Source: Mantamonas sphyraenae STR306 (lineage: Eukaryota > Protista > CRuMs). From it: 64,000 nt of DNA. Each line of letters starts with the position of its first letter. The first letter of the stretch is position 1. The notes below the pieces were generated by a model. The model was not told the DNA's origin and ran no database searches. It saw only the letters and a program-made list of their open reading frames with translations. The stretch lies in contig JAPMXV010000003.1 in assembly GCA_026936335.1 (NCBI GenBank), forward strand, positions 62,001 to 126,000, in the 5' to 3' direction. The translations under genes were made by a program, and so were the position numbers. Shown in pieces: positions 1 through 64,000 of the stretch.

Positions 1-351
1 ATCCAGCAACTGCACAAGCGCCACCACATCATGGACGAGCCCAAGCTGTTTTACTACAAGCTGCCCGACCAGATCACCGACGGCAGGCACAAGGTCATCC
101 TCATGGACCCTACGCTGGGCTCAGGCGCTGCGGCCATCATGGCTGTCCGTGTCCTCCTCGACCACGGCGTCAGCGAGGACCACATTGTGTTTGCAACCTT
201 GGTTGCATCTGCACAGGGTGTCCAAGCCCTTTCCTACGTGTATCCAGGTCTCACCATCGTCGCTGCCGAGGTCGATCCGGAGCTCAACGAAAAGTGCTGG
301 ATCTGCCCGGGTATGGGCAACGTAGGCAACCGCTACTGGGGTACAGAGTAG
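1..351 (+). CDS. 3' end of a uridine kinase-like protein with C-terminal UPRT-like domain (UCKL1-like); truncated by the window start
   Basis: PRTase-type motif VILMDPTLGSGAAAIMAVRVLLDH and terminal PGMGNVGNRYWGT resemble the UCKL1/UPRT C-terminus. Confidence 0.8.
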   Translation: MQQLHKRHHIMDEPKLFYYKLPDQITDGRHKVILMDPTLGSGAAAIMAVRVLLDHGVSEDHIVFATLVASAQGVQALSYVYPGLTIVAAEVDPELNEKCWICPGMGNVGNRYWGTE

Positions 352-406
352 TTGGACATCCAAAGAAACAAATCATGGTTGCATTCGTGACAGACTCTCT
401 CTCACA

Positions 407-3400
407 TCACACTTTGACCTTGCGCTGTCCGGAGAACAGCATGCGTACGAGATGCTCCCACAGCCATGCTGCAACGCTGCTGCCAACCAGAACCGCCAGT
501 ACAGTCATGCGGAACGTGTTGTCTGGGTACGCTTCCAGCTCCAGCATTTCGTTCAGCGGGCCGATGATGTCTGCGGCGAGCACCAGCGTCACCGCAGACG
601 CGAAAGCAAGGCCACCCATCAGCTTCTTGTTGCTGCTGATGCTTTCCATGTACGGCTCGCCACGGTAGTTGTTGATGAACGTGGACACCTGCATCACCGT
701 GAGCACCAGGTACACCACAGTGCTCACGATGTTGGGTTTGAAGTCGGCCTCGAGGTCGATCACCCAATCGGCTGGCATGTGCACAGAGGCCATCTGCACA
801 AGGTAGATGAGCGAGCCCAGGTACAATGCAAACTGGCCAATGACAGAAAGAACAAAGTACAGACAAAAGATCGACGGATCCGGCCTTTGTGTGTCCAGGG
901 ATCGTACCGGTTTGCTTTGGGACATAAAGAGGAAGCACACACTGATGACCATGGCTTGGAAGGTCATCTGCGTGTCCCCCAGCTTGACGCCGTCCAGGTG
1001 CAGCACACTCATGCCGTACGCCTGGACCAGGCAGTTCAGCGCAAGGATCTTGTACATCTGAAAGGTCGTCACAAGTGTGCAGCGCCCCTGCTGGATCACC
1101 TTGACCACACTAAACGCCTGCATGCGCTTCGACGTAAATGGCGCAGCAATGGACGCATCGCCCAGCTTCACCAGCGGCACCTCCTCGTCCGTCTTTTCCA
1201 GCTCTCGCAGCATCTCGTCCAAACGTTCCTGCGGCGTCATCTTGGATGGATCCTTGGGCGCAGGCGCGTTTGCAGATTCTCCGTCCGCAGAGGTTGATTC
1301 GCTGGCCCCCGAAGCGCGTGCGCGCAGTTTCTTCTTGCTGATCTTCTTTGGGGCCGAGGATGCGGCTGGGCGTTTGCTCGTTCCTGTGCTGTTGCTCCCG
1401 TGTGTGGAAACAGACCCAGAAGTGGAGGAGGACGAGGACGAGGAAGAGATTTCGTCAGAATCGTTGTTTGTGGGTGCCTCGCCGAGCAGGGCCACGCCGA
1501 CGTGGGCCTGTTTGAGAGCGCCCACGTCGTTTGTTCCGTCGCCACACATGAGTGCGTAGTAGCCGTTGGTCTTTAGAGCGTTGAGAACAAGCTCCTTCTG
1601 GTCGGGAGAGACACGTGCAAACACTTTCACCTTGGACACCCAGTACGCAAAGGCCTTTGTGTGCTTGAGGATGTCGAGGGTAGCACCAGTGACGCACACG
1701 TCGCACTCTGCAAACAAGGCGTCGTCTCCGTGCTGCGGATCAAATGGAGTGGACTGCAGCTCGTCAATGCTCAGCCACACGAGGGATTCAGGCGAGGCAG
1801 CGTCGGATACACCGTCGCTGTCGCTGTCATCGTTTTCGGAGCTCGTGAGGATGCGCACGGGCTTGCGCACGATGCCCAGCTCGGCACTGACCTTGCAGGC
1901 AGTGAGTGCGTTGTCGCCTGTGATCATGACGACTTCGTGCGATGCTTCCTGCAGTTGGCGCACGGTTTCGAAGCTGTCCTTCTTGATGGGGCAGTCAAAG
2001 AGAAGGAAACCTGCAAAGGTGAGGTCAATTTCGACCTGGTCACGCTTGAGGTTGCGCAGAGCATCGGGTTTGTCGTTGTGGATCTGCTTGTAGGCAATGG
2101 CGAGGACTCGGAAGCCCTGGCTTGCAAAGAGAGTGTAGGTCTGGCGGTACTTGGGGGGCATGTGAGTCAGACGCTCACCAATGACCTCGGGTGCTCCCTT
2201 TACCAGAGCATAGGTGCCCGAGTTGACGCCGGCAAGGCCGTCGATACGGCTGATGGTGCTCATGCGCTTGAGGGCGGGCTGGAACACGAAGCGGTGCAGA
2301 ATGCTGACTGTGCCAGCGTTGGGTCCCGAGGCCATGTTCTTTTGGTATTTCCACTTGATTCCGTCGAGGGCGGCGAGCTCGAGCGGGTCGCCGCTGAGCT
2401 GGCCGTCCAGGTGGATGAGCGACTGGCAACCTCCAATCAGGGCCTGGACGTGTGCAGGCAGGTTGTTGGGTGGCGTAATGCCCATGGATGAGCTGTCGCC
2501 GACTGAAGTAGAGGAAGCGCTGTTGCTGCTTGTGTTCCCGTCGAGACTCAGACCTGCGACACCACGCAAGATGAGGTCATCGCTGGTGAGGGTGCCTGTC
2601 TTGTCAAAACAGAGGATGTCGAGCTTGCCTGCAAAGGGGATGCGAAAGGGCTGGGTGCAGTAGATGCCGAGTTGGTGGAGGGCGATTAGGGAGTTGTTCA
2701 CCGCGAGGGACAGCTCCATGGGCAACTCGGGCGGGATGACGGCGGTGATGGTGGTCACACAGTGGAGAATGAGCTTGAAACGGGACTGAGTGGGGTCCTG
2801 GAGGCCCTTGTAGAGCACGTAGCCCGAGGCGGCTGTGGCAAAGACAAGGAGTGAGGCGAGGAAGCCTGTGGTCTGCGAGTTGTTCGCGGCGGATGTGTCT
2901 GTGGAAAACAGAATGGTGCGCATGAGCTCGCCCTTGCTGGTGCCGATGCCTGTGCGCAGCACGATGCCCACGACGCCTCCGTCCTTGGGTTTGGCGATCT
3001 TTTGGGCAGGGCGGTCTTGGTTGGTGAGGAGGATGCGTGTGCCGCCGTACAGCATGTGATGCTTGTCCTTTTTGGCCATATCGAGGAAATCGGTAGCCTC
3101 ACGTTCAGCGCAGCCTTCTTTGAGCTGGGGCACGGACTCTCCGGTAAGCATGGCCTCGTTGACGACACATGTGCCTGCGAGGAGCAGGATGTCTGCAGGG
3201 CATACGACATCGTCACTCTTGGAGTTGGTGACGGACACGACGTCGCCCACAAGGAGCTCGGACGAGTCGACGGTGATCCACGAGTTCTCGCGGAAGACCA
3301 TGATCGGATAGGTGTCAGGAATCATGGAACGCATCTCGCCGAGATGCTTCATGCGCTGTGGGCGAAGCGGGCAATGGCGTGCACATTCGAGTGAGCGGGG

Positions 3401-4321
3401 AGGTGAGGGTGTGAATGAGCGGAATCGAGGAGAGCGGTGTGTGTGAGGAAGTGTGTGTGTGTGTGGGGAAGGGGGTGGTTGACGTACGGCCTTGACCATG
3501 ATGCTTTCAAAGCCGACGAGCATGGCGAGGGTGAAGAGGTTCATCATGATGTAGCCGTCGAGGCACCAAAGAAGGATGCAGAAAACCTGAAACACAAAGA
3601 AGGGTTTGACGAGTTCCTGCATGAGGAGGGCGCGAAACTCGGGTTCGGGAAACTCGACGCGATTTGCGCCAAAGGTCCGGCGAGCGTCATCGAGAGCCTG
3701 CGGGGAGTCGAGGCCATGCATGGTGTTGTAAGAGCCAAAAGTGAGGTCGACGGGGTAGTGGGGACGGTCAAAGTGGTCTGTGGCGGGATCGTGGACAAAG
3801 GTCATGCGTTGAAAGGTAAAGAAGAGCCGATCGGGCTGCTTCTGGAGGCGGACGATGTCGCTGTCACCCTGGTACTTGTTGGTGAGGACGACCATGTGCG
3901 TGGCGAGGTGGACATCACGCACGGTGGCATAACGATTGAAGGCACGGAAGGAGACGGACCAGAACTCGAGCAGAAAGGACAGCGCATGCGCAAAGCCCAC
4001 GAGAGTGAGCAAGATGGCGTAGAGATCCTCTGCAGGGATGCCATCGGCATTGGGTTGGGTATGTCCAGGCGGTGTGGCGGCGTCGGGGTCGGTAGGGGTG
4101 TTTTCGGCAACGTTGTCCGGGAGCGGAGTGGGCGACGTGGCAGCACCTTGCTGCTCAGCGGCGGCCTCGGCGGCAAGCTCGCTCCAATCGACGCTGGAGA
4201 CGTAGGCCGAGACGAGGACAATGTAGAGGATGGCAAAGGGGATAACGTTTGCACGGCGCCACTTGGGCACGCGCACAACCGGCGTGAGGGAACGCACGAC
4301 AGGGCTGGAACTGGTTGTCAT
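407..4321 (-). CDS. ATP13A1: P5A-type ATPase (ATP13A1/Spf1, ER transmembrane-helix dislocase); one in-frame intron 3356-3487
   Basis: PFFVFQVFC, PPELP, DKTGTLT, GDGTND, LGDASIAAPFTSK and QGRCTLVTT motifs. A 132-nt GTACGT...CACAG intron removes a low-complexity insert (KA|RMKHL). Confidence 0.95.
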   Translation of the reverse strand: MTTSSSPVVRSLTPVVRVPKWRRANVIPFAILYIVLVSAYVSSVDWSELAAEAAAEQQGAATSPTPLPDNVAENTPTDPDAATPPGHTQPNADGIPAEDLYAILLTLVGFAHALSFLLEFWSVSFRAFNRYATVRDVHLATHMVVLTNKYQGDSDIVRLQKQPDRLFFTFQRMTFVHDPATDHFDRPHYPVDLTFGSYNTMHGLDSPQALDDARRTFGANRVEFPEPEFRALLMQELVKPFFVFQVFCILLWCLDGYIMMNLFTLAMLVGFESIMVKAVRQPPPSPHTHTLPHTHRSPRFRSFTPSPPRSLECARHCPLRPQRMKHLGEMRSMIPDTYPIMVFRENSWITVDSSELLVGDVVSVTNSKSDDVVCPADILLLAGTCVVNEAMLTGESVPQLKEGCAEREATDFLDMAKKDKHHMLYGGTRILLTNQDRPAQKIAKPKDGGVVGIVLRTGIGTSKGELMRTILFSTDTSAANNSQTTGFLASLLVFATAASGYVLYKGLQDPTQSRFKLILHCVTTITAVIPPELPMELSLAVNNSLIALHQLGIYCTQPFRIPFAGKLDILCFDKTGTLTSDDLILRGVAGLSLDGNTSSNSASSTSVGDSSSMGITPPNNLPAHVQALIGGCQSLIHLDGQLSGDPLELAALDGIKWKYQKNMASGPNAGTVSILHRFVFQPALKRMSTISRIDGLAGVNSGTYALVKGAPEVIGERLTHMPPKYRQTYTLFASQGFRVLAIAYKQIHNDKPDALRNLKRDQVEIDLTFAGFLLFDCPIKKDSFETVRQLQEASHEVVMITGDNALTACKVSAELGIVRKPVRILTSSENDDSDSDGVSDAASPESLVWLSIDELQSTPFDPQHGDDALFAECDVCVTGATLDILKHTKAFAYWVSKVKVFARVSPDQKELVLNALKTNGYYALMCGDGTNDVGALKQAHVGVALLGEAPTNNDSDEISSSSSSSSTSGSVSTHGSNSTGTSKRPAASSAPKKISKKKLRARASGASESTSADGESANAPAPKDPSKMTPQERLDEMLRELEKTDEEVPLVKLGDASIAAPFTSKRMQAFSVVKVIQQGRCTLVTTFQMYKILALNCLVQAYGMSVLHLDGVKLGDTQMTFQAMVISVCFLFMSQSKPVRSLDTQRPDPSIFCLYFVLSVIGQFALYLGSLIYLVQMASVHMPADWVIDLEADFKPNIVSTVVYLVLTVMQVSTFINNYRGEPYMESISSNKKLMGGLAFASAVTLVLAADIIGPLNEMLELEAYPDNTFRMTVLAVLVGSSVAAWLWEHLVRMLFSGQRKVKV

Positions 4322-4424
4322 TGTGTGGTTGGCGGCGCGGCGCGGCCCCCGCCACGCATACTGTCCTGTTTGGTTCTCGGGCGTCGACTCTCACGGTTTT
4401 CACACAGAACACAGGAACACATCA

Positions 4425-6526
4425 ATGAGCAAGCGAGCAATCGGGTTTGGCGACGACTCGGACGACGAGTCGTCGGACGACGGGCTGGTGGAGACCAAGA
4501 GGCAGCGAGTGACAAAGTCAAAGGAGGAGGAGGAAGAGGACGGGCAGAGCAGTGCACAGGGTGAGCAGGAGGGTGAGGGCGGAGTGAACCTGGAGCGCAG
4601 ACAGGCCAAGCTGGAGAAGCGAGAGAGGAAGCGTCAGAAGCCTTTTGGCGACATCATCGAGGACGGCAAGCAGCTGTGGGAGCGCATCCGACAGAAGAAG
4701 GTGCAGGACAAGCGACGACAGGAAATGATTGACGAGCTGTTTACGATGTGTAGCGGCAACATGCTGGACGTGAGTTGATGCGGCTTGGAGGCGGGAGCGG
4801 ATTTTTGTGGGCGAGTGTGCATGCGGCGCGCGGACCGGTGGAGAGGAAGGGGGGACAGGAGAGAGGGTCGCTTGGGGCTGACACGTGATGGTGCACATGT
4901 GTGGACGACATGGGGGTTGTGTGGTTGTGTGTGCGTGAGCAGATTGTGTACAAGCGGGAGGGGTCGCGCATGATTCAGTCGTGCGTTCACTACGGATCGG
5001 ATTCACAGCGAGACAAGGTGCTGCAGGAGCTGGAGGGCAACATGGTGGAGCTGAGCAAGAACAAGTACACAATCTACCTGATCAAGAAGATGCTGAAGTA
5101 CGGAAGCAACAGACAACGCAAGGCGATTCTCGGCGAACTGAGCGGAAACGTGGGTAAACTGCTGCGCCACTCAGAAGGCTCCGCAGTGGTGGACTATGCC
5201 TACAACGACTATGCAAACGCAAAACAGAAGCGAGAGCTGGTGCGGGAGTTTTACGGGAACGAGTTTGCGCTGTTCTCGCAGCCAGACGGAACACTGGAGG
5301 ACTTGTTTGCAGAGTATCCGGAGAAGCAAGCAAGTGTGATCGGTTACATGCAGCAAAACCTGGGCAACGTGGTGGAAAAGGGCCTGCTGAAGCGAACAAT
5401 CATGCACCGAGTGTTGCAAGATTTCCTTCGGTTTGCAGACGAGAGCCAGAATGCAGAGATGCTGCAGGCTGTGAAGGAGTATTCGCTGGACATCATGCAT
5501 ACACGCGAAGGCGCACGCATCTGCAATCACGTGTTCTTCCACGCGCCGGCAAAGACACGCAAGACAATCATCAAGACGTTCAAGGGCTGCGTGGCCAGCG
5601 GGTGCAAGGGACCGAACTCGCACACGGTCTTTGCACGCATCATGGAGCTGATGGACGATACCGTACAGCTGCACAAGCTGATGCTGAAGGAGATGATCGA
5701 CGAGATGGAAACGCTTGTTCTGGACAGGTACAGCGTGAACGTGCTGCTTTCTGTGCTCTCGCCCCGCAACTCGCGGTACTTTGGGCCGAGTACACAAGAG
5801 CTGATGGAACCGCTGGCTGTGTATGATGAGGAAGGAAAGGCGGTGGAGCCGTTGCAGGCGCAGGAGAGCAGCAGCAGCAGCAGTAGCAGCAGCAGCAAGG
5901 GAAAGGGCAAGGGCAAGGGAAAGGGAAAAGAAGAAAAGGGAAAAGGCAAGGGCAAGGTGGAGTACAACACACACGAGTCACCGCACTCGAAGAAGCCGGA
6001 CGACAAGCGGCGCGAGGAGATCCTGGGCCATTTGGTGCCGGCGATGGTGGATGTGTGCACGGAAAAGGTGATTACGCTGACGCAAGACCAGGTGGGGATT
6101 GATCTTCTGGTGGAGCTGATTGTGTACGTCATGAGTACGGAGTACGAGCTGGACAAGGCCGGCAATGCGCTGGTGGATGCGGTGGTGCAACAGTGCATGG
6201 CTCGAGATTGCGCAAAGCTGTGCAGCAAACAGTTTAGCATCGGGTTGGTGAAGCGCATTGTGCAGCGACAGGGCAAGGAGGCAGACAAGGTGCAGGGTGA
6301 GGCATTTGCCGAGCGTTTGCTGGCGGCGCTGCAGGCGGACGGCGAAGATGCAATCTTGGCGCTGGTGGCAAACACCACAGGGGCTTTTGTTGTGTTGTCT
6401 CTCCTGGAGGCACCGCAGACCAGCGCGGCAGTGGGCAAGGCGCTGAAGAGCAAGGCAGCCAAGAGCGTGCTGAAGAAGAACAAGAGTGAGTCGCGGGCGG
6501 TGCAGATCATCCTTGAAAAGGAGTAA
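4425..6526 (+). CDS. PUF6: PUF6/PUM3 nucleolar pumilio-homology protein; intron 4770-4942
   Basis: Basic/acidic N-terminus, KQLWERIR, SRMIQSCVHYG, EFYGNEF and HTREGAR are typical of PUF6/PUM3. A GTGAGT...AG intron joins the two ORFs in frame. Confidence 0.88.
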
Positions 6527-6569
6527 GGCACGGAACCAAGAGCAGAAAAGGCAATGCAGTTCATTGGAT

Positions 6570-8110
6570 TCACCAAAGAGACGTAGTGAGGAAGCTGCGC
6601 TGCGTACGCGATGTGTTTCCACCGGGAGGGGTCTTGGCCTGGACCTGCTCGCTCTGCAACGATCGGGTGCGTTCCAGGGACTGCTGCTGGCGCTGTTGAA
6701 GGGCACGGCGACTGTTGCCTGCGACCTGCGATTGGGATTGTTGCGAACGTGTGCGGAAAGAGTTGTTTGCGCTTCCAGGGCTGTATGACTTGGAAGAGGA
6801 GGACGAGGCAGTGCGTGACTTTGAGCGGCTGCTTGACGACATGGACGACATACCAAACACAGGAGAGTCGTTTTCCTGTTCTGTGTACGTCTTGAGCGAG
6901 GAGGAGGACGTTCGACCGGAACGGCGACTGGTTCCCCTGGACGGACGCCAATCGAGCAGCTCATCGACATCTTGTTGGGAGTCGCAGGTGTCTGTGTTGG
7001 AGGAGGAGGAGGAGGACGAGGTTGTGGTGGTTGTAGTTGTCGTCGTATCCGCATCGTCTACCTTTGGGCCGGTGTCGACGTCAATGCTGTCGTCCACATC
7101 CCACTGGAAGGCGGAGCGAACGCTACTTTGGGTGTGGCCTGAGTGCCGTTTTCCAGTGAGGCTGGAACTGTACAAGGACGAGTCGCTTTGGCTATCTTCT
7201 GTGCCAAACAAGCCGTATGCTGATTTGGGGTCGACCTTTGCCCGAGAGCGGGAGCCATGACGGGAAATGCGCGGGCGTGATGAGTCCTGGGATGTGTTTT
7301 GCGACTTTGTGGAGCGTGACGAGGAGTCAAAGTAGCGTTGAAAGACAACAAAGTGGTTGTCTTGTGGATAGTAGTCGGCAAGATGATAGTGCTTCTCCAG
7401 AAACGCTAGAAACTTGGAGGAGGGCCGATCGTAGCCCAGCATGTGTGCTTCCTTGTCTTGGTCCTGTGCGAAGGGGGAAACAATGGATCGGCGGTCAGCG
7501 GCAGCTGCTATGCAGGGAGCGGTGGAGAGAAGTCGGTGTGGAAACGCACCGCCAACATGTGCTCAAACAGGGCCTTGCCGATGCCCTGGCGCTGATAATC
7601 TTCATGAACATAAAAGTCAAGCACACACAAGGGCTGGATCTCGTGAATGTGTGCGTGTTTGTCCTGTATGGGTGAAAAGGGGGCAAATTGAAGAGTGAGC
7701 CGCGGTTCCACCGTCCGTTTTCGCGCGCTTCGGTTTCAACGCGCACTCACCCTAATGAATAGCGATTTGACGCCCACTTTGAGCAGGCCTTGTGCAGTGC
7801 GCCCACTGGAATACAGGTACAGCCGCTGGTCCGTAGATTTGAGCTTGGCGACGGAGGTGAGGACCGCACGCAAGCCTTGTGCCTGAGAAGCGTTGCAACA
7901 AGGAAAATCGGGCGTGGTGAGCACGGACAAGTGGATGTCACAAACACACAACGGGAGAAAGGGACAACGTACACGCATGGATCGCTCCCCCATGGAATCA
8001 ATCACGTCCTCCATGATGCCTGCAGAACGAAAGTCGAGTTTGCGAAGCCAGGTGCCTGTGATCTCGGCGATGGGCTGTGCCACGACGTTGCCCAGTCCAC
8101 GCACCTCCAT
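6570..8110 (-). CDS. ATAT1: Alpha-tubulin N-acetyltransferase (ATAT1/MEC-17); introns 7883-7972, 7664-7750, 7464-7549
   Basis: Spliced product contains [62 protein letters not shown] and QDNHFVVF, followed by a Ser-rich tail. Confidence 0.93.
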
Positions 8111-8249
8111 GGCACCTTTTGTTGTTACAAGCAAGGGGGCAGGGTGTGAGCAAAGAAAAGGAGGAGTGACTGCTGCGAGGATGGAAAGACGCACACGGGG
8201 TGGGATTCGGTTGCGCGACCTGCGCAAACACATCTCTGCCAGACTAGCC

Positions 8250-11200
8250 ATGTCATCCAAGGGCACACGTCGTATTTCCAGGCATAGTGTGGGCACTGCA
8301 GCGGGATCGCGAAAGAAGAATCCGCTGCAGCCAGCACCAGGCGGGAAGACACCGCATCGGACAACAAAGACACGCAGCAGGGTGTCGGGTGACACTGGGC
8401 TGAGCGGCGATGCACAGGAGAAGGAAAATGAAGGATCAAGCAACCCGGGCATGCTCTCCATCGAAGGATCCGCAGTGCGTAAGCCGGTGGTGGGCGGCCT
8501 TCGCAAAGACAACGACAAGACGCAGCAAGACAACGACAACGAGGGATGGGACGACGATACAAGCCTTTCTCTGCCTCCACTGGTGCATGGAGACATCGAG
8601 GGCATGCTGAGCCTAAGCGTGGACCAGATTCTGTGGGCAGAACTGGACAATGCGCACAAGGAAGTGGTAGTTCGCGCCAAGTGGTGGGGCGAACCCGGCC
8701 ATGGCGTCCTATTCCAGTAGGTTTGGGTGGGAGATTGCCGAGAGAGCTCAAACGCGCATGCTGCACGTTTGCATTACAGTCCATGTGCACTGAGGAGACG
8801 TACCTGCCCTGTGTGGTTGGGTGCCACGCGTGGTTGGTTGTGCTTGGCGCGCGAAAACGGATTTTTCGCGCGCCAGAACGCTGAGCGCGCCTCTGCTGAC
8901 ACGCGACGAGCGACGACAGCCCCATCAACGCACAGAGTGTAAGCCAGGACGAACAAGAGACGCTGGCGACGGAACATAATCGCGTGCGCTATCTCATCCG
9001 CAGCAGCTACGAGCAAATGGAGCGCTATCTGCAGGATATGAAGCAGCTGGTACTGGACGTGGTTGAGAGCAACGACAGTCGCATTGTGGGGCACTGTGTG
9101 GTGGATATCCACGCTCTGTCGCCGACACATGCCATCGACAACTTTTTGGCCATCACACGGCCACTGGGCAACTCGGAGCTGCTTGTGGGCGAATTGCACG
9201 TCAGCATGAGCATGAACATGATGAAGGGCGGCCCCAAAAACACCACCACAAGCACGACGACAACTGCTCAAGCAGGCTCTGTCCAGCACGACCAAGAGAG
9301 TGGCAAGGACGCGCTGCAAGGGCTACAGGGAAAGCCAGCCACCACAGATGTGGGTTCTTCGTTTGCACGCAACGAGAAACTGTCGCAACTGGACGAGAAT
9401 TTGCCTCTGTTTCCGTCACCGTCGTCGTCCAACACGTCTGCGTCGTACCAAAGCGGCCAGTACGGAACACCGTCGCCGCGCGGCAGCAAGGACAGGACGC
9501 AGGGCAAGGACAACGGACGAAGCAAGAGCACCAGCACCAAAAACAACAATGGAGTGGCAGTTCATTCTCCGCTGGAGGAAGCAAGGAAGAAGGAGCAGGC
9601 AGGCGCAAGCGAAGTGCTTGACTCGGACGGATTGCCAAAGCGAAACGCCGCCGTGGCACGACAGGCAGAAGAGCCGCAAGTGTCCCAAGGGGAACCATCG
9701 ACGCGACGCAGCACACAGTCTCTGTCCCAAGAGTACGAGGAGCGACAGAGCAGACAGCGAGCCGAGGTGCAGGACTCGATCGACCGTTTGCTTGCGCGAG
9801 CGCAGAACCTGAACAAGGAAATGAGCACTTTTAGCAACACGGCAGCACAATTTGACGATTCGGACGAACATGTACAGCTTGGCAATGACGGTTACCCGAC
9901 GCGGGCGTCGCTGGGAGCCATCTCGCTTGTGGAACATGACGGGGTTCTGCTCACAGGGAGCGACGATCAGCTGCTGAACGAACTCTTCTTCCGCAGCGAG
10001 CGTACAAAGCTATCGCCTCCAGGCAGTGGCACGAAACACTCGGCCAAGAAAGGCAAGAAGGGCAAGCTGGCGCGCACTCACCAGCACAAGGACACTGAGG
10101 CCGAGGACGACGAGGGGATGCTCGACGAGTCGCTTCCTGTACGTGTGCAAGGTGCTGTGCCTGTACCCATGCCCAGTGACCAAAGCCAACCACCGGCACC
10201 TTCTGTTCTCGCATCGCCATACCCAAAAGACGAGGGCGGTGTGCGGCACGCTGGCAAGTCCAGGGACAAGGACAGAGAGTCCCGGAAGGGCAAGCGGGAC
10301 AAAAAGGGCAAAAGGGGCAAGAAGGAGAAGAGGAGGACCAAGGGAGCCCCTCGGGAGGACGACAAGGATGACGACGAGCTGACGGCCGTGCACTTGTATC
10401 TGCAGGTGACCGAGGCAGTGGATGTGCCGGAACCGTTCAAAGGACTGCGTAGCATGTATGTGGCTTGCAACATGCTGTCAAAAGACAGAAAGGTGACGAG
10501 TGCAGTGGTTGCCAACGACAACATGCCGCGTTTCAACTTTTTCAGCCAGGCAAAACTACGCGGGAAGCTGGACCGACTGCGAGACCAGCAACTTGTGGTG
10601 CAGCTGTGGGACACAGCAGGCGGGCCACGTGACGAGCTCGTGGGAGTTGTCGTGTTGCAGCTGACCAACATGGTCGACATGTTCTCTGGCCATGCTCGTT
10701 TGAGCTCATTGGAGCGCACGTACCCAATCATCGGCATGCACCAGGACGCGGCCATCTTTAACCCGAGTAGCCAACGTCCCGCAGGCTACCTGCGACTGCT
10801 GCTCGCAATGGGCTCGGCAAGTCAGATTGCGCGTCTGCAGGAGCACCAGCGTGCATCCGTGGTTCTTCAACGAGGCTACCGCATGCACCTGAAAAACAAA
10901 AGGCTTGGCAGCAGCAAGCGAAAGCAACGCAGGCAGCCACCCGAGTTGCGGGTGCAGCAAGCGACGAAGGAGGCTGAGGACAGGGAGTCTGTGGTGCGTG
11001 TCCCTGACGAAGACTCTGCTGAGGAGGCTCAGGACGAGGCTGTGGATGGCGATGTACCTGTGATGGAGGTGCAGGTGCTCCACTGCGACCGCCTGGTCGA
11101 TACTGACAGCACTTGGGACTGGGGCAGCAGCAGCAGCAGCAGCAGCAGTGGCACGCCGCGATCGGGCACGTTTGGCACGTGTGCGTCGTTCAGTGTGCCA

Positions 11201-14200
11201 GGAACACAGATGTCCCACGTGAGCGGCCTTCTGCCTGTGAACGGAGCCGGCAACAGCCTGGTGGACAGCGCGGCCAAGCCGTCGCAGCACCAAGTAGAAT
11301 TGCACGCACGTGGACAATTGGAGTGGACGCACGCCATGCAGTTTGACGTGTGGCGAGCGGGCATCGAGTTTGACATGCAGAGTGGGAGTGGGAAGCCCGT
11401 GCTTCTGGCAACGCTGGGCCAGGCATACCTGAGCGCGGACGACTTTAGGTCGTTCTGGTCACTGCAACGGGCAAACATGGATTCGGACAGCACATTCATT
11501 GGCAAGATGTTTGTGCTTCCGGTGCACGCAACGGACGAACAGGGACGGCGCATCAAGTGGGGTACCATCACAGTGCTGCTGAAGATCCTACGACCGCAAC
11601 TGCTGGATGTTGTGCTGCAGCGTGGAGCCGACAGCGAGATGGACCAAGGAGCCGAGGCAGAGCAAGCCTCGGAGGACGCCTACCGCCGCACGAGCCTCAG
11701 TGTGAACATCAGTCGTGCTGCGGGTCTTCAGAGTGCGGCTGTGGCATTGACCCCATCGTACCCGTTTCTACGCCTTGCGTCACGGTTTGGCGTCAATGCG
11801 TACGCCACCGTGTCGCTGTTGGGCGATGATGCGCTGGAGGCCGAGTACAGCACGGAGGTTGTGGCACGGTCGTTTTGCCCCGTGTTTGACTTTCAGAAGG
11901 ACGTCAACGTGTTGCTGACGCCCACGGTGCTGCGACATTTGGAGACTGGGTATGCCACGGTCAAGCTTTGGCACCGTATCCCGCGAGGTGGGTCGGATGG
12001 TTCGTCGACACCAGCGTCCACGGCGTCGTCGACGCAGTTTTCTGCAGTGGCTGTTGCGTCTCCGCGACCGGACGTGGTGCTGGGCGTGCTGCGCATTCCG
12101 CTGCGCGAAGTTCTGCTGCGAGAATCCGGGGTGCACGGTTGGTATGAGATGCGTTCTCCGCTGGGAGAGAGCGTGGCCTCGATTGAGCTGAGCGTGTGTT
12201 TCAGCAGCAGCGACAGCCGAGCACATGCTTTGGAGCTTGTGGAGCAGGCACATGGACCACAGAAGCCCATGTCTCAATCACCGTCGCTGGCTCTGGAAGC
12301 ACACGACGACAGGATGACTTTTACGGTGTTTGTGCAAGACATGACGCTTGCGTTGACGTCTTTGTTGCCTCTGGACGAGATGGCAGAGCAATTGCATGGG
12401 CGATGGGTGTACGTGGCATACCGAGTGCCCGGATGTCAACTTGTGCGCTCGGTGCCCGTGCGCATTCAGCAACGCTCCAGTGTGGTCCACCTGCGCCACC
12501 GTTGTTCGTTTGTTGTCGATGTAACGTCGTCGTTGGAGTGGTCGCTGCGGGAGGAACCGATGGAAATTGGGGTGTGGACGAGCAGCAGCTTTGAGCCAGG
12601 ATCGGGTGCCTCAGATTCGTTGCTGGGCTGTGCATACGTGCACCTGAGCGAACTGTTGGTAGACAAGACACACACTGAAGGTGACCATGAGAGGGACGAG
12701 GCGCCTGTGAGCAGCTGGGTGAATACGACGTGCGCGGTGTTTCATCCGGATGCACCTCAGCACCTGCAGGCGCGGCTGAGTGTTCAAGTGGCCAAGCAGC
12801 ACGGTGCAGTACATCCCAACAAGGCTCCCAGTGTGGCCAGCGTGCGAAGCAGGCAGACATCCGTGCATAGCGAGGCAAGCTCAAGGAGTCGCAGCACGGC
12901 GCCGGGACCGCAGCACGGAGAGGGCGAAGAGAGCAGCGATGAGTCTCAACACACAAGTCACACCGCATCGACGATTGCAGCGTCGGGGCTGATGGATTTC
13001 AGCTCAACCAGCGGCGTCGGGGCTGTTGAGCGAGAGGAAAAGCTGGTGCAAACATCGTTCACGTCGTCGGAAGACTCGCAGTCAACTGTGCGAGAGGACG
13101 ACAGGGCAGACATGGTGTTCCACGGAGCTCTGGACAGCGAGACTCAAAATGCGGTGCATGTGGACATGGTGGAAGCACGGCATCTGCCGCTGCAAGTGTC
13201 GAGCCACTCGCGCGAGATCCGCGAAAAGCCAAACACATTTGTAAGCGTGCGGTGGAACAGCAACGCACCGTTGCAGTCGGCCATTGTGCACGACAGCGTC
13301 AATCCTCATTGGGATATGAGCTCCGTGTTTCCGGTGCAAATGGATGCGTTCTTCTGGAGCTACGTGAAACAGGGCGCGCTTGTGTTCAAGGTGTTCCACG
13401 TGGCGGCTGAAGCGCTGATGGACAGCGTGGTGGCAGAGGAGACCGACGCGGGCGCGGGTGACTTTGTTGGCAGCGCACGTGTGCCATTGTTCCCACTACT
13501 GAACGGCCTGGACATCGACGGCTGGTACCAATTGCGCAATTTCAAGGACGAAGAGGTGGGACTGGTACGCGTGCGTGTGCACATGAACACGCGGCTTGAC
13601 TCGCATCGAGTGCGCCAGTTGCAACCGAGCAGTGACGAGTACAAGCACGATGTGGAGGGCTACAGCGACGCAAAGCTGACCACTCCTGGGTTGAGCTCGT
13701 CGACGGGCCGCAAGCGCCGGGTGCGGCACGAAACCGAGGGAGAGCAGGAGCACCATCAGCACCACCACCATCATCGTCATCACCATCACCACCATCCAAT
13801 CGGCTTTGGGGACACGCTCAAGTTCAGCACGCACCCCGAGTCGGAGAGCGAGAGCAAAATCGGCCTTGTGAATATGCTGATGATGAATCTGGATGCTCTT
13901 GAAAGACAAGTGGGCTTAAGCGAAGGCAACGAGGCTGCTGCGGCGGGTGCAGCGGAGCCGAGCAAAGGCGTGGACCGAAGTATCGACGTCGTGCCCAGCG
14001 ACCAAGCGGTGGAGAACATGATGAATGCGGCTATGCAAAACCTGGCTGATCAGATTCGTCAGGCCGTGCAGACGGTGGAGGAGGAGCAGGAGGAGCAGGA
14101 GGACGTGCCAGAGCAGGCGAAGCCCGGTGTCGCTCAGGAGGTGGAGGCTGTGGCACAGGCTGAGGATATCAGCACAGGTGCGGATGACAAGGTAGAGGCA

Positions 14201-14872
14201 GTTGAAGATCATGAGGAGGAGGAGGAGGAGGGAGAGGAGGAAGTGGTGGTGGTGGCGGAGGAGGAAGAAGAACAGGTGGATGGTCCCAATGAGATGGAGC
14301 CACAGAGCGGGCAGGTAGTGGACGACGCGCAAGCACAGAGCGAAAGGGAAGCCGAGACGCAGATGGACGAGGAGGAGAGCGACGTGGAAGAGACGGTGAC
14401 GGATGTAGAGGCGCGGATTGCGTCGGAAGCACAGGCTGAAGCTCGGCGGACGATTGAAGAGGTGGAAGGCAAGGAGGAAGCACAGAGGCGTGGTATGGAC
14501 TCTCTGTACTCGGGCAACAAAAAGAGGGTGCAGGCAGCAGTGTCCGAGTCGGATGAGGACGACGACGACGATCTGGTAGACTCTGGGTGGCGCAAATCGC
14601 CGCAGAGCGCACTGGACTATGCGCGAGGCCCTCGTCACGATAGAGGAATCTATCCTGTGAGCGACGATGAAGACGAGGATGAGAGTGGCGGGGCGTACGG
14701 TGGACGCGCAGCGACAGAGCGGGCAATGTCGTCGCTGGAACGAGCAAAGCGGTTCCAGATGAACTCCAAACTGACGAAATCCGAAGCGTACATGCGGGCT
14801 CTGAAGAACACAACATCGACGTATTCAAAAGAAGCGGAGCGCATCGAGAGGATTCTGAAAGGCAGTGGGTAG
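8250..14872 (+). CDS. C2CD3: C2CD3-like centriolar/ciliary multi-C2-domain protein; intron 8717-8919
   Basis: N-terminal SLPPLVHG...VVVRAKWWGE and YLQDM..LVLDV...VGELHVS match the C2CD3 N-terminal C2 domain. Several further C2 domains follow (RSFCPVFDF, GVHGWY, IDGWY), then an acidic tail. Confidence 0.85.
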
Positions 14873-14918
14873 GGGTGTTGGGGTCGGCGCGGCGGGCAAC
14901 AAAACTTCTCCTCGCAAA

Positions 14919-16481
14919 ATGCATCGACTGCAAACAATTGGGGCGCTGGGCACACGTGCATGCAAGCGTCCAGTAGGCGTTGTGCGGACAGGAATGATAG
15001 TGTCTCGCCATGGCGGGGTGCAGGTGCAACGGGCGTCGGTGACAACCGCGCGAAGGATCGTTCCTCGAGTTTGCCGAGGTCCCAGCAACGAGGTGACAGG
15101 TGCTGAATTGGGCATGAGGGCACGCATGGCACTGGTGGAGAGTCACACGAGCACACAAGGGTCGATGGCAGAGGGCTCGCCTCTGGTGGTGCGCAGTGCG
15201 GGGCGTCCAGAGGGTTCGGGAGTGATCTTCCGCGGGCAAGTTCGCTTTTCCAGCAGCAATGCAAGCAAGGGCAAGAGTGGCGAGGCCGTGAAAGAGGCGG
15301 AAGCCGGAACGTCGGGAGCGACAGCAGAGGGTGCAGTGGCAAAGAGTGGCGATGGGCACGTGGCGCCCGTGGTGAACTGGTCGCCGCTTTTGCAAGAGCT
15401 GCGAACGGCGCAAACGCGCTGGCAGTTGCACAAGTGGAGCTCCATGCCGACCTCTGCACGAGGACTTGCCGTAGGCATTGTGAAGAGTGTGGTGACGTTC
15501 AGTCCGACACGGGCTATGGCAGCTGTGCGGCCGACGCTGGTGCGTACGTACAACTGGCTGCGCTCGGTGGACTTTGTCAACGTGTGGGCGACTGTGAAGC
15601 GGGAGCTTCGCTTCTACTGGTCGGGTCTCAAGCTGTTGTACCGCGAGTCGCTGTTCACATGGGAGCTTCTGAGCAGGCACTTTTTCACGAGCGAAAAGAT
15701 GACACGCCGTGAACGCGCGCAGCTGTGGCGCACCATGCGGGATCTGATCAAACTGGGTCCGTTTGTGCTGTTGCTGCTTCTGCCTGGTTCGGGCATCTTG
15801 CTGCCCATGGTGGCACGATTCTTCCCCAACGTGCTTCCGTCAACGTTCCTCTCCCAGGTGGACACCAGCGACTCGATGACCATCAAGAAAGACGTGGCAC
15901 AGTACCTGAAGTTTGCCATTGGCGAGGTGATGGCCGACTCGCGAGTCAACCAGGACCTGTACGACCAAGCGGCAGCCAATGCCGACGTGGACCTGCTGCT
16001 TTCCAAACTGCAATCCGGACAGCTGGGCAACATCGAGGACGAAGAGCTGATCAACTTTTTGCAAGGCTTTACAGATGACTTTATCATTGACAAGTTGTCG
16101 CTGGCACAACTATTCTTCCTGGGACAATACCTCCGGGTAGACGTGACTGGGCGGGTGAACGGACTGCGCGTGCGCCTCAAGACCAAGATGCGCACCATCC
16201 GAAACGACGACAAGCTGTTGACATACAACAACAACGAGTTTCTGGAGCAGCTGAGCAGCGACGAGTTGACGCGGGCGGCAAAGATGCGACGCATCACAGG
16301 TTCGTCCGTGGAAGATCTGGGTGAGAAGCTGAGGACGTGGACTGCGCTTTCTAGCCTCAATGTGCCTCTGTCGGTAATGATCCTCAGCGGTGCGTTCCAC
16401 TCGTCGCCGTACAGCAAGCCCAAGTCGCAGCATGCCGGTCAGGTCGAGGCACGCAAGCGCATTCTGCGTGGCGATTCGTGA
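14919..16481 (+). CDS. LETM1/Mdm38-family mitochondrial inner-membrane protein
   Basis: Arg-rich presequence-like N-terminus; YWSGLKLL, TRRERAQLWRTMRDL, Pro-containing TM helix, FPNVLPSTF and DDKLL are LETM1-domain motifs. Confidence 0.85.
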   Translation: MHRLQTIGALGTRACKRPVGVVRTGMIVSRHGGVQVQRASVTTARRIVPRVCRGPSNEVTGAELGMRARMALVESHTSTQGSMAEGSPLVVRSAGRPEGSGVIFRGQVRFSSSNASKGKSGEAVKEAEAGTSGATAEGAVAKSGDGHVAPVVNWSPLLQELRTAQTRWQLHKWSSMPTSARGLAVGIVKSVVTFSPTRAMAAVRPTLVRTYNWLRSVDFVNVWATVKRELRFYWSGLKLLYRESLFTWELLSRHFFTSEKMTRRERAQLWRTMRDLIKLGPFVLLLLLPGSGILLPMVARFFPNVLPSTFLSQVDTSDSMTIKKDVAQYLKFAIGEVMADSRVNQDLYDQAAANADVDLLLSKLQSGQLGNIEDEELINFLQGFTDDFIIDKLSLAQLFFLGQYLRVDVTGRVNGLRVRLKTKMRTIRNDDKLLTYNNNEFLEQLSSDELTRAAKMRRITGSSVEDLGEKLRTWTALSSLNVPLSVMILSGAFHSSPYSKPKSQHAGQVEARKRILRGDS

Positions 16482-16557
16482 TGCGAATGTTGGTGAATTC
16501 AACGCAGCAATGGATGCAATGGTTCAGAGTCTGTATGTGCATTTGGCTGAGGGGGGC

Positions 16558-17477
16558 TCACTCGGTGATGCTGTGGATGGCAAAGTCGACAAACTCGTCG
16601 GCGACGTTGCTGGTGTCCTTGGGTGGATTGAGCTGGGTGACCTTGAGGTACTGGCGCTTGATGCGACGCATCTCGCTGACAGTGACCTTGCGTGTGTAGG
16701 GCCAGCGTGTGTCTGCCCCAGGGACGGTGAGCTCGTCGCCCGGGAGAGCTTGGCCTTGCTGCTGGACCAGAGAGGTGATGATGTCCTGAACAATCTTGTC
16801 GATTTCGTGGAGAAAGTTGCTGTCTGTGAGTGTGGTGAGTGCTGTGGCCATGACGGGCGCAGGGGCCTCTCCCTGGAGGATGCTTGTTTCGAGTTCGTCC
16901 AGCGGCACCTCTGCGTCCTCGTACACAACCCACAGGGGCCTGTCCCACTTGCGCTTGTCATTGGGCACCTCCATGCGACCCCAAAGATCCTCAAGGCTGC
17001 AGTGATGCGTTGTGATGGGTGCGGTGTGGTGTGAGCAAGTGGAGTGGCACGAACATGGGCGGACTGGGCCTGACTTTGCACGTACATCTCGTCGCTGTAG
17101 CTGTCCTGGCCTTCGTCGCGCTGCTGATTGTACTTTACAGCCGCTTCATAGTCGCACTCTGTGTACACGACGGCAGTGGGTGTGGGTAGGGCGCGTGCGA
17201 TGCAAAAGAGTTCGTAGCGGAAGCCCTTGATGTAGTTGAGGGAGTCGCAGATGACGACGGTGTCCTTGGTCAGCTCGCGTTCCACCGCATCACGCAGGGT
17301 GCCACGCATCATCTTTTCCTGCTTGTAGCTTGCGTACTCGTCGTTGCGAACGAGTTCCAGGCTCTCTTCGTTGATGAGCACCACGGGAACTCCCTTTTCC
17401 TCGAAATGGGCAGCAATCTGCGAGGCTCGCTTCGTCTTGCCAGTGGCTGGGCGGCCACACATCATGATGAGCGGCAT
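16558..17477 (-). CDS. KTI12: KTI12 (Elongator-associated P-loop protein); intron 16997-17085
   Basis: MPLIMMCGRPATGKT P-loop, DSLNYIKGFRYELFC, and after splicing RMEVPNDKRKWDRPL. Confidence 0.93.
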
Positions 17478-17557
17478 GGCAGGGGAAGGGAGGGGTGTGG
17501 GCGCTTGGGATGTGCGCGCGGGCGCTGGCAACCAGCAGCTCACACTCTCTTCCAAAG

Positions 17558-18798
17558 ATGCGCGTTTGGGTGCTTCTTGCCCTTGTGGCCATGTGTGTTG
17601 CCCTTCAGCGTGTGGGAGACATCTCACAGTGTCCCCAGCTGAGTGCACACGACTACCCTGAAAATGTGACGGCTGTGCGGCCGGACGACGTGAGTGAAGA
17701 GTGAGGCGGCCCTGACCTGTGCTGCAAGAGCCCATCAGCCCCGTTCTGACCGCAACCCGCCCCCCTCCCCCACCACCACCACCTGCAGATTCGTGTGATG
17801 ATGGCCCTGGGCGATTCCATCAGCGCTGGGTTTGCTATGCACGCTGACCCTGCGATTACGGGCTTCCGCGAGTTCCGCGGCGACGTTTTCAGCATTGGAG
17901 GCGACGCAGGCCAACCAACCATCTTCAACTACATGAAGCATTTCTCTCCCAACGTGGTGGGAGCGAGCGAGGGTGTTTCCTCGTTCCTGGACGTCGTTTG
18001 GTTCAAAAATTTCAGTATCATTGTAGGTTCCAAACCCCCCCCCTTTCTTTCGCTCATGGGCCACTGACACACTACCAAACGACGCAGCCACATGAGCCCA
18101 AGATTGACCATTTGAATGGGGCGCAGAGCAATGGACGTGTGGAGCATCTGTTCGAGCAAGCCCAGTACGTCCACAAGACGATGCAGGAGCAGTACCCTCA
18201 AGTGACGGACGACGACTGGAAGATGATGACGGTGCTCATCACTGCCAATGACTTGTGTGTGATTTGCCAAAACGCACCGCACTCCCAACCCGAGTTCATT
18301 CGAGAGTCGCTCAACGTCACTTTGAACTACATCCGCTCTGCATTCAAGCGCATCATCATCAACATTCTTCCCATGGTGGACATTACCCAGGTGGCTACTC
18401 TGAGCCACAAGGGTGACTTTTGCTACTACACTCATGAACTTCTGGGCGAGTGCCCTTGTGTTTGGGAGTCTGACGCCACACGTGCAGACATTGTCAAGAC
18501 AAACGCCATCTACACGCAAATCTTCCAGGATGCCGCCGACGAGTGGAACAACGTGTACAACGACTTTGCCATTGTGCTGCAGCCGTTTGCGTCGCAGACC
18601 AAGTTTGATCGTTCGCTGATCTCCAACCTGGACTGTTTCCATCCAAACAGCGTGGCGGACAAGATGATGAGTGTGGGCTTGTGGAACAACCTGCTGCAGA
18701 AGGGCAGCCAGAAGCAAACGTCGACGTCTCCGGAGGACACGCTGATGTGTCCCGAGAACGACTCGTTCATTTGGGTTCCTGCTGCGGGCGAGGCTTGA
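17558..18798 (+). CDS. Secreted phospholipase B1-like GDSL/SGNH lipase; introns 17690-17788, 18023-18087
   Basis: Signal peptide, VRPDD|IRVMMALGDSISAG, EFRGDVFSIGGD, DDWKMMTVLITANDLC, LDCFHP and LWNNL. Confidence 0.88.
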
Positions 18799-18829
18799 GC
18801 AACGTGTGCACAAATGGACGGCGATGCCA

Positions 18830-19233
18830 TCACTTTTTGACGTTTCCTTGTGCGTCGATGTCGTCAAACTTGTCCTGCTTCAGCATAAACATCGGATATC
18901 TGCAGGGAGTGGACGGAACAATCGACGAACGGACACGGGTGAGCCCAGAGCATGATGGGGCGATGCACATGCACACACAAGCCGGTTCGGCACACCAAAA
19001 CAGCAATGCTATTCTTGGGCATGCATCTGTGGCGCCAGCACTCACGTGTAAAAGGCCAGAACGGCGCCTCCGAGCGCCAGGCCGACGGCGGCGTTGCGTC
19101 CCTTGTACGCCGCCGGATTCCTTGGGCGGATGCCGCCGGATTTGAATTCACCGTGCATGGTCTTGCTCAAGTCCACATTCTGCTGACGCACCTTGTCGAC
19201 CAAAGTCTTTGGTGGGGGCGTGTGCTTGGACAT
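18830..19233 (-). CDS. COA3: Cytochrome c oxidase assembly factor COA3-like small membrane protein; intron 18900-19045
   Basis: Spliced product ...RNAAVGLALGGAVLAFYT|YPMFMLKQDKFDD matches the COA3/CCDC56 pattern RN-TM-Y..(S/K)Q(D/E)xF. Confidence 0.7.
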
Positions 19234-19286
19234 TGGTGGTGGGGGTGTCGTTGCGGCGGCCAGCGCACCCATTCGATCACTCACCG

Positions 19287-20391
19287 ATGTCTCGCCGAGG
19301 ACTGTTTGCTGGACTGAGCAGCGTGAGCAAGGCGGGCGTTCTGTCCCGTGGCTCGGCCATGAGCGAGGTAAGAGGCATGGATGCAGTCAAGGCGTGGCAT
19401 TAGGAGGAGGGTGAGCAATGCATGGCTGACACACTCGACGCACCCTGTTTCGCCCGCGCCATCGTGTTCTGTGGGACACTACACATACGATCGCCTGGTC
19501 CACCTTGTCTTTGGTCGCCGCGCTTCCCTTGCGTGCACAGAGGAGCGTGCACACCAGTGCCAGCACACGGGCTGGGCTGGCACAGCTCAACGTGGTGAGT
19601 TTTTGCGAGCGCGCGTCGGAAGCGAGAGGGCCGCCGTCGGAAACGCACTGTGCGGCGAGTGCGGCGTCCACACGCACCGACGATGCTCACCCGGCCCCAC
19701 CACATGCACACAGCATCGCGACACAGAGGAGAACAACGACGATACGCCGTTTGAATGGACGCCCGCGTCGCTGGAGGAGTTGGAAAAGCTGTTGGCAAAG
19801 TACCCGTCCAACTGCAAGCAGGCCGCCGCGCTGCCTGCCCTGGACATTGCCCAGCGCGTCAACGGCGGCTGGCTCTCCCTCAACGCCATGAAGGCTGTGG
19901 CCGACCTGCTCGAGATGCCCCGCATCCGCTTGTATGAAACTGCGTCGTTCTACAGTATGTTCAACCGCCGCCGCATCGGCAAGAACTTTGTGCAGGTGTG
20001 CACCACCACGCCCTGCCAGATTCGCGGTGCCTACGACATCCTCGAGGCTGCCGAGGAGAAGCTGGGCATCAAGGCTGGCCAGACCACCCCCGACTGGGAG
20101 TTTACCCTCATCGAGGTCGAGTGTCTCGGCGCCTGCGTCAACGCACCCATGGTCCAGATTGGGGACGACTACTACGAAGACCTCACCAAAGAGACCATGA
20201 CTGCCGTCCTCGACGACTTTGCCAAGGGCAAGAAGCCCACCCCGGGTCCCCAAAACGGTCGCAACATGAGCGAAGCTATCACCGGCAAGACCACGCTCCT
20301 CGGCAAAATCAACGGGCCCATGTGCCGCGAGGGCATCTTTGACCATCAAAAGGCCCCCGACTTTGTCCCTGAGCATCTGCAGGACAAGTGA
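19287..20391 (+). CDS. NDUFV2: NADH:ubiquinone oxidoreductase 24 kDa subunit; introns 19368-19540, 19595-19713
   Basis: Mitochondrial presequence, HRDTEENN, and the 2Fe-2S motifs CTTTPC and ECLGACVNAPM. Confidence 0.96.
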
Positions 20392-20420
20392 ACATGCATT
20401 TCCAGTCACCCCGTTCCTTC

Positions 20421-23400
20421 TCACTGCCCTCCTGTCTCCACACGCCCTGTAGCGCGTTCCAGCTGCCGCAGTGACTTTGTCAGACGCAAGAAGAATCCCT
20501 TGCTGGGCTTGCGTGTGAAAAAGGCAAAGTCCTTGTGCCACACGGGGCGTGGGGCTTCTCCGTCGGCCGCGGACGATGACGATGACGACGATGAAGACGA
20601 CGATGACTCACCACCAGCGTCTTGATCGCCCTCATAGTTGGCGAGCTGCAGCAGCGTGCGGCAGCGTGTGAGGAGGGCGTCCAAACGCGTGGCCAGATGG
20701 TGAGCAAACACATCTTCAAAGTCGGCCGGCGGCTTGACGCTGTAGCGAGCCAGGACCATGAGATTGAGGAGGAACACCTCTTCGTTGTAGTTGTGTTCTG
20801 CGCGGTCGCCGACGTCGCTGCCGCGCTCGTGCTCATTCATGGGCTCGTTCCAGTACGGAAACTCGGTAAGCACCAGCGAAAGCAGGGACACGACGACCTG
20901 CAGCAGGGTGGACACACCTTCCGTCCACTCCTGCCTCACATCTTGTCCAGGCCACGTGTTCAGAAGCGACAGGCACACCTTGCCTTCTGTGTACAAGTTG
21001 GGGTTCAGTTTTTCACCCATGCTGTTGAAGTGCACCAGCGGCGGGTCTGCAGGGTAGGTCCCGGGCAGTTGGACGTCAAATGTAAACACGCCGTCTGCAT
21101 ACGGTGTCCCCTGCGGGCCCACCAGCAGGATCTTGAGCAGGTCCGACCGCTCGTCCGTCACACGCACATATGCCCCTTCCGGCAGGCTCTGCAGGCTGCC
21201 GTAGTCTGTCATTACTGCCTGTGTAAACTTGTCGATGCTCGTTGAAGGCACAAACGTCTGGTCCGCCGCGTGATGCTTGCTAAACTGCTCCACCTCGTCA
21301 AACCGATCCGGTTCCATCAGAACCTCCTCTTCCTGCTTCTCCTCCTCGCCCTTCTCAACCACCACTGCCTCTTCCTTTGTTTCCTCTGCTTCGCTGCTCT
21401 CCACAGTCTCGGTGCTGGAGACACCGGCTCCCTCTGTCTCGCTGCTGCTGCTGCTGCTGCTGCTACCGGACGCGGCCGCTGTGCGTCGTGCGTCCTCCTC
21501 TGCAATTGCCCGTCCTCCTTCCATCAACGCTTTCACGTCGACTGTGTTGCTGCTATCTACTGTGGCCTCTGCGTTGCTGGACACCTGCGCCGAATTGCTT
21601 TCCAGCTTGCTGTCGACGTGATCGTCCGAATCATCGTCATCATCGTCCTCATCGTCATCGTCGTACTCGTCTTCGTCGCTGCTGTCCGCAGTCTCTTTCC
21701 AATGAGGGGAAGTGGACGCGACCTCGAACGCCTGCATCTGGTGTTCCTCAACATAGTCTTCTTCGGTGATGAACAGGCGGAAGAAAGGAACGAGCTCTTC
21801 GGTGCCGTCCACCCACAGCACTTTGACCAGTCCATTGGGAAACAACTCGATGGGTTCGCCCACGTCGCGGCCCATGCTCTCCGCAGGCAACTCCTCGAGC
21901 GGATCAAACAACGCTGGCGGGTGCTTGTAGAGACCCATCTGCAAGGTTCGCTCCGGGTTGGCCAGCGCACTCAACTTCTTGCGCAGCCTTCGCTTCTGGT
22001 ATGTCGCTTGTGCTGCTTCGTGGTCGTCCTTGTGCGCCCGAAGCAGGTATCGAAACAGCGGCGAGTTGTCAACGACCTCGGGATTACGCGCCTCCATCTG
22101 TTCCTGCATATTGTCTGCGCGCAGCTCATGCACCATTTGCATGACCACATGTTGCTCCACGTGTGCCTCGACGGCCCTGCCCATGGCCTCCCAGTCATTG
22201 ACCGTCGTGCAGGAGTCGTTGTCCGCCAGCCGCACCACGCAGTCCTGCTGGTTGCAAGAGTACAGCTCGCACGGCGACAGGTCGTACATGGATACCTCCT
22301 CCACGCAATCACTCACGTTGGCCAGGCTTTGCATCGCACGCTGGTAGTCGTACGTTTCCAACGCCTCTGCTTCTTTGGCAGCAAGCTCGTCCAGGAACGC
22401 ACAACTGGACACCCAAAACACAGATGCTACGCGGTCTGTCTCATCGCAAGACACAACCACGCCAATGCGTGCGTCGCTCGTGGGGAAGCCCTGCTCGTCG
22501 GCTGACGAGGTGTCGCGCTCAAACACAACGGTGCCTGGAAGCATAGGATTCTCCAGGTTGGGCATCAGGTCCAGGTGGCTCATGTTCTTGCTCACCTCGC
22601 CATCTTGCCACAGCACATCGCACTTGTTTTGCAGCATCATCACTTCCACCATGCCGCCCGCCTGGTACTCATCCAAGTTGAACTCTCGGGCTTTGGCACG
22701 CGCTTCTGTCCACGCCTCCCACTGCTTCTTGCGGTTTTCCAGCATCTGTGCCTCGGCAGGATTGCTGGAGACAGAGGCTGATGTAGATGAGGACGAGGAC
22801 GACGAAGCGCCTTGCAGGTTCTCCGACGCCCATGCCTCCAAGGCAGCGTCGTCAAAGATTGCATGGTCGCCCGGCGAGATGTATGTGTCACCAAAGGCAT
22901 TGAGATGGTAGATGTCGGACACGGGCACGATGGAGGGCGGGGTGCCGTCGTCGAGGTTGAAGACATCGACCTTGTCGGCGGTGTTGATGTTGCTGTCAAC
23001 CACAGAAAAGTCACCACGAGGAGGAACCACCCAGATGACTTGCACATAGTGGGGGGTGCTTTTGGCCACCATCAGGTGTTCCAAGCGTGCGGACACCCGC
23101 TCGCGGATGGGTTTGTGGCCAGGGAGGCTGGGCAGGCAGGCCAGCGCCTCGGGATCGACCACAAGGGACTTCATGATGGGCAGTGTGGGGTAATCTTCCT
23201 CGTCGACCATGTGCAGGTTGTACATCGGATCAATGTCGAGGGCGTTGCCGTCGGGCTGCACAAGCGACATGTCTGGGAACAGAGAGAGCACCTTGTGACG
23301 CTGGGCCAGGTCCGGATGTTCGTAAGGGTCGGGAACCAGCTCCAACCGGTAGCGGGTCAGGGTCACCTTGCCGATCCAGCCGGTTTTCTGAAGAATGTGG

Positions 23401-24249
23401 GAGAAATTCCGAGCGGGTCAGTGTGGTGAAGCAAGGGAGCAGGGGGCAGATTGGGAGAGGGGAGAGAGAGGATGCGTGGTTACAGGCGTGGGCGGGGGTG
23501 GGAGGCAGAGGGGTGCACATGGTCCGCAACCTACGTGAACAACAAGGGTTTCGTCTGCGATCTCGGTGAGGCCGTGCATCTTGTGCAAGAGAACGCCGTC
23601 GACCTGGGTGTCTGTGAGGACAAAGCGCACTCTTGCCATGTAGTTTTCACGGATGACGATACCTGTACGGGGAGAGGAGGGCTGACCAGGCGTCGGGAGC
23701 GCGTTGACGCAGTTGCCACGCTGGAACTCTCGCCAAACGACGGTAAGGCTGTCCACCGGAAGCATATAGAACTCGGGGCGCATCTGCTTGCGGGCGTGTG
23801 TCAACCCGGCCCACACGTATCCGGGCTTGAGGGGCTGTTGGCAGGATTGGGGCGCAGGAAAGTCAGCAGCGAGGAGTGTGGGGAGCGGGAGGTGAAATGC
23901 GTGTGGGCCACGTCCGCAAACGTACCAGCATGGTTTCGCTGAAGTACTCGGACGGATGAAAGGTGGTACCGAGTCGAGTGGCGGCCTCTTCAGAGGAGTC
24001 GTAGGTCAGAATGACGGGAAGGCCGTCCAAGTCGGTGAGGAGTTCGTCGTGCTGAGGAAGCCACTCGTTTTCCTCCTCCATGTTGCCCTGTTGGTACACC
24101 AACTCCACCGTGTACATGTCAGGAGAGCCTGCCATGGTGACGATATCGTCAACAAACACCATGTTGTTCTGCTCCTGCGCCATGGCGTTGTTGTTGGCGT
24201 TTGCGATTCCGTTGCTGCCGTGATGGCATTGCTGGACATCTGCTTCCAT
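20421..24249 (-). CDS. UBE2O: UBE2O-like (E2-230K) large ubiquitin-conjugating enzyme; introns 23784-23925, 23388-23534
   Basis: C-terminal UBC domain (GPQGTPY, LNPNLYTEGKVCLSLLNTW, PYWNEP) plus the UBE2O conserved regions WIGKV, DVLWQDG and EEVSMYDL. Confidence 0.88.
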
Positions 24250-24523
24250 GGCAAGCAACGTTTTTTGGGGGGGGTGGGGGAACCACGAGTCAAATGTACC
24301 CAGGTGACCATCCCGTGCAAACAGTCATGGACGAGAATGGGGAGTGGAAGCGAGAGCCTCTTGGGGCGGGAAACGCCCTGCGTCGCATTGCACAATGTTT
24401 TCACGCTCAGTGTCTGCGGGAAGCAGCATTAGCATGTGCTGCGCAAGATCCGTGTCTGCATCAAACGCCGTGCTTGTTCTGCGGCTGTCGGGCGAAGCGC
24501 CAGGGCAGCCAACGACACACGCG

Positions 24524-25405
24524 ATGAGCACGAGTGAAGAAGCTGAATTCTACACCTACACCGCTACGAGCATCAAGGGAGAAGAAATCTCCATGTCGGA
24601 CTACAAGGGCAAGGTTGTCCTTGTTTCCAACGTGGCCTCCAACTGAGGGTACGCGGACCACGCGAGAGGGAGCCGGGGAGTTTTCCCAACGCGCCTTTCC
24701 GTCCGGACACGACACTCACCCCTCCGCCTGCACGCCTCCGCACACAGTTTCACCGACTCGAACTACAAGCAAATGCAGGCAATTTACGAGAAGCACCACG
24801 ACAGCGGCTTTGAAATCCTGGCGTTGTACGTTGTGGGTGTGGCTGGGACGGGCGTGCGGCAGAAGAGGGGATTGGGCAGCCGATTTTTGTTCCGTTGTTG
24901 CGATCGTAGAAACAAGAGCACTGACAATATGCACGCATTGCACACGTGTACACGCTTCCGTTTCTCCTCTCCGTCTCCCTCTACCACGCACGACTCACTT
25001 TGCAGTCCGTGCAACCAGTTTGGAAAGCAGGAACCCGGAACGGACGAGGAAATCCTGGAGTTTGCCACCAGCAACTACGGTGTCACCTTCCAGATGTTCT
25101 CCAAGATCAAGGTCAACGGCGACAACGCACACCCGCTGTACAAGTACCTCAAGAGCCAAAAGTCCACTCTGTTTGGAAAGTCGATCAAGTGGAACTTTGT
25201 AAGTGTCGGCGTTCGGGGTGGACCCCTCCCATCGGATAGTACGGTTTCACTGACGCAAGTGGATGCCCTCGCGCACACACCTACACACACACGACACTCC
25301 TTGCAGACGCACTTTCTGGTGAACAAGGAAGGCGAGGTTGTGGACCGCTTTGGCGGCTCGAAGGACCTGTCGCCCATCGACAAGGCCATCGAGGAGCTGC
25401 TGTAA
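24524..25405 (+). CDS. Selenocysteine-containing glutathione peroxidase (monomeric GPx4/PHGPx-like); Sec UGA at 24644-24646; introns 24649-24747, 24826-25005, 25199-25306
   Basis: Spliced product YKGKVVLVSNVASN-U-GFTDSNY...ILAFPCNQFGKQEPG...KIKVNG...IKWNF; the TGA falls exactly at the peroxidatic Cys/Sec position. Confidence 0.93.
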
Positions 25406-26573
25406 GCACACCACGACGCATACAATCCTGTAACGACGCATGAGACGCAGGGGCATATGCACACACACACCCTTTGATCGCAGACGGGGCAACCACAACG
25501 AATGGTCTCACGCAATTGCCACTGTAGAACTCCTGGGCGCCCTCCAGTATCGCCGCACACCCAATCGTCCCCCCATGCGCGAACAGCACACACGCGATCC
25601 ACACACGCCTGTCCCACACTCAATTGCCCACACGCAGGAAGCTGGACAGTGCACCAGTTCCGCAATGACTGCAGCGACAGGTGCGAGAGCCACGGGGCCG
25701 AACCCTTTCGGAAAGGATGAACACGGCACATATGGCATTGGCACGACGCCCGCGCTCGATGCGGTGCTGTGCGCACAGCGCATGCGTCCATGTTTTGCGC
25801 CCTGGCAGCACACGTACAACACACTGCGCTGGTTTCCTTTGTGTCCGTCCCAGATTCAAGCCCGCGCCGTCGTGTCCGGCATGGTGGAAAGTTCGAGTCG
25901 TTCCAAACCACCGGGCATGTGTCGTGTGGTTCTGAATCGGAGGGAGGCAGAGGACGCCCGGCGCACGTGTGGCTGTGCACCGTGTTGCGACAGGAACAGA
26001 CATGGGCGTGCGTGTGTGCGTGTGGCCGTCCAATGCCTCAACTGTGCATCTCCTTGTCCCGTCGGTATCATCTCGCATTTGCTTCCGGGCAGTCGCTGGT
26101 GTGTTGTCCTCTTCCAAATGTTGGCGATTGTGTTGTGGCTTGCTGTATGTATCCGTGGTGTGCGCTCGCGCTGTGGGAGAACACCCGGGTGTGCTGCGTC
26201 TGTTGGCGCTCACAATCTGCATTTGCTTGGGTGGCAGCGTGCATGGCTGCATTCGGTTGCCACGCTTCACGAGCACACGTCCACGCTTTGCCAGCGTGCG
26301 TGCTTGTGATGCACCGTTTCTTGCTGGTTGGGGTCTGTGCAGCCTGGAATGCGTCTCCCTCCCTGCCTGGCGTTGATGGTGGGGCAACAGAAAACGGTGG
26401 AGAGTTTGCGCGATGATGAGGGTTGTTTTGCAGGCGAGAATGACGCCGTGGCCACTTTGCACACCATGACCTGCAAGAGACGCAGGTGCACGCGGGCAGA
26501 GTCGCACAACGCGCCTCTGGCCAGCTGATGGTCCGGGACACGCAACCCTGTTGCGCACGTCACTGGACAAACG

Positions 26574-26620
26574 ATGACGAGGGCCACGGAAACAGGACTT
26601 CCTGCAGTGGCCCTTCTGAC
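26574..26620 (+). promoter_or_regulatory. Type II SECIS element, presumed 3' UTR of the GPx gene
   Basis: ATGAC core; helix II GAGGGCCACGG pairs with CAGTGGCCCTTC (one bulged U, one G.A mismatch); unpaired AAA at 26590-26592; apical mini-stem CAGG/ACTT/CCTG; 3' TGAC completes the GA/AG quartet. Confidence 0.85.
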
Positions 26621-26797
26621 CTATGCCTACCAAGGCTTCACGATGGAACATCAGCCAGTGCTCTGTCTCTCTTGCATCAGCCATGCTTGTGTGCAAACGT
26701 TGCCTCGGTGTGACCCTTTTCGCCACGTCCAATCCAAAACAAACCTCTGCACTCTTCCGCATCATTCCGCCTCGTCTGCTGCCACCCAAACCCACAC

Positions 26798-27493
26798 ATG
26801 ACCGAATTCCGTGTCACTGTGCCCTCTTCAGAGGCGTTGCAGGCTGTCGTTGACAACCTTTTTGAGGTGGATCTGGCCGGGAATTCTCTGCGCTCGGACA
26901 CTTACCTCCTTCTGGGAGACGATACATACGGCCTGAAACTGCGCGGTCGCAACAAAAAGAACAAGGACAAGTGCAAATTGGAGCTGAAGGTGTGCAGCGA
27001 TGTCGAGGGGGGCGTCGAAGCTTGGAGCAAAGTCCTGCAAACAAACGCAAAGGTCCATGTGGACGATGAGCAACGCTCCCTGGACGAGGAGTCTGTTGCA
27101 AAGGTTCTCCACAAGCTGGACAAGGAGATGCGTGCATCAGAGCACAAAAGCACTGTCCTGGAGCTGCTGCAGACCCTTTCCGAGGTCGTCGCTGTGCACG
27201 TGCACAAAACGATCGAGAAGAGGGTTGTGTGCGTGGATGGACGCCACTACGTCACGCGAGACCTTGCCAAAGTCTCCGTGCAATGGGTGGACCCTGAGGG
27301 CCAGACGCAGAGCCGCGAGGTGTGGTCCCTTTGTCTCGAGGGGGTCTCCCCGGGTGTGTTGCAGGATCTGGCGTCGCGCATGGACACTTCCGTGGACGGG
27401 TGTATTGTTGGAGGGTATCCAGAAGTGTTGAGGAGATTGGTGGCCAGCGAGACGACACAGGAGACGTCGTCGTCGTCGTCGTCGTCGCCGTAG
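26798..27493 (+). CDS. Intronless hypothetical protein, probable CYTH/triphosphate tunnel metalloenzyme-like fold
   Basis: N-terminal EFR, RSDTYLLL, GLKLRG, LELK, WSLCLEG and terminal GYP follow the CYTH-like pattern. Confidence 0.55.
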   Translation: MTEFRVTVPSSEALQAVVDNLFEVDLAGNSLRSDTYLLLGDDTYGLKLRGRNKKNKDKCKLELKVCSDVEGGVEAWSKVLQTNAKVHVDDEQRSLDEESVAKVLHKLDKEMRASEHKSTVLELLQTLSEVVAVHVHKTIEKRVVCVDGRHYVTRDLAKVSVQWVDPEGQTQSREVWSLCLEGVSPGVLQDLASRMDTSVDGCIVGGYPEVLRRLVASETTQETSSSSSSSP

Positions 27494-27505
27494 GCAAACA
27501 AACGA

Positions 27506-28463
27506 ATGAGTGGTCTGCGATTGTTTTCATCTGTGACCTCTGGTGTGGTGGGACGTGCAGCAAGTGTGGAGTTGGGCGCATTGGCCACCCAGTTGCAAGG
27601 TAGGCATGGCGACGGTGTCTTGCCTGTGTGGATCGCTCCTCTCTCCCTTTGCGATTCGGCGTGGCACACACACGGCCAGAGTCCTGATGGCCGTGTGTCC
27701 CGTGTGCCACGTGTGCGTTTGCTGTTGTACCCCATCATGAGTTTGGCCCCGCCAGACGACAGCGCACAGCGTGGCCGCTGACGCACCTCGTGCTCTGCTG
27801 CATTTCGATCCGCACCCCTTGCCCAGACGTCCGCTCGTTTCACAGCAGCACCAACAACCAGGAGGCAGAGGCCGCAACGGAAAACAACACAGCCGAGGTC
27901 GACGTGGACACGACGGGTGTGGACACGAGCAGCTCGGGTTCGGCCACAGAGGGCGCAGAGAGGCCCGGCGTCTTTGCAGTCGTCGAGGTTGGCGCCAAGC
28001 AGTTCAAGGTCACCAACGACGACGTCATCATCACAGAAAAGATCCCGGGTCAAATGTATAGTGAGGTAGAGCTGGCGCCTGTGCTGCTGCTCGGCTCAGC
28101 AGAGTGGACCCTGATTGGCCAGCCTGTGGTCCCTGTACGTTGTCCGCCCCACCAGTTGCCCCGTTTGCACCCCGAGTCCGTTTCCGCACACAGCGCTTGA
28201 CACACCGATTGCACCAGTGCCCCCCCCTCACTCACTCACTCCGTCCTGTTCTTCCCTCTCTCTCTGATCTTCCCCGGTCTCGTCTGGTGTTCCACTTGCA
28301 GAATGCCGTGGTCAAGGCAAGCATTGAGGAGCAGATCAAGACCAAGAAAATCACTGTGTTCAAGAAGAAGCGTCGCCAAGGGTACCGCAGGACACGTGGC
28401 CATCGACAGGAGCAGACTGTGCTGCGCATCACAGACATCGAGGTGCCCCAGGAAATCCTCTAA
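27506..28463 (+). CDS. MRPL21: Mitochondrial ribosomal protein bL21m; introns 27600-27826, 28135-28301
   Basis: Presequence-like start, FAVVEVGAKQFKVT, IGQP and VFKKKRRQGYRRTRGHRQ..TVLRI. Confidence 0.92.
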
Positions 28464-28529
28464 TGTTATGCAAATGAACAAGGTGTTTCGCGCACGCCCC
28501 AAACCAACCCTTCCTCGAACCCCCGCTGC

Positions 28530-29399
28530 ATGAGCCGCTCCTCCAGCAAGTCGTCTTCCAATCAACAGATCTTGTACGAGTGTTCGCTGGTCGGGGGTGT
28601 CGATCAGAGCCAGGTGCGAGAGGCCATGACCCGCCTGGGTGCACTGCTCAAGTACGACACCGAGTTTGAACATTGGGAGCGCGTCTACTCCCCACCGGAC
28701 AGCCAGGGTTTGTTGAATGCCTGTCCTTCCCTTTCCTCTCACCCTCTCCCATTGTCTCGTGCTCATATCGTCCATGTCCCTCTGCAGGAGAGCGCCTGGT
28801 TGTGCGAAACGATGTGCAAGCCGACACGACGTGAGTGTTTCCCCAACCCTCTCCTCTGTGTTGCATGCATTCCAGGGTCTGTGTTACCTCTTGCTTACCC
28901 CCACGAGCGCCACGTGTTCCTCACACCAATCGACTCCAGTGTCATGCGTCACGTGGGAAAGCCCCAACCAAACTCCCCGTACGCTTGCGCCGTGCAGGCT
29001 GTCACAGAGGTGGCCGTCAGCGACAACGTGGAGGACTTTTTATTGACTATTGGCTATGCGCTGGAGTATGAGTATGTGAAGCGCGGATACATCTTCCTCT
29101 CAGACGACACAGACGTGTTTGCTCGCATGTACACCCTGGGCAAGCTCGACGAACTCCACGACCTTTCCTCCTTCAACGACCTCAATGTACAGATGAACCA
29201 CGAATCCAACAAGCAGGCCCAATCTCAGGGCCAGTCACAGACACAGGGCAACACAACCTCAACGGGCTCCGTCTGGCTCCTTGAGCTCGTCTGCCAGGGT
29301 GCCAACGATCGCCTCGAGGCCATCAATGCCGCCATGGTCACCCTTGCCGAGAACATGGTGCCCATGGTGAAGCTCAGTGCCACCCATGCCGTTCAATGA
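28530..29399 (+). CDS. MED18: Mediator subunit MED18 (Srb5); introns 28708-28787, 28831-28939
   Basis: YECSLVG, SDNVEDFLLTIGYALEYEYVKRGYIF, WLLEL and LAENMVPMVKL match MED18. Confidence 0.8.
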   Translation: MSRSSSKSSSNQQILYECSLVGGVDQSQVREAMTRLGALLKYDTEFEHWERVYSPPDSQGLLNACPSLSSHPLPLSRAHIVHVPLQESAWLCETMCKPTRRECFPNPLLCVACIPGSVLPLAYPHERHVFLTPIDSSVMRHVGKPQPNSPYACAVQAVTEVAVSDNVEDFLLTIGYALEYEYVKRGYIFLSDDTDVFARMYTLGKLDELHDLSSFNDLNVQMNHESNKQAQSQGQSQTQGNTTSTGSVWLLELVCQGANDRLEAINAAMVTLAENMVPMVKLSATHAVQ

Positions 29400-29455
29400 C
29401 AAGGATCACTCTCCTCTCCCCACGCCACCGCTTCCAAAACAAAAATCCTACTCCC

Positions 29456-29816
29456 ATGTCCATGTATCCAACCCTCAGTGAGGAAAACTCGATGGATTCC
29501 ACTGCAGGCGACAACAGCGCCGGTGGTGGTAGGCTGTACATCGACCAGCGTACAGAGAACAACCAGGACATGGACGTCATCAACGATTCGGCCTTTGCCG
29601 ATTTTTACGCCTCCAGCTTTGACTCGCTCTATCTGGTCGACCCCATCGACGCAACCTCCCTCGAAGACTCCCTTGGCACCTTTGGCGACTACAAAGTCAA
29701 CCAGGACGACACCCCTCTCTCACGCAAGCGACGCCGTGTGGAGGAGTACACGCTGCAGGACACTCTCGCCGACGTCAAGCCCTTCATGGGCATCAACGAC
29801 TACTCCCCGTTCGACA

Positions 29817-29847
<31 letters not shown>

Positions 29848-31847
29848 CAACAACGTCAACACTGCTTCCTCCTCGGCAAGCACAACCACAAGCTCCTCGC
29901 TGTCTTCCAACAGACACCACCGAACTGGCTCCAACAACAGCGTTGCTTCCGGGCGAACCCAGTCCAACACCTCCGTCACCGCCGTCTCGGGCATGAACGA
30001 CCCTCTCGACCTCGACGACAGGTATGTCCACGCATCTCCCTCCCGTCTTTGCCCCGATTCCACGTCCCAGTCTCCCTCTACCTGCTTGTGTCTCCGCCTT
30101 TTCCCACCGCACCTCGCCGCTCCTTTCCCACCGCCTGCCCCCCCGCCGAAACGCTTGTCCCCTCTGCCCTTCACGATCCATTCTCGCGTGCCACACACAC
30201 TCCTTCCCCGTCTCCAGCCCAGTTGCATCCACACCATGCCCCGTTGCTCACCCCACCCCCCCACCCCCTCCTCCGTCGCCACACAGCCCTGCAAACGGAC
30301 CGCGCTACCCTCTTCTGGGCAAGGGGGACCTCCAGGACACACCGGGCTCCCCTTACTCCACAAAAACCACCTCGTCACACACCACCACATACACAAACTT
30401 TGTGTCCCAGCCAGAGGAGGACACCAGCAGCAGCAGCAGCAGCGGCAACGCTGGCGGACGAAAGGGCTCCGTGCGTGGCTTCTCCTCCTTTGAGGCATAC
30501 GATGACACACGAGCCAAGGTACAGCAGTTCCTGGAAGAGCCCAACCTCGTGTCCACCGTCACCGTCTACACAGCCAAGGTGTGCCAGAAGAGCTACCGCG
30601 GCGAGAAGCGATGGATGACTCCCCCACCCCAGGTTGTCATGAAGGGCTACCTCTGGCCCACGGGCTCCCTCACAGAAATGCGTGTCAACGCCGACTTTCT
30701 CTCCGTCGATGCCGATGGCCTCCGCTCCTACCTCAGCGGCTCCTCCGTCAGCTCCGACAGCGGGAGCAGCGGAAGCGGCGCGCGCTCCTCCAAGGTCCAG
30801 CGCACCGTCGAGTACATGGGCGCCAACAACGTGGCCTGCTTCAAGCAGCTCTACGTCGGCGAGAGCAAGGGCAAGGTCAATCAGGTCGCCATGGACTTTA
30901 GCTTGTACAACGAACGCACGGGCGTCGACGTCGGCTCCTTTGCCTCCCCCTCCGTACGCGTCATCCCCAAACCCACCAAAACCTCCAAGAACATGGACTT
31001 GTACATCACCTCGGGCTCCAAGGTCGCCCTCTTTATCCGCCTGCGCTCCCAGAGCGTGGACAACCGCTACCTCAAGATGAACGACAACGGCCACCTCTCA
31101 CTCGAGACGGACTCCTGGTCCCAGTTTACCATTTTGGGCGTCGACGGTGCCCTTGAAGGTTCCTCGCTCAACTATGGCGACGAAATCGTCCTGCAGGCCG
31201 AGAACGGAGCCACCACCAACAACATGATCATCCTCCGCACAGACAAGAACAGGATCGACTTTGACAGCACGGACCCCATGTGCCATTTGCACCACGTCGC
31301 TCTCAAACTCACCACAAACGACTCCTTCCTTGCCACGAAGGAGCACCGCCACCTGGCCATGTTCAACCTCGACGAGTCCGACGTCTCGGGCGTCGAACAC
31401 AACTTTGAGTGGACCATGGTGGGCACGGAGGAGCATTCGTTCAAGTTTTACGAGGGCAGCGTCCAGAGTGCCCTCACATACCCTGTCTCTCCCGTCCCGC
31501 GTGTCGAGCGCCTCCAGCCACACGGCGACAAAAAGACCCTCTCCCTGCACGGCTCCGCCTTCTCCGACTCCCTCACCCTGTGGTTCGGCGACACACATGT
31601 GGTCACTACCTTCCGCTGCGAGGAACTCCTTGTCTGCCAAATCCCCACCATGGCCCAGCTCGTCGGCGACTGCGAGATTGCACACGTTCCAGCCTACTGC
31701 ACCGTCCGCATCGAGGTGCCCCTCACCCTTGTCCGTGCCGACGGCCTTTTGTTCCCGCAGGAGCAGGTCTACGTTTACGAGGCCATGCCGCTCGCTGTCT
31801 ACGAGAAACTGCGTGAAAAAGGCTTTGCACGACCTGCCCGCAACTGA
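29456..31847 (+). CDS. CSL (CBF1/RBPJ, Su(H), LAG-1) family transcription factor; intron 30022-30286
   Basis: RHR-N AKVCQKSYRGEKRWMTPPP; beta-trefoil ITSGSKVALFIRLRSQS, YGDEIVL, DPMCHLH and WTMVGTE; IPT/RHR-C PVSPVP, LWFGD, FRCEE and VPLTLVRADG; long Ser/Asn-rich N-terminus. Confidence 0.93.
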
Positions 31848-31922
31848 GTGAGTTTTCTGACCGCTGCTGCCCAAACAAACTGCTCCATTTCGCATCCACC
31901 CATCCACCCTGCTGTCTCCCCA

Positions 31923-34900
31923 TCACAAGGCTCCTGCACCGCGCAGCAACGACATCATGTCCACGTCTTCAGTCATTTCCGCCAGATCCAGAACCGTTTG
32001 CCCATCGTTTGTCTCTGCCGTCACATCCACTCGCTCTTCAATCAGCAACTCCACAATCTGCGAGTTGCCAGGGTACTGTACGGCATAGTGAAGCGGCGTC
32101 ATGCCGTTGTTGTCCGGCAGATCCGTGTTGGCTCCCTGCGCAATCAAGTACCGAGTCATGTCCACGTTGCGCGGCAGGGACGCCGCAAGATGGATGGGCA
32201 GCAGGCCACCAGAGCTGCGCATGTTCACGTCCACACCCATCCCTATCAGCTCGTCCGCACACGCTACACTGTTGCACACAGCTGCCAGATGCAGCGGCGA
32301 TGCCCCTTCGAACGAACCGCCGTACGCCTCGTCCGTGTACGTCGTCATCACCTGGTACTGTGCACGCTTGCCCAGCAGGTAGCGCAAATGCCCGACTGCG
32401 TTTCTGCGGATGCACAAGTCCAGCGCACGATCTCCCGTGCGTGTGCGCTGGTTCAGATCCACATGTCCCTTGTTGATCAGCACTTCTTGGATCCGCCGAG
32501 CTTCCTCGCTGTCGTCCGGCAATTCGCATGCCTCGTGCATAGCGGCCATGCCCATGCTGTTGAACAGCTCCAGTGTCGCGTTGCCAGCCACCAGCACCGC
32601 AACGACGTCGGGCAGCTCCCCTCGCACAGCCAGGTGCAACGCAGTGTCGCCGTGATAGTCCACCACGTCCGGGTTTGCTCCCAGTTTGAGTAGCTTTTTG
32701 GTCATTTCTGTCCTCCCGTACATGGCCGCGACATGCAGAGGCGTGCGCCCGTTCGTGTCGTGCACCTTGAGCAGGCCTCGATACCGCGTCAGCATGCCTG
32801 CGCATTCCGGTGATCCCATCAACGCACAGTGGTGCATGGGCGTCCACTTGTGAGCGTCTGTGGCGTTCAGATCCACCTTGTACTGTGCCAACAAGCGCAC
32901 AAACGCCATCTGGTTGAACCGCGCAGCCAGATGAGCCGGTCTGAAGTTGTCCACGCCCGTGCGGCGCGTCAGCACACTGGCGTCCTTTTCCACCATCATT
33001 TCCTGGGCCATGTCCGTCTGACCCGTCACTGCAGCCACGTGGATGTCCTCCCACAGTTCCGGGTTCCTTTCGATCTCAAAGTCCTGAAACCCTTCGCACA
33101 GAACGTCAAACACCTCGGTCCACCACTCTTCGTCCAGATCGTGCAGACTTGCATACTTGCCCTCTGCTTCCTTGCCCTTGCCCTTGCCCTTTGTATCCAT
33201 GTGTGCCGTGTCCTCCTCGTCCTCGCCTCCGCCCTTGCCACGAAACAGGTTGCCCACACGCTTGCCCGCTCGCGCAAACACGCTCTTCATAGACCCCTTG
33301 CTGGTCTTTTCATCGCCCTCTTCCTCGTTCCCTGCTTCTTCCTCGCCGTTCCCACCTGCTGCCGCCTCCTTGTCGTCATCGCCCACACCCGAGCTTCCGC
33401 CACTGCTGCGCCTGCGCTCCAGCCACGATCCAAGGCCGCCTTGACCACTGCTTCGTCGACCACTGGCCTTCTCCTCTTCCGAGTACGCGTTCTCGTCGAA
33501 TCCGGGCTCCACCAGAGCGGCAATGTGCGGGTCACGTGTCTCGTTCGCCGCCTCCTCCGCGCCATCCTTCTCTGCAATCTCGTACACTGTCACGTGCTCC
33601 AGTCCTCCGGGGCGGTCGGAAAACGACACTCCCTTGGACGAAGGAGGCACCATCCCGCTGGCCACAGCTGCTGCATCAGCCGCGACAGCCGCTGCTTCGG
33701 CCTCAACCTGCGCCACGGACATCTCGCTGCCACCCACGCCGGCGCCAGCCTCTCCTGTGTTCACGTTCACTTCGGCACCCACCACAATCTTGTCCTTGCC
33801 CTTGCCTTCGGCCTCGGCCACGGCCTGTGCCTCCATCTCCGCGGCCGCCGCCTTGGCCTCTTCCTCGGCCTTGAGACGCTCCAATCCCACCATTTTGACA
33901 CTCTCGGGCATTTGCCCACGCAGATGGTCCAGGATGGCTTCGCGTCCCAGCGCAAGCACCACAGGGCTCATGTCCAGACGCGTATTGCCATCCAGGTTCA
34001 GAACCTGCAGCTTGCGCAGAAGGCCCAGCTCACGAGGCAGCTCGCGCAGTTGGTTGTCCTGAAGCAGCAACTCGCGCACCTGGCTGCACTCGCCCACAGT
34101 TGGAGGCAGCCGCACAAGTTCGTTCGTTTGCAGGTGCACAATCTCCAGTTTGCCCAACATCTCCACTCCGTGCGGCACCGTCTGGATGCGATTGTGATCC
34201 AGTTTCAACACGCGCAGCTCCGTCATGGCACACAGCTGCTCGCCGAATTCCGTCACACGGTTGTGGCTCGCCTCCAGGATTTGCAACTTGCTCATCTCCT
34301 CCATCGTCTCGGGCAGTGCCTCCACAAAGTTCTGACTCATGTTGAGCACACGCAGATTGGTCAGCAGTCCAAGGGTCTCGGGCAGCTCACTCACGTGGTT
34401 GTGCTGGAAGCGGAACACGCGAAGCTTTCCCAACCGGTGCAGAGTGTACGGAAGCTCGGTGAGATCGTTGTCTTGCACGTGCAGCACTTCCAGGCTTGTC
34501 ATCAGCGCCAGATCCACAGGCAACTTTGTCAAACGGTTCTCGTGCATGTGGAGTTCCGTCAGTGCCTCCAAATCGCACAGGGCCACCGGAATCTCCTCGA
34601 AGCGGTTGTTGTTCAGCCTCAGCGTGCGCAGCTGTTCCAGCCCTCCCACAGAGTCGGGCAGGTCGCAAAGTTCGTTGTGCGACAGATCCAACTCTGTCAA
34701 GCCCGTCATCGTGTGGAACACAATTTCAGGCACTGCGTCCTTGCCCATGCGGTTGCCTTCCATACGCAGCGTTTCCAGACGTGTGAACTGGCAAAAGTAG
34801 TCTGGCAGCGCGTTGATGCGATTGCGGCTAAGGTCCACAACGCGCAGAGACTTGCGTGCAGGGTGTCTGCCGCGTGGGAACAGAACAATCTGGTTGTCCT

Positions 34901-37900
34901 GCAGGTACAGCTCCTCCAGCGTGTCCACCTGCAGTGCACGCTGCGGGATGCTGCCCAGCCGGTTCTCCTCGACGTGTAGGCGCTTCAGTTGCATCATCTG
35001 GATGTGTGGAACGGCAATCAGCTGGTTGCCAGTCAGCTTCAGCGTTTCCAGGCTCGTCAACTTGCCGATCGGAGGCGGCAGCGAAGGCAGCCGGTTGTGC
35101 GACAAATCCAGCCAGGTCAGGTGACGCCCCAGACCCTCCAGGCGTGCAGGCATGCAGTCGGGCTTCTCCAAAAGGTTGTGTGACAGGTTGGCTGCCGTCA
35201 CGCTGGTCAGCAGCGTCAGGTTCTGCGACAGGCGCGTCAGCTCCAAGTTGCGCATGTCAAGGCGTACGTGGCCCTCGCCCATCGCACGCACGATCGGGTC
35301 GCCTTCAAAGTCTTCTTTCAGCCAGCGCAAGTGCTTCAGGAGCCCCTTGACATTGTCACCGTGCAACTCTTCTGGAAGACCGTGCAGCGGGTTGTCGCCC
35401 AGCTTGATCGACCGAATCGCGCCGTGCTCCAGATCCGCCCATTCCATGGGCAGTCCGTTCAGTCTGTTCGATTCCAGGTTGATCACACGCAAAGCAAGGC
35501 ACTCGCTCAACCTCGACGGCATCTGCTCAAGCGCGTTGTGCGACAGGTCCAGTTCTTCCAGCTGCTTCATGCGATTCACGCTCATCGGCACCATGTAGAT
35601 CTCGTTCTGGCTGCAATTCAGGCGACGCAGCGACGCAAGGTCACTCAGCACACCCGGCAGCTTTTGGAACGCGTTGCGCGACAAATCCAGTTCCTCGAGC
35701 GAGTTGAGCTGCGCAAACTCTTGCGGCAGCTGCCACAGAGCGTTGTCTGCCACGTTGAGCGACTTGAGGTTGCCAAGCACTCCCACCTCGGGTACCAAGC
35801 TCTTGAGCGCGTTCGAACGAAGCGAAAGGGAACGCAGCGCCGTCAACTGGCCCAAGTCTTCGCTCAGTGTTTCCAAGCGATTGTCGTTCAGGTCCAGCTG
35901 TTGCAGTCCCTTGATGCGGAACAGCACCGCGGGGATGTCCGACATGCCGTTGCCATCCAGCACCAGGCGTTTCAGCTTGTTCATCGACGCAACGCGAGCA
36001 GGCAGCCAGCGCAGCGAATTGTCGCTCAAATCCAGTTCGGTAATGTTTCCATTGTGGCACGCCTCAAAAGGCAGTACGTCCAGGCCCTTGCTGCTCAGAT
36101 CGAGAGTTTGCTTGTCTTCTGTGTTGTTGCGCACCTCCTCGATGATGCTGAGCAGCAGATCGGCGTAGTGGTTGCGAAGCATCGGCAGATATTCGTTGAA
36201 CGACTGCAGGCCTTCGGGCAGGGGCATGGAGTTGTCCTCCAGCCCCAACAGATACAAGGACTGCACGCCGCCCAGGAGCTGCGGCACTTCCGTCAGCTCG
36301 TTGTTCCACATGATCAGTGTCTTGAGCTGCGTCAGGTCTGCAATCTCCAGTGGCAACTCGCTCACTCGGTTGCTGCTCATGTTGAGATGCTGCAGCGACG
36401 TAAGGGCGCCAATGGCAGGAGGGATCGTCGGGATCTTGTTGTCGCTGATGTCCAGCCGCTCCAGGCTGTGCAGTTTGCACACGGGCTTGATGGACGTAAG
36501 GTGGTTGCTGCTGAGCGTGAGCTCCTTCAGGCCGAAACGCAGCAACGAGATATTGCTGGGAATGTGTGAGATCTGGTTGTGGTCCAGGTAAAGCACAGAG
36601 AGCGACGGCAAGCTGAAGATCTCGCGAGGCACCAGCGAAATCTTGTTGTTGTTCAAGTAGAGTTCAGAGAGATTGTACAACAGGTTGAAGTGCCCTGCCA
36701 GACGCTCCATCTCGTTGTGGCTCAGATCCAAAGATTCCATGCCCTTGAGCAGGCCCAGGAACTCGGGAACGTCCTTGAGCTTGTTGTAGCTGACGTTGAT
36801 GTTCTTGACGTTGCTCAGATTTCCCATAAGCGGCGAAAGGTTTTCGATGCGGTTGTGGCTCAGGTCCAGGTCGGTGAGGTCTTTGAGGAAAATGGCGTCG
36901 GCGGGAAACATGCGCAGATCTTGGTTGCTCAGATCAAGCGCGTCGGCCTTGCTCTTGCTGACGTCCTCGACCACGCTGGCCACCGATGGCGTAAGGGTGT
37001 GTTCCAGGTGCATGCTGCTCTGCATGGACCCACTTCCCAGCTCCATGTCGATCTGGTACTCGCGCATGGTTTTGAGCATGGTATCTTCCAGTTCGGCTGC
37101 ACGTGCGCCCACCTTTGTGTACAGCACTTTTTTCACAACCGACCAGATGCGCCCTCCCTTGCTCTGCGCCTTGTCCTCGGCCATGCCAGCTGCGATGGCC
37201 TCTTCGATGGCACTCGTCATGTAGTTGAGATCGGCCGGCGTGTCTGCGTACGCCCGAAACACCTCTCTGCAATACGCGGGTGCAGGGAGAGACGTGTAGG
37301 ACATCCCATGGGCGGACAAATGTCAGTTACAATGGATGGGCAAGTTGGCAATGGCAATGGTCAAGAAACACATACACGCGGTCGTCCGAGGTTGCGGTCG
37401 TGCCCGTGACGAGCAGCTCGTTGTGAAAGTGCTGGTCGTCGTAGTCCACAGGCTCCACCTTGAGGTCAAACAAGTCCAGCTTGGAGGGTTGGAACACAAA
37501 TTCACCCAGCTTGGTGTGCCTATCCACCGTGTTCCAGCTCAGGGTGGCGCCGCGGATTTTGACAAAGTAGGTGGTCCATTCGTTCTGGTCCAGCTGGATG
37601 GTCAGCAGGCCCGTGTATTCGGGATGTTTCTTCTCGGATGCACTCTGTGTGATTGTGTGGTGCGGTGTGTGTGCGTATCCGTGTGACACGTGTGGGTTAC
37701 GCATTGCCGTGTGAGCTGTGCTGTCGCTGCGGTTCGTAGCAGAGACTGACGGGAAAAAAGGCATTGGAGAGAGAGGGCCACGCACGGCCACGCGCAAGCA
37801 ACTCACGCGGCCTCCAAAGCGTTCTGTCACTGTGGCCTTCTTCAGCTGCGTGTACTCGATGATTGCATGCGGTCCGCGCTCCTGGATCTCGTCAGGCACA

Positions 37901-38787
37901 GCGCATGGACACCCGTCCACCGTCAGGCTCTCCAGCAGTTGGCATTTGTTGAGGTCCTCAGGCAGGCACATCAGCCTGGCAAACACGCCCAACACGTCCA
38001 CCCGACCATGCAGCACACGCATCGCACGTACACACATGTGCACGCCGTGTGTCCCATCGTCCATGTTGTGTCAGTGTCCATATCTGCTTGGCTCTGCCCC
38101 CTGCACACGCCTCGTCTCCCGCTCGCATTCTCAGCGCGCTCGCCTGTCAAAAAACACGGGCCGACTTTACACCCCGCTCTGGCCTCCCACACACACGCCC
38201 TCCACTCACCGGTTGTAGCTCAGGTGCAGCGACTGCAGGTTCTCCAGCAGGCCGAACGACGCTGGGATCTCTTCGATGGCGTTGTAGTCTGCGTGCAGCG
38301 TTTTCAGGTTGCTGAGGTAGCCGATCGAGGTCGGCAGTTCGCCGATGTTGTTGTTACTCAGGTTCAGAAAGGTCAGCGAGTCCATGTGTGAGATGGCACT
38401 GTCCACATGGCTGATCATGTTGTTCTCAAACGTCAGCAGCTGGATGTCCAGCTCGTACACCGTGCTGGGGATGCTTTTGAACGAGTTGTTGGCCAGCTCC
38501 AGGAACTGCAGTTTCGCAAGCTTGTCAAACTCCTCCGGCAGGCTTGCCAGCAGGTTTTGATTGGCATTGAGCAGCGTCAGGTCCTTCAGCTGCAACACCT
38601 CCTCGGGCAACTCCACCATCTTGTTGTTTGCTATCGTCAGGTTCGACGCACGCGACACTTTCTTCACCGCAAGCTGTGACGGCCAGCTCGACAGCTTCCT
38701 GTCGGACAGGTCCAACACACGGTTTCCTTTCACACCGTCAATGATTTCCTTCAGTTGCACGCGATCGATGCGTCCCGATTCGCTCAT
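31923..38787 (-). CDS. Giant LRR-PH-LRR-ankyrin repeat protein (paralog 1); introns 37976-38209, 37645-37806, 37267-37375
   Basis: N-terminal LRRs; PH-like domain (YTGLLTI..WTTYFVKIRG...FRAYADTPADLNYMTSAIEEAI); more than 35 LxxLxLxxNxL repeats; acidic linker; about 11 C-terminal ankyrin repeats (TPLH/TALH). The start could instead be the upstream ATG near 38871. Confidence 0.88.
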
Positions 38788-38945
38788 GCTCACTGGTCCA
38801 GACGGTTGCCTCGACGTGCGCAGCGCAGGGCAGGTTGTGTATTTTGCAGCTCCATGTTCCACCTGCTCCATGCTCTGCAGCAGCAGCAGGATCTCCACAC
38901 GACGCACTCCACATACTCTCTCCCCCTGCCCGAATGCCTCTCTCG

Positions 38946-41900
38946 TCACGCTCGTCCTCCAACTTTGCGCAACAGCTTCATCACACGATCGTCTGGGTGA
39001 CCCATCTTCATCGGCGTCTGTCCCTGATCCGTTTCTGCGTTTACGTCCACCTGTGCCTCCACAAGTGCCTTGACCGTCTCATACGGCTGCTCTGTATGCA
39101 TGGCAAAGTGCAATGCGCTCCACCCGTTAAAGTCGCGTGCGTCGCCGTCGGCTCCTGCGTCGAGAAGGAACTGCAGCATGTCCAGTGTACCCTCGCCCGT
39201 CACCGCGACGTGAAGTGGTGTCAATCCCGACACTGTGGCCACGTCGATGTCCACGTTGCGCGACAGAAGCACCCTCGCTGCGCCCACGCTGTTCCACACC
39301 GCGCACAAGTGGATGGGATACGTCCCATCCGGCGCGGCCTCGTTCACCGGCACACCATAGTTTGCAAGCACCTGCACCCCCAGCGGTTGTTTGCACATGA
39401 TGGCCACGTCCAGCGGAGTCACTCCGTCCGTTGATGCCTGCGCAAGCGGGTCTGCACCTCGTTCCAGCAGGTACTCCATGATGCGAACCTTGTCTGTGCG
39501 TTGGTCCTGCGCAAACGCAGCCAGATGAAGAACCGTGTACCCGCTCTCGTTCTGCAGCTGCAGCATGGCGCCTGCCTCCACCAGCAGCTCCACGCACTCC
39601 GTGTACGATCCCAGCACGGCCAGGTGCAGCGCAGTGTTTCCATACACATCCAACACGTTGGGTGGCAATCCTGCGTCCAGCAACTGTGCAACCACCACTG
39701 CATGGCCATGCATCGCAGCCATGTGCAACGCCCCCTTGCCCGTTTCTGTTTGCGCCTTGGCCACCACGTTTGCTTCCAGCAGACGCGCGACCACGTTGTC
39801 GTACCCTGCGCACGCTGCGTGATGCAACGGCGTCCACCCGCGTGCATCCGTCGTGTTGCCGTCCACCCGTCGCTCAAGGAAGTAGTCCACCAACTGGTGG
39901 TGACCAAATCGAGCCGCCAGGTGGATGGGTGCAAACTTGTCCTCCTTGGTCGTCACCATCATCGACATGCCATAGTCGTCTGCAAGTTCTGTCACAGCGT
40001 CATCAGATCCGATCACTGCCGCCGTGTGCATCTGTTGCCACGATTCACGCACGTCGTCGCTCAGCTTGCCCTCAATCCCTTCCTCCAAGGCCTCGTACAC
40101 GGTCTCCCAAAACGCATCGTCGACCTCAGGCAGCAAAGCGCTCTTGGCCGGCTTCTCATCCTCGCCCACTCCTTGACCGTCACCTCCCTTCTTGCCACGT
40201 CCACGCCGCCCAAACACCCGTCGCCCCTTGTCCTTTGTGTCGCTCGCCTTGTCCTCATCCCCGATCACACTTTCCGTATCTTCCGCCTGCTCATTCTCTC
40301 CTTCGTCCTCACTTTCGTCGCCCTTGGCCACCACAGAACCACTGTCTGACATGTCCTCGCCTGCAGCTGCTGCTGCTTCGGCGGCCGCCGCCTCATCCTG
40401 AGCAGCCGCTGCTTCTGCAAGTCGTTCCAGCAACGTAGCATCTCCAGCGTCGTCACGCATGTTGTGTGCGGCCTTGACCACCCCCACTGCCTTTTCACCC
40501 AGGCTGTGCAGGAACAGAGTCACGCCCTCGCCCGACGTCGACTTGGGCATGTCCAGCAGCATGCGGTTGTTGCTCAGATCCAACGTCATCAGCTGGCCTT
40601 CCAGCAGCGACAGTTCGTTGCTCACCGTCACGATCTCGTTGTCGTTGGCACGCAGAAACTGCAGCGACTGCATTTGACCGAGCTCGCGAGGCAGCCGAGA
40701 CAGAGCATTGTGGGCCAGTCCAAGGTGCGTGAGTTTGCGCAGCAGAGATATGTCACTCGGCACGGCGGTGATCAGGTTGTGGCCGAGGCCAAGCATCTCC
40801 AGGTTGGGTAGCGCGCACAGCTGCTCCGGGATGGTTTCCAGCTGGTTGTGAGACAGAAAGAGCATAAGCAGTGACTTGAGCATCCTCATTGTGTATGGGA
40901 GTCGTTTGAGCTCGTTGTGCGACGCGTTGAGCGCCTCCAAGGACGACAGGTGCCCAATTGTCGCGGGCAAATGGCCCAGGCGGTTGTTGTTCACTGTCAG
41001 CTCGCGCAGCCTGCCCAAAAGGCCCAGTTCGTTGGGAAGCAATTGGACGTTGTTGTGGCTGCAGTCAAACACCTCCAGCTGCTTCAGGGCGCCCAGGTTC
41101 GACGGAATGACCAGCAGCTGGTTGTATCCCACATCCACCTCCCTCAGAGTGGCCAGTCCACACAGCGACACGGGAAAGTCGATCAACACGTTGTTGCGCA
41201 CGTAGATGCGCTCCAAGTGCTCCAGCTGCTCCATGTGTTGCTGCTGCAGCTCCCGGATGCGGTTTGAGGACACATCCAGCGTGCGTAGCGAGCGGAAGCG
41301 GCGGAAGAACGACGTAGGGAACGCTTCGTCGTCCATATTGTTTCCAGACAGATTGAGCGTCTCCAAAGACGGCATGTCGCACAAGTCGTCCGCCAGGCAG
41401 TCGATGCGGTTGCGCGACAGATCCAGCACCTTGAGCGAGGCCGCGGATGGCCACTGGCCGCCTGGCACGTACGAGATCTGGTTTCCGCTCAGCCGCAGCT
41501 GCTCCAGGTTCTCCAGATCGAAGGCCGCCTGAGGCACAGCATCCAGCAAGTTTTCGCTCGCAGACAGCACGCGCAGCTGCGTGAGGCCGGCCACAAAGGG
41601 CAGATCTTTGAGGGCGTTGTTGTCCAAGACCAACTCGCGCAGGGCACGCAAGCAGCTGAGTACAGAAGGCACGTGTTCCAAGCCGTTGTTGCTCACGTTG
41701 AGCACCTGCAGCGTGTCTCCCAGCCTCGCCATCCCAGCAGGGAACGAGTCGAACGCATTCAGCGAGTTGCCGCTCACATTCAGCGAACGTACGTTCTTCA
41801 TGAAGGCCAGTTTGCTCGGCAGCATGCGCAGGTCCTGGTTCACAATGTCCATTTGCTCCTTGTTTTCAATTTCTGCGCGAGCGTACGGATCGTCGCGTGT

Positions 41901-44900
41901 CAGCTCCAGAAGTGTGGCAAGATGGCGCATGGTCGTGCTCGTGTTTTCGCTCGCCCTCAGCTCTTCCGGGAAGGAATTCAACGGATTTCCTGTCAAGTTC
42001 AGTGTTTTCAGCTTCACCAAGTTGCTGTACTCCAGCGGCACGCCGTTCATGGCGTTTCCGCTGAGGTCCAGGGTTTCCAACAACGTGCAGAAGGACAGCT
42101 CGGGAGGCATGCTCACGATGGCGTTGTTGCGCAGGTTCAGGTCCAGCAGCTCGCGAAGGTTGCCCATGGCCGCTGTCGGGCTGCGGATCTGATTGCCAGC
42201 GAGATGCAGCACTTGCAGGTTTTTCAGCGTGCACAGCTGCACAGGCACCTCGGAGAAGGCGTTGCTGCTCAGATCGAGGCGAGTCAGCGAATGCGTGTTG
42301 CCAAACTCGTCCGGCAGCGAGTGCAGCTGGTTTCCAGAAAGGAGCAGAGACTGAAGCCCGTCCAGGGTGTCCAACGTCACCGGCAGCGACATCAGCGCGT
42401 TGTTTGACAGATCCAGATGCACCAACGTGTAGCACAGGTTGCCAAACCGCTCGCCCAGATGTTTCAAGGCGTTTCCGCTCAAGTTGATGCGCCTCACGTT
42501 CTCCATACGCATCAGCGCTTCGGGTAAGAGTGTGAACGCGTTGTTGCTCACGTCCACACGCTCCAGCTCGTCGCAATCGCTCAACACATACGGCAGCGTC
42601 GTGAGGCCATTGTTGTTCAGGTTCATGCTCAGCAGCGAACTGTTGCTGCACGCCTCAAACGGCAGGAACTGCAGGCCCAGGCTGGACAAATCGAGGTTGC
42701 GCTTCGGCGCCTTGTTCGCCTTCAGTGCAGACTCGGCCTTGGCGAGCTCTTCCGCATACTGTTGACGCAGATCCTCCAGAAACAGGGCCTCGTTGAAGTT
42801 GTCGCCTTGGGCCACTGGGTTGTCGTTGATACCCAACACGACGAGCGACCGCAATCCGCCCAGCTGCTTCGGCACACTCTGGATGCTGTTGCTCCAGAAA
42901 GTGGCGGTGGTCAGGTCGCGCATGTTTGCGATCTCCTGCACCAGTTCGTAGATGTTGTTCAGTTGCAGCTCCAATTTGGTCACGTTTGTCAACGCGCCAA
43001 TGTCACGCGGGATGACGCCGATGCGGTTGCCAGCCAGGTTGAGCTGCTTCAGGTTGTACAGCGCGCACACAGGGAGCATGTCTGCCACGCTGTTGTTGCC
43101 CATAGACAGGCACTCCAGGGTGGGCGCCGTGCCGGTCAGTTGCAGAGGGATGCTTTCGATCGCGTTGTTGTCCAGGTAGAGCGTCTGCAGGTGCTTGCAG
43201 TTGCCCACCATGGCAGGCACGTGCATAAGCTTGTTGTTGTTTGCGTACAACTCGCGAAGACGGTTGTTGCTGTGGAACAGCGTTTGCGGGAGGTGAACGA
43301 GCTCGTTGTGGCTCACATCCAGGTACTGTAGTTTGGACCACAATGCCAGTTCTTCAGGCACGGTATGCAGCTGATTGAACGAAAAGTTGGCGCTAATGAC
43401 GTTTTCCAAGGCTCCCAGCAGCGGTTCGATGCTTGTAAGCGCATTGTTGCTGAGGTCGATCTCGCGGAGCTGATTGAGCAGGCACAGGGAGACGGGCACG
43501 CGAGCGAGGCCACACATGGACAAATCGGCGGTGATGTTGGTACGGCGGCTGGTCTTTTCCATCTTGGCAGCCGTTTCGTCCGTCAGCGCGTGCTCGTACA
43601 CGAATGCGTCGTAGAAGCGGTTGCCCTTCTTGATCAGATCCAACCTGTCTGTCAGACGGCCGCGCTTCTTCATGGCTCGTGCGTTGAGCTTGGACACGTC
43701 CTGTGGCATGGCGTCAAGCTCGCTGCGCACCTGCAGAAACGTCTTGCGTCCCGTCTTCATCGAGTCTAGGTTGCGCCCGATCACAGAGCGCAGAGTCTCG
43801 ATGCTGCGGTCGATGTCGCCCGAGGCTGTGCCGTCGAATGGATCTGCCTGTTGGCTGAGCGAGGATGCAGAGGAAGACGAGGCCTGGGAGCCGTCGCGTG
43901 TGCTGTGCTTCTGCCTGTTCGAACGCAGACGCTCGTTGGTTTCGCGTTGCTCCTCGATGCAGTCGTGCACCTTTGTGATCCACACGTCACGCACCACCCA
44001 TGTCGGTGCACTTGCTGTGAAGATGCTCGTTTCGTTGCCGCCCGCAGAGATGGTCACGACGCGGAACTCGTTCGGGTAGGTCGGGTCCAAGTCATCGATG
44101 CTCTGCACGGTCGAGTTGCCGATGTTGAACACGCGGAATGGCGCGCTCTTCTCGTCTTTGGACACCAGGATGCGGTTTCCCTCCAGCCTGCACACACACT
44201 TGTCCCACACATTTTCGTCTTGGCTGTCGCTTGCCTCCAGCAGCTGCTCCTGAGCGGAGGAGGCTGACGAGGACGACGCCGACGACGCCGACGACGAAGA
44301 TGACGACGACGTGCTTACACCTCCGCGGTCTTTCATCACATGCATGATGGACACGGGTGGGGTGTTGACAAATCGTGCAATGATGCGTGCGTTCTCCGCA
44401 AACGAGACGCCTTGCTCACGCATGAGCCTGTGTTGCGCCTCGTCGTCGTCAATCACATCCTCAAAGTAGGCGTGAATGAACGCGTCGTACTCGCTTTGCT
44501 GTGCACGCTCGTCGTGAGGGGACAGAGCCGAGATGCGCTCCAGGCGGTTCTTGGAGCTGATCTGCACGGTCTGGCTGCCAGATGGGTGATGTGAAGGCGA
44601 CTGATTCGGAGCTTCCATGATGCGTGCGGCTGCATGCAGACGTGCACGGTCGACAGATGCCATACCTGCGGTGCCGAATCGTTGGCTACCTTTGCCTTTG
44701 CTGCTGCTCTCGCCATTGCCCGACGACTTGTCTCGACTGATGATGGCGTCCATGTGACTCTTTTTGCGCAGGAACTGGGACTTTCGTGCTTGTTCGACAT
44801 CCAAGCCAGACACAGGGCGCACCAGGGACGCATCCAGGCGAGCGTGTTGCGAGACAGCGACGCTCTTGCGCAAGTCCCTGCCGTTCTTCTTGCTGCTTTC

Positions 44901-46252
44901 AGAGGCACTGCCATCACTTCCCTGGCTGTCTTTGCTGCTTTCCGATGGATTTGACGACGAGGTGGATGCCTCATCCAGCTTGAGATCTTCGCCCGTGCGG
45001 CTTTTGCGATGCAGCGCCTTGCTACTCGCAGTCACTCGACTGTGTGCGTTTTCGTTCGACGTGGGTTTCTGCACATCGATCATTCGTGTGTATGAATGGA
45101 TGGTTGGGTGGGTTGGGTGGGTGGGTTGGGTGGGTGTGTGTGTGTGTGAGAGAGAGAGAGAGCAAGCATCGCCTGCAGGTACATGCGCCAATGGCAAGCA
45201 CCGCCATCGCAGCCATACGACACCTCTGTGTGCGTGCATGGCCCATTCACATCAATGGCTGCGGTACCGGGTGGCATGCAACATTCAACTTGCGCCCATC
45301 CACTCACCTCGGCCTCGGCAAACGGCGGTTGAAAGTCATCGGGAAAATCGTTGCCAGCCTGCCACACAACGCTTTTCACGTGCATGCCGTTCATGGAAGA
45401 CGGCAGTGTCTTGAGTCTGGGAGCGCACGTGCAGTGTTACCCGACACAGGGTCAAGGAAGAGCAGAGTACGCCCGCGCGTGCCGGTGTCCAGCGTGCGTC
45501 AGCAGAGGGCGCGTGGCTGGGAGGGAAAAACATGGGCGACATAGGTGAAAAACCCACCGGTTGTAGTGGATGCTCAAGGTCTTGAGCATCTTGAGGTCTG
45601 CGATCGATGCTGGCAGCTCGATGAGCTCGTTGTGTTCGAGGTGCAGAGATGCGAGGGCGTACAGGGAGCCCAAGGCGTCGGGCAGCACCACCAGTTGGTT
45701 GTGGCTCAGATCCAGCAGCGACAAACTCTCGGCAAGCCTGCCAAACACGGCTTCCTGCACGCGTGGCAGACGGTTGTGGTCCAACTTCAGCGTCTGCAGA
45801 CGCTCCAGAGATCCCAAGGCATCCGGCAGCTCCTCGATGCTGTTGTTCGACAGCACCAGCGTGGTCAGCGCCTCCAGTTTGCCAATGTCCGCTGGCACGG
45901 CTGTCAAAAGGTTTTCACTCAAATCAAGCGTGCTCAGCGTCGCAAGCTGGCACACCACCGAAGGAAACACTGTCAACAGGTTGCGCGCCATCACAAGCGT
46001 GTGCACGTTCTGCGGTACCTCCTTTGCCGCGATGGGGAACGCCGAAAGCGAACTCTCGCTCAGATCCAGGAGACCGTACGTCGCCGCGCTTTCCAGCACT
46101 CGCTTCTCGGTCGCTCGGTCTAGAGAGCGCACGCCGTTGGCACTGCTTCCTGCGCTTCCTTCGCCTTCATCCAAGTCGTCCAGTGCAATGGGACCATCGT
46201 CCGACCGCTTCTTCCGCCCAAACTTTGGCGTCCACTTCTTTTTGCCTGGCAT
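38946..46252 (-). CDS. Giant LRR-PH-LRR-ankyrin repeat protein (paralog 2); introns 45417-45557, 45069-45307
   Basis: Same domain order as paralog 1; clear PH domain (WDKCVCRLEGNRILV...FTASAPTWVVRDVWITKV); first intron at the same YNR phase-2 position. Confidence 0.88.
45105..45162. repeat. Intronic (GGGT)/(GT)n/(GA)n simple repeats
   Basis: Directly visible within the predicted intron 45069-45307. Confidence 0.8.
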
Positions 46253-46424
46253 GGATTTTCTTGTGGCTGCCCACGCGCTTCACCGTCAAACCCACCCCAG
46301 ACAATCTGTGTCTTTCGCCACGCACACATGTTTCCACTCCAGGTCCTGTCTCACATTTGCTCTCGAGGCCACATGTCTGCGCCAGCATCGGCAAGACAAC
46401 CGACAAACGCAAACGCAAACAACG

Positions 46425-48078
46425 ATGGCCACGACATTGGAGGAAGCATTGGCTGCGGCTGAACCGTCGGAAGAAGTTGTGGCAGGCATGAAAATTGAAG
46501 TGGCTGCGCTATGGGAACAGTTTGTCTGCCCCGTGTGCGTGTCGCACACGGAAAAGTCCTTCATGTGCACTCCGTGCGGCCACACCTTTTGCGAAGAGTG
46601 CATTCGCGAGTGCATCAACCGCGCCCACAACTGCCCCTTCTGCCGTGCAGATGTCCTGCCCGACCAGATCGTCGCAAACCCAGCAGTCGACCACATCTAT
46701 GGTGCGTTCTCCCTTGCAAGTTGGTTTGCGCCTTCCTCCTGCTGACCAAACCACCCCTCCCTCGCCCCGTTTTGCTCCATGCAGCCATCATCCTGGAAGA
46801 AAAGGACAAGGAAGAGAAAGCCTACTTTGCAAAAATGCTCAGTGTACGTTTGAGTGTGCCTCCCACATTGCCCACCTGCCTCCAGCTCCGTCCCGCAAAC
46901 TCGAGAGGCTCGTGAATTCCAGACGGTTGACAATGCGCCTTCCGCCCGCCTTGCCCACAGGACCCCGAGGCCAAGTTTGGCCCCGTCGACGGAGGTGATG
47001 CCGGTGGCGATGGAGGCGCCTCCACATCCGACTCGGGCAACACCACCTCCTCCAGCGAGCTCTCGCCCATCGAAGCCATCTTTCAGAAACACATGAAGCG
47101 CTCCCTCAAGGCCTATCAGGACTTTTACAAGGTACAGAGCGACGATGTGCGAGCCAGACACGCACGCATACTCTGGAAACTGACATCGTGCACCACGCGT
47201 CACAGAAACTGGAGAGCGACTACACGGCCAGCAAAGACAGCGTGCGTGTGGACTATGCACGACGCATGGCCCACAGCGGCGACAGTGGCGAAATCAACAC
47301 GCTGCGCGAGGAGTGCCATCAGAAACTGCAGGATTTGACAAGCACCTTTGAAGGCAGTGTGCATTTGCTCATGGAAGGCTACGAGAACTACATGACCAAC
47401 AATGCCCCCGTGCCCGAGTTTATGCCTGTCCACGTCAGCATCAGCGTCCCGCAGCACGACCTTCACTTTGACAACATCACCATGAAGCCCACAGACCTAG
47501 TGCACGACCTGCGCAACATCCTCACAGCCCGTATCGAAGAGCTGGGCGACGGCATCGAGGAAGCCGAAGACCTCGTCTTTGTGGACGTCAAGCCGTTTAT
47601 GGAGTCTGAAGACACCACACTGAGCACCACATCGTCATCATCATCATCATCATCATCATCATCGTCCTCCTCCTCCTCCTCCTCGGAAGCAACCGACGAC
47701 GAAGACGGGACCACAAAGACAATCAACACCACCACCGAGGTCGTCATGGAGAACGAGAACCTGCCTCTCCTTCACTACAAGGTGCGAACAGGCGACACCA
47801 TTCGCGTCGACGGTCACATCAAGCTGCACAGCCAGATGCCCAAGAAGTGCTTCAGCGCAGTGTTTGAAAAGGGCGCCGGCATGGTGGTCGACTACTACAC
47901 CTGCAAGGACTGCGCCTACAACTGGATTTGCGACACGTGCATCCAGAACTGCCACACAAATCACACTGTGCAGGAGTACATCATGAGCCACAAGCCCACC
48001 TGGGCATGCTGCTACTGCTGCAAGAACAACGATTGCAAGATCATCAACATCCGCAACAAGAAGCAGTTTGGCATGTGA
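46425..48078 (+). CDS. RING (C3HC4) E3 ligase with helical region, ubiquitin-like segment and C-terminal UBR-box-like zinc finger; introns 46702-46784, 46844-46960, 47132-47205
   Basis: CPVC..CGHTFCEEC..CPFC RING; C-terminal YTCKDC..WICDTC..NCH..H..CCYC; the four exons join in frame. Confidence 0.8.
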
Positions 48079-48079
48079 T

Positions 48080-48108
<29 letters not shown>
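48080..48108. repeat. (CA)n microsatellite immediately after the RING gene stop
   Basis: Uninterrupted cacacaca run. Confidence 0.9.
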
Positions 48109-48110
<2 letters not shown>

Positions 48111-48275
48111 CCACACACAAACAAAACCCACAATGGACAAGTCTGCGTTCCACTTGGCCTGCATTTCTCGGCTTGTGGCCGCCTCTTCCATCACCATCCA
48201 CCTCTCCCCAACCTAGATCCCATCGATCGTCGTTCGTCATCGTTCTCATCATCACCGTCATCGTCCCTTCACCCC

Positions 48276-51200
48276 TTACACGTCGCCTCCTCCGCTCGAC
48301 GCTTGGTACAGCGGGTTCACGCCAAAGCCGGCGTCCTCCTCAAACAGCGGGTTGGACACCATGAACGAGTCAAAGTCGGGCGACATGTCGTCCACGCTGG
48401 CCGAGGCGCCGCGGTTCTTCATCAGCTCCTTCAGGAAGTAGGAGAGGATGCCCACACCGCCAGCCGCACCTGCGACCACACCCACGGTGCTGCCGGTGCC
48501 GTTGTTGCCCGAAGTGGTGCAGTTTGTGCCGTTGGTGGCACTGCCGCCACACACGCCGCACGCATCGACCACCTTGCCCGAGTTGGGGATGCCGTCGCAG
48601 CCAGCGCACGTGCTGTTGTCTCCACCACACAGGCCGCACGCATCGTACACGGGCTTGTTGCCTGCGTTGGCGCCAGTGTACAGTTGGTTGTCGCAACCGC
48701 GGCATGTCGACGTGTCGCCGCCGCACACGCCGCATGCATCCACCACCTTGCCCGAGTTGGGCACACCGTCGCAACCTGCACACGTAGATCCAGTGCCATT
48801 GCACACTCCGCACGCGTCGTACTTCAGGTTCGATCCCATCACGCCGTCACAGCCGCGGCAAGACGACCCATCGCCGCCGCAGTCACCGCACGCATCCACC
48901 ACCTTGCCCGAGTTGGGCACACCGTCGCAGCCCACGCAGGCGTCCTTGCCGCCGCAGATGCCGCACTTGTCGTAGAACACGCACGAGTTGGGGATGCCGT
49001 TGCATGGCACGCACGACTTTCCGTCGCCGCCACACACGCCACAGGCATCCACCACCTTGTTCGAGTTGGGCACACCGTCGCAACCGGCGCACGTCGATCC
49101 GTCGCCGCCGCAGATGCCACATGCATCCACCACCTTGCCCGACGCGGGCACGCCGTCGCAGCCCTTGCATGTGCTGTCGTCACCACCGCACACACCGCAC
49201 TTGTCCAATCCCTTCCACAGAGCCGGGTTGGTGGAGCCTGGCGTGTTGGCGCAGTCCTTGCTGGCGTCGCACACGTCAAAGAAGCCCAGCGGGCCACAGC
49301 CGCCGGCGCAGTTGACCTTGGCCGGGCCGTTCAGCACGCCGTTGCAATCCAGACAGCTCTTGCCGTCGCCACCGCACACGTTGCACTGGTCAACGACCGC
49401 CGGGGTGCCAGGCGGTGCCACAGGGATACCGTCGCAGCCGCGGCACGTAGAGTTGTCGCCGCCGCACACGCCGCAGATGTCCACCTTCTTGTGGGAGTTG
49501 GGCACACCGTCGCAGCCCAAGCACGTCGAGTTGTCACCGCCACACTGGCAGCACTGGTCGTTGACCTTGCCAGAGTTGGGCACGCCATCGCAGCCCAGAC
49601 AGCTCTTGCCATCGCCGCCGCACACGCCGCACACATCGTTGACCTTCTGCGAGTTGGGACGTCCGTCGCAGCCCAGGCAGCTCTTGCCGTCGCCACCACA
49701 CACGCCGCACACATCCACAGTCTTGCCCGAGTTGATCACACCGTCACAACCCGTGCACGTGGTGTTGTCACCACCGCACACGCCGCAGGCATCGTAGGCC
49801 TTGGGCGAGGCGGGGGGCGGGTACAGAATGCCGTCGCAACCTGTGCAGGCCGAGTTGTCGCCACCGCACACGCCGCATTGGTCGTACACCTTCTTGTTGC
49901 CGCCAGGGTACAGCTGGCCGTCGCAGCCGCGGCACGAGGACGAGTCGCCGCCGCACACGCCACAGGCATCGTAAGCCTTGGGGGGCACGCCGTTGGCAGG
50001 CGGGTACAGGATACCGTCGCAACCCGTGCAGGTGGAGTCGTCACCGCCGCACACGCCGCAGTTGTCGTACTTCTTCACCGGCACGCCATTGGCAGGCGGG
50101 TACACGTTGCCATCGCAGCCTGTGCAGGCGCTGTTGTCGCCACCGCACACGCCGCAAGCGTCGTACACCTTCTTGTTGCCGTTGGGATAGAGCAGACCGT
50201 CGCAGCCAGTGCAGGTGGAGTTGTTGCCACCGCACACGCCGCAGAAGTCATACTTGGCCGGAGGCACGCCACCAGAGGGCGGGCGCACCACACCGTCGCA
50301 ACCGACGCAGCTCAGGCCGTCGCCGCCACAGATGCCGCACTGGTCGTACACCTTCTTGTTACCCTGAGGATAGGGAAGGCCGTCGCAGCCCACGCAGCTC
50401 TGGCCGTCGCCGCCGCAGATGCCACACTGATCCACCTTGGCGGGCTGGGCTGGCGGAGCCACCACAACGCCGTCGCAACCTGTGCAGGCGCTGTTGTCGC
50501 CTCCGCACACGCCGCAGGTGTCGTACACCTTCTTGTTGCCGTTGGGGTACAGCTTGCCGTCGCAGCCGCGGCAGGTCGAGTTGTCGCCCTGGCACACGCC
50601 GCAAGCGTCCTTCTTGGCCGGGATGCCCGGGGGAGGCACAAGCACACCGTCGCAGCCCGTGCAGGCAGTGTTGTCACCGCCGCACACGCCACACTGGTCG
50701 TTCACCTTCTTGCCGCCATGCGGGTACAGGAGGCCGTCGCAGCCCTTGCAAGTCGAGTTGTCGCCCTTGCACACGCCGCATCCGTCCTTCTTGGCCGGAA
50801 TGCCCGGAGGGGGCACCACAACGCCATCGCAACCTGTGCAGGCAGAGTTGTCGCCGCCGCACACGCCACACTGGTCGTACACCTTCTTGGGCACGCCGTT
50901 CTGAGGCGGGTATACAATGCCGTCGCAGCCCGTGCAAGATGAGTCGTCGCCCTTGCACACACCGCACTGGTCCTTCTTGGCCGGGGTACCCGGAGGGGGC
51001 ACAACAACGCCATCGCAGCCGGTGCAGGCAGAGTTGTCGCCGCCGCACACGCCGCACTGGTCGTACACCTTCTTGTTGCCGTTGGGGTACAACAGACCAT
51101 CGCAGCCGCGGCACGACGAGTCGTCGCCCTTGCACACGCCACATTGGTCCTTCTTGGCAGGGGTGCCCGGAGGAGGAACGACAACACCGTCGCAGCCTGT

Positions 51201-54200
51201 GCAGGACGAGTCATCGCCACCGCACACGCCACACTGGTCGTTCACCTTCTTGCCACCGTTGGGGTACAGCTTGCCGTCACATCCCTTGCAGGACGAGTCG
51301 TCACCACCGCACACGCCGCAGCCATCGACCTTGGTCGGCACACCCGGGGGCGGCACAACCTTGCCGTCGCAGCCCGTGCACGTGGAATCATCACCACCGC
51401 ACACGCCACACTGGTCGTACACCTTCTTGTTGCCGTTGGGGTACAGCTGACCGTCGCAGCCACGGCAGGAGGAGTCATCACCGCCGCAGACGCCGCACTG
51501 ATCCTTCTTGGCAGGGGTTCCCGGAGGGGGCACCACAACACCGTCGCAGCCAGTGCAGGTGCTGTTGTTGCCGTCGCACACGCCACAGGCGTCGTTCACC
51601 TTCTTGCCACCGTTGGGGTACAGCTTGCCGTCGCAGCCCTTGCAAGTCGAGTCGTCGCCGCCGCAGACGCCGCAGCCATCGACCTTCTTGCCGCTGTTGG
51701 GCACGTTGTCGCAACCGACGCACGCGTCGTTGCCACCGCACACGCCGCAGCGATCGTACTTCTTGCCCGAATGGGGCACACCGTCGCAACCGGCGCAAGT
51801 CTGTCCGTTGCCACCGCAAACGCCGCAGGCATCGTAGGACTTGGGTGTCGCAGGGGGCGGGTACACGTTGCCATCACAGCCGCGGCAGGTGGAGTCGTCA
51901 CCACCGCACACGCCACACTGGTCCTTCTTCGTCGGGGTTCCCGGAGGAGGCACAATGTTACCGTCGCAGCCCGTGCAGGCGCTGTTGTCGCCACCGCACA
52001 CGCCACACTGGTCGTACACCTTCTTGTTGCCGTTGGGGTACAGCTTGCCGTCGCAGCCGCGGCACGACGAGTCGTCACCGCCACACACGCCGCACTGGTC
52101 CTTCTTGGCAGGGGTTCCCGGAGGAGGCACGATCTTGCCGTCGCAGCCAGTGCAGGCGCTGTTGTCACCGCCGCACACGCCACACTGGTCCTTCTTGGTG
52201 GGAGTGCCAGGGGGCGGCACAATCTTGCCGTCGCAGCCCGTGCAGGCGCTGTTGTCACCGCCGCACACGCCACACTGGTCCTTCTTGGTGGGAGTGCCAG
52301 GGGGCGGCACAATCTTGCCGTCGCAGCCGGTGCAGGCAGAGTTGTCACCGCCGCACACGCCGCACTGGTCCTTCTTGGTGGGGTGACCCGGAGGGGGCAC
52401 CACCTTACCGTCGCAGCCCGTGCAGGACGAGTCATCGCCGCCGCACACGCCGCACTGATCCTTCTTGGCAGGAGTGCCCGGAGGGGGCACCACCTTGCCG
52501 TCGCAGCCCGTGCAGGTGCTGTTGTCGCCAGCACACACGCCGCAGGCGTCGTAGATCTTCTTGTTGCCGTTGGGGTACAGCTGACCGTCGCAGCCACGGC
52601 AGGACGAATCGTCACCGCCGCAGACACCGCACTGGTCCTTCTTGGCAGGAGTACCCGGAGGGGGCACAATCTTGCCGTCGCAGCCAGTGCAGGTGCTGTT
52701 GTCGCCCTTGCACACGCCGCAGGCGTCCACGTGGGGCACGCCACCGTTGGGGTACAGCTTGCCGTCGCAGCCCTTGCAAGTCGAGTCGTCACCGCCGCAG
52801 ACGCCGCAGCCATCGACCTTCTTGCCGCTGTTGGGCACACCGTCGCAACCGACGCAGGCGTCGGTGCCAGCGCACACGCCGCAGCGATCGTAGACCTTGC
52901 CGCTGTTGGGCACGCCGTCACAGCCAGCGCACACAGTGTTGTCGCCACCGCACACACCACATAGGTCGTACTTCTTGGGCGGCACACCGTCCTTGGGCGG
53001 GTACAGCTTGCCATCACAGCCCTTGCAGGACGTGTCGTCGCCACCGCAAACACCGCAGCCGTCGTAGATCTTCTTGGGCACTCCGTCCTTGGGCGGGTAC
53101 AGCTTGCCATCACAGCCACGGCACGAAGAGTCATCACCACCGCAGATACCGCACTGGTCGTTCACCTTCTTGCCGCCGTTGGGGTACAGCTTGCCGTCGC
53201 AGCCGCGGCACGACGAATCGTCACCGCCGCACACGCCGCACTGATCGTAGATCTTCTTGGGGATGCCGTCCTTGGGCGGGTACAGCTTGCCATCGCAGCC
53301 GCGGCACGACGAGTCATCGCCGCCACAGACACCGCACTGGTCGTACACCTTCTTGCCGCCGTTGGGGTACAGCTTGCCGTCGCAGCCACGGCACGACGAA
53401 TCGTCACCGCCGCACACGCCGCACTGGTCCTTCTTGGTCGGGGTTCCCGGAGGAGGCACAATCTTGCCGTCGCAGCCGGTGCACTTGCTGTTGTCGCCAC
53501 CGCACACACCGCACTGATCGTACGCCTTCGGGGTGGCCGGCGGGGGAGTGATCACGCCGTCGCAACCTGTGCACGACTTGTTGTCGCCACCGCACACGCC
53601 GCACTTGTCGTACACCTTCTTGGGGATGCCGTTCTCGGGCGGGTAGACCACGCCGTCGCAGCCCGTGCACGTGGAGTTGTTGCCACCGCACACGCCGCAG
53701 AGATCCTTCTTCTTGGGCGTGCCCGGGGGAGGCACAATGACGCCGTCGCAGCCTGTGCACGACTTGTTATCGCCGCCACACACGCCACACTTGTCGTTGA
53801 CGGGCTTGCCACCGTTCGGGTAGTGCTTGCCGTCGCAGCCCAGGCACGAGCTGCCGTCGCCGTTGCACACGCCGCACACGTCCAGAAACTCCGCCGAGAA
53901 GCGGATGTCATAGATCAGACAGCTCTTGACGTGCTCCACAATCGGGTACCTACCCGGAATGGACACCGGGTGCGGGCGCGGGCGCTCGTTGTGCTTGATC
54001 AGCACACCGCCTGCGGGCACCACGTACGAGAACTCGGCCTCGGCGTCGCCCGTGCCCACAAAGGTCTTGAGCAGGGAGCCCTTCTTGATCCCGTCCTTGC
54101 TGTTGACGTTGGAGTACAGGCTGATGGTGGAGCCCTTGTGCAACAGGAACGTCTTGAAGGTCAGCTTGACCTTGCACGCAGAGGGCTTCTTGCCAAAGTT

Positions 54201-55358
54201 GGGCACGACGCGGTAGCAATCGGGCTTCTTCTGGGAATCGAATGCCTTGATCCTGCCTGACTTGCTCATGAGGGTCTTGGTGACGACGCACGTGCGCTTC
54301 TTGCACACGTTCTTGCCACCGCAAACGCCGCACGAGTCCGTGGTCTGGATGTCGTAGTACAGATGGAACTTGGCCTTGGGCGACGGAGTGCCCTGATACT
54401 TGATGGTAATCGAGCGGTGCGTCGTGGAAAAGCCCTTCTTCAGGTCTGCGGGCGAGCTCTTATCGTCGTAGACGGCGAGTCGCTTGTAGACCAACATCTT
54501 CTGGGCCGGGCGGCCCACATGGTGGAACACAGTCACCGAGTCCTTGGTGCCAAAGTGCGCCGAGCCAATGCGAAAGTTGGTACGGCAGGCCTCGCCACCC
54601 AGGATCTTGATGTGCCAGCAATCGGCGCCGTTCTTCGGCTCGATTTTGCCCTTTCCGTTCTTCACGGTGATGAGCACGGGCTTCTTGCAGGCCACTGTGA
54701 GGGTAAAGACACCTGCTGTGTTAGACAGTGTGTGTGCGGTGCTTTTCCGGGTACGATGTACGGTTGCGCGTGTGTCGTACATGTGCACGCAGTGTGCTTG
54801 TGTGCGGCGCAGAAAAAAGGGGGATTGGCGGGGAGGGAAAAAAAATCTACTCACCGTTGGTGCTGGCAGTCTCCTCGTCGTAGACGACAACCTCCTCGTC
54901 ATCCGAGGTGGTCATCTGGTCGAGGTCGGACACAGTGTGCATGTCCGCGGAGTGGACCTGCTCATCGTAATGGTATTGGACCTTGTTCTCTGCTTCTTCA
55001 TGCAGAAGGGCGGCCACATCATGGGCCACATCAAAGTCGGCGTCGTCATCCACAAACGAGGGATGCGAGTCGCCTTCCTCCAAAAGGGGGGGATGCTCGA
55101 TGAAGATGGAATCATCATCACTGTGGAGGTGCGCGTGTCAGCCGTGTGTCGCTGCTACGGCCGGCCCCAGACCAGGCCGAGTCTACACCTTTTTTCGCGC
55201 AGCCATCCGCGCCTCTCAAACCCGCCGCGCGCTCGCCACCGGCATGCACACACACACACATTGGCACCAACGTACGCATCCAAGGTGCTTACTGCCACCA
55301 TGGCATTTGCCAGGAGCAGCAGCAACACCGTAAGCGATGTCCAGCTCTTGTTCGACAT
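48276..55358 (-). CDS. Large single-pass surface protein: signal peptide, acidic segment, two CUB-like domains, about 60 Cys-rich repeats, GxxxG TM and cytoplasmic NPLF/NPLY tail; introns 55121-55275 and 54713/54716-54854
   Basis: Signal peptide MSNKSWTSLTVLLLLLANAMVA; repeat DxCGVCGGDxSxCxGCDG; TM TVGVVAGAAGGVGILSYFL; tail SNPLFEEDAGFGVNPLYQ. Confidence 0.85.
48520..53885 (-). repeat. Coding tandem array of about 60 units of roughly 75-96 nt (four Cys per unit)
   Basis: Recurrent + strand motif ccgcacacgccgca...ccgtcgcagcc; near-identical 90-nt units around 52130-52400. Confidence 0.95.
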
Positions 55359-55638
55359 CGCACTCAGCTCAGAAATGTGCTTGGGTTTCGTCTTGCTTGT
55401 TTGCCTCAAAATCCAGCGGTTTTGCCGTAGAGAATTGGGGCAGCGTCAAGAGTGCAGAAGTTTCTGTGGATGAGTTGCTGAGGGGGGTGTGGGTTGGGCT
55501 AAATGTGGCCCGGGGTGTTGTTGTTTGGTTGTTTGGTTGGTGGCTGTTGCGCCGCCTTTGGCAACGCAACTCCACTCGCCCAGCGCACCCAATCGCAGTG
55601 TTTGCTCGACTTCCGCCCCTTGTACGCTCAGCCCAAGC

Positions 55639-57932
55639 ATGGACAAGCTTCGACGCAGACTGCAAGCTCTAAGCCGGCTGGACGGGGCTGGCCGCAGCCA
55701 AGAACGCACACTGGCTCTGTCGCAAGTGCTCGACGATGCAGACGCCCTTTACTATGGTCACGGCACGTCTCCTTTGTCCGATTTCGAGTACGACCAGCTG
55801 CTGCGAGAGTACGAAGAGTTGAGTGGAAAACCGCGGCTCGTGGTTGGCTCACCGACAGATCCAGGCCTGCAGGTATGGCCCCTTTTGCTGCGTGTTTGCG
55901 GATGGCACTTTGCCAGTGTCGTTTTCTTCTTACTGCGCCCCGCTCTCGCGTGTGTGGTATCGCCACGCCACAAGACTGACACACAGGCCCATAGACACAG
56001 AGACACGAGCCGCCGATGCTCTCGCTGCGCAACACGTACCTCCAGGACGAGCTGGTGGAGTTTGTGCAGCGAGTGCAAGCACAAACAAACGATGAGGAGC
56101 TGCCTTTGGTGGCAGAGCTAAAGTACGACGGCGTGGCACTTGCGCTAGACGTGGATGTGAGGTCGAGCCGAATCGTGCGCGCCGTCACACGCGGCAACGG
56201 AAGCGAAGGCGTGGACGTCACCGAGCGTGTGACGTCCCTGGTGACTCCTCTGGAGATAAAGGCACCCGGAGAGGCGGCAGTAGATGTGTTGCGCATGCGA
56301 GGGGAGCTTGTGCTTGCTCGCAAGCAGTACGCAACGCTGCAGGAACTGGGGGTTGTGCAACGCAGCACAGTGGGTGAACATGAGTACGTAGCCTCATCGC
56401 GCAACACAGTAGTGGGTGCACTGCATCGCAAGACCATGGACGAAGCGTTGGAAGGGCGGCTGGATTTTGTGGCGTACGCACTGATGGAAGCAGAGAGTAG
56501 GTGGAACGTGGGAAACCACACAGACGCCCTTAACCTCATGGATGACATGGGGCTGTGTACACCTGTGCGAAGTGAGCCCAGCCATGAGCTGCGACCTCTG
56601 TTGCGCTTTGTGTCGTCGTGGGCGAGCACAGACGCGCGTGAGGCATACAAGTACGAAACAGACGGTGTGGTACTCAAGGTCAATGCACTGGGGAGCCATG
56701 CAGGCCTGGGTCAAACAGCACGGGCACCCAATTGGGCGGTGGCGTTCAAGTATGCCCCAGCTGAGGCCGAAAGCGTGCTGGAGGAGGTGGAAATGCAGGT
56801 TGGACGCAGTGGTCGCGTGACACCTGTGGCTCGCGTGCGTCCTGTGCATGTGGGCGGTGCGCTGATCCAACGAGCCAGCCTGCACAACCACGGCCACTGG
56901 CGAGCGTTGAACATTCACCCGGGGGACAGGGTACGTGTGGTGCGAGCTGGTCAGGTCATTCCACAGGTGTTTGCCCTGGAAGATGGAGGCCATGCAGGTG
57001 GTTCTCCAGGTGCCCGCCATGTGCTGTTTGACCAGACGGATCGTTTCAAGGCGTGGCTGCACGAGCAACGATGTCCTTGCTCGCGACACGAACCACTCCA
57101 CTGGATCAACGACAGCGTGGACAAAGCCACCCTTGCTTGTCGCAGTGTGTGGTGTCCCGAGCAGCAGCAGGGCAGGCTGGTCCACTTTGCCAGCTCGCTG
57201 CTCGATCGATCGGCCGGCATGGGCCCAGCCCGCTGGAAGGCGCTGGTCGACGCGGGCCTCGTATGTACGTTTTCCCAGGTGGTCACTCTTCCGGAAGACG
57301 TGCCCCTGCAACGCACTATGGCCGAGCAGAGTGGCTTTGGGACACGCAGTGTGCAGAATCTGGTCGCCAGCGTGCTCCGTGGACGGGCACAGTGGACAGC
57401 AGCGCAACTCTTGGCTGCACTTGGCATTCCAGGGATCGGGTTGGAGACTGCGTGTGCTCTGGTGGGTCCACAGGCACCCTACGCGTCCATTGCGGCGCTC
57501 TGCAACGACCTGGACAGCATCGAGAGCCGCCAACAGGGCATTGGTCCCAAGCGTGCACAGGCGCTGCGTGATTTTCTGCTCACTGAAGAGTGTGCTGCCC
57601 TTCTAGAGCAGATGGCCGATGCGGGCGTGGCGTGCCTGGATCCGAACCTTGCGCCGGCCTTGGATGCACAAACGAATGGGGAGGAGGAGCAAGCGAATCA
57701 GAAATGGGTTGACAAGGTGGTGGTCATTACAGGCCGCTTCTCGCAGCCACGCGATGCCGTGAAAGCGGTGTGGAGACGTCGAGGTGCGCGCGTTGTCACC
57801 TCTGTCAGCTCCAACGTCGACGCCGTCATCTGCGGGGCCGACCCTGGAGCACGCAAGCTGGAGGCTGCTCGGGGGTTGGGTGTGCCTGTTGTGCTGTGGA
57901 ATGAGGATGAGGATGAGGATCTCGGGGAATGA
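55639..57932 (+). CDS. ligA: NAD+-dependent DNA ligase (LigA-type); intron 55873-55994
   Basis: Domain Ia YY..SDFEYD, HEPPMLSL, adenylation motif ELKYDG, TRGNG..G.DVT, DGVVLK, WAVAFKY, OB fold VGRSGRVTP/ASLHN/RAGQVIP, Zn finger, HhH (LGIPGIG, GIGPK) and BRCT (VVITG..SVS..K..A..LG). Confidence 0.93.
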
Positions 57933-57975
57933 ACGCTCCGCCAGAGCAGCCACGTGAAGATTCGATAACGCAGAC

Positions 57976-59483
57976 ATGAGTGACAAGCGTGATTTTGACA
58001 TTTTGGTGTGGGGTGCCACTGGGTAAGGATGGCTGAGGTGACGGGGGAAGCGAGCGCAATGTGTCTGCAGTGCAGCCGGTGCTGTTCCAGTGCGAGCGCG
58101 TCAAACACACAAATTCCGACCTTCCGGCTGGCTGACGCTGGGACACGCGCACAACACAGCATCACTGGAAAGATGGTCGTGGAGTATCTCCTGTCGCGAG
58201 TCGACCGCAACGAACAGCCCTGGGCCATGGCTGCACGCAACGAGAGCAAGCTGGCGGCTGTGAAGAAGGTGGGTCGAGTGTGCCCGTTTTGTTTTCGGAA
58301 CCCCAACACGGCTTGCCACCCGCGTGCCACCTCGGCTTCTCCTCACACCTATTTCCCTCTCTCTCCCTCACACCCGCAGGACCTGAGTGCCAAGTACCCG
58401 GATGTGGACAACGTGCCCCACCTCATCGGCAACAGCGAGAACCTGGAGGAGCTGACGGCCATGACGTCGCGTGCTCGCGCTGTGATTGCCTGCGTGGGCC
58501 CGTTTGCAAAGTACGGCGAGCCCATGGTGCAGGCATGCCTGGCCACGTCCACGCAGTACCTGGACATCACAGGCGAGCCGGCCTTCATCAAGATGCTGAC
58601 CGACAAGTACGACCAGGAGGCCTCGGAGAAGGGCGTTGTGGTGATGCCCTGCACAGGCATCGACTGCGTGCCTGCCGACACGGGCGTCATGTACAACCTG
58701 GCCCAGTTCAAGAAGAAGGACCCCGAGGCAGAGTTGGTGCAGGTGCAAACCATCGTGTCGGCCAAGAACCAGACCCTGAGCCATGGCACGTACCAAACCC
58801 TCATCGAGAGCTTCGCCAACTTTGGCAAGGCAGGCGGCAACAAGAAGAAGGGCGACAAGAAGAAAGCCAAGAAGGCCAAGAACCCCAACATCAAGCCGCT
58901 CAACCGAGGGATCCACTACAACAAGCTGGTCAAAGGCTGGGTCGTTCCCTTCCCCACCGCCGACCCGCACATTGTCCGCCTCACCGCCCAGCAAAGTGGC
59001 CACTACACCGACGACTTTCAGCACGGCCACTTCCTCAAGCTTTCCCTGTGGAACATGGTCCTGTTTGCCATCACGGGCCTCCTGTTCTCCATCCTCACAC
59101 GCTTCAGCTTCACCCGCAACCTGCTCAAGAAGTACAAGAAGAGCGGCGACGGCCCCTCGGTCGAACAGCGCAAGACGGCCAAGTTCCAGTTTACTGTGGT
59201 TGGCCATGGCTACGGCGACGGTGAAGCCGCAAAGAAACGAGGCAAGCTGGACACGGAGATCATCACCGAGATGAACCTCGGCGAATGCTATTTCGAAACC
59301 GCCATCCAGGCTGTGGAGTGCACCTTGCGCCTCCTTCGCGTCCAGGACGGCGAGGAGGTCAACTGGATCCCGGAAAAGAGCGTCGGCGTTGTCACGCCGG
59401 GCTCTTTCTTCGGGGACGATCTCGTGCAGGACCTTGTCAATGCCGGCCAGCAGTTCAAGGTCGTCAAGACGGGCTCTCTGTGA
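57976..59483 (+). CDS. SCCPDH: Saccharopine dehydrogenase-like oxidoreductase (SCCPDH-like); introns 58023-58159, 58269-58379
   Basis: FDILVWGATG|ITG Rossmann motif, AARNESKL, CVGPFAKYGEPMVQAC, YLDITGE, GIDCVPAD and GVVTPG. Confidence 0.88.
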
Positions 59484-59539
59484 TTCTGAGTTAAAGTGTG
59501 TGTGTGTGTGTTTGAATCAACGCTCCCATTCGACGCGCC

Positions 59540-61580
59540 TTAAAACAGAATGCGTTCCTGCTCCTTCAGCACTCGCCACAACGAGTGGAACGCACCCGTC
59601 ACGCTCCTGTCTTCGCGCCAGTACAGCATGTTGGCTGTGGTGAACCCTTGCGCTTTCTGGTGCTCGACCAGCGCCTCCTGGCTGACTTCGTTCAACAGAC
59701 GCATCAAGTGAAGACGGTGAATCTGCGACAGTCGTGTCTCCGAGCTGGGCCTGTTCTCTCCTGTTTCTGGGTTCTCGGGCTCGCACAAAATGACCAGTAG
59801 GATGCCCGGGTAGCAGCCGAAACGCACCATGCGAGAGGCGTTCTTTTTGAAATTGGTGATGGCTCGTTTCTTCATCAGCACAGCCTTGGCCTCCTGGTAG
59901 TTGGTGTCCAGCTCGCGGATGGTCTTCATGGGCAGTGCATCCAAGTCCAGACCATATACGACGCACTGCGGGTGTTTGCGCCACTGCTCGCTCTGCATGT
60001 AGTCTGCGCTTGAGAAGAAGCGGATGTCCAGCGAGCGCAGGTCCATGTCCACCAGTTGCACCGAGTTGAGGTCAAAACCACGCACAGCATCACCCGAGAT
60101 TTCGTATCGGTTCAGCTGTGCCTCCAGGTGCACCGTCATGGCCGTGGTCTTCTTTGTGCGAAGGGGCTTCTCCGCGCGATGTGAACGTGAATCGGTGCGC
60201 TCCTGCAACCCCACGCCCATGTCACTCTCATTGGATGCCTCTTGACGCAGGGCCTTGATGCGCTCGGGAGACATGGATTTGCTGACGCAGGCGCCGCCGA
60301 AGCGCCTGTGCAGCGAGCACAGAACCATGTCCAGCATGTTGGGCGTGTACTCGTGCGACTGAAGACGCCACAGCAGCGACTGCAGGTCCTCAAACGTCAC
60401 ATTGTGCTTGCCACAGGAAAAGTGGCGCAGTTTGCTCTTTACGACAATCCAGGGCAACTCTGCGTTGTCCTTGGCAAAGCTCTGCATGTACACGTTCCAG
60501 CCGCGCTCAAACACACCCACAGCACGCGTGAACAGTTTGGCTTGCGCCATGGCGCTATCCAGCGAGTTGGTGGACGAGTGGGACGCACGTAGGTGCAGCT
60601 CGGCCAACGCCGCTTGCAGTTCCTGGCAATCCACAAGCACGTCCAGCACCGCGTTGGCTGGCTCTTCGTCCTCGTTGGTGCACAGCTCCGAGTACATGAC
60701 GGCCATGGCGCACACCAACTCCTCCATGGCTGCAGCCTGCACCTCTGTCACTGCCTCCATGGACATCAAGTAGTCCGAGGCATTCCAGCTGCCCCATCCT
60801 ACGTCGCCGTTCTCCCGCGCATTCTGCAGCTGCGCCGCACGGAGAAGCTTCAACGTCGGAGTGCCAATCAAATACATGTGCAGACCGGCTTCAACCGAGC
60901 CGTCGTCGTCCAGCGCGTCGCCGCCACTGATTCGTCGTTCGGCGGGTGTCCTGCTGGACATCGTCGACAAGCGCTTGACACCATCCGCCAAGCGCATGAT
61001 GTCCAAGTCATCTTCTTGGCCCAAAAACTTGCGCTCCTGGGCCATCCACGTCTTGCGCAAGCTACGTGCCACGCTCAGGCGCATAAAGTGTGAGTTCCAG
61101 CCGTCGTTGTCTGCGGGTGTCTTGTCGGGCATCCAGGTGTCGTCGATCTTGGCCTGGAATCCGCCGTACGACAGCGTTTCCAGCCATGCATCCATGCCGC
61201 GCAGCGCCAACAGAGTGTCCAAGGTCAGCAACGGTGCGCGCAGGTGGAAGGTCATGTGCACCCAGCTGCGCATGGCCTCATGCAAGTCAACGACCCACTG
61301 AGGACGCGGGTTCTTGGCTGTGCCTGCCATGCCATTCTTCTTCTTCTTCTTCTTGCCCGTGCCTGTGGTTTGGCCGCCGCCTTGCGTTTCCTCGTCCATT
61401 GCCACCAGCAAATGGCTCATCAATGCCAGGTGCATGTGCACTGAATTCAGGTTGGTGGTTCCCGGGTGAGCAAACAGCGACAGAACGGTGCGCACATCCA
61501 CCACAAGCGTTGTGGTGGGGTCTTCCTCGTCAGTGACCTGCACGTCTTCCAGGCCCACAGCGGCTGCGGTGCTCGTCGTT

Positions 61581-61612
<32 letters not shown>

Positions 61613-63889
61613 CACACCAACGCCAGCGCCTTGTGCATCGTCGCCTTCCTCGACCTCCTCACTGGCATCCTCACTGGCATCCTCACTGGCATCCTCAGAA
61701 ATGTTTGCGCGAGCGGCCACTGGCCTGCCGGCCTCCTTCCACAGTGCCTCATCGATGAAGCGGTTGAACACGGTGCGGAACAGAATAAGATGAGGACGCA
61801 CGTGCTCGATGTCCTTTGGCACGGCGGCGACATTGGCACGTTTGCGTGCGCTGTGGCTGCGCAGCACCTCGTCCTCATTGTCCTGGAACAGTCGCCTGGA
61901 CAGGCGGTTGGTGAAACGAGAGGACGTGAGCATCGTATCACGTTGGCCAACGCGTTCCTTGACGTCGTCGTCCAGTTCCACCAGGAAAGACGGATACTCG
62001 GCCGGCAGCTTCAGCTCCACGCCTTCCCAGTCGTCTTTGCCCGGGGTGATGGTGAAGCGCACCTTGAGAGGCAAGAGGCGAGCCAGTTTGACAGCGCCCA
62101 CAATGACACACAGGGCAGCTTGCGCGTTGTGCGACAACGAGCTGCTGTCCAGCTTCTGCAGCAGTTCGTGGCGCAGCACGTCGGAAGCCTTGTCCACAGC
62201 CACCTGCAGCTTGTCCTGCGTCATGGAGGCAATAAAAGCACGATGAGGGGGCCTACGCATGTTGTGGAAGGCGTTGATGAGCATGACAAAGCCCATCTCC
62301 TGTTCGCGCACCTCTTTGGTCGTGACGTCCAGGGACATCTTGAGGGCGCGGTCAAATGCAGCGGGAAAGTCATAGCTCAGCGGTCCGCCAATGGTCCAAT
62401 CATAGGAAATGTAGCTGAGCACGGGCAGGTTCTGTGAAAACTCCTGGGCAATCTCAAAGTTAAAGTGGCGGAGGAACTCTTCGTTGCTCAGAGCCGGGCC
62501 GATGATTTCCGAGTTGATGCGAGACGACGGGTGCGTTTGCATGTAGTCCACAAAGGCTTGGATGAGCCAGGCGGGCTTGTTTGCGTCGCGGCGGACGGAG
62601 TCTACGCCAAACACGGTTTCGCTCCACTGGCGGGCATGGCGCTGCACGAGCACGTCGTCACAGAGGGTCGCCGACATGAGGGCCTGGATAAGGCCCGGGT
62701 GCTTGGTAAGGATGTGTCCGACGGCAGTTTGCTCTAGCAGGACGGCTTTGGTGATGGCGTCGACAGCAATGGCCTGGAAGCGAGGGAGGTCCAGGATCTT
62801 TGTGATCTCCATGCTGGGCACAGTCTTTGTGGAGCCGCCAAAGTGGATGATGGGGCTGAGGAGAAGGGTGCCAATCATCCATGCAGAGATGGAGCCGAGG
62901 AAGAAGTTGTCGTACACATCGATGCCTGTGTTGGTGAACAGGCCGGCGACAAAGATGAGGGTGCCTGCGCCGCAGAAGATGGGCACGCAGTTGATGAACT
63001 GCAAGATGGTGTTGAAGTGTGCGCTGTGACCACAGGCAGGCTGGATCATGAGCGAAAACACGAGCAGGGCAGCAGCCATGATCATGACGACGACGGTGCC
63101 GGAGACCACACTCGTGGCGACGAGGATGGTCAAGCTGGACACAAACATGCCCTTGTAGAGACACTTGAGGGGCGGGAACGCGGCGACAAAGCGAATGACG
63201 CGAATATGGCGTGCGTTGTAGGCAAAGGAGATGGCTTCGTAGGAAAGAAGCAGGTAGGCGAAACAAGCGAAAACGATGAGGGGCAGATGCTCGGCGGAGA
63301 AGCACTGGATGGAGGGCTCCCAGTAGAGGTGGCCGGTGGCCTCGTTGCAGGCAAGGGGCAGGGCAAAGGCGGTGTACATGGGGATGAGGAGCAGGTCAAA
63401 GAAGGCGACGGAGAGCGTGTAGAGGAGGGTCTTCTCAGCGTTTTTGGCCTGGAGGGTTTCGTACCAAGGGTTGTTGAAGCCACAGAGCGGGAGTTGGCGC
63501 CTGCGGATGAGCTGGCGCAGCACAGCAATGCCGACGACGGGAACAAATGCGAGAGCAAACACGGGCACAACGGCAAACGGGGCAAAGTTGAGGGCGAGGA
63601 CACGAAAGATGGTGAGCGGGATGCTGCCGGGCCGGGCCACGACGATCCACTCAAACATGAGGGCGAGCACCTGCCAGAACTCAAAGAAGAACTTGAGCTG
63701 GGAGAGGCGGGTACGAAAGCGCGGGTCGGTGGCCATGCCGAGCTCCATGTTGACGGGGATGAGGGAGTTGCGCAAGGCTTCCACGTCTTCCTTGTGACGA
63801 CTGAGGACGTTTGGGGCCTTGCGGACGTAGTAGATGGTGGTACCGATGGCTACGGCATTGATACCGAGGAAGAATCCAACGTCCGCCAT
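59540..63889 (-). CDS. Intronless 1449-aa hypothetical polytopic membrane protein (about 9-10 N-terminal TM helices, long soluble C-terminal part)
   Basis: Long open frame with multiple hydrophobic segments in the first 350 aa, including FWQVLAL and an LAC...LYWEPSIQCF loop; no catalytic motif recognised. Confidence 0.75.
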
Positions 63890-64000
63890 GGTGGATTGGT
63901 ATGAGGAATGTTGTGCGTGCGGCAGCGGACGAAACGAGTTTGGGTTTTTGTGTGTGTGTGTGAGTGTGTGCGGGATGGAGGACGACGAGAAGAAGGAAGA

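What the first reader, a model, noticed from the sequence alone, without database searches (positions are those of the whole stretch)
48276..48490. Integrin-beta/Sib-like transmembrane and cytoplasmic tail on a non-integrin ectodomain
Seen: a GxxxG-rich TM followed by Lys, then NPLF (48342-48353) and NPLY (48306-48317) exactly 12 residues apart near the C-terminus. Established: integrin beta tails have two NPxY/F motifs at this spacing that bind talin and kindlin, and Dictyostelium Sib adhesion proteins have a similar GxxxG TM and double-NPxY tail. This ectodomain has no vWA/beta-I domain. Inference: an undescribed class of talin-coupled adhesion or phagocytic receptor made by shuffling a new ectodomain onto an ancient tail.
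Basis: partly seen in the sequence, partly recalled or inferred. Interest (0 to 1): 0.82.

Follow-up and report, generated by a model that had tools for sequence, protein, structure and literature searches.

The report
Integrin-like tail on a giant adhesin
A giant surface protein of the gliding protist Mantamonas ends in the same glycine-rich membrane anchor and double NPxY tail that slime-mould Sib adhesion receptors use to hold talin, so this integrin-like handle seems older and more portable than thought; binding itself is untested.

Summary
A three-exon gene on the minus strand (48276-55358) encodes a type I protein of about 2,260 aa. It has a signal peptide, an acidic segment, two probably CUB-like head domains and about 60 DxCGxCGG...CxGC modules. 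It ends in one Gly-zipper TM helix and a 51-aa tail with NPLF and NPLY, 12 residues apart.

Only four genes in this 25-Mb genome (almost certainly Mantamonas sphyraenae, CRuMs) carry this tail: this gene, two paralogs, and a Sib-architecture protein with an integrin-beta vWA head.

A tail profile searched against 1.8 billion proteins recovered the same cassette, including a true dictyostelid Sib. A Mantamonas-only tail profile aligns with a Sib-only tail profile at hhalign E 2e-10. Shuffled controls score far lower.

The stalk module is the one that forms the stalk of amoebozoan and CRuMs integrin-beta homologs. The genome encodes a talin with a highly conserved F3 domain.

The metazoan Integrin_b_cyt model does not match, the HDRK motif is absent, and the 12-residue spacing drifts to 10 and 13 in the paralogs. 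The complex prediction gave no verdict.

Verdict: a vWA-less variant of the Sib / protist integrin-beta receptor kind. Talin coupling is likely but unproven.

The parts
55276..55358 (-). Exon 1: start codon and signal peptide (27 codons plus 2 bases), followed by a GTACGT donor
   Evidence: Sequence read, translation. The splice sites are inferred from the sequence only; no RNA run was listed.
54855..55120 (-). Exon 2: acidic, His-containing segment, followed by a GTGAGT donor
   Evidence: The C46 paralog has a similar acidic exon.
48276..54712 (-). Exon 3: head, stalk, TM, tail and stop codon. The acceptor is a CAGCAG (NAGNAG) tandem, so it may start at 54715.
53886..54692 (-). Head: two all-beta domains, probably CUB-like, each followed by one CGVCGG module
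   Evidence: Atlas feature hits to CUB clusters score 0.82-0.83, a lead only. The AF2 model of domain B has pLDDT 54.8 and pTM 0.57. Its Foldseek hits are mostly CUB domains, mixed with a clostridial enterotoxin C-terminal domain, at E about 1e-3 and TM about 0.45-0.5. Pfam gives no match.
48543..53885 (-). Stalk: about 60 tandem DxCGxCGG...CxGC modules (Pfam ADAMTS_CR_3, C-terminal part of the model)
   Evidence: Pfam E 2.8e-47. 59-62 cores were counted. The same module is in the stalks of the Rhizamoeba and Mastigamoeba integrin-beta homologs.
48489..48542 (-). Juxtamembrane Ser/Thr/Asn-rich linker with three N-x-T sequons
   Evidence: Direct reading.
48432..48488 (-). Glycine-zipper transmembrane helix (GxxxGxxxG), nearly identical in the two paralogs
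   Evidence: KD-19 of 1.70, the only such segment in the open frame; alignments.
48279..48431 (-). 51-aa cytoplasmic tail: Lys, a 25-aa linker with aromatic residues, NPLF, 8 aa, NPLY, 9 aa, end
48342..48353 (-). Membrane-proximal NPLF motif, the predicted talin-F3 site
   Evidence: P and L are invariant in 5 aligned tails.
48306..48317 (-). Distal NPLY motif
   Evidence: N and Y are invariant in 5 aligned tails.

Best explanation
The gene encodes a giant type I surface glycoprotein, most likely a substrate or prey adhesion receptor of the gliding, bacterivorous flagellate Mantamonas sphyraenae. The outside part is a CUB-like head held far from the membrane on about 60 disulfide-rich CGVCGG modules. 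The TM helix and tail form a Sib-type cassette: a Gly-zipper TM, a linker of about 26 aa, NPLF, 8 aa, NPLY, then a short end.

Proposed mechanism: the PTB-like F3 subdomain of the cell's talin binds the membrane-proximal NPLF and the aromatic residues just upstream. The talin rod and its I/LWEQ domain link to actin, so force on the ectodomain passes to the cytoskeleton, as shown for Dictyostelium SibA and talin A. The distal NPLY would be a second docking site for another FERM F3 reader, such as the MyTH4-FERM myosin or the second talin-head-like protein. The glycine-rich TM would be escorted to the surface by TM9/Phg1-type cargo receptors.

Shown here: the architecture, the topology signals, the similarity of the cassette to Sib and protist integrin-beta tails, and the presence of talin, other FERM proteins and TM9 genes. 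Inferred: every binding step, the surface location and the adhesive role.
For: - Architecture: signal peptide, head, stalk, TM and tail.
- The tail occurs in only four genes of the genome. One of them has Sib architecture: Integrin_beta vWA, vWA_SIBA-E, six Ig_SibA and Cadherin_4 domains, with a tail reading NPLH-x8-NAMY.
- The tail profile searched against 1.84 billion proteins gave 30 hits at E<=1e-3. Fifteen of them are a TM helix, then 21-28 aa, then two motifs, then the C-terminus, with 12-aa spacing in 13 of the 15.
- One hit is a Cavenderia protein carrying all the Sib Pfam families.
- hhalign of Mantamonas-only tails against Sib-only tails gives E 2e-10, with clean controls.
- The Rhizamoeba integrin-beta homolog has the same stalk, TM and an NPLF-x8-NALY tail.
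- Talin F2-F3 matches human talin-2 at E 2e-69, with the KRWAA strand conserved.
- Literature: all five Sib proteins bind talin A through the cytosolic domain, and the proximal NPxY is essential (PMC9197732). SibA is needed for talin A tension (PMC12686525). The glycine-rich TM of SibA confers TM9-dependent surface targeting (PMC4510845).
- TM9/EMP70 genes are present.
- No Dab/Numb/Shc-type PID domain was found in the genome.
Against: - No binding data exist, and the complex prediction gave no verdict.
- The similarity signal sits mostly in a 25-column block holding two short linear motifs (cytoplasmic part alone scores 42.9 of 54.4). Convergence therefore cannot be excluded.
- The profile search is biased towards 12-aa spacing by construction.
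- The paralogs have spacings of 10 and 13, and one proximal motif is SPLY.
- Pfam Integrin_b_cyt and solved integrin tails do not match.
- There is no membrane-proximal HDRxE motif.
- No expression evidence could be obtained.
- The head fold is only weakly supported.
Confidence: 0.55

Rival explanations
1. The two NPxY-type motifs are mainly trafficking signals for endocytosis, recycling or flagellar-surface transport. They are read by a FERM or PTB-like reader other than talin, such as the MyTH4-FERM myosin, the second talin-head-like protein or an SNX17-like sorting nexin. The protein is then a scavenger or turnover-regulated surface coat rather than a force-bearing adhesion receptor.
For: The genome encodes a MyTH4-FERM myosin with an IRS-type F3 and a second protein with a talin-like F2-F3. 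SibA surface levels are controlled by sorting in the endocytic pathway (PMC3279395 abstract). NPxY is a general PTB-fold ligand (PMC9197732).
Against: No PID-type PTB adaptor was found in the genome, though that search had no positive control. The closest characterised tails, the Sib tails, bind talin through the proximal motif. This reading is not exclusive of talin binding.
Confidence: 0.25
2. The gene is a degenerate integrin-beta paralog. An ancestral CRuMs/amoebozoan-type integrin beta (vWA head, CGVCGG stalk, TM, NPxY tail) lost its vWA head, gained CUB-like domains and expanded the stalk. The tail is then directly orthologous to integrin-beta tails.
For: The Rhizamoeba and Mastigamoeba integrin-beta homologs combine an Integrin_beta vWA head with the same CGVCGG stalk, a TM helix and a tail that aligns over 92-97% of the query region. 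Rigifila, also in CRuMs, is reported to have a vWA head with this stalk pattern and the C-terminal motifs.
Against: CGVCGG modules occur on many unrelated protist surface proteins, including REJ, IPT/TIG, lectin and cyclase architectures, so the stalk is not specific to integrin beta. Mantamonas's only beta-I protein has a Sib-type cadherin/Ig stalk instead. No phylogeny can be built from a 25-column motif block.
Confidence: 0.2
3. The resemblance is convergent or without function. Short N-P-L-Y motifs arose independently in a disordered tail, and the Gly/Ala-rich TM is compositional.
For: The TM-only profile comparison is weak (score 15.7, E 0.0016). The linker between TM and motifs is poorly conserved. 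Spacing varies among paralogs.
Against: The motifs occur nowhere else in 2208 residues, and the chance expectation is about 5e-6. The terminal NPLY and the TM are conserved in three paralogs that are otherwise about 45% identical over this region. The same colinear layout recurs in four genes here, in Sib proteins and in amoebozoan integrin-beta homologs.
Confidence: 0.07

Closest known systems
Dictyostelid Sib proteins (SibA-E; Pfam SIBA-E_N, vWA_SIBA-E, Ig_SibA)
   Same: Both are type I proteins with a glycine/alanine-rich TM. The cytoplasmic domain has the layout linker, NPLY, 8 aa, NPLY, short end. The profile-profile match has E 2e-10. Both organisms have talin.
   Different: This protein has no SIBA-E_N, vWA_SIBA-E, Ig_SibA or cadherin-like repeats. 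Its head is CUB-like and its stalk is CGVCGG modules. The proximal motif ends in F. The conserved PPTDAFFGDSPF linker of Sib tails is not present as such.
Amoebozoan and CRuMs 'type I' integrin-beta homologs (Rhizamoeba saxonica P0043, Mastigamoeba balamuthi P0007, Rigifila ramosa; Kang et al., bioRxiv 10.1101/2020.04.29.069435)
   Same: Both have the same DxCGxCGG...CxGC stalk module, a single TM and a tail with NPLF-x8-NxLY (Rhizamoeba). Both lack the HDRKE motif.
   Different: Those proteins carry an Integrin_beta vWA head and 3-35 stalk modules. This one has no vWA head and about 60 modules.
Metazoan integrin beta subunits (Pfam Integrin_beta, Integrin_b_cyt)
   Same: Both have a GxxxG-type TM followed by Lys, and two NPxY/NxxY-type motifs 12 residues apart near the C-terminus. 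The metazoan spacing comes from established knowledge and was not re-derived here.
   Different: This protein has no beta-I head, no EGF stalk and no KLLxxxHDRxE motif. The Integrin_b_cyt HMM and a tail-profile search of the PDB give no match. No integrin alpha partner was examined.
Acanthamoeba mannose-binding protein and Entamoeba Gal/GalNAc lectin
   Same: Both are non-integrin ectodomains in talin-containing amoebae whose cytoplasmic tails are described as integrin-like, with a potential talin-binding NPxY (discussion of PMC12686525).
   Different: The ectodomains are unrelated. Those proteins were not recovered by the tail profile, and no sequence comparison was made here.

Membership tests
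Integrin beta subunit (metazoan definition) | beta-I / vWA head with MIDAS (Pfam PF00362) | tested here: not met
   Pfam on the whole open frame finds only ADAMTS_CR_3. The genome-wide PF00362 scan hits only contig C56.
Integrin beta subunit (metazoan definition) | Cytoplasmic domain matching Pfam Integrin_b_cyt (PF08725), including membrane-proximal KLLxxxHDRxE | tested here: not met
   No hit at E<=10 for the tail or genome-wide, though the genome-wide search had no positive control. After the TM the sequence reads K-E-L-M-K-N-R. A tail profile against the PDB finds no integrin.
Integrin beta subunit (metazoan definition) | GxxxG TM and two NPxY/NxxY motifs about 12 residues apart | tested here: met
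Amoebozoan/CRuMs type I integrin-beta homologs (Kang et al.) | Stalk of DxCGxCGGx(3-6)CxGC modules | tested here: met
   59-62 modules. The same module is seen in P0043 and P0007. The pattern is quoted from the paper.
Amoebozoan/CRuMs type I integrin-beta homologs (Kang et al.) | vWA head with three cation sites | tested here: not met
Sib family (SibA-E) | SIBA-E_N, vWA_SIBA-E, Ig_SibA and cadherin-like ectodomain | tested here: not met
   None of these Pfam families is found in the window protein. They are found in the C56 protein of the same genome and in Cavenderia P0087.
Sib family (SibA-E) | Glycine-rich TM plus conserved cytosolic domain with two NPxY motifs | tested here: met
   hhalign probability 96.8, E 2e-10 over 67 columns, against a profile of 10 dictyostelid Sib tails.
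Sib family (SibA-E) | Cytosolic domain binds talin through the proximal NPxY | not testable with these tools
   A talin with a conserved F3 is present. The single complex prediction returned no verdict.
CGVCGG / ADAMTS_CR_3-repeat surface proteins | Tandem CGVCGG...C modules matching the C-terminal part of PF19236 | tested here: met
   E 2.8e-47, 15 scored stretches.

The most novel reading that the evidence does not exclude
The glycine-zipper TM, the roughly 26-aa linker and the NPLY-x8-NPLY end form an ancient, portable talin-coupling cassette. It predates the split of CRuMs and Amorphea and is the ancestral form of both the Sib tail and the integrin-beta tail. It has been moved repeatedly onto unrelated ectodomains: vWA/Sib, CUB/CGVCGG, Dicty_CTDC/PA14 and EGF-like. 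If so, talin-based force coupling began with a family of interchangeable single-chain receptors, and integrin heterodimers are one late specialisation. In Mantamonas the three giant CUB/CGVCGG proteins would be the traction receptors for gliding.
Probability: 0.3. Interest if true: 0.75.

Novelty: new variant of a known kind. Interest (0 to 1): 0.58.

Why it matters
Recent work shows that Dictyostelium talin bears force through SibA without integrins, and asks which other receptors talin uses in unicellular eukaryotes (PMC12686525). Sib proteins were reported to be confined to Dictyostelia (Kang et al.), and talin's origin has been placed in the amorphean ancestor.

This locus and its genomic context point further back. 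[quoted passage not shown] That gives concrete candidates for talin-coupled receptors in a deep-branching gliding flagellate. It also supports a modular view in which the tail cassette, not the vWA head, is the conserved unit of these receptors. The idea can be tested directly with tail pull-downs and tail swaps into Dictyostelium SibA.

Tried and rejected
- Complex prediction of talin F3 (L013 open frame, residues 118-226) with the 51-aa tail returned no verdict (score 0.08, mark 0.34). It counts neither for nor against binding.
- RNA evidence: no RNA run was listed for 47900-49100. Splice sites and expression rest on sequence alone.
- Head fold:
  - Single-sequence AF2 of the 281-aa head was unusable (pLDDT 36.7).
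  - A 5-row alignment of domain copies gave a marginal model (pLDDT 54.8).
  - Foldseek on that model gave only weak hits, mostly CUB domains (best E 1.2e-3).
  - The word search with the head region found no relatives among proteins of 1214-3864 aa.
  - Pfam found nothing in the head.
- Tail against curated resources: Pfam gave no family at E<=10, and the tail profile against the PDB gave nothing relevant. No Pfam model matched the Sib cytoplasmic domain either; the only trace is a sub-threshold touch of Integrin_b_cyt on a Sib tail (E 0.076).
- Genome scans that were blank: Talin_middle, Integrin_b_cyt and PID. None had a positive control, so they are weak negatives. Vinculin gave one sub-threshold exon hit (30.5 bits).
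- The first word search with residues 2090-2208 was dominated by CGVCGG-repeat hits with unrelated tails. Only P0043, and less clearly P0007 and P0008, shared the tail.
- Contig look-ups for two environmental hits gave only short unnamed contigs, so the taxonomic range of the cassette beyond Mantamonas, Dictyostelia and Tubulinea is unknown.
- I considered and rejected EH-domain binding, because there is no contiguous NPF, and YxxPhi sorting, because the +3 residues are S and A.
- The three exons were never joined. Each was translated and searched by reference, and the joined protein was not submitted to any tool.
Full report
**1. What is in the sequence**

On the minus strand, 48276-54902 is one 2208-codon open frame.
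- A Ser/Thr/Asn linker with three N-x-T sequons.
- A hydrophobic segment at ORF residues 2139-2157 (window 48432-48488) containing a GxxxGxxxG zipper.
- A Lys, then a 51-residue tail with NPLF (48342-48353) and NPLY (48306-48317), 12 residues apart.
- Nine more residues before the stop codon.

The hydrophobic segment is the only 19-residue window in the frame with a Kyte-Doolittle mean of 1.6 or more (1.70). NPx[YF] occurs nowhere else in the 2208 residues. From local amino-acid frequencies, about 5e-6 such pairs are expected.

**2. Gene model**

The first 63 codons of the open frame are intron read-through. Reading upstream gives three exons:
- Exon 1, 55276-55358, begins with ATG and a classic signal peptide and ends at a GTACGT donor.
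- Exon 2, 54855-55120, encodes an acidic segment and ends at a GTGAGT donor.
- Exon 3 starts at a CAGCAG tandem acceptor, at 54712 or 54715.

No RNA run was listed, so the introns are inferred from sequence. The C46 paralog has the same layout of signal peptide, acidic exon and head. A signal peptide, juxtamembrane sequons and a single TM helix make this a type I protein with a cytoplasmic tail.

**3. Ectodomain**

Pfam finds only ADAMTS_CR_3 (E 2.8e-47), and always the last 27 or so positions of the model, which is the CGVCGG...C module. There are 59-62 copies. No vWA or beta-I domain is present.

The head of about 280 aa is all-beta and is probably two CUB-like domains, but the evidence is weak:
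- Atlas feature hits to CUB clusters score 0.82-0.83.
- The marginal AF2 model (pLDDT 54.8) has Foldseek hits that are mostly CUB domains, at E about 1e-3.

**4. Organism and context**

The assembly has 25,061,354 bases in 78 contigs, and the window is about 59% GC. This matches the published Mantamonas sphyraenae assembly: 25.06 Mb, 78 contigs, 59.19% GC (PMC10492846). [quoted passage not shown]

**5. How many genes carry this tail**

- A protein search with the tail found two paralogs, on contigs C59 and C46.
- A profile of five tails found exactly four loci in the genome.
- A degenerate DNA pattern for two NPL[YF] motifs found two loci, and its control found none.

The two paralogs are also CGVCGG-repeat proteins. 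Their TM helix is nearly identical and the terminal NPLY is conserved. Their motif spacing is 10 and 13, and one proximal motif is SPLY.

The fourth locus, on contig C56, is a Sib-architecture protein. It has an Integrin_beta vWA domain, vWA_SIBA-E, six Ig_SibA domains and Cadherin_4 repeats. Its Gly/Ala-rich TM helix and its tail (NPLH, 8 aa, NAMY) lie in an adjacent reading frame.

**6. Relatives elsewhere**

The word search with the last 119 residues mostly returned unrelated CGVCGG-repeat proteins. Two hits, however, are integrin-beta homologs of Amoebozoa: Rhizamoeba saxonica P0043 and Mastigamoeba balamuthi P0007. Both have an Integrin_beta vWA head followed by the same CGVCGG modules, one TM helix and a short tail. 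The Rhizamoeba tail reads NPLF, 8 aa, NALY. This stalk motif is the one Kang et al. describe for amoebozoan integrin beta and for Rigifila in CRuMs. They also note that the HDRKE motif is absent there.

The exhaustive profile search with the five-tail alignment A2 gave 30 proteins at E<=1e-3:
- Fifteen have the full layout: a TM helix, 21-28 aa, two motifs, then the C-terminus within 20 aa. The spacing is 12 in 13 of these 15.
- One is Cavenderia fasciculata P0087, which carries every Sib Pfam family.
- Others have Dicty_CTDC/PA14, plain VWA or EGF-like ectodomains.

The profile itself favours a spacing of 12, so that count is biased.

**7. Reciprocal test**

I collected ten dictyostelid Sib tails with a Sib-based search and compared their profile with a profile of the three Mantamonas paralogs only.
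- hhalign gives probability 96.8, E 2.1e-10, 67 aligned columns and 36% identity.
- A reversed template and 22 column-shuffled templates score 14.7 or less, against 54.4 for the real one.
- The cytoplasmic part alone scores 42.9, and the TM part alone scores 15.7.

So the similarity is real and colinear. It rests mainly on a 25-column double-motif block, which cannot by itself separate common descent from convergence.

**8. Candidate readers of the tail**

- Contig C58 encodes a talin with FERM_M, an IRS-type F3, Talin_IBS2B and I/LWEQ. Its F2-F3 matches human talin-2 at E 2e-69.
- A second protein, on C4, has a talin-like F2-F3 (E 1e-13).
- A MyTH4-FERM myosin lies on C32.
- No PID-type PTB domain was found.
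- A weak vinculin-like exon exists.
- At least four TM9/EMP70 genes are present.

The one complex prediction available, talin F3 with the tail, returned no verdict. It is not used as evidence.

**9. Mechanism**

The best-supported reading is that this is an adhesion receptor working like Sib.
- In Dictyostelium all five Sib proteins bind talin A through the cytosolic domain, and the membrane-proximal NPxY is essential (PMC9197732).
- SibA is required for tension across talin A (PMC12686525).
- The glycine-rich TM of SibA is enough for TM9-dependent surface delivery (PMC4510845).

By analogy, the proximal NPLF here would dock talin F3. The distal NPLY would dock a second FERM reader. The Gly-zipper TM would use TM9 for export. 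All of these steps are inferred.

**10. Comparison and membership**

The protein works like Sib or integrin beta at its cytoplasmic end, but it is not a member of either family by their defining ectodomains.
- It fails the vWA test for both.
- It fails the metazoan Integrin_b_cyt model.
- It passes the amoebozoan stalk-motif test and the Sib tail test.

I file it as a vWA-less variant of the Sib / protist integrin-beta receptor kind. No paper in the searchable library mentions Mantamonas together with integrin.

**11. Verdict**

The tail is Sib-like and talin exists. But the stalk is integrin-type rather than foreign, the class is not wholly new, the spacing is not fixed, and binding is untested.
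- Interest is moderate to high for people who study the origin of cell adhesion.

Noticed in passing
G000 contig C56, about 75.2-81.4 kb (L005:2721-8937, minus strand): This is a Sib-architecture protein in Mantamonas: Integrin_beta vWA, vWA_SIBA-E, six Ig_SibA, Cadherin_4/Big_9 repeats, a Gly/Ala-rich TM and a tail reading NPLH-x8-NAMY. Sib proteins were reported to be absent outside Dictyostelia. The ectodomain frame and the TM/tail frame overlap at L005 3040-3587 and differ by one base, which could be an assembly error, a tiny intron or a real frameshift.
   Followed up: partly
G000 contig C58 (L013:2839-7767, plus strand): Talin homolog with a short 1643-codon open frame: FERM_M, IRS-type F3, Talin_IBS2B and I/LWEQ. 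The F0/F1 part must lie in upstream exons. The Talin_middle model does not match.
   Followed up: partly
G000 contig C4 (L027:824-3595, minus strand) and contig C32 (L026:16-6468, plus strand): Two further FERM proteins could read NPxY motifs. One is a 924-aa protein whose N-terminus resembles talin F2-F3 (E 1e-13 to talin structures). The other is a 2151-aa MyTH4-FERM myosin with two MyTH4/FERM units and an SH3 domain.
   Followed up: partly
Proteins P0077, P0090, P0093, P0083, P0098 (environmental): These are short ORFs or fragments with three to five NPLY motifs, mostly 12 residues apart, and no TM helix. They could be fragments of longer tails or soluble proteins with tandem NPLY units.
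   Followed up: no
Proteins P0040, P0042, P0050, P0051, P0066 (Thecamonas trahens): Thecamonas adenylate/guanylate cyclases align with the CGVCGG-repeat region. The module therefore also serves as the ectodomain of receptor cyclases in apusomonads.
   Followed up: no
window 54713-54718 (minus strand): There is a CAGCAG tandem (NAGNAG) acceptor at the start of exon 3. Both choices stay in frame and differ by one Ala codon.
   Followed up: no
window 38946-45239 (minus strand): The neighbouring 2097-codon open frame encodes a giant protein with many LRRs, a weak PH-domain match and C-terminal ankyrin repeats (Pfam).
   Followed up: no
G000 contig C46, about 207.2-214.7 kb, and contig C59, about 11.4-17.9 kb: These are the two paralogs of the window gene. 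The C46 copy has the same order of signal peptide, acidic exon, CUB-like domains, CGVCGG stalk, TM and tail. For the C59 copy only the CGVCGG stalk, TM and tail were examined.
   Followed up: partly
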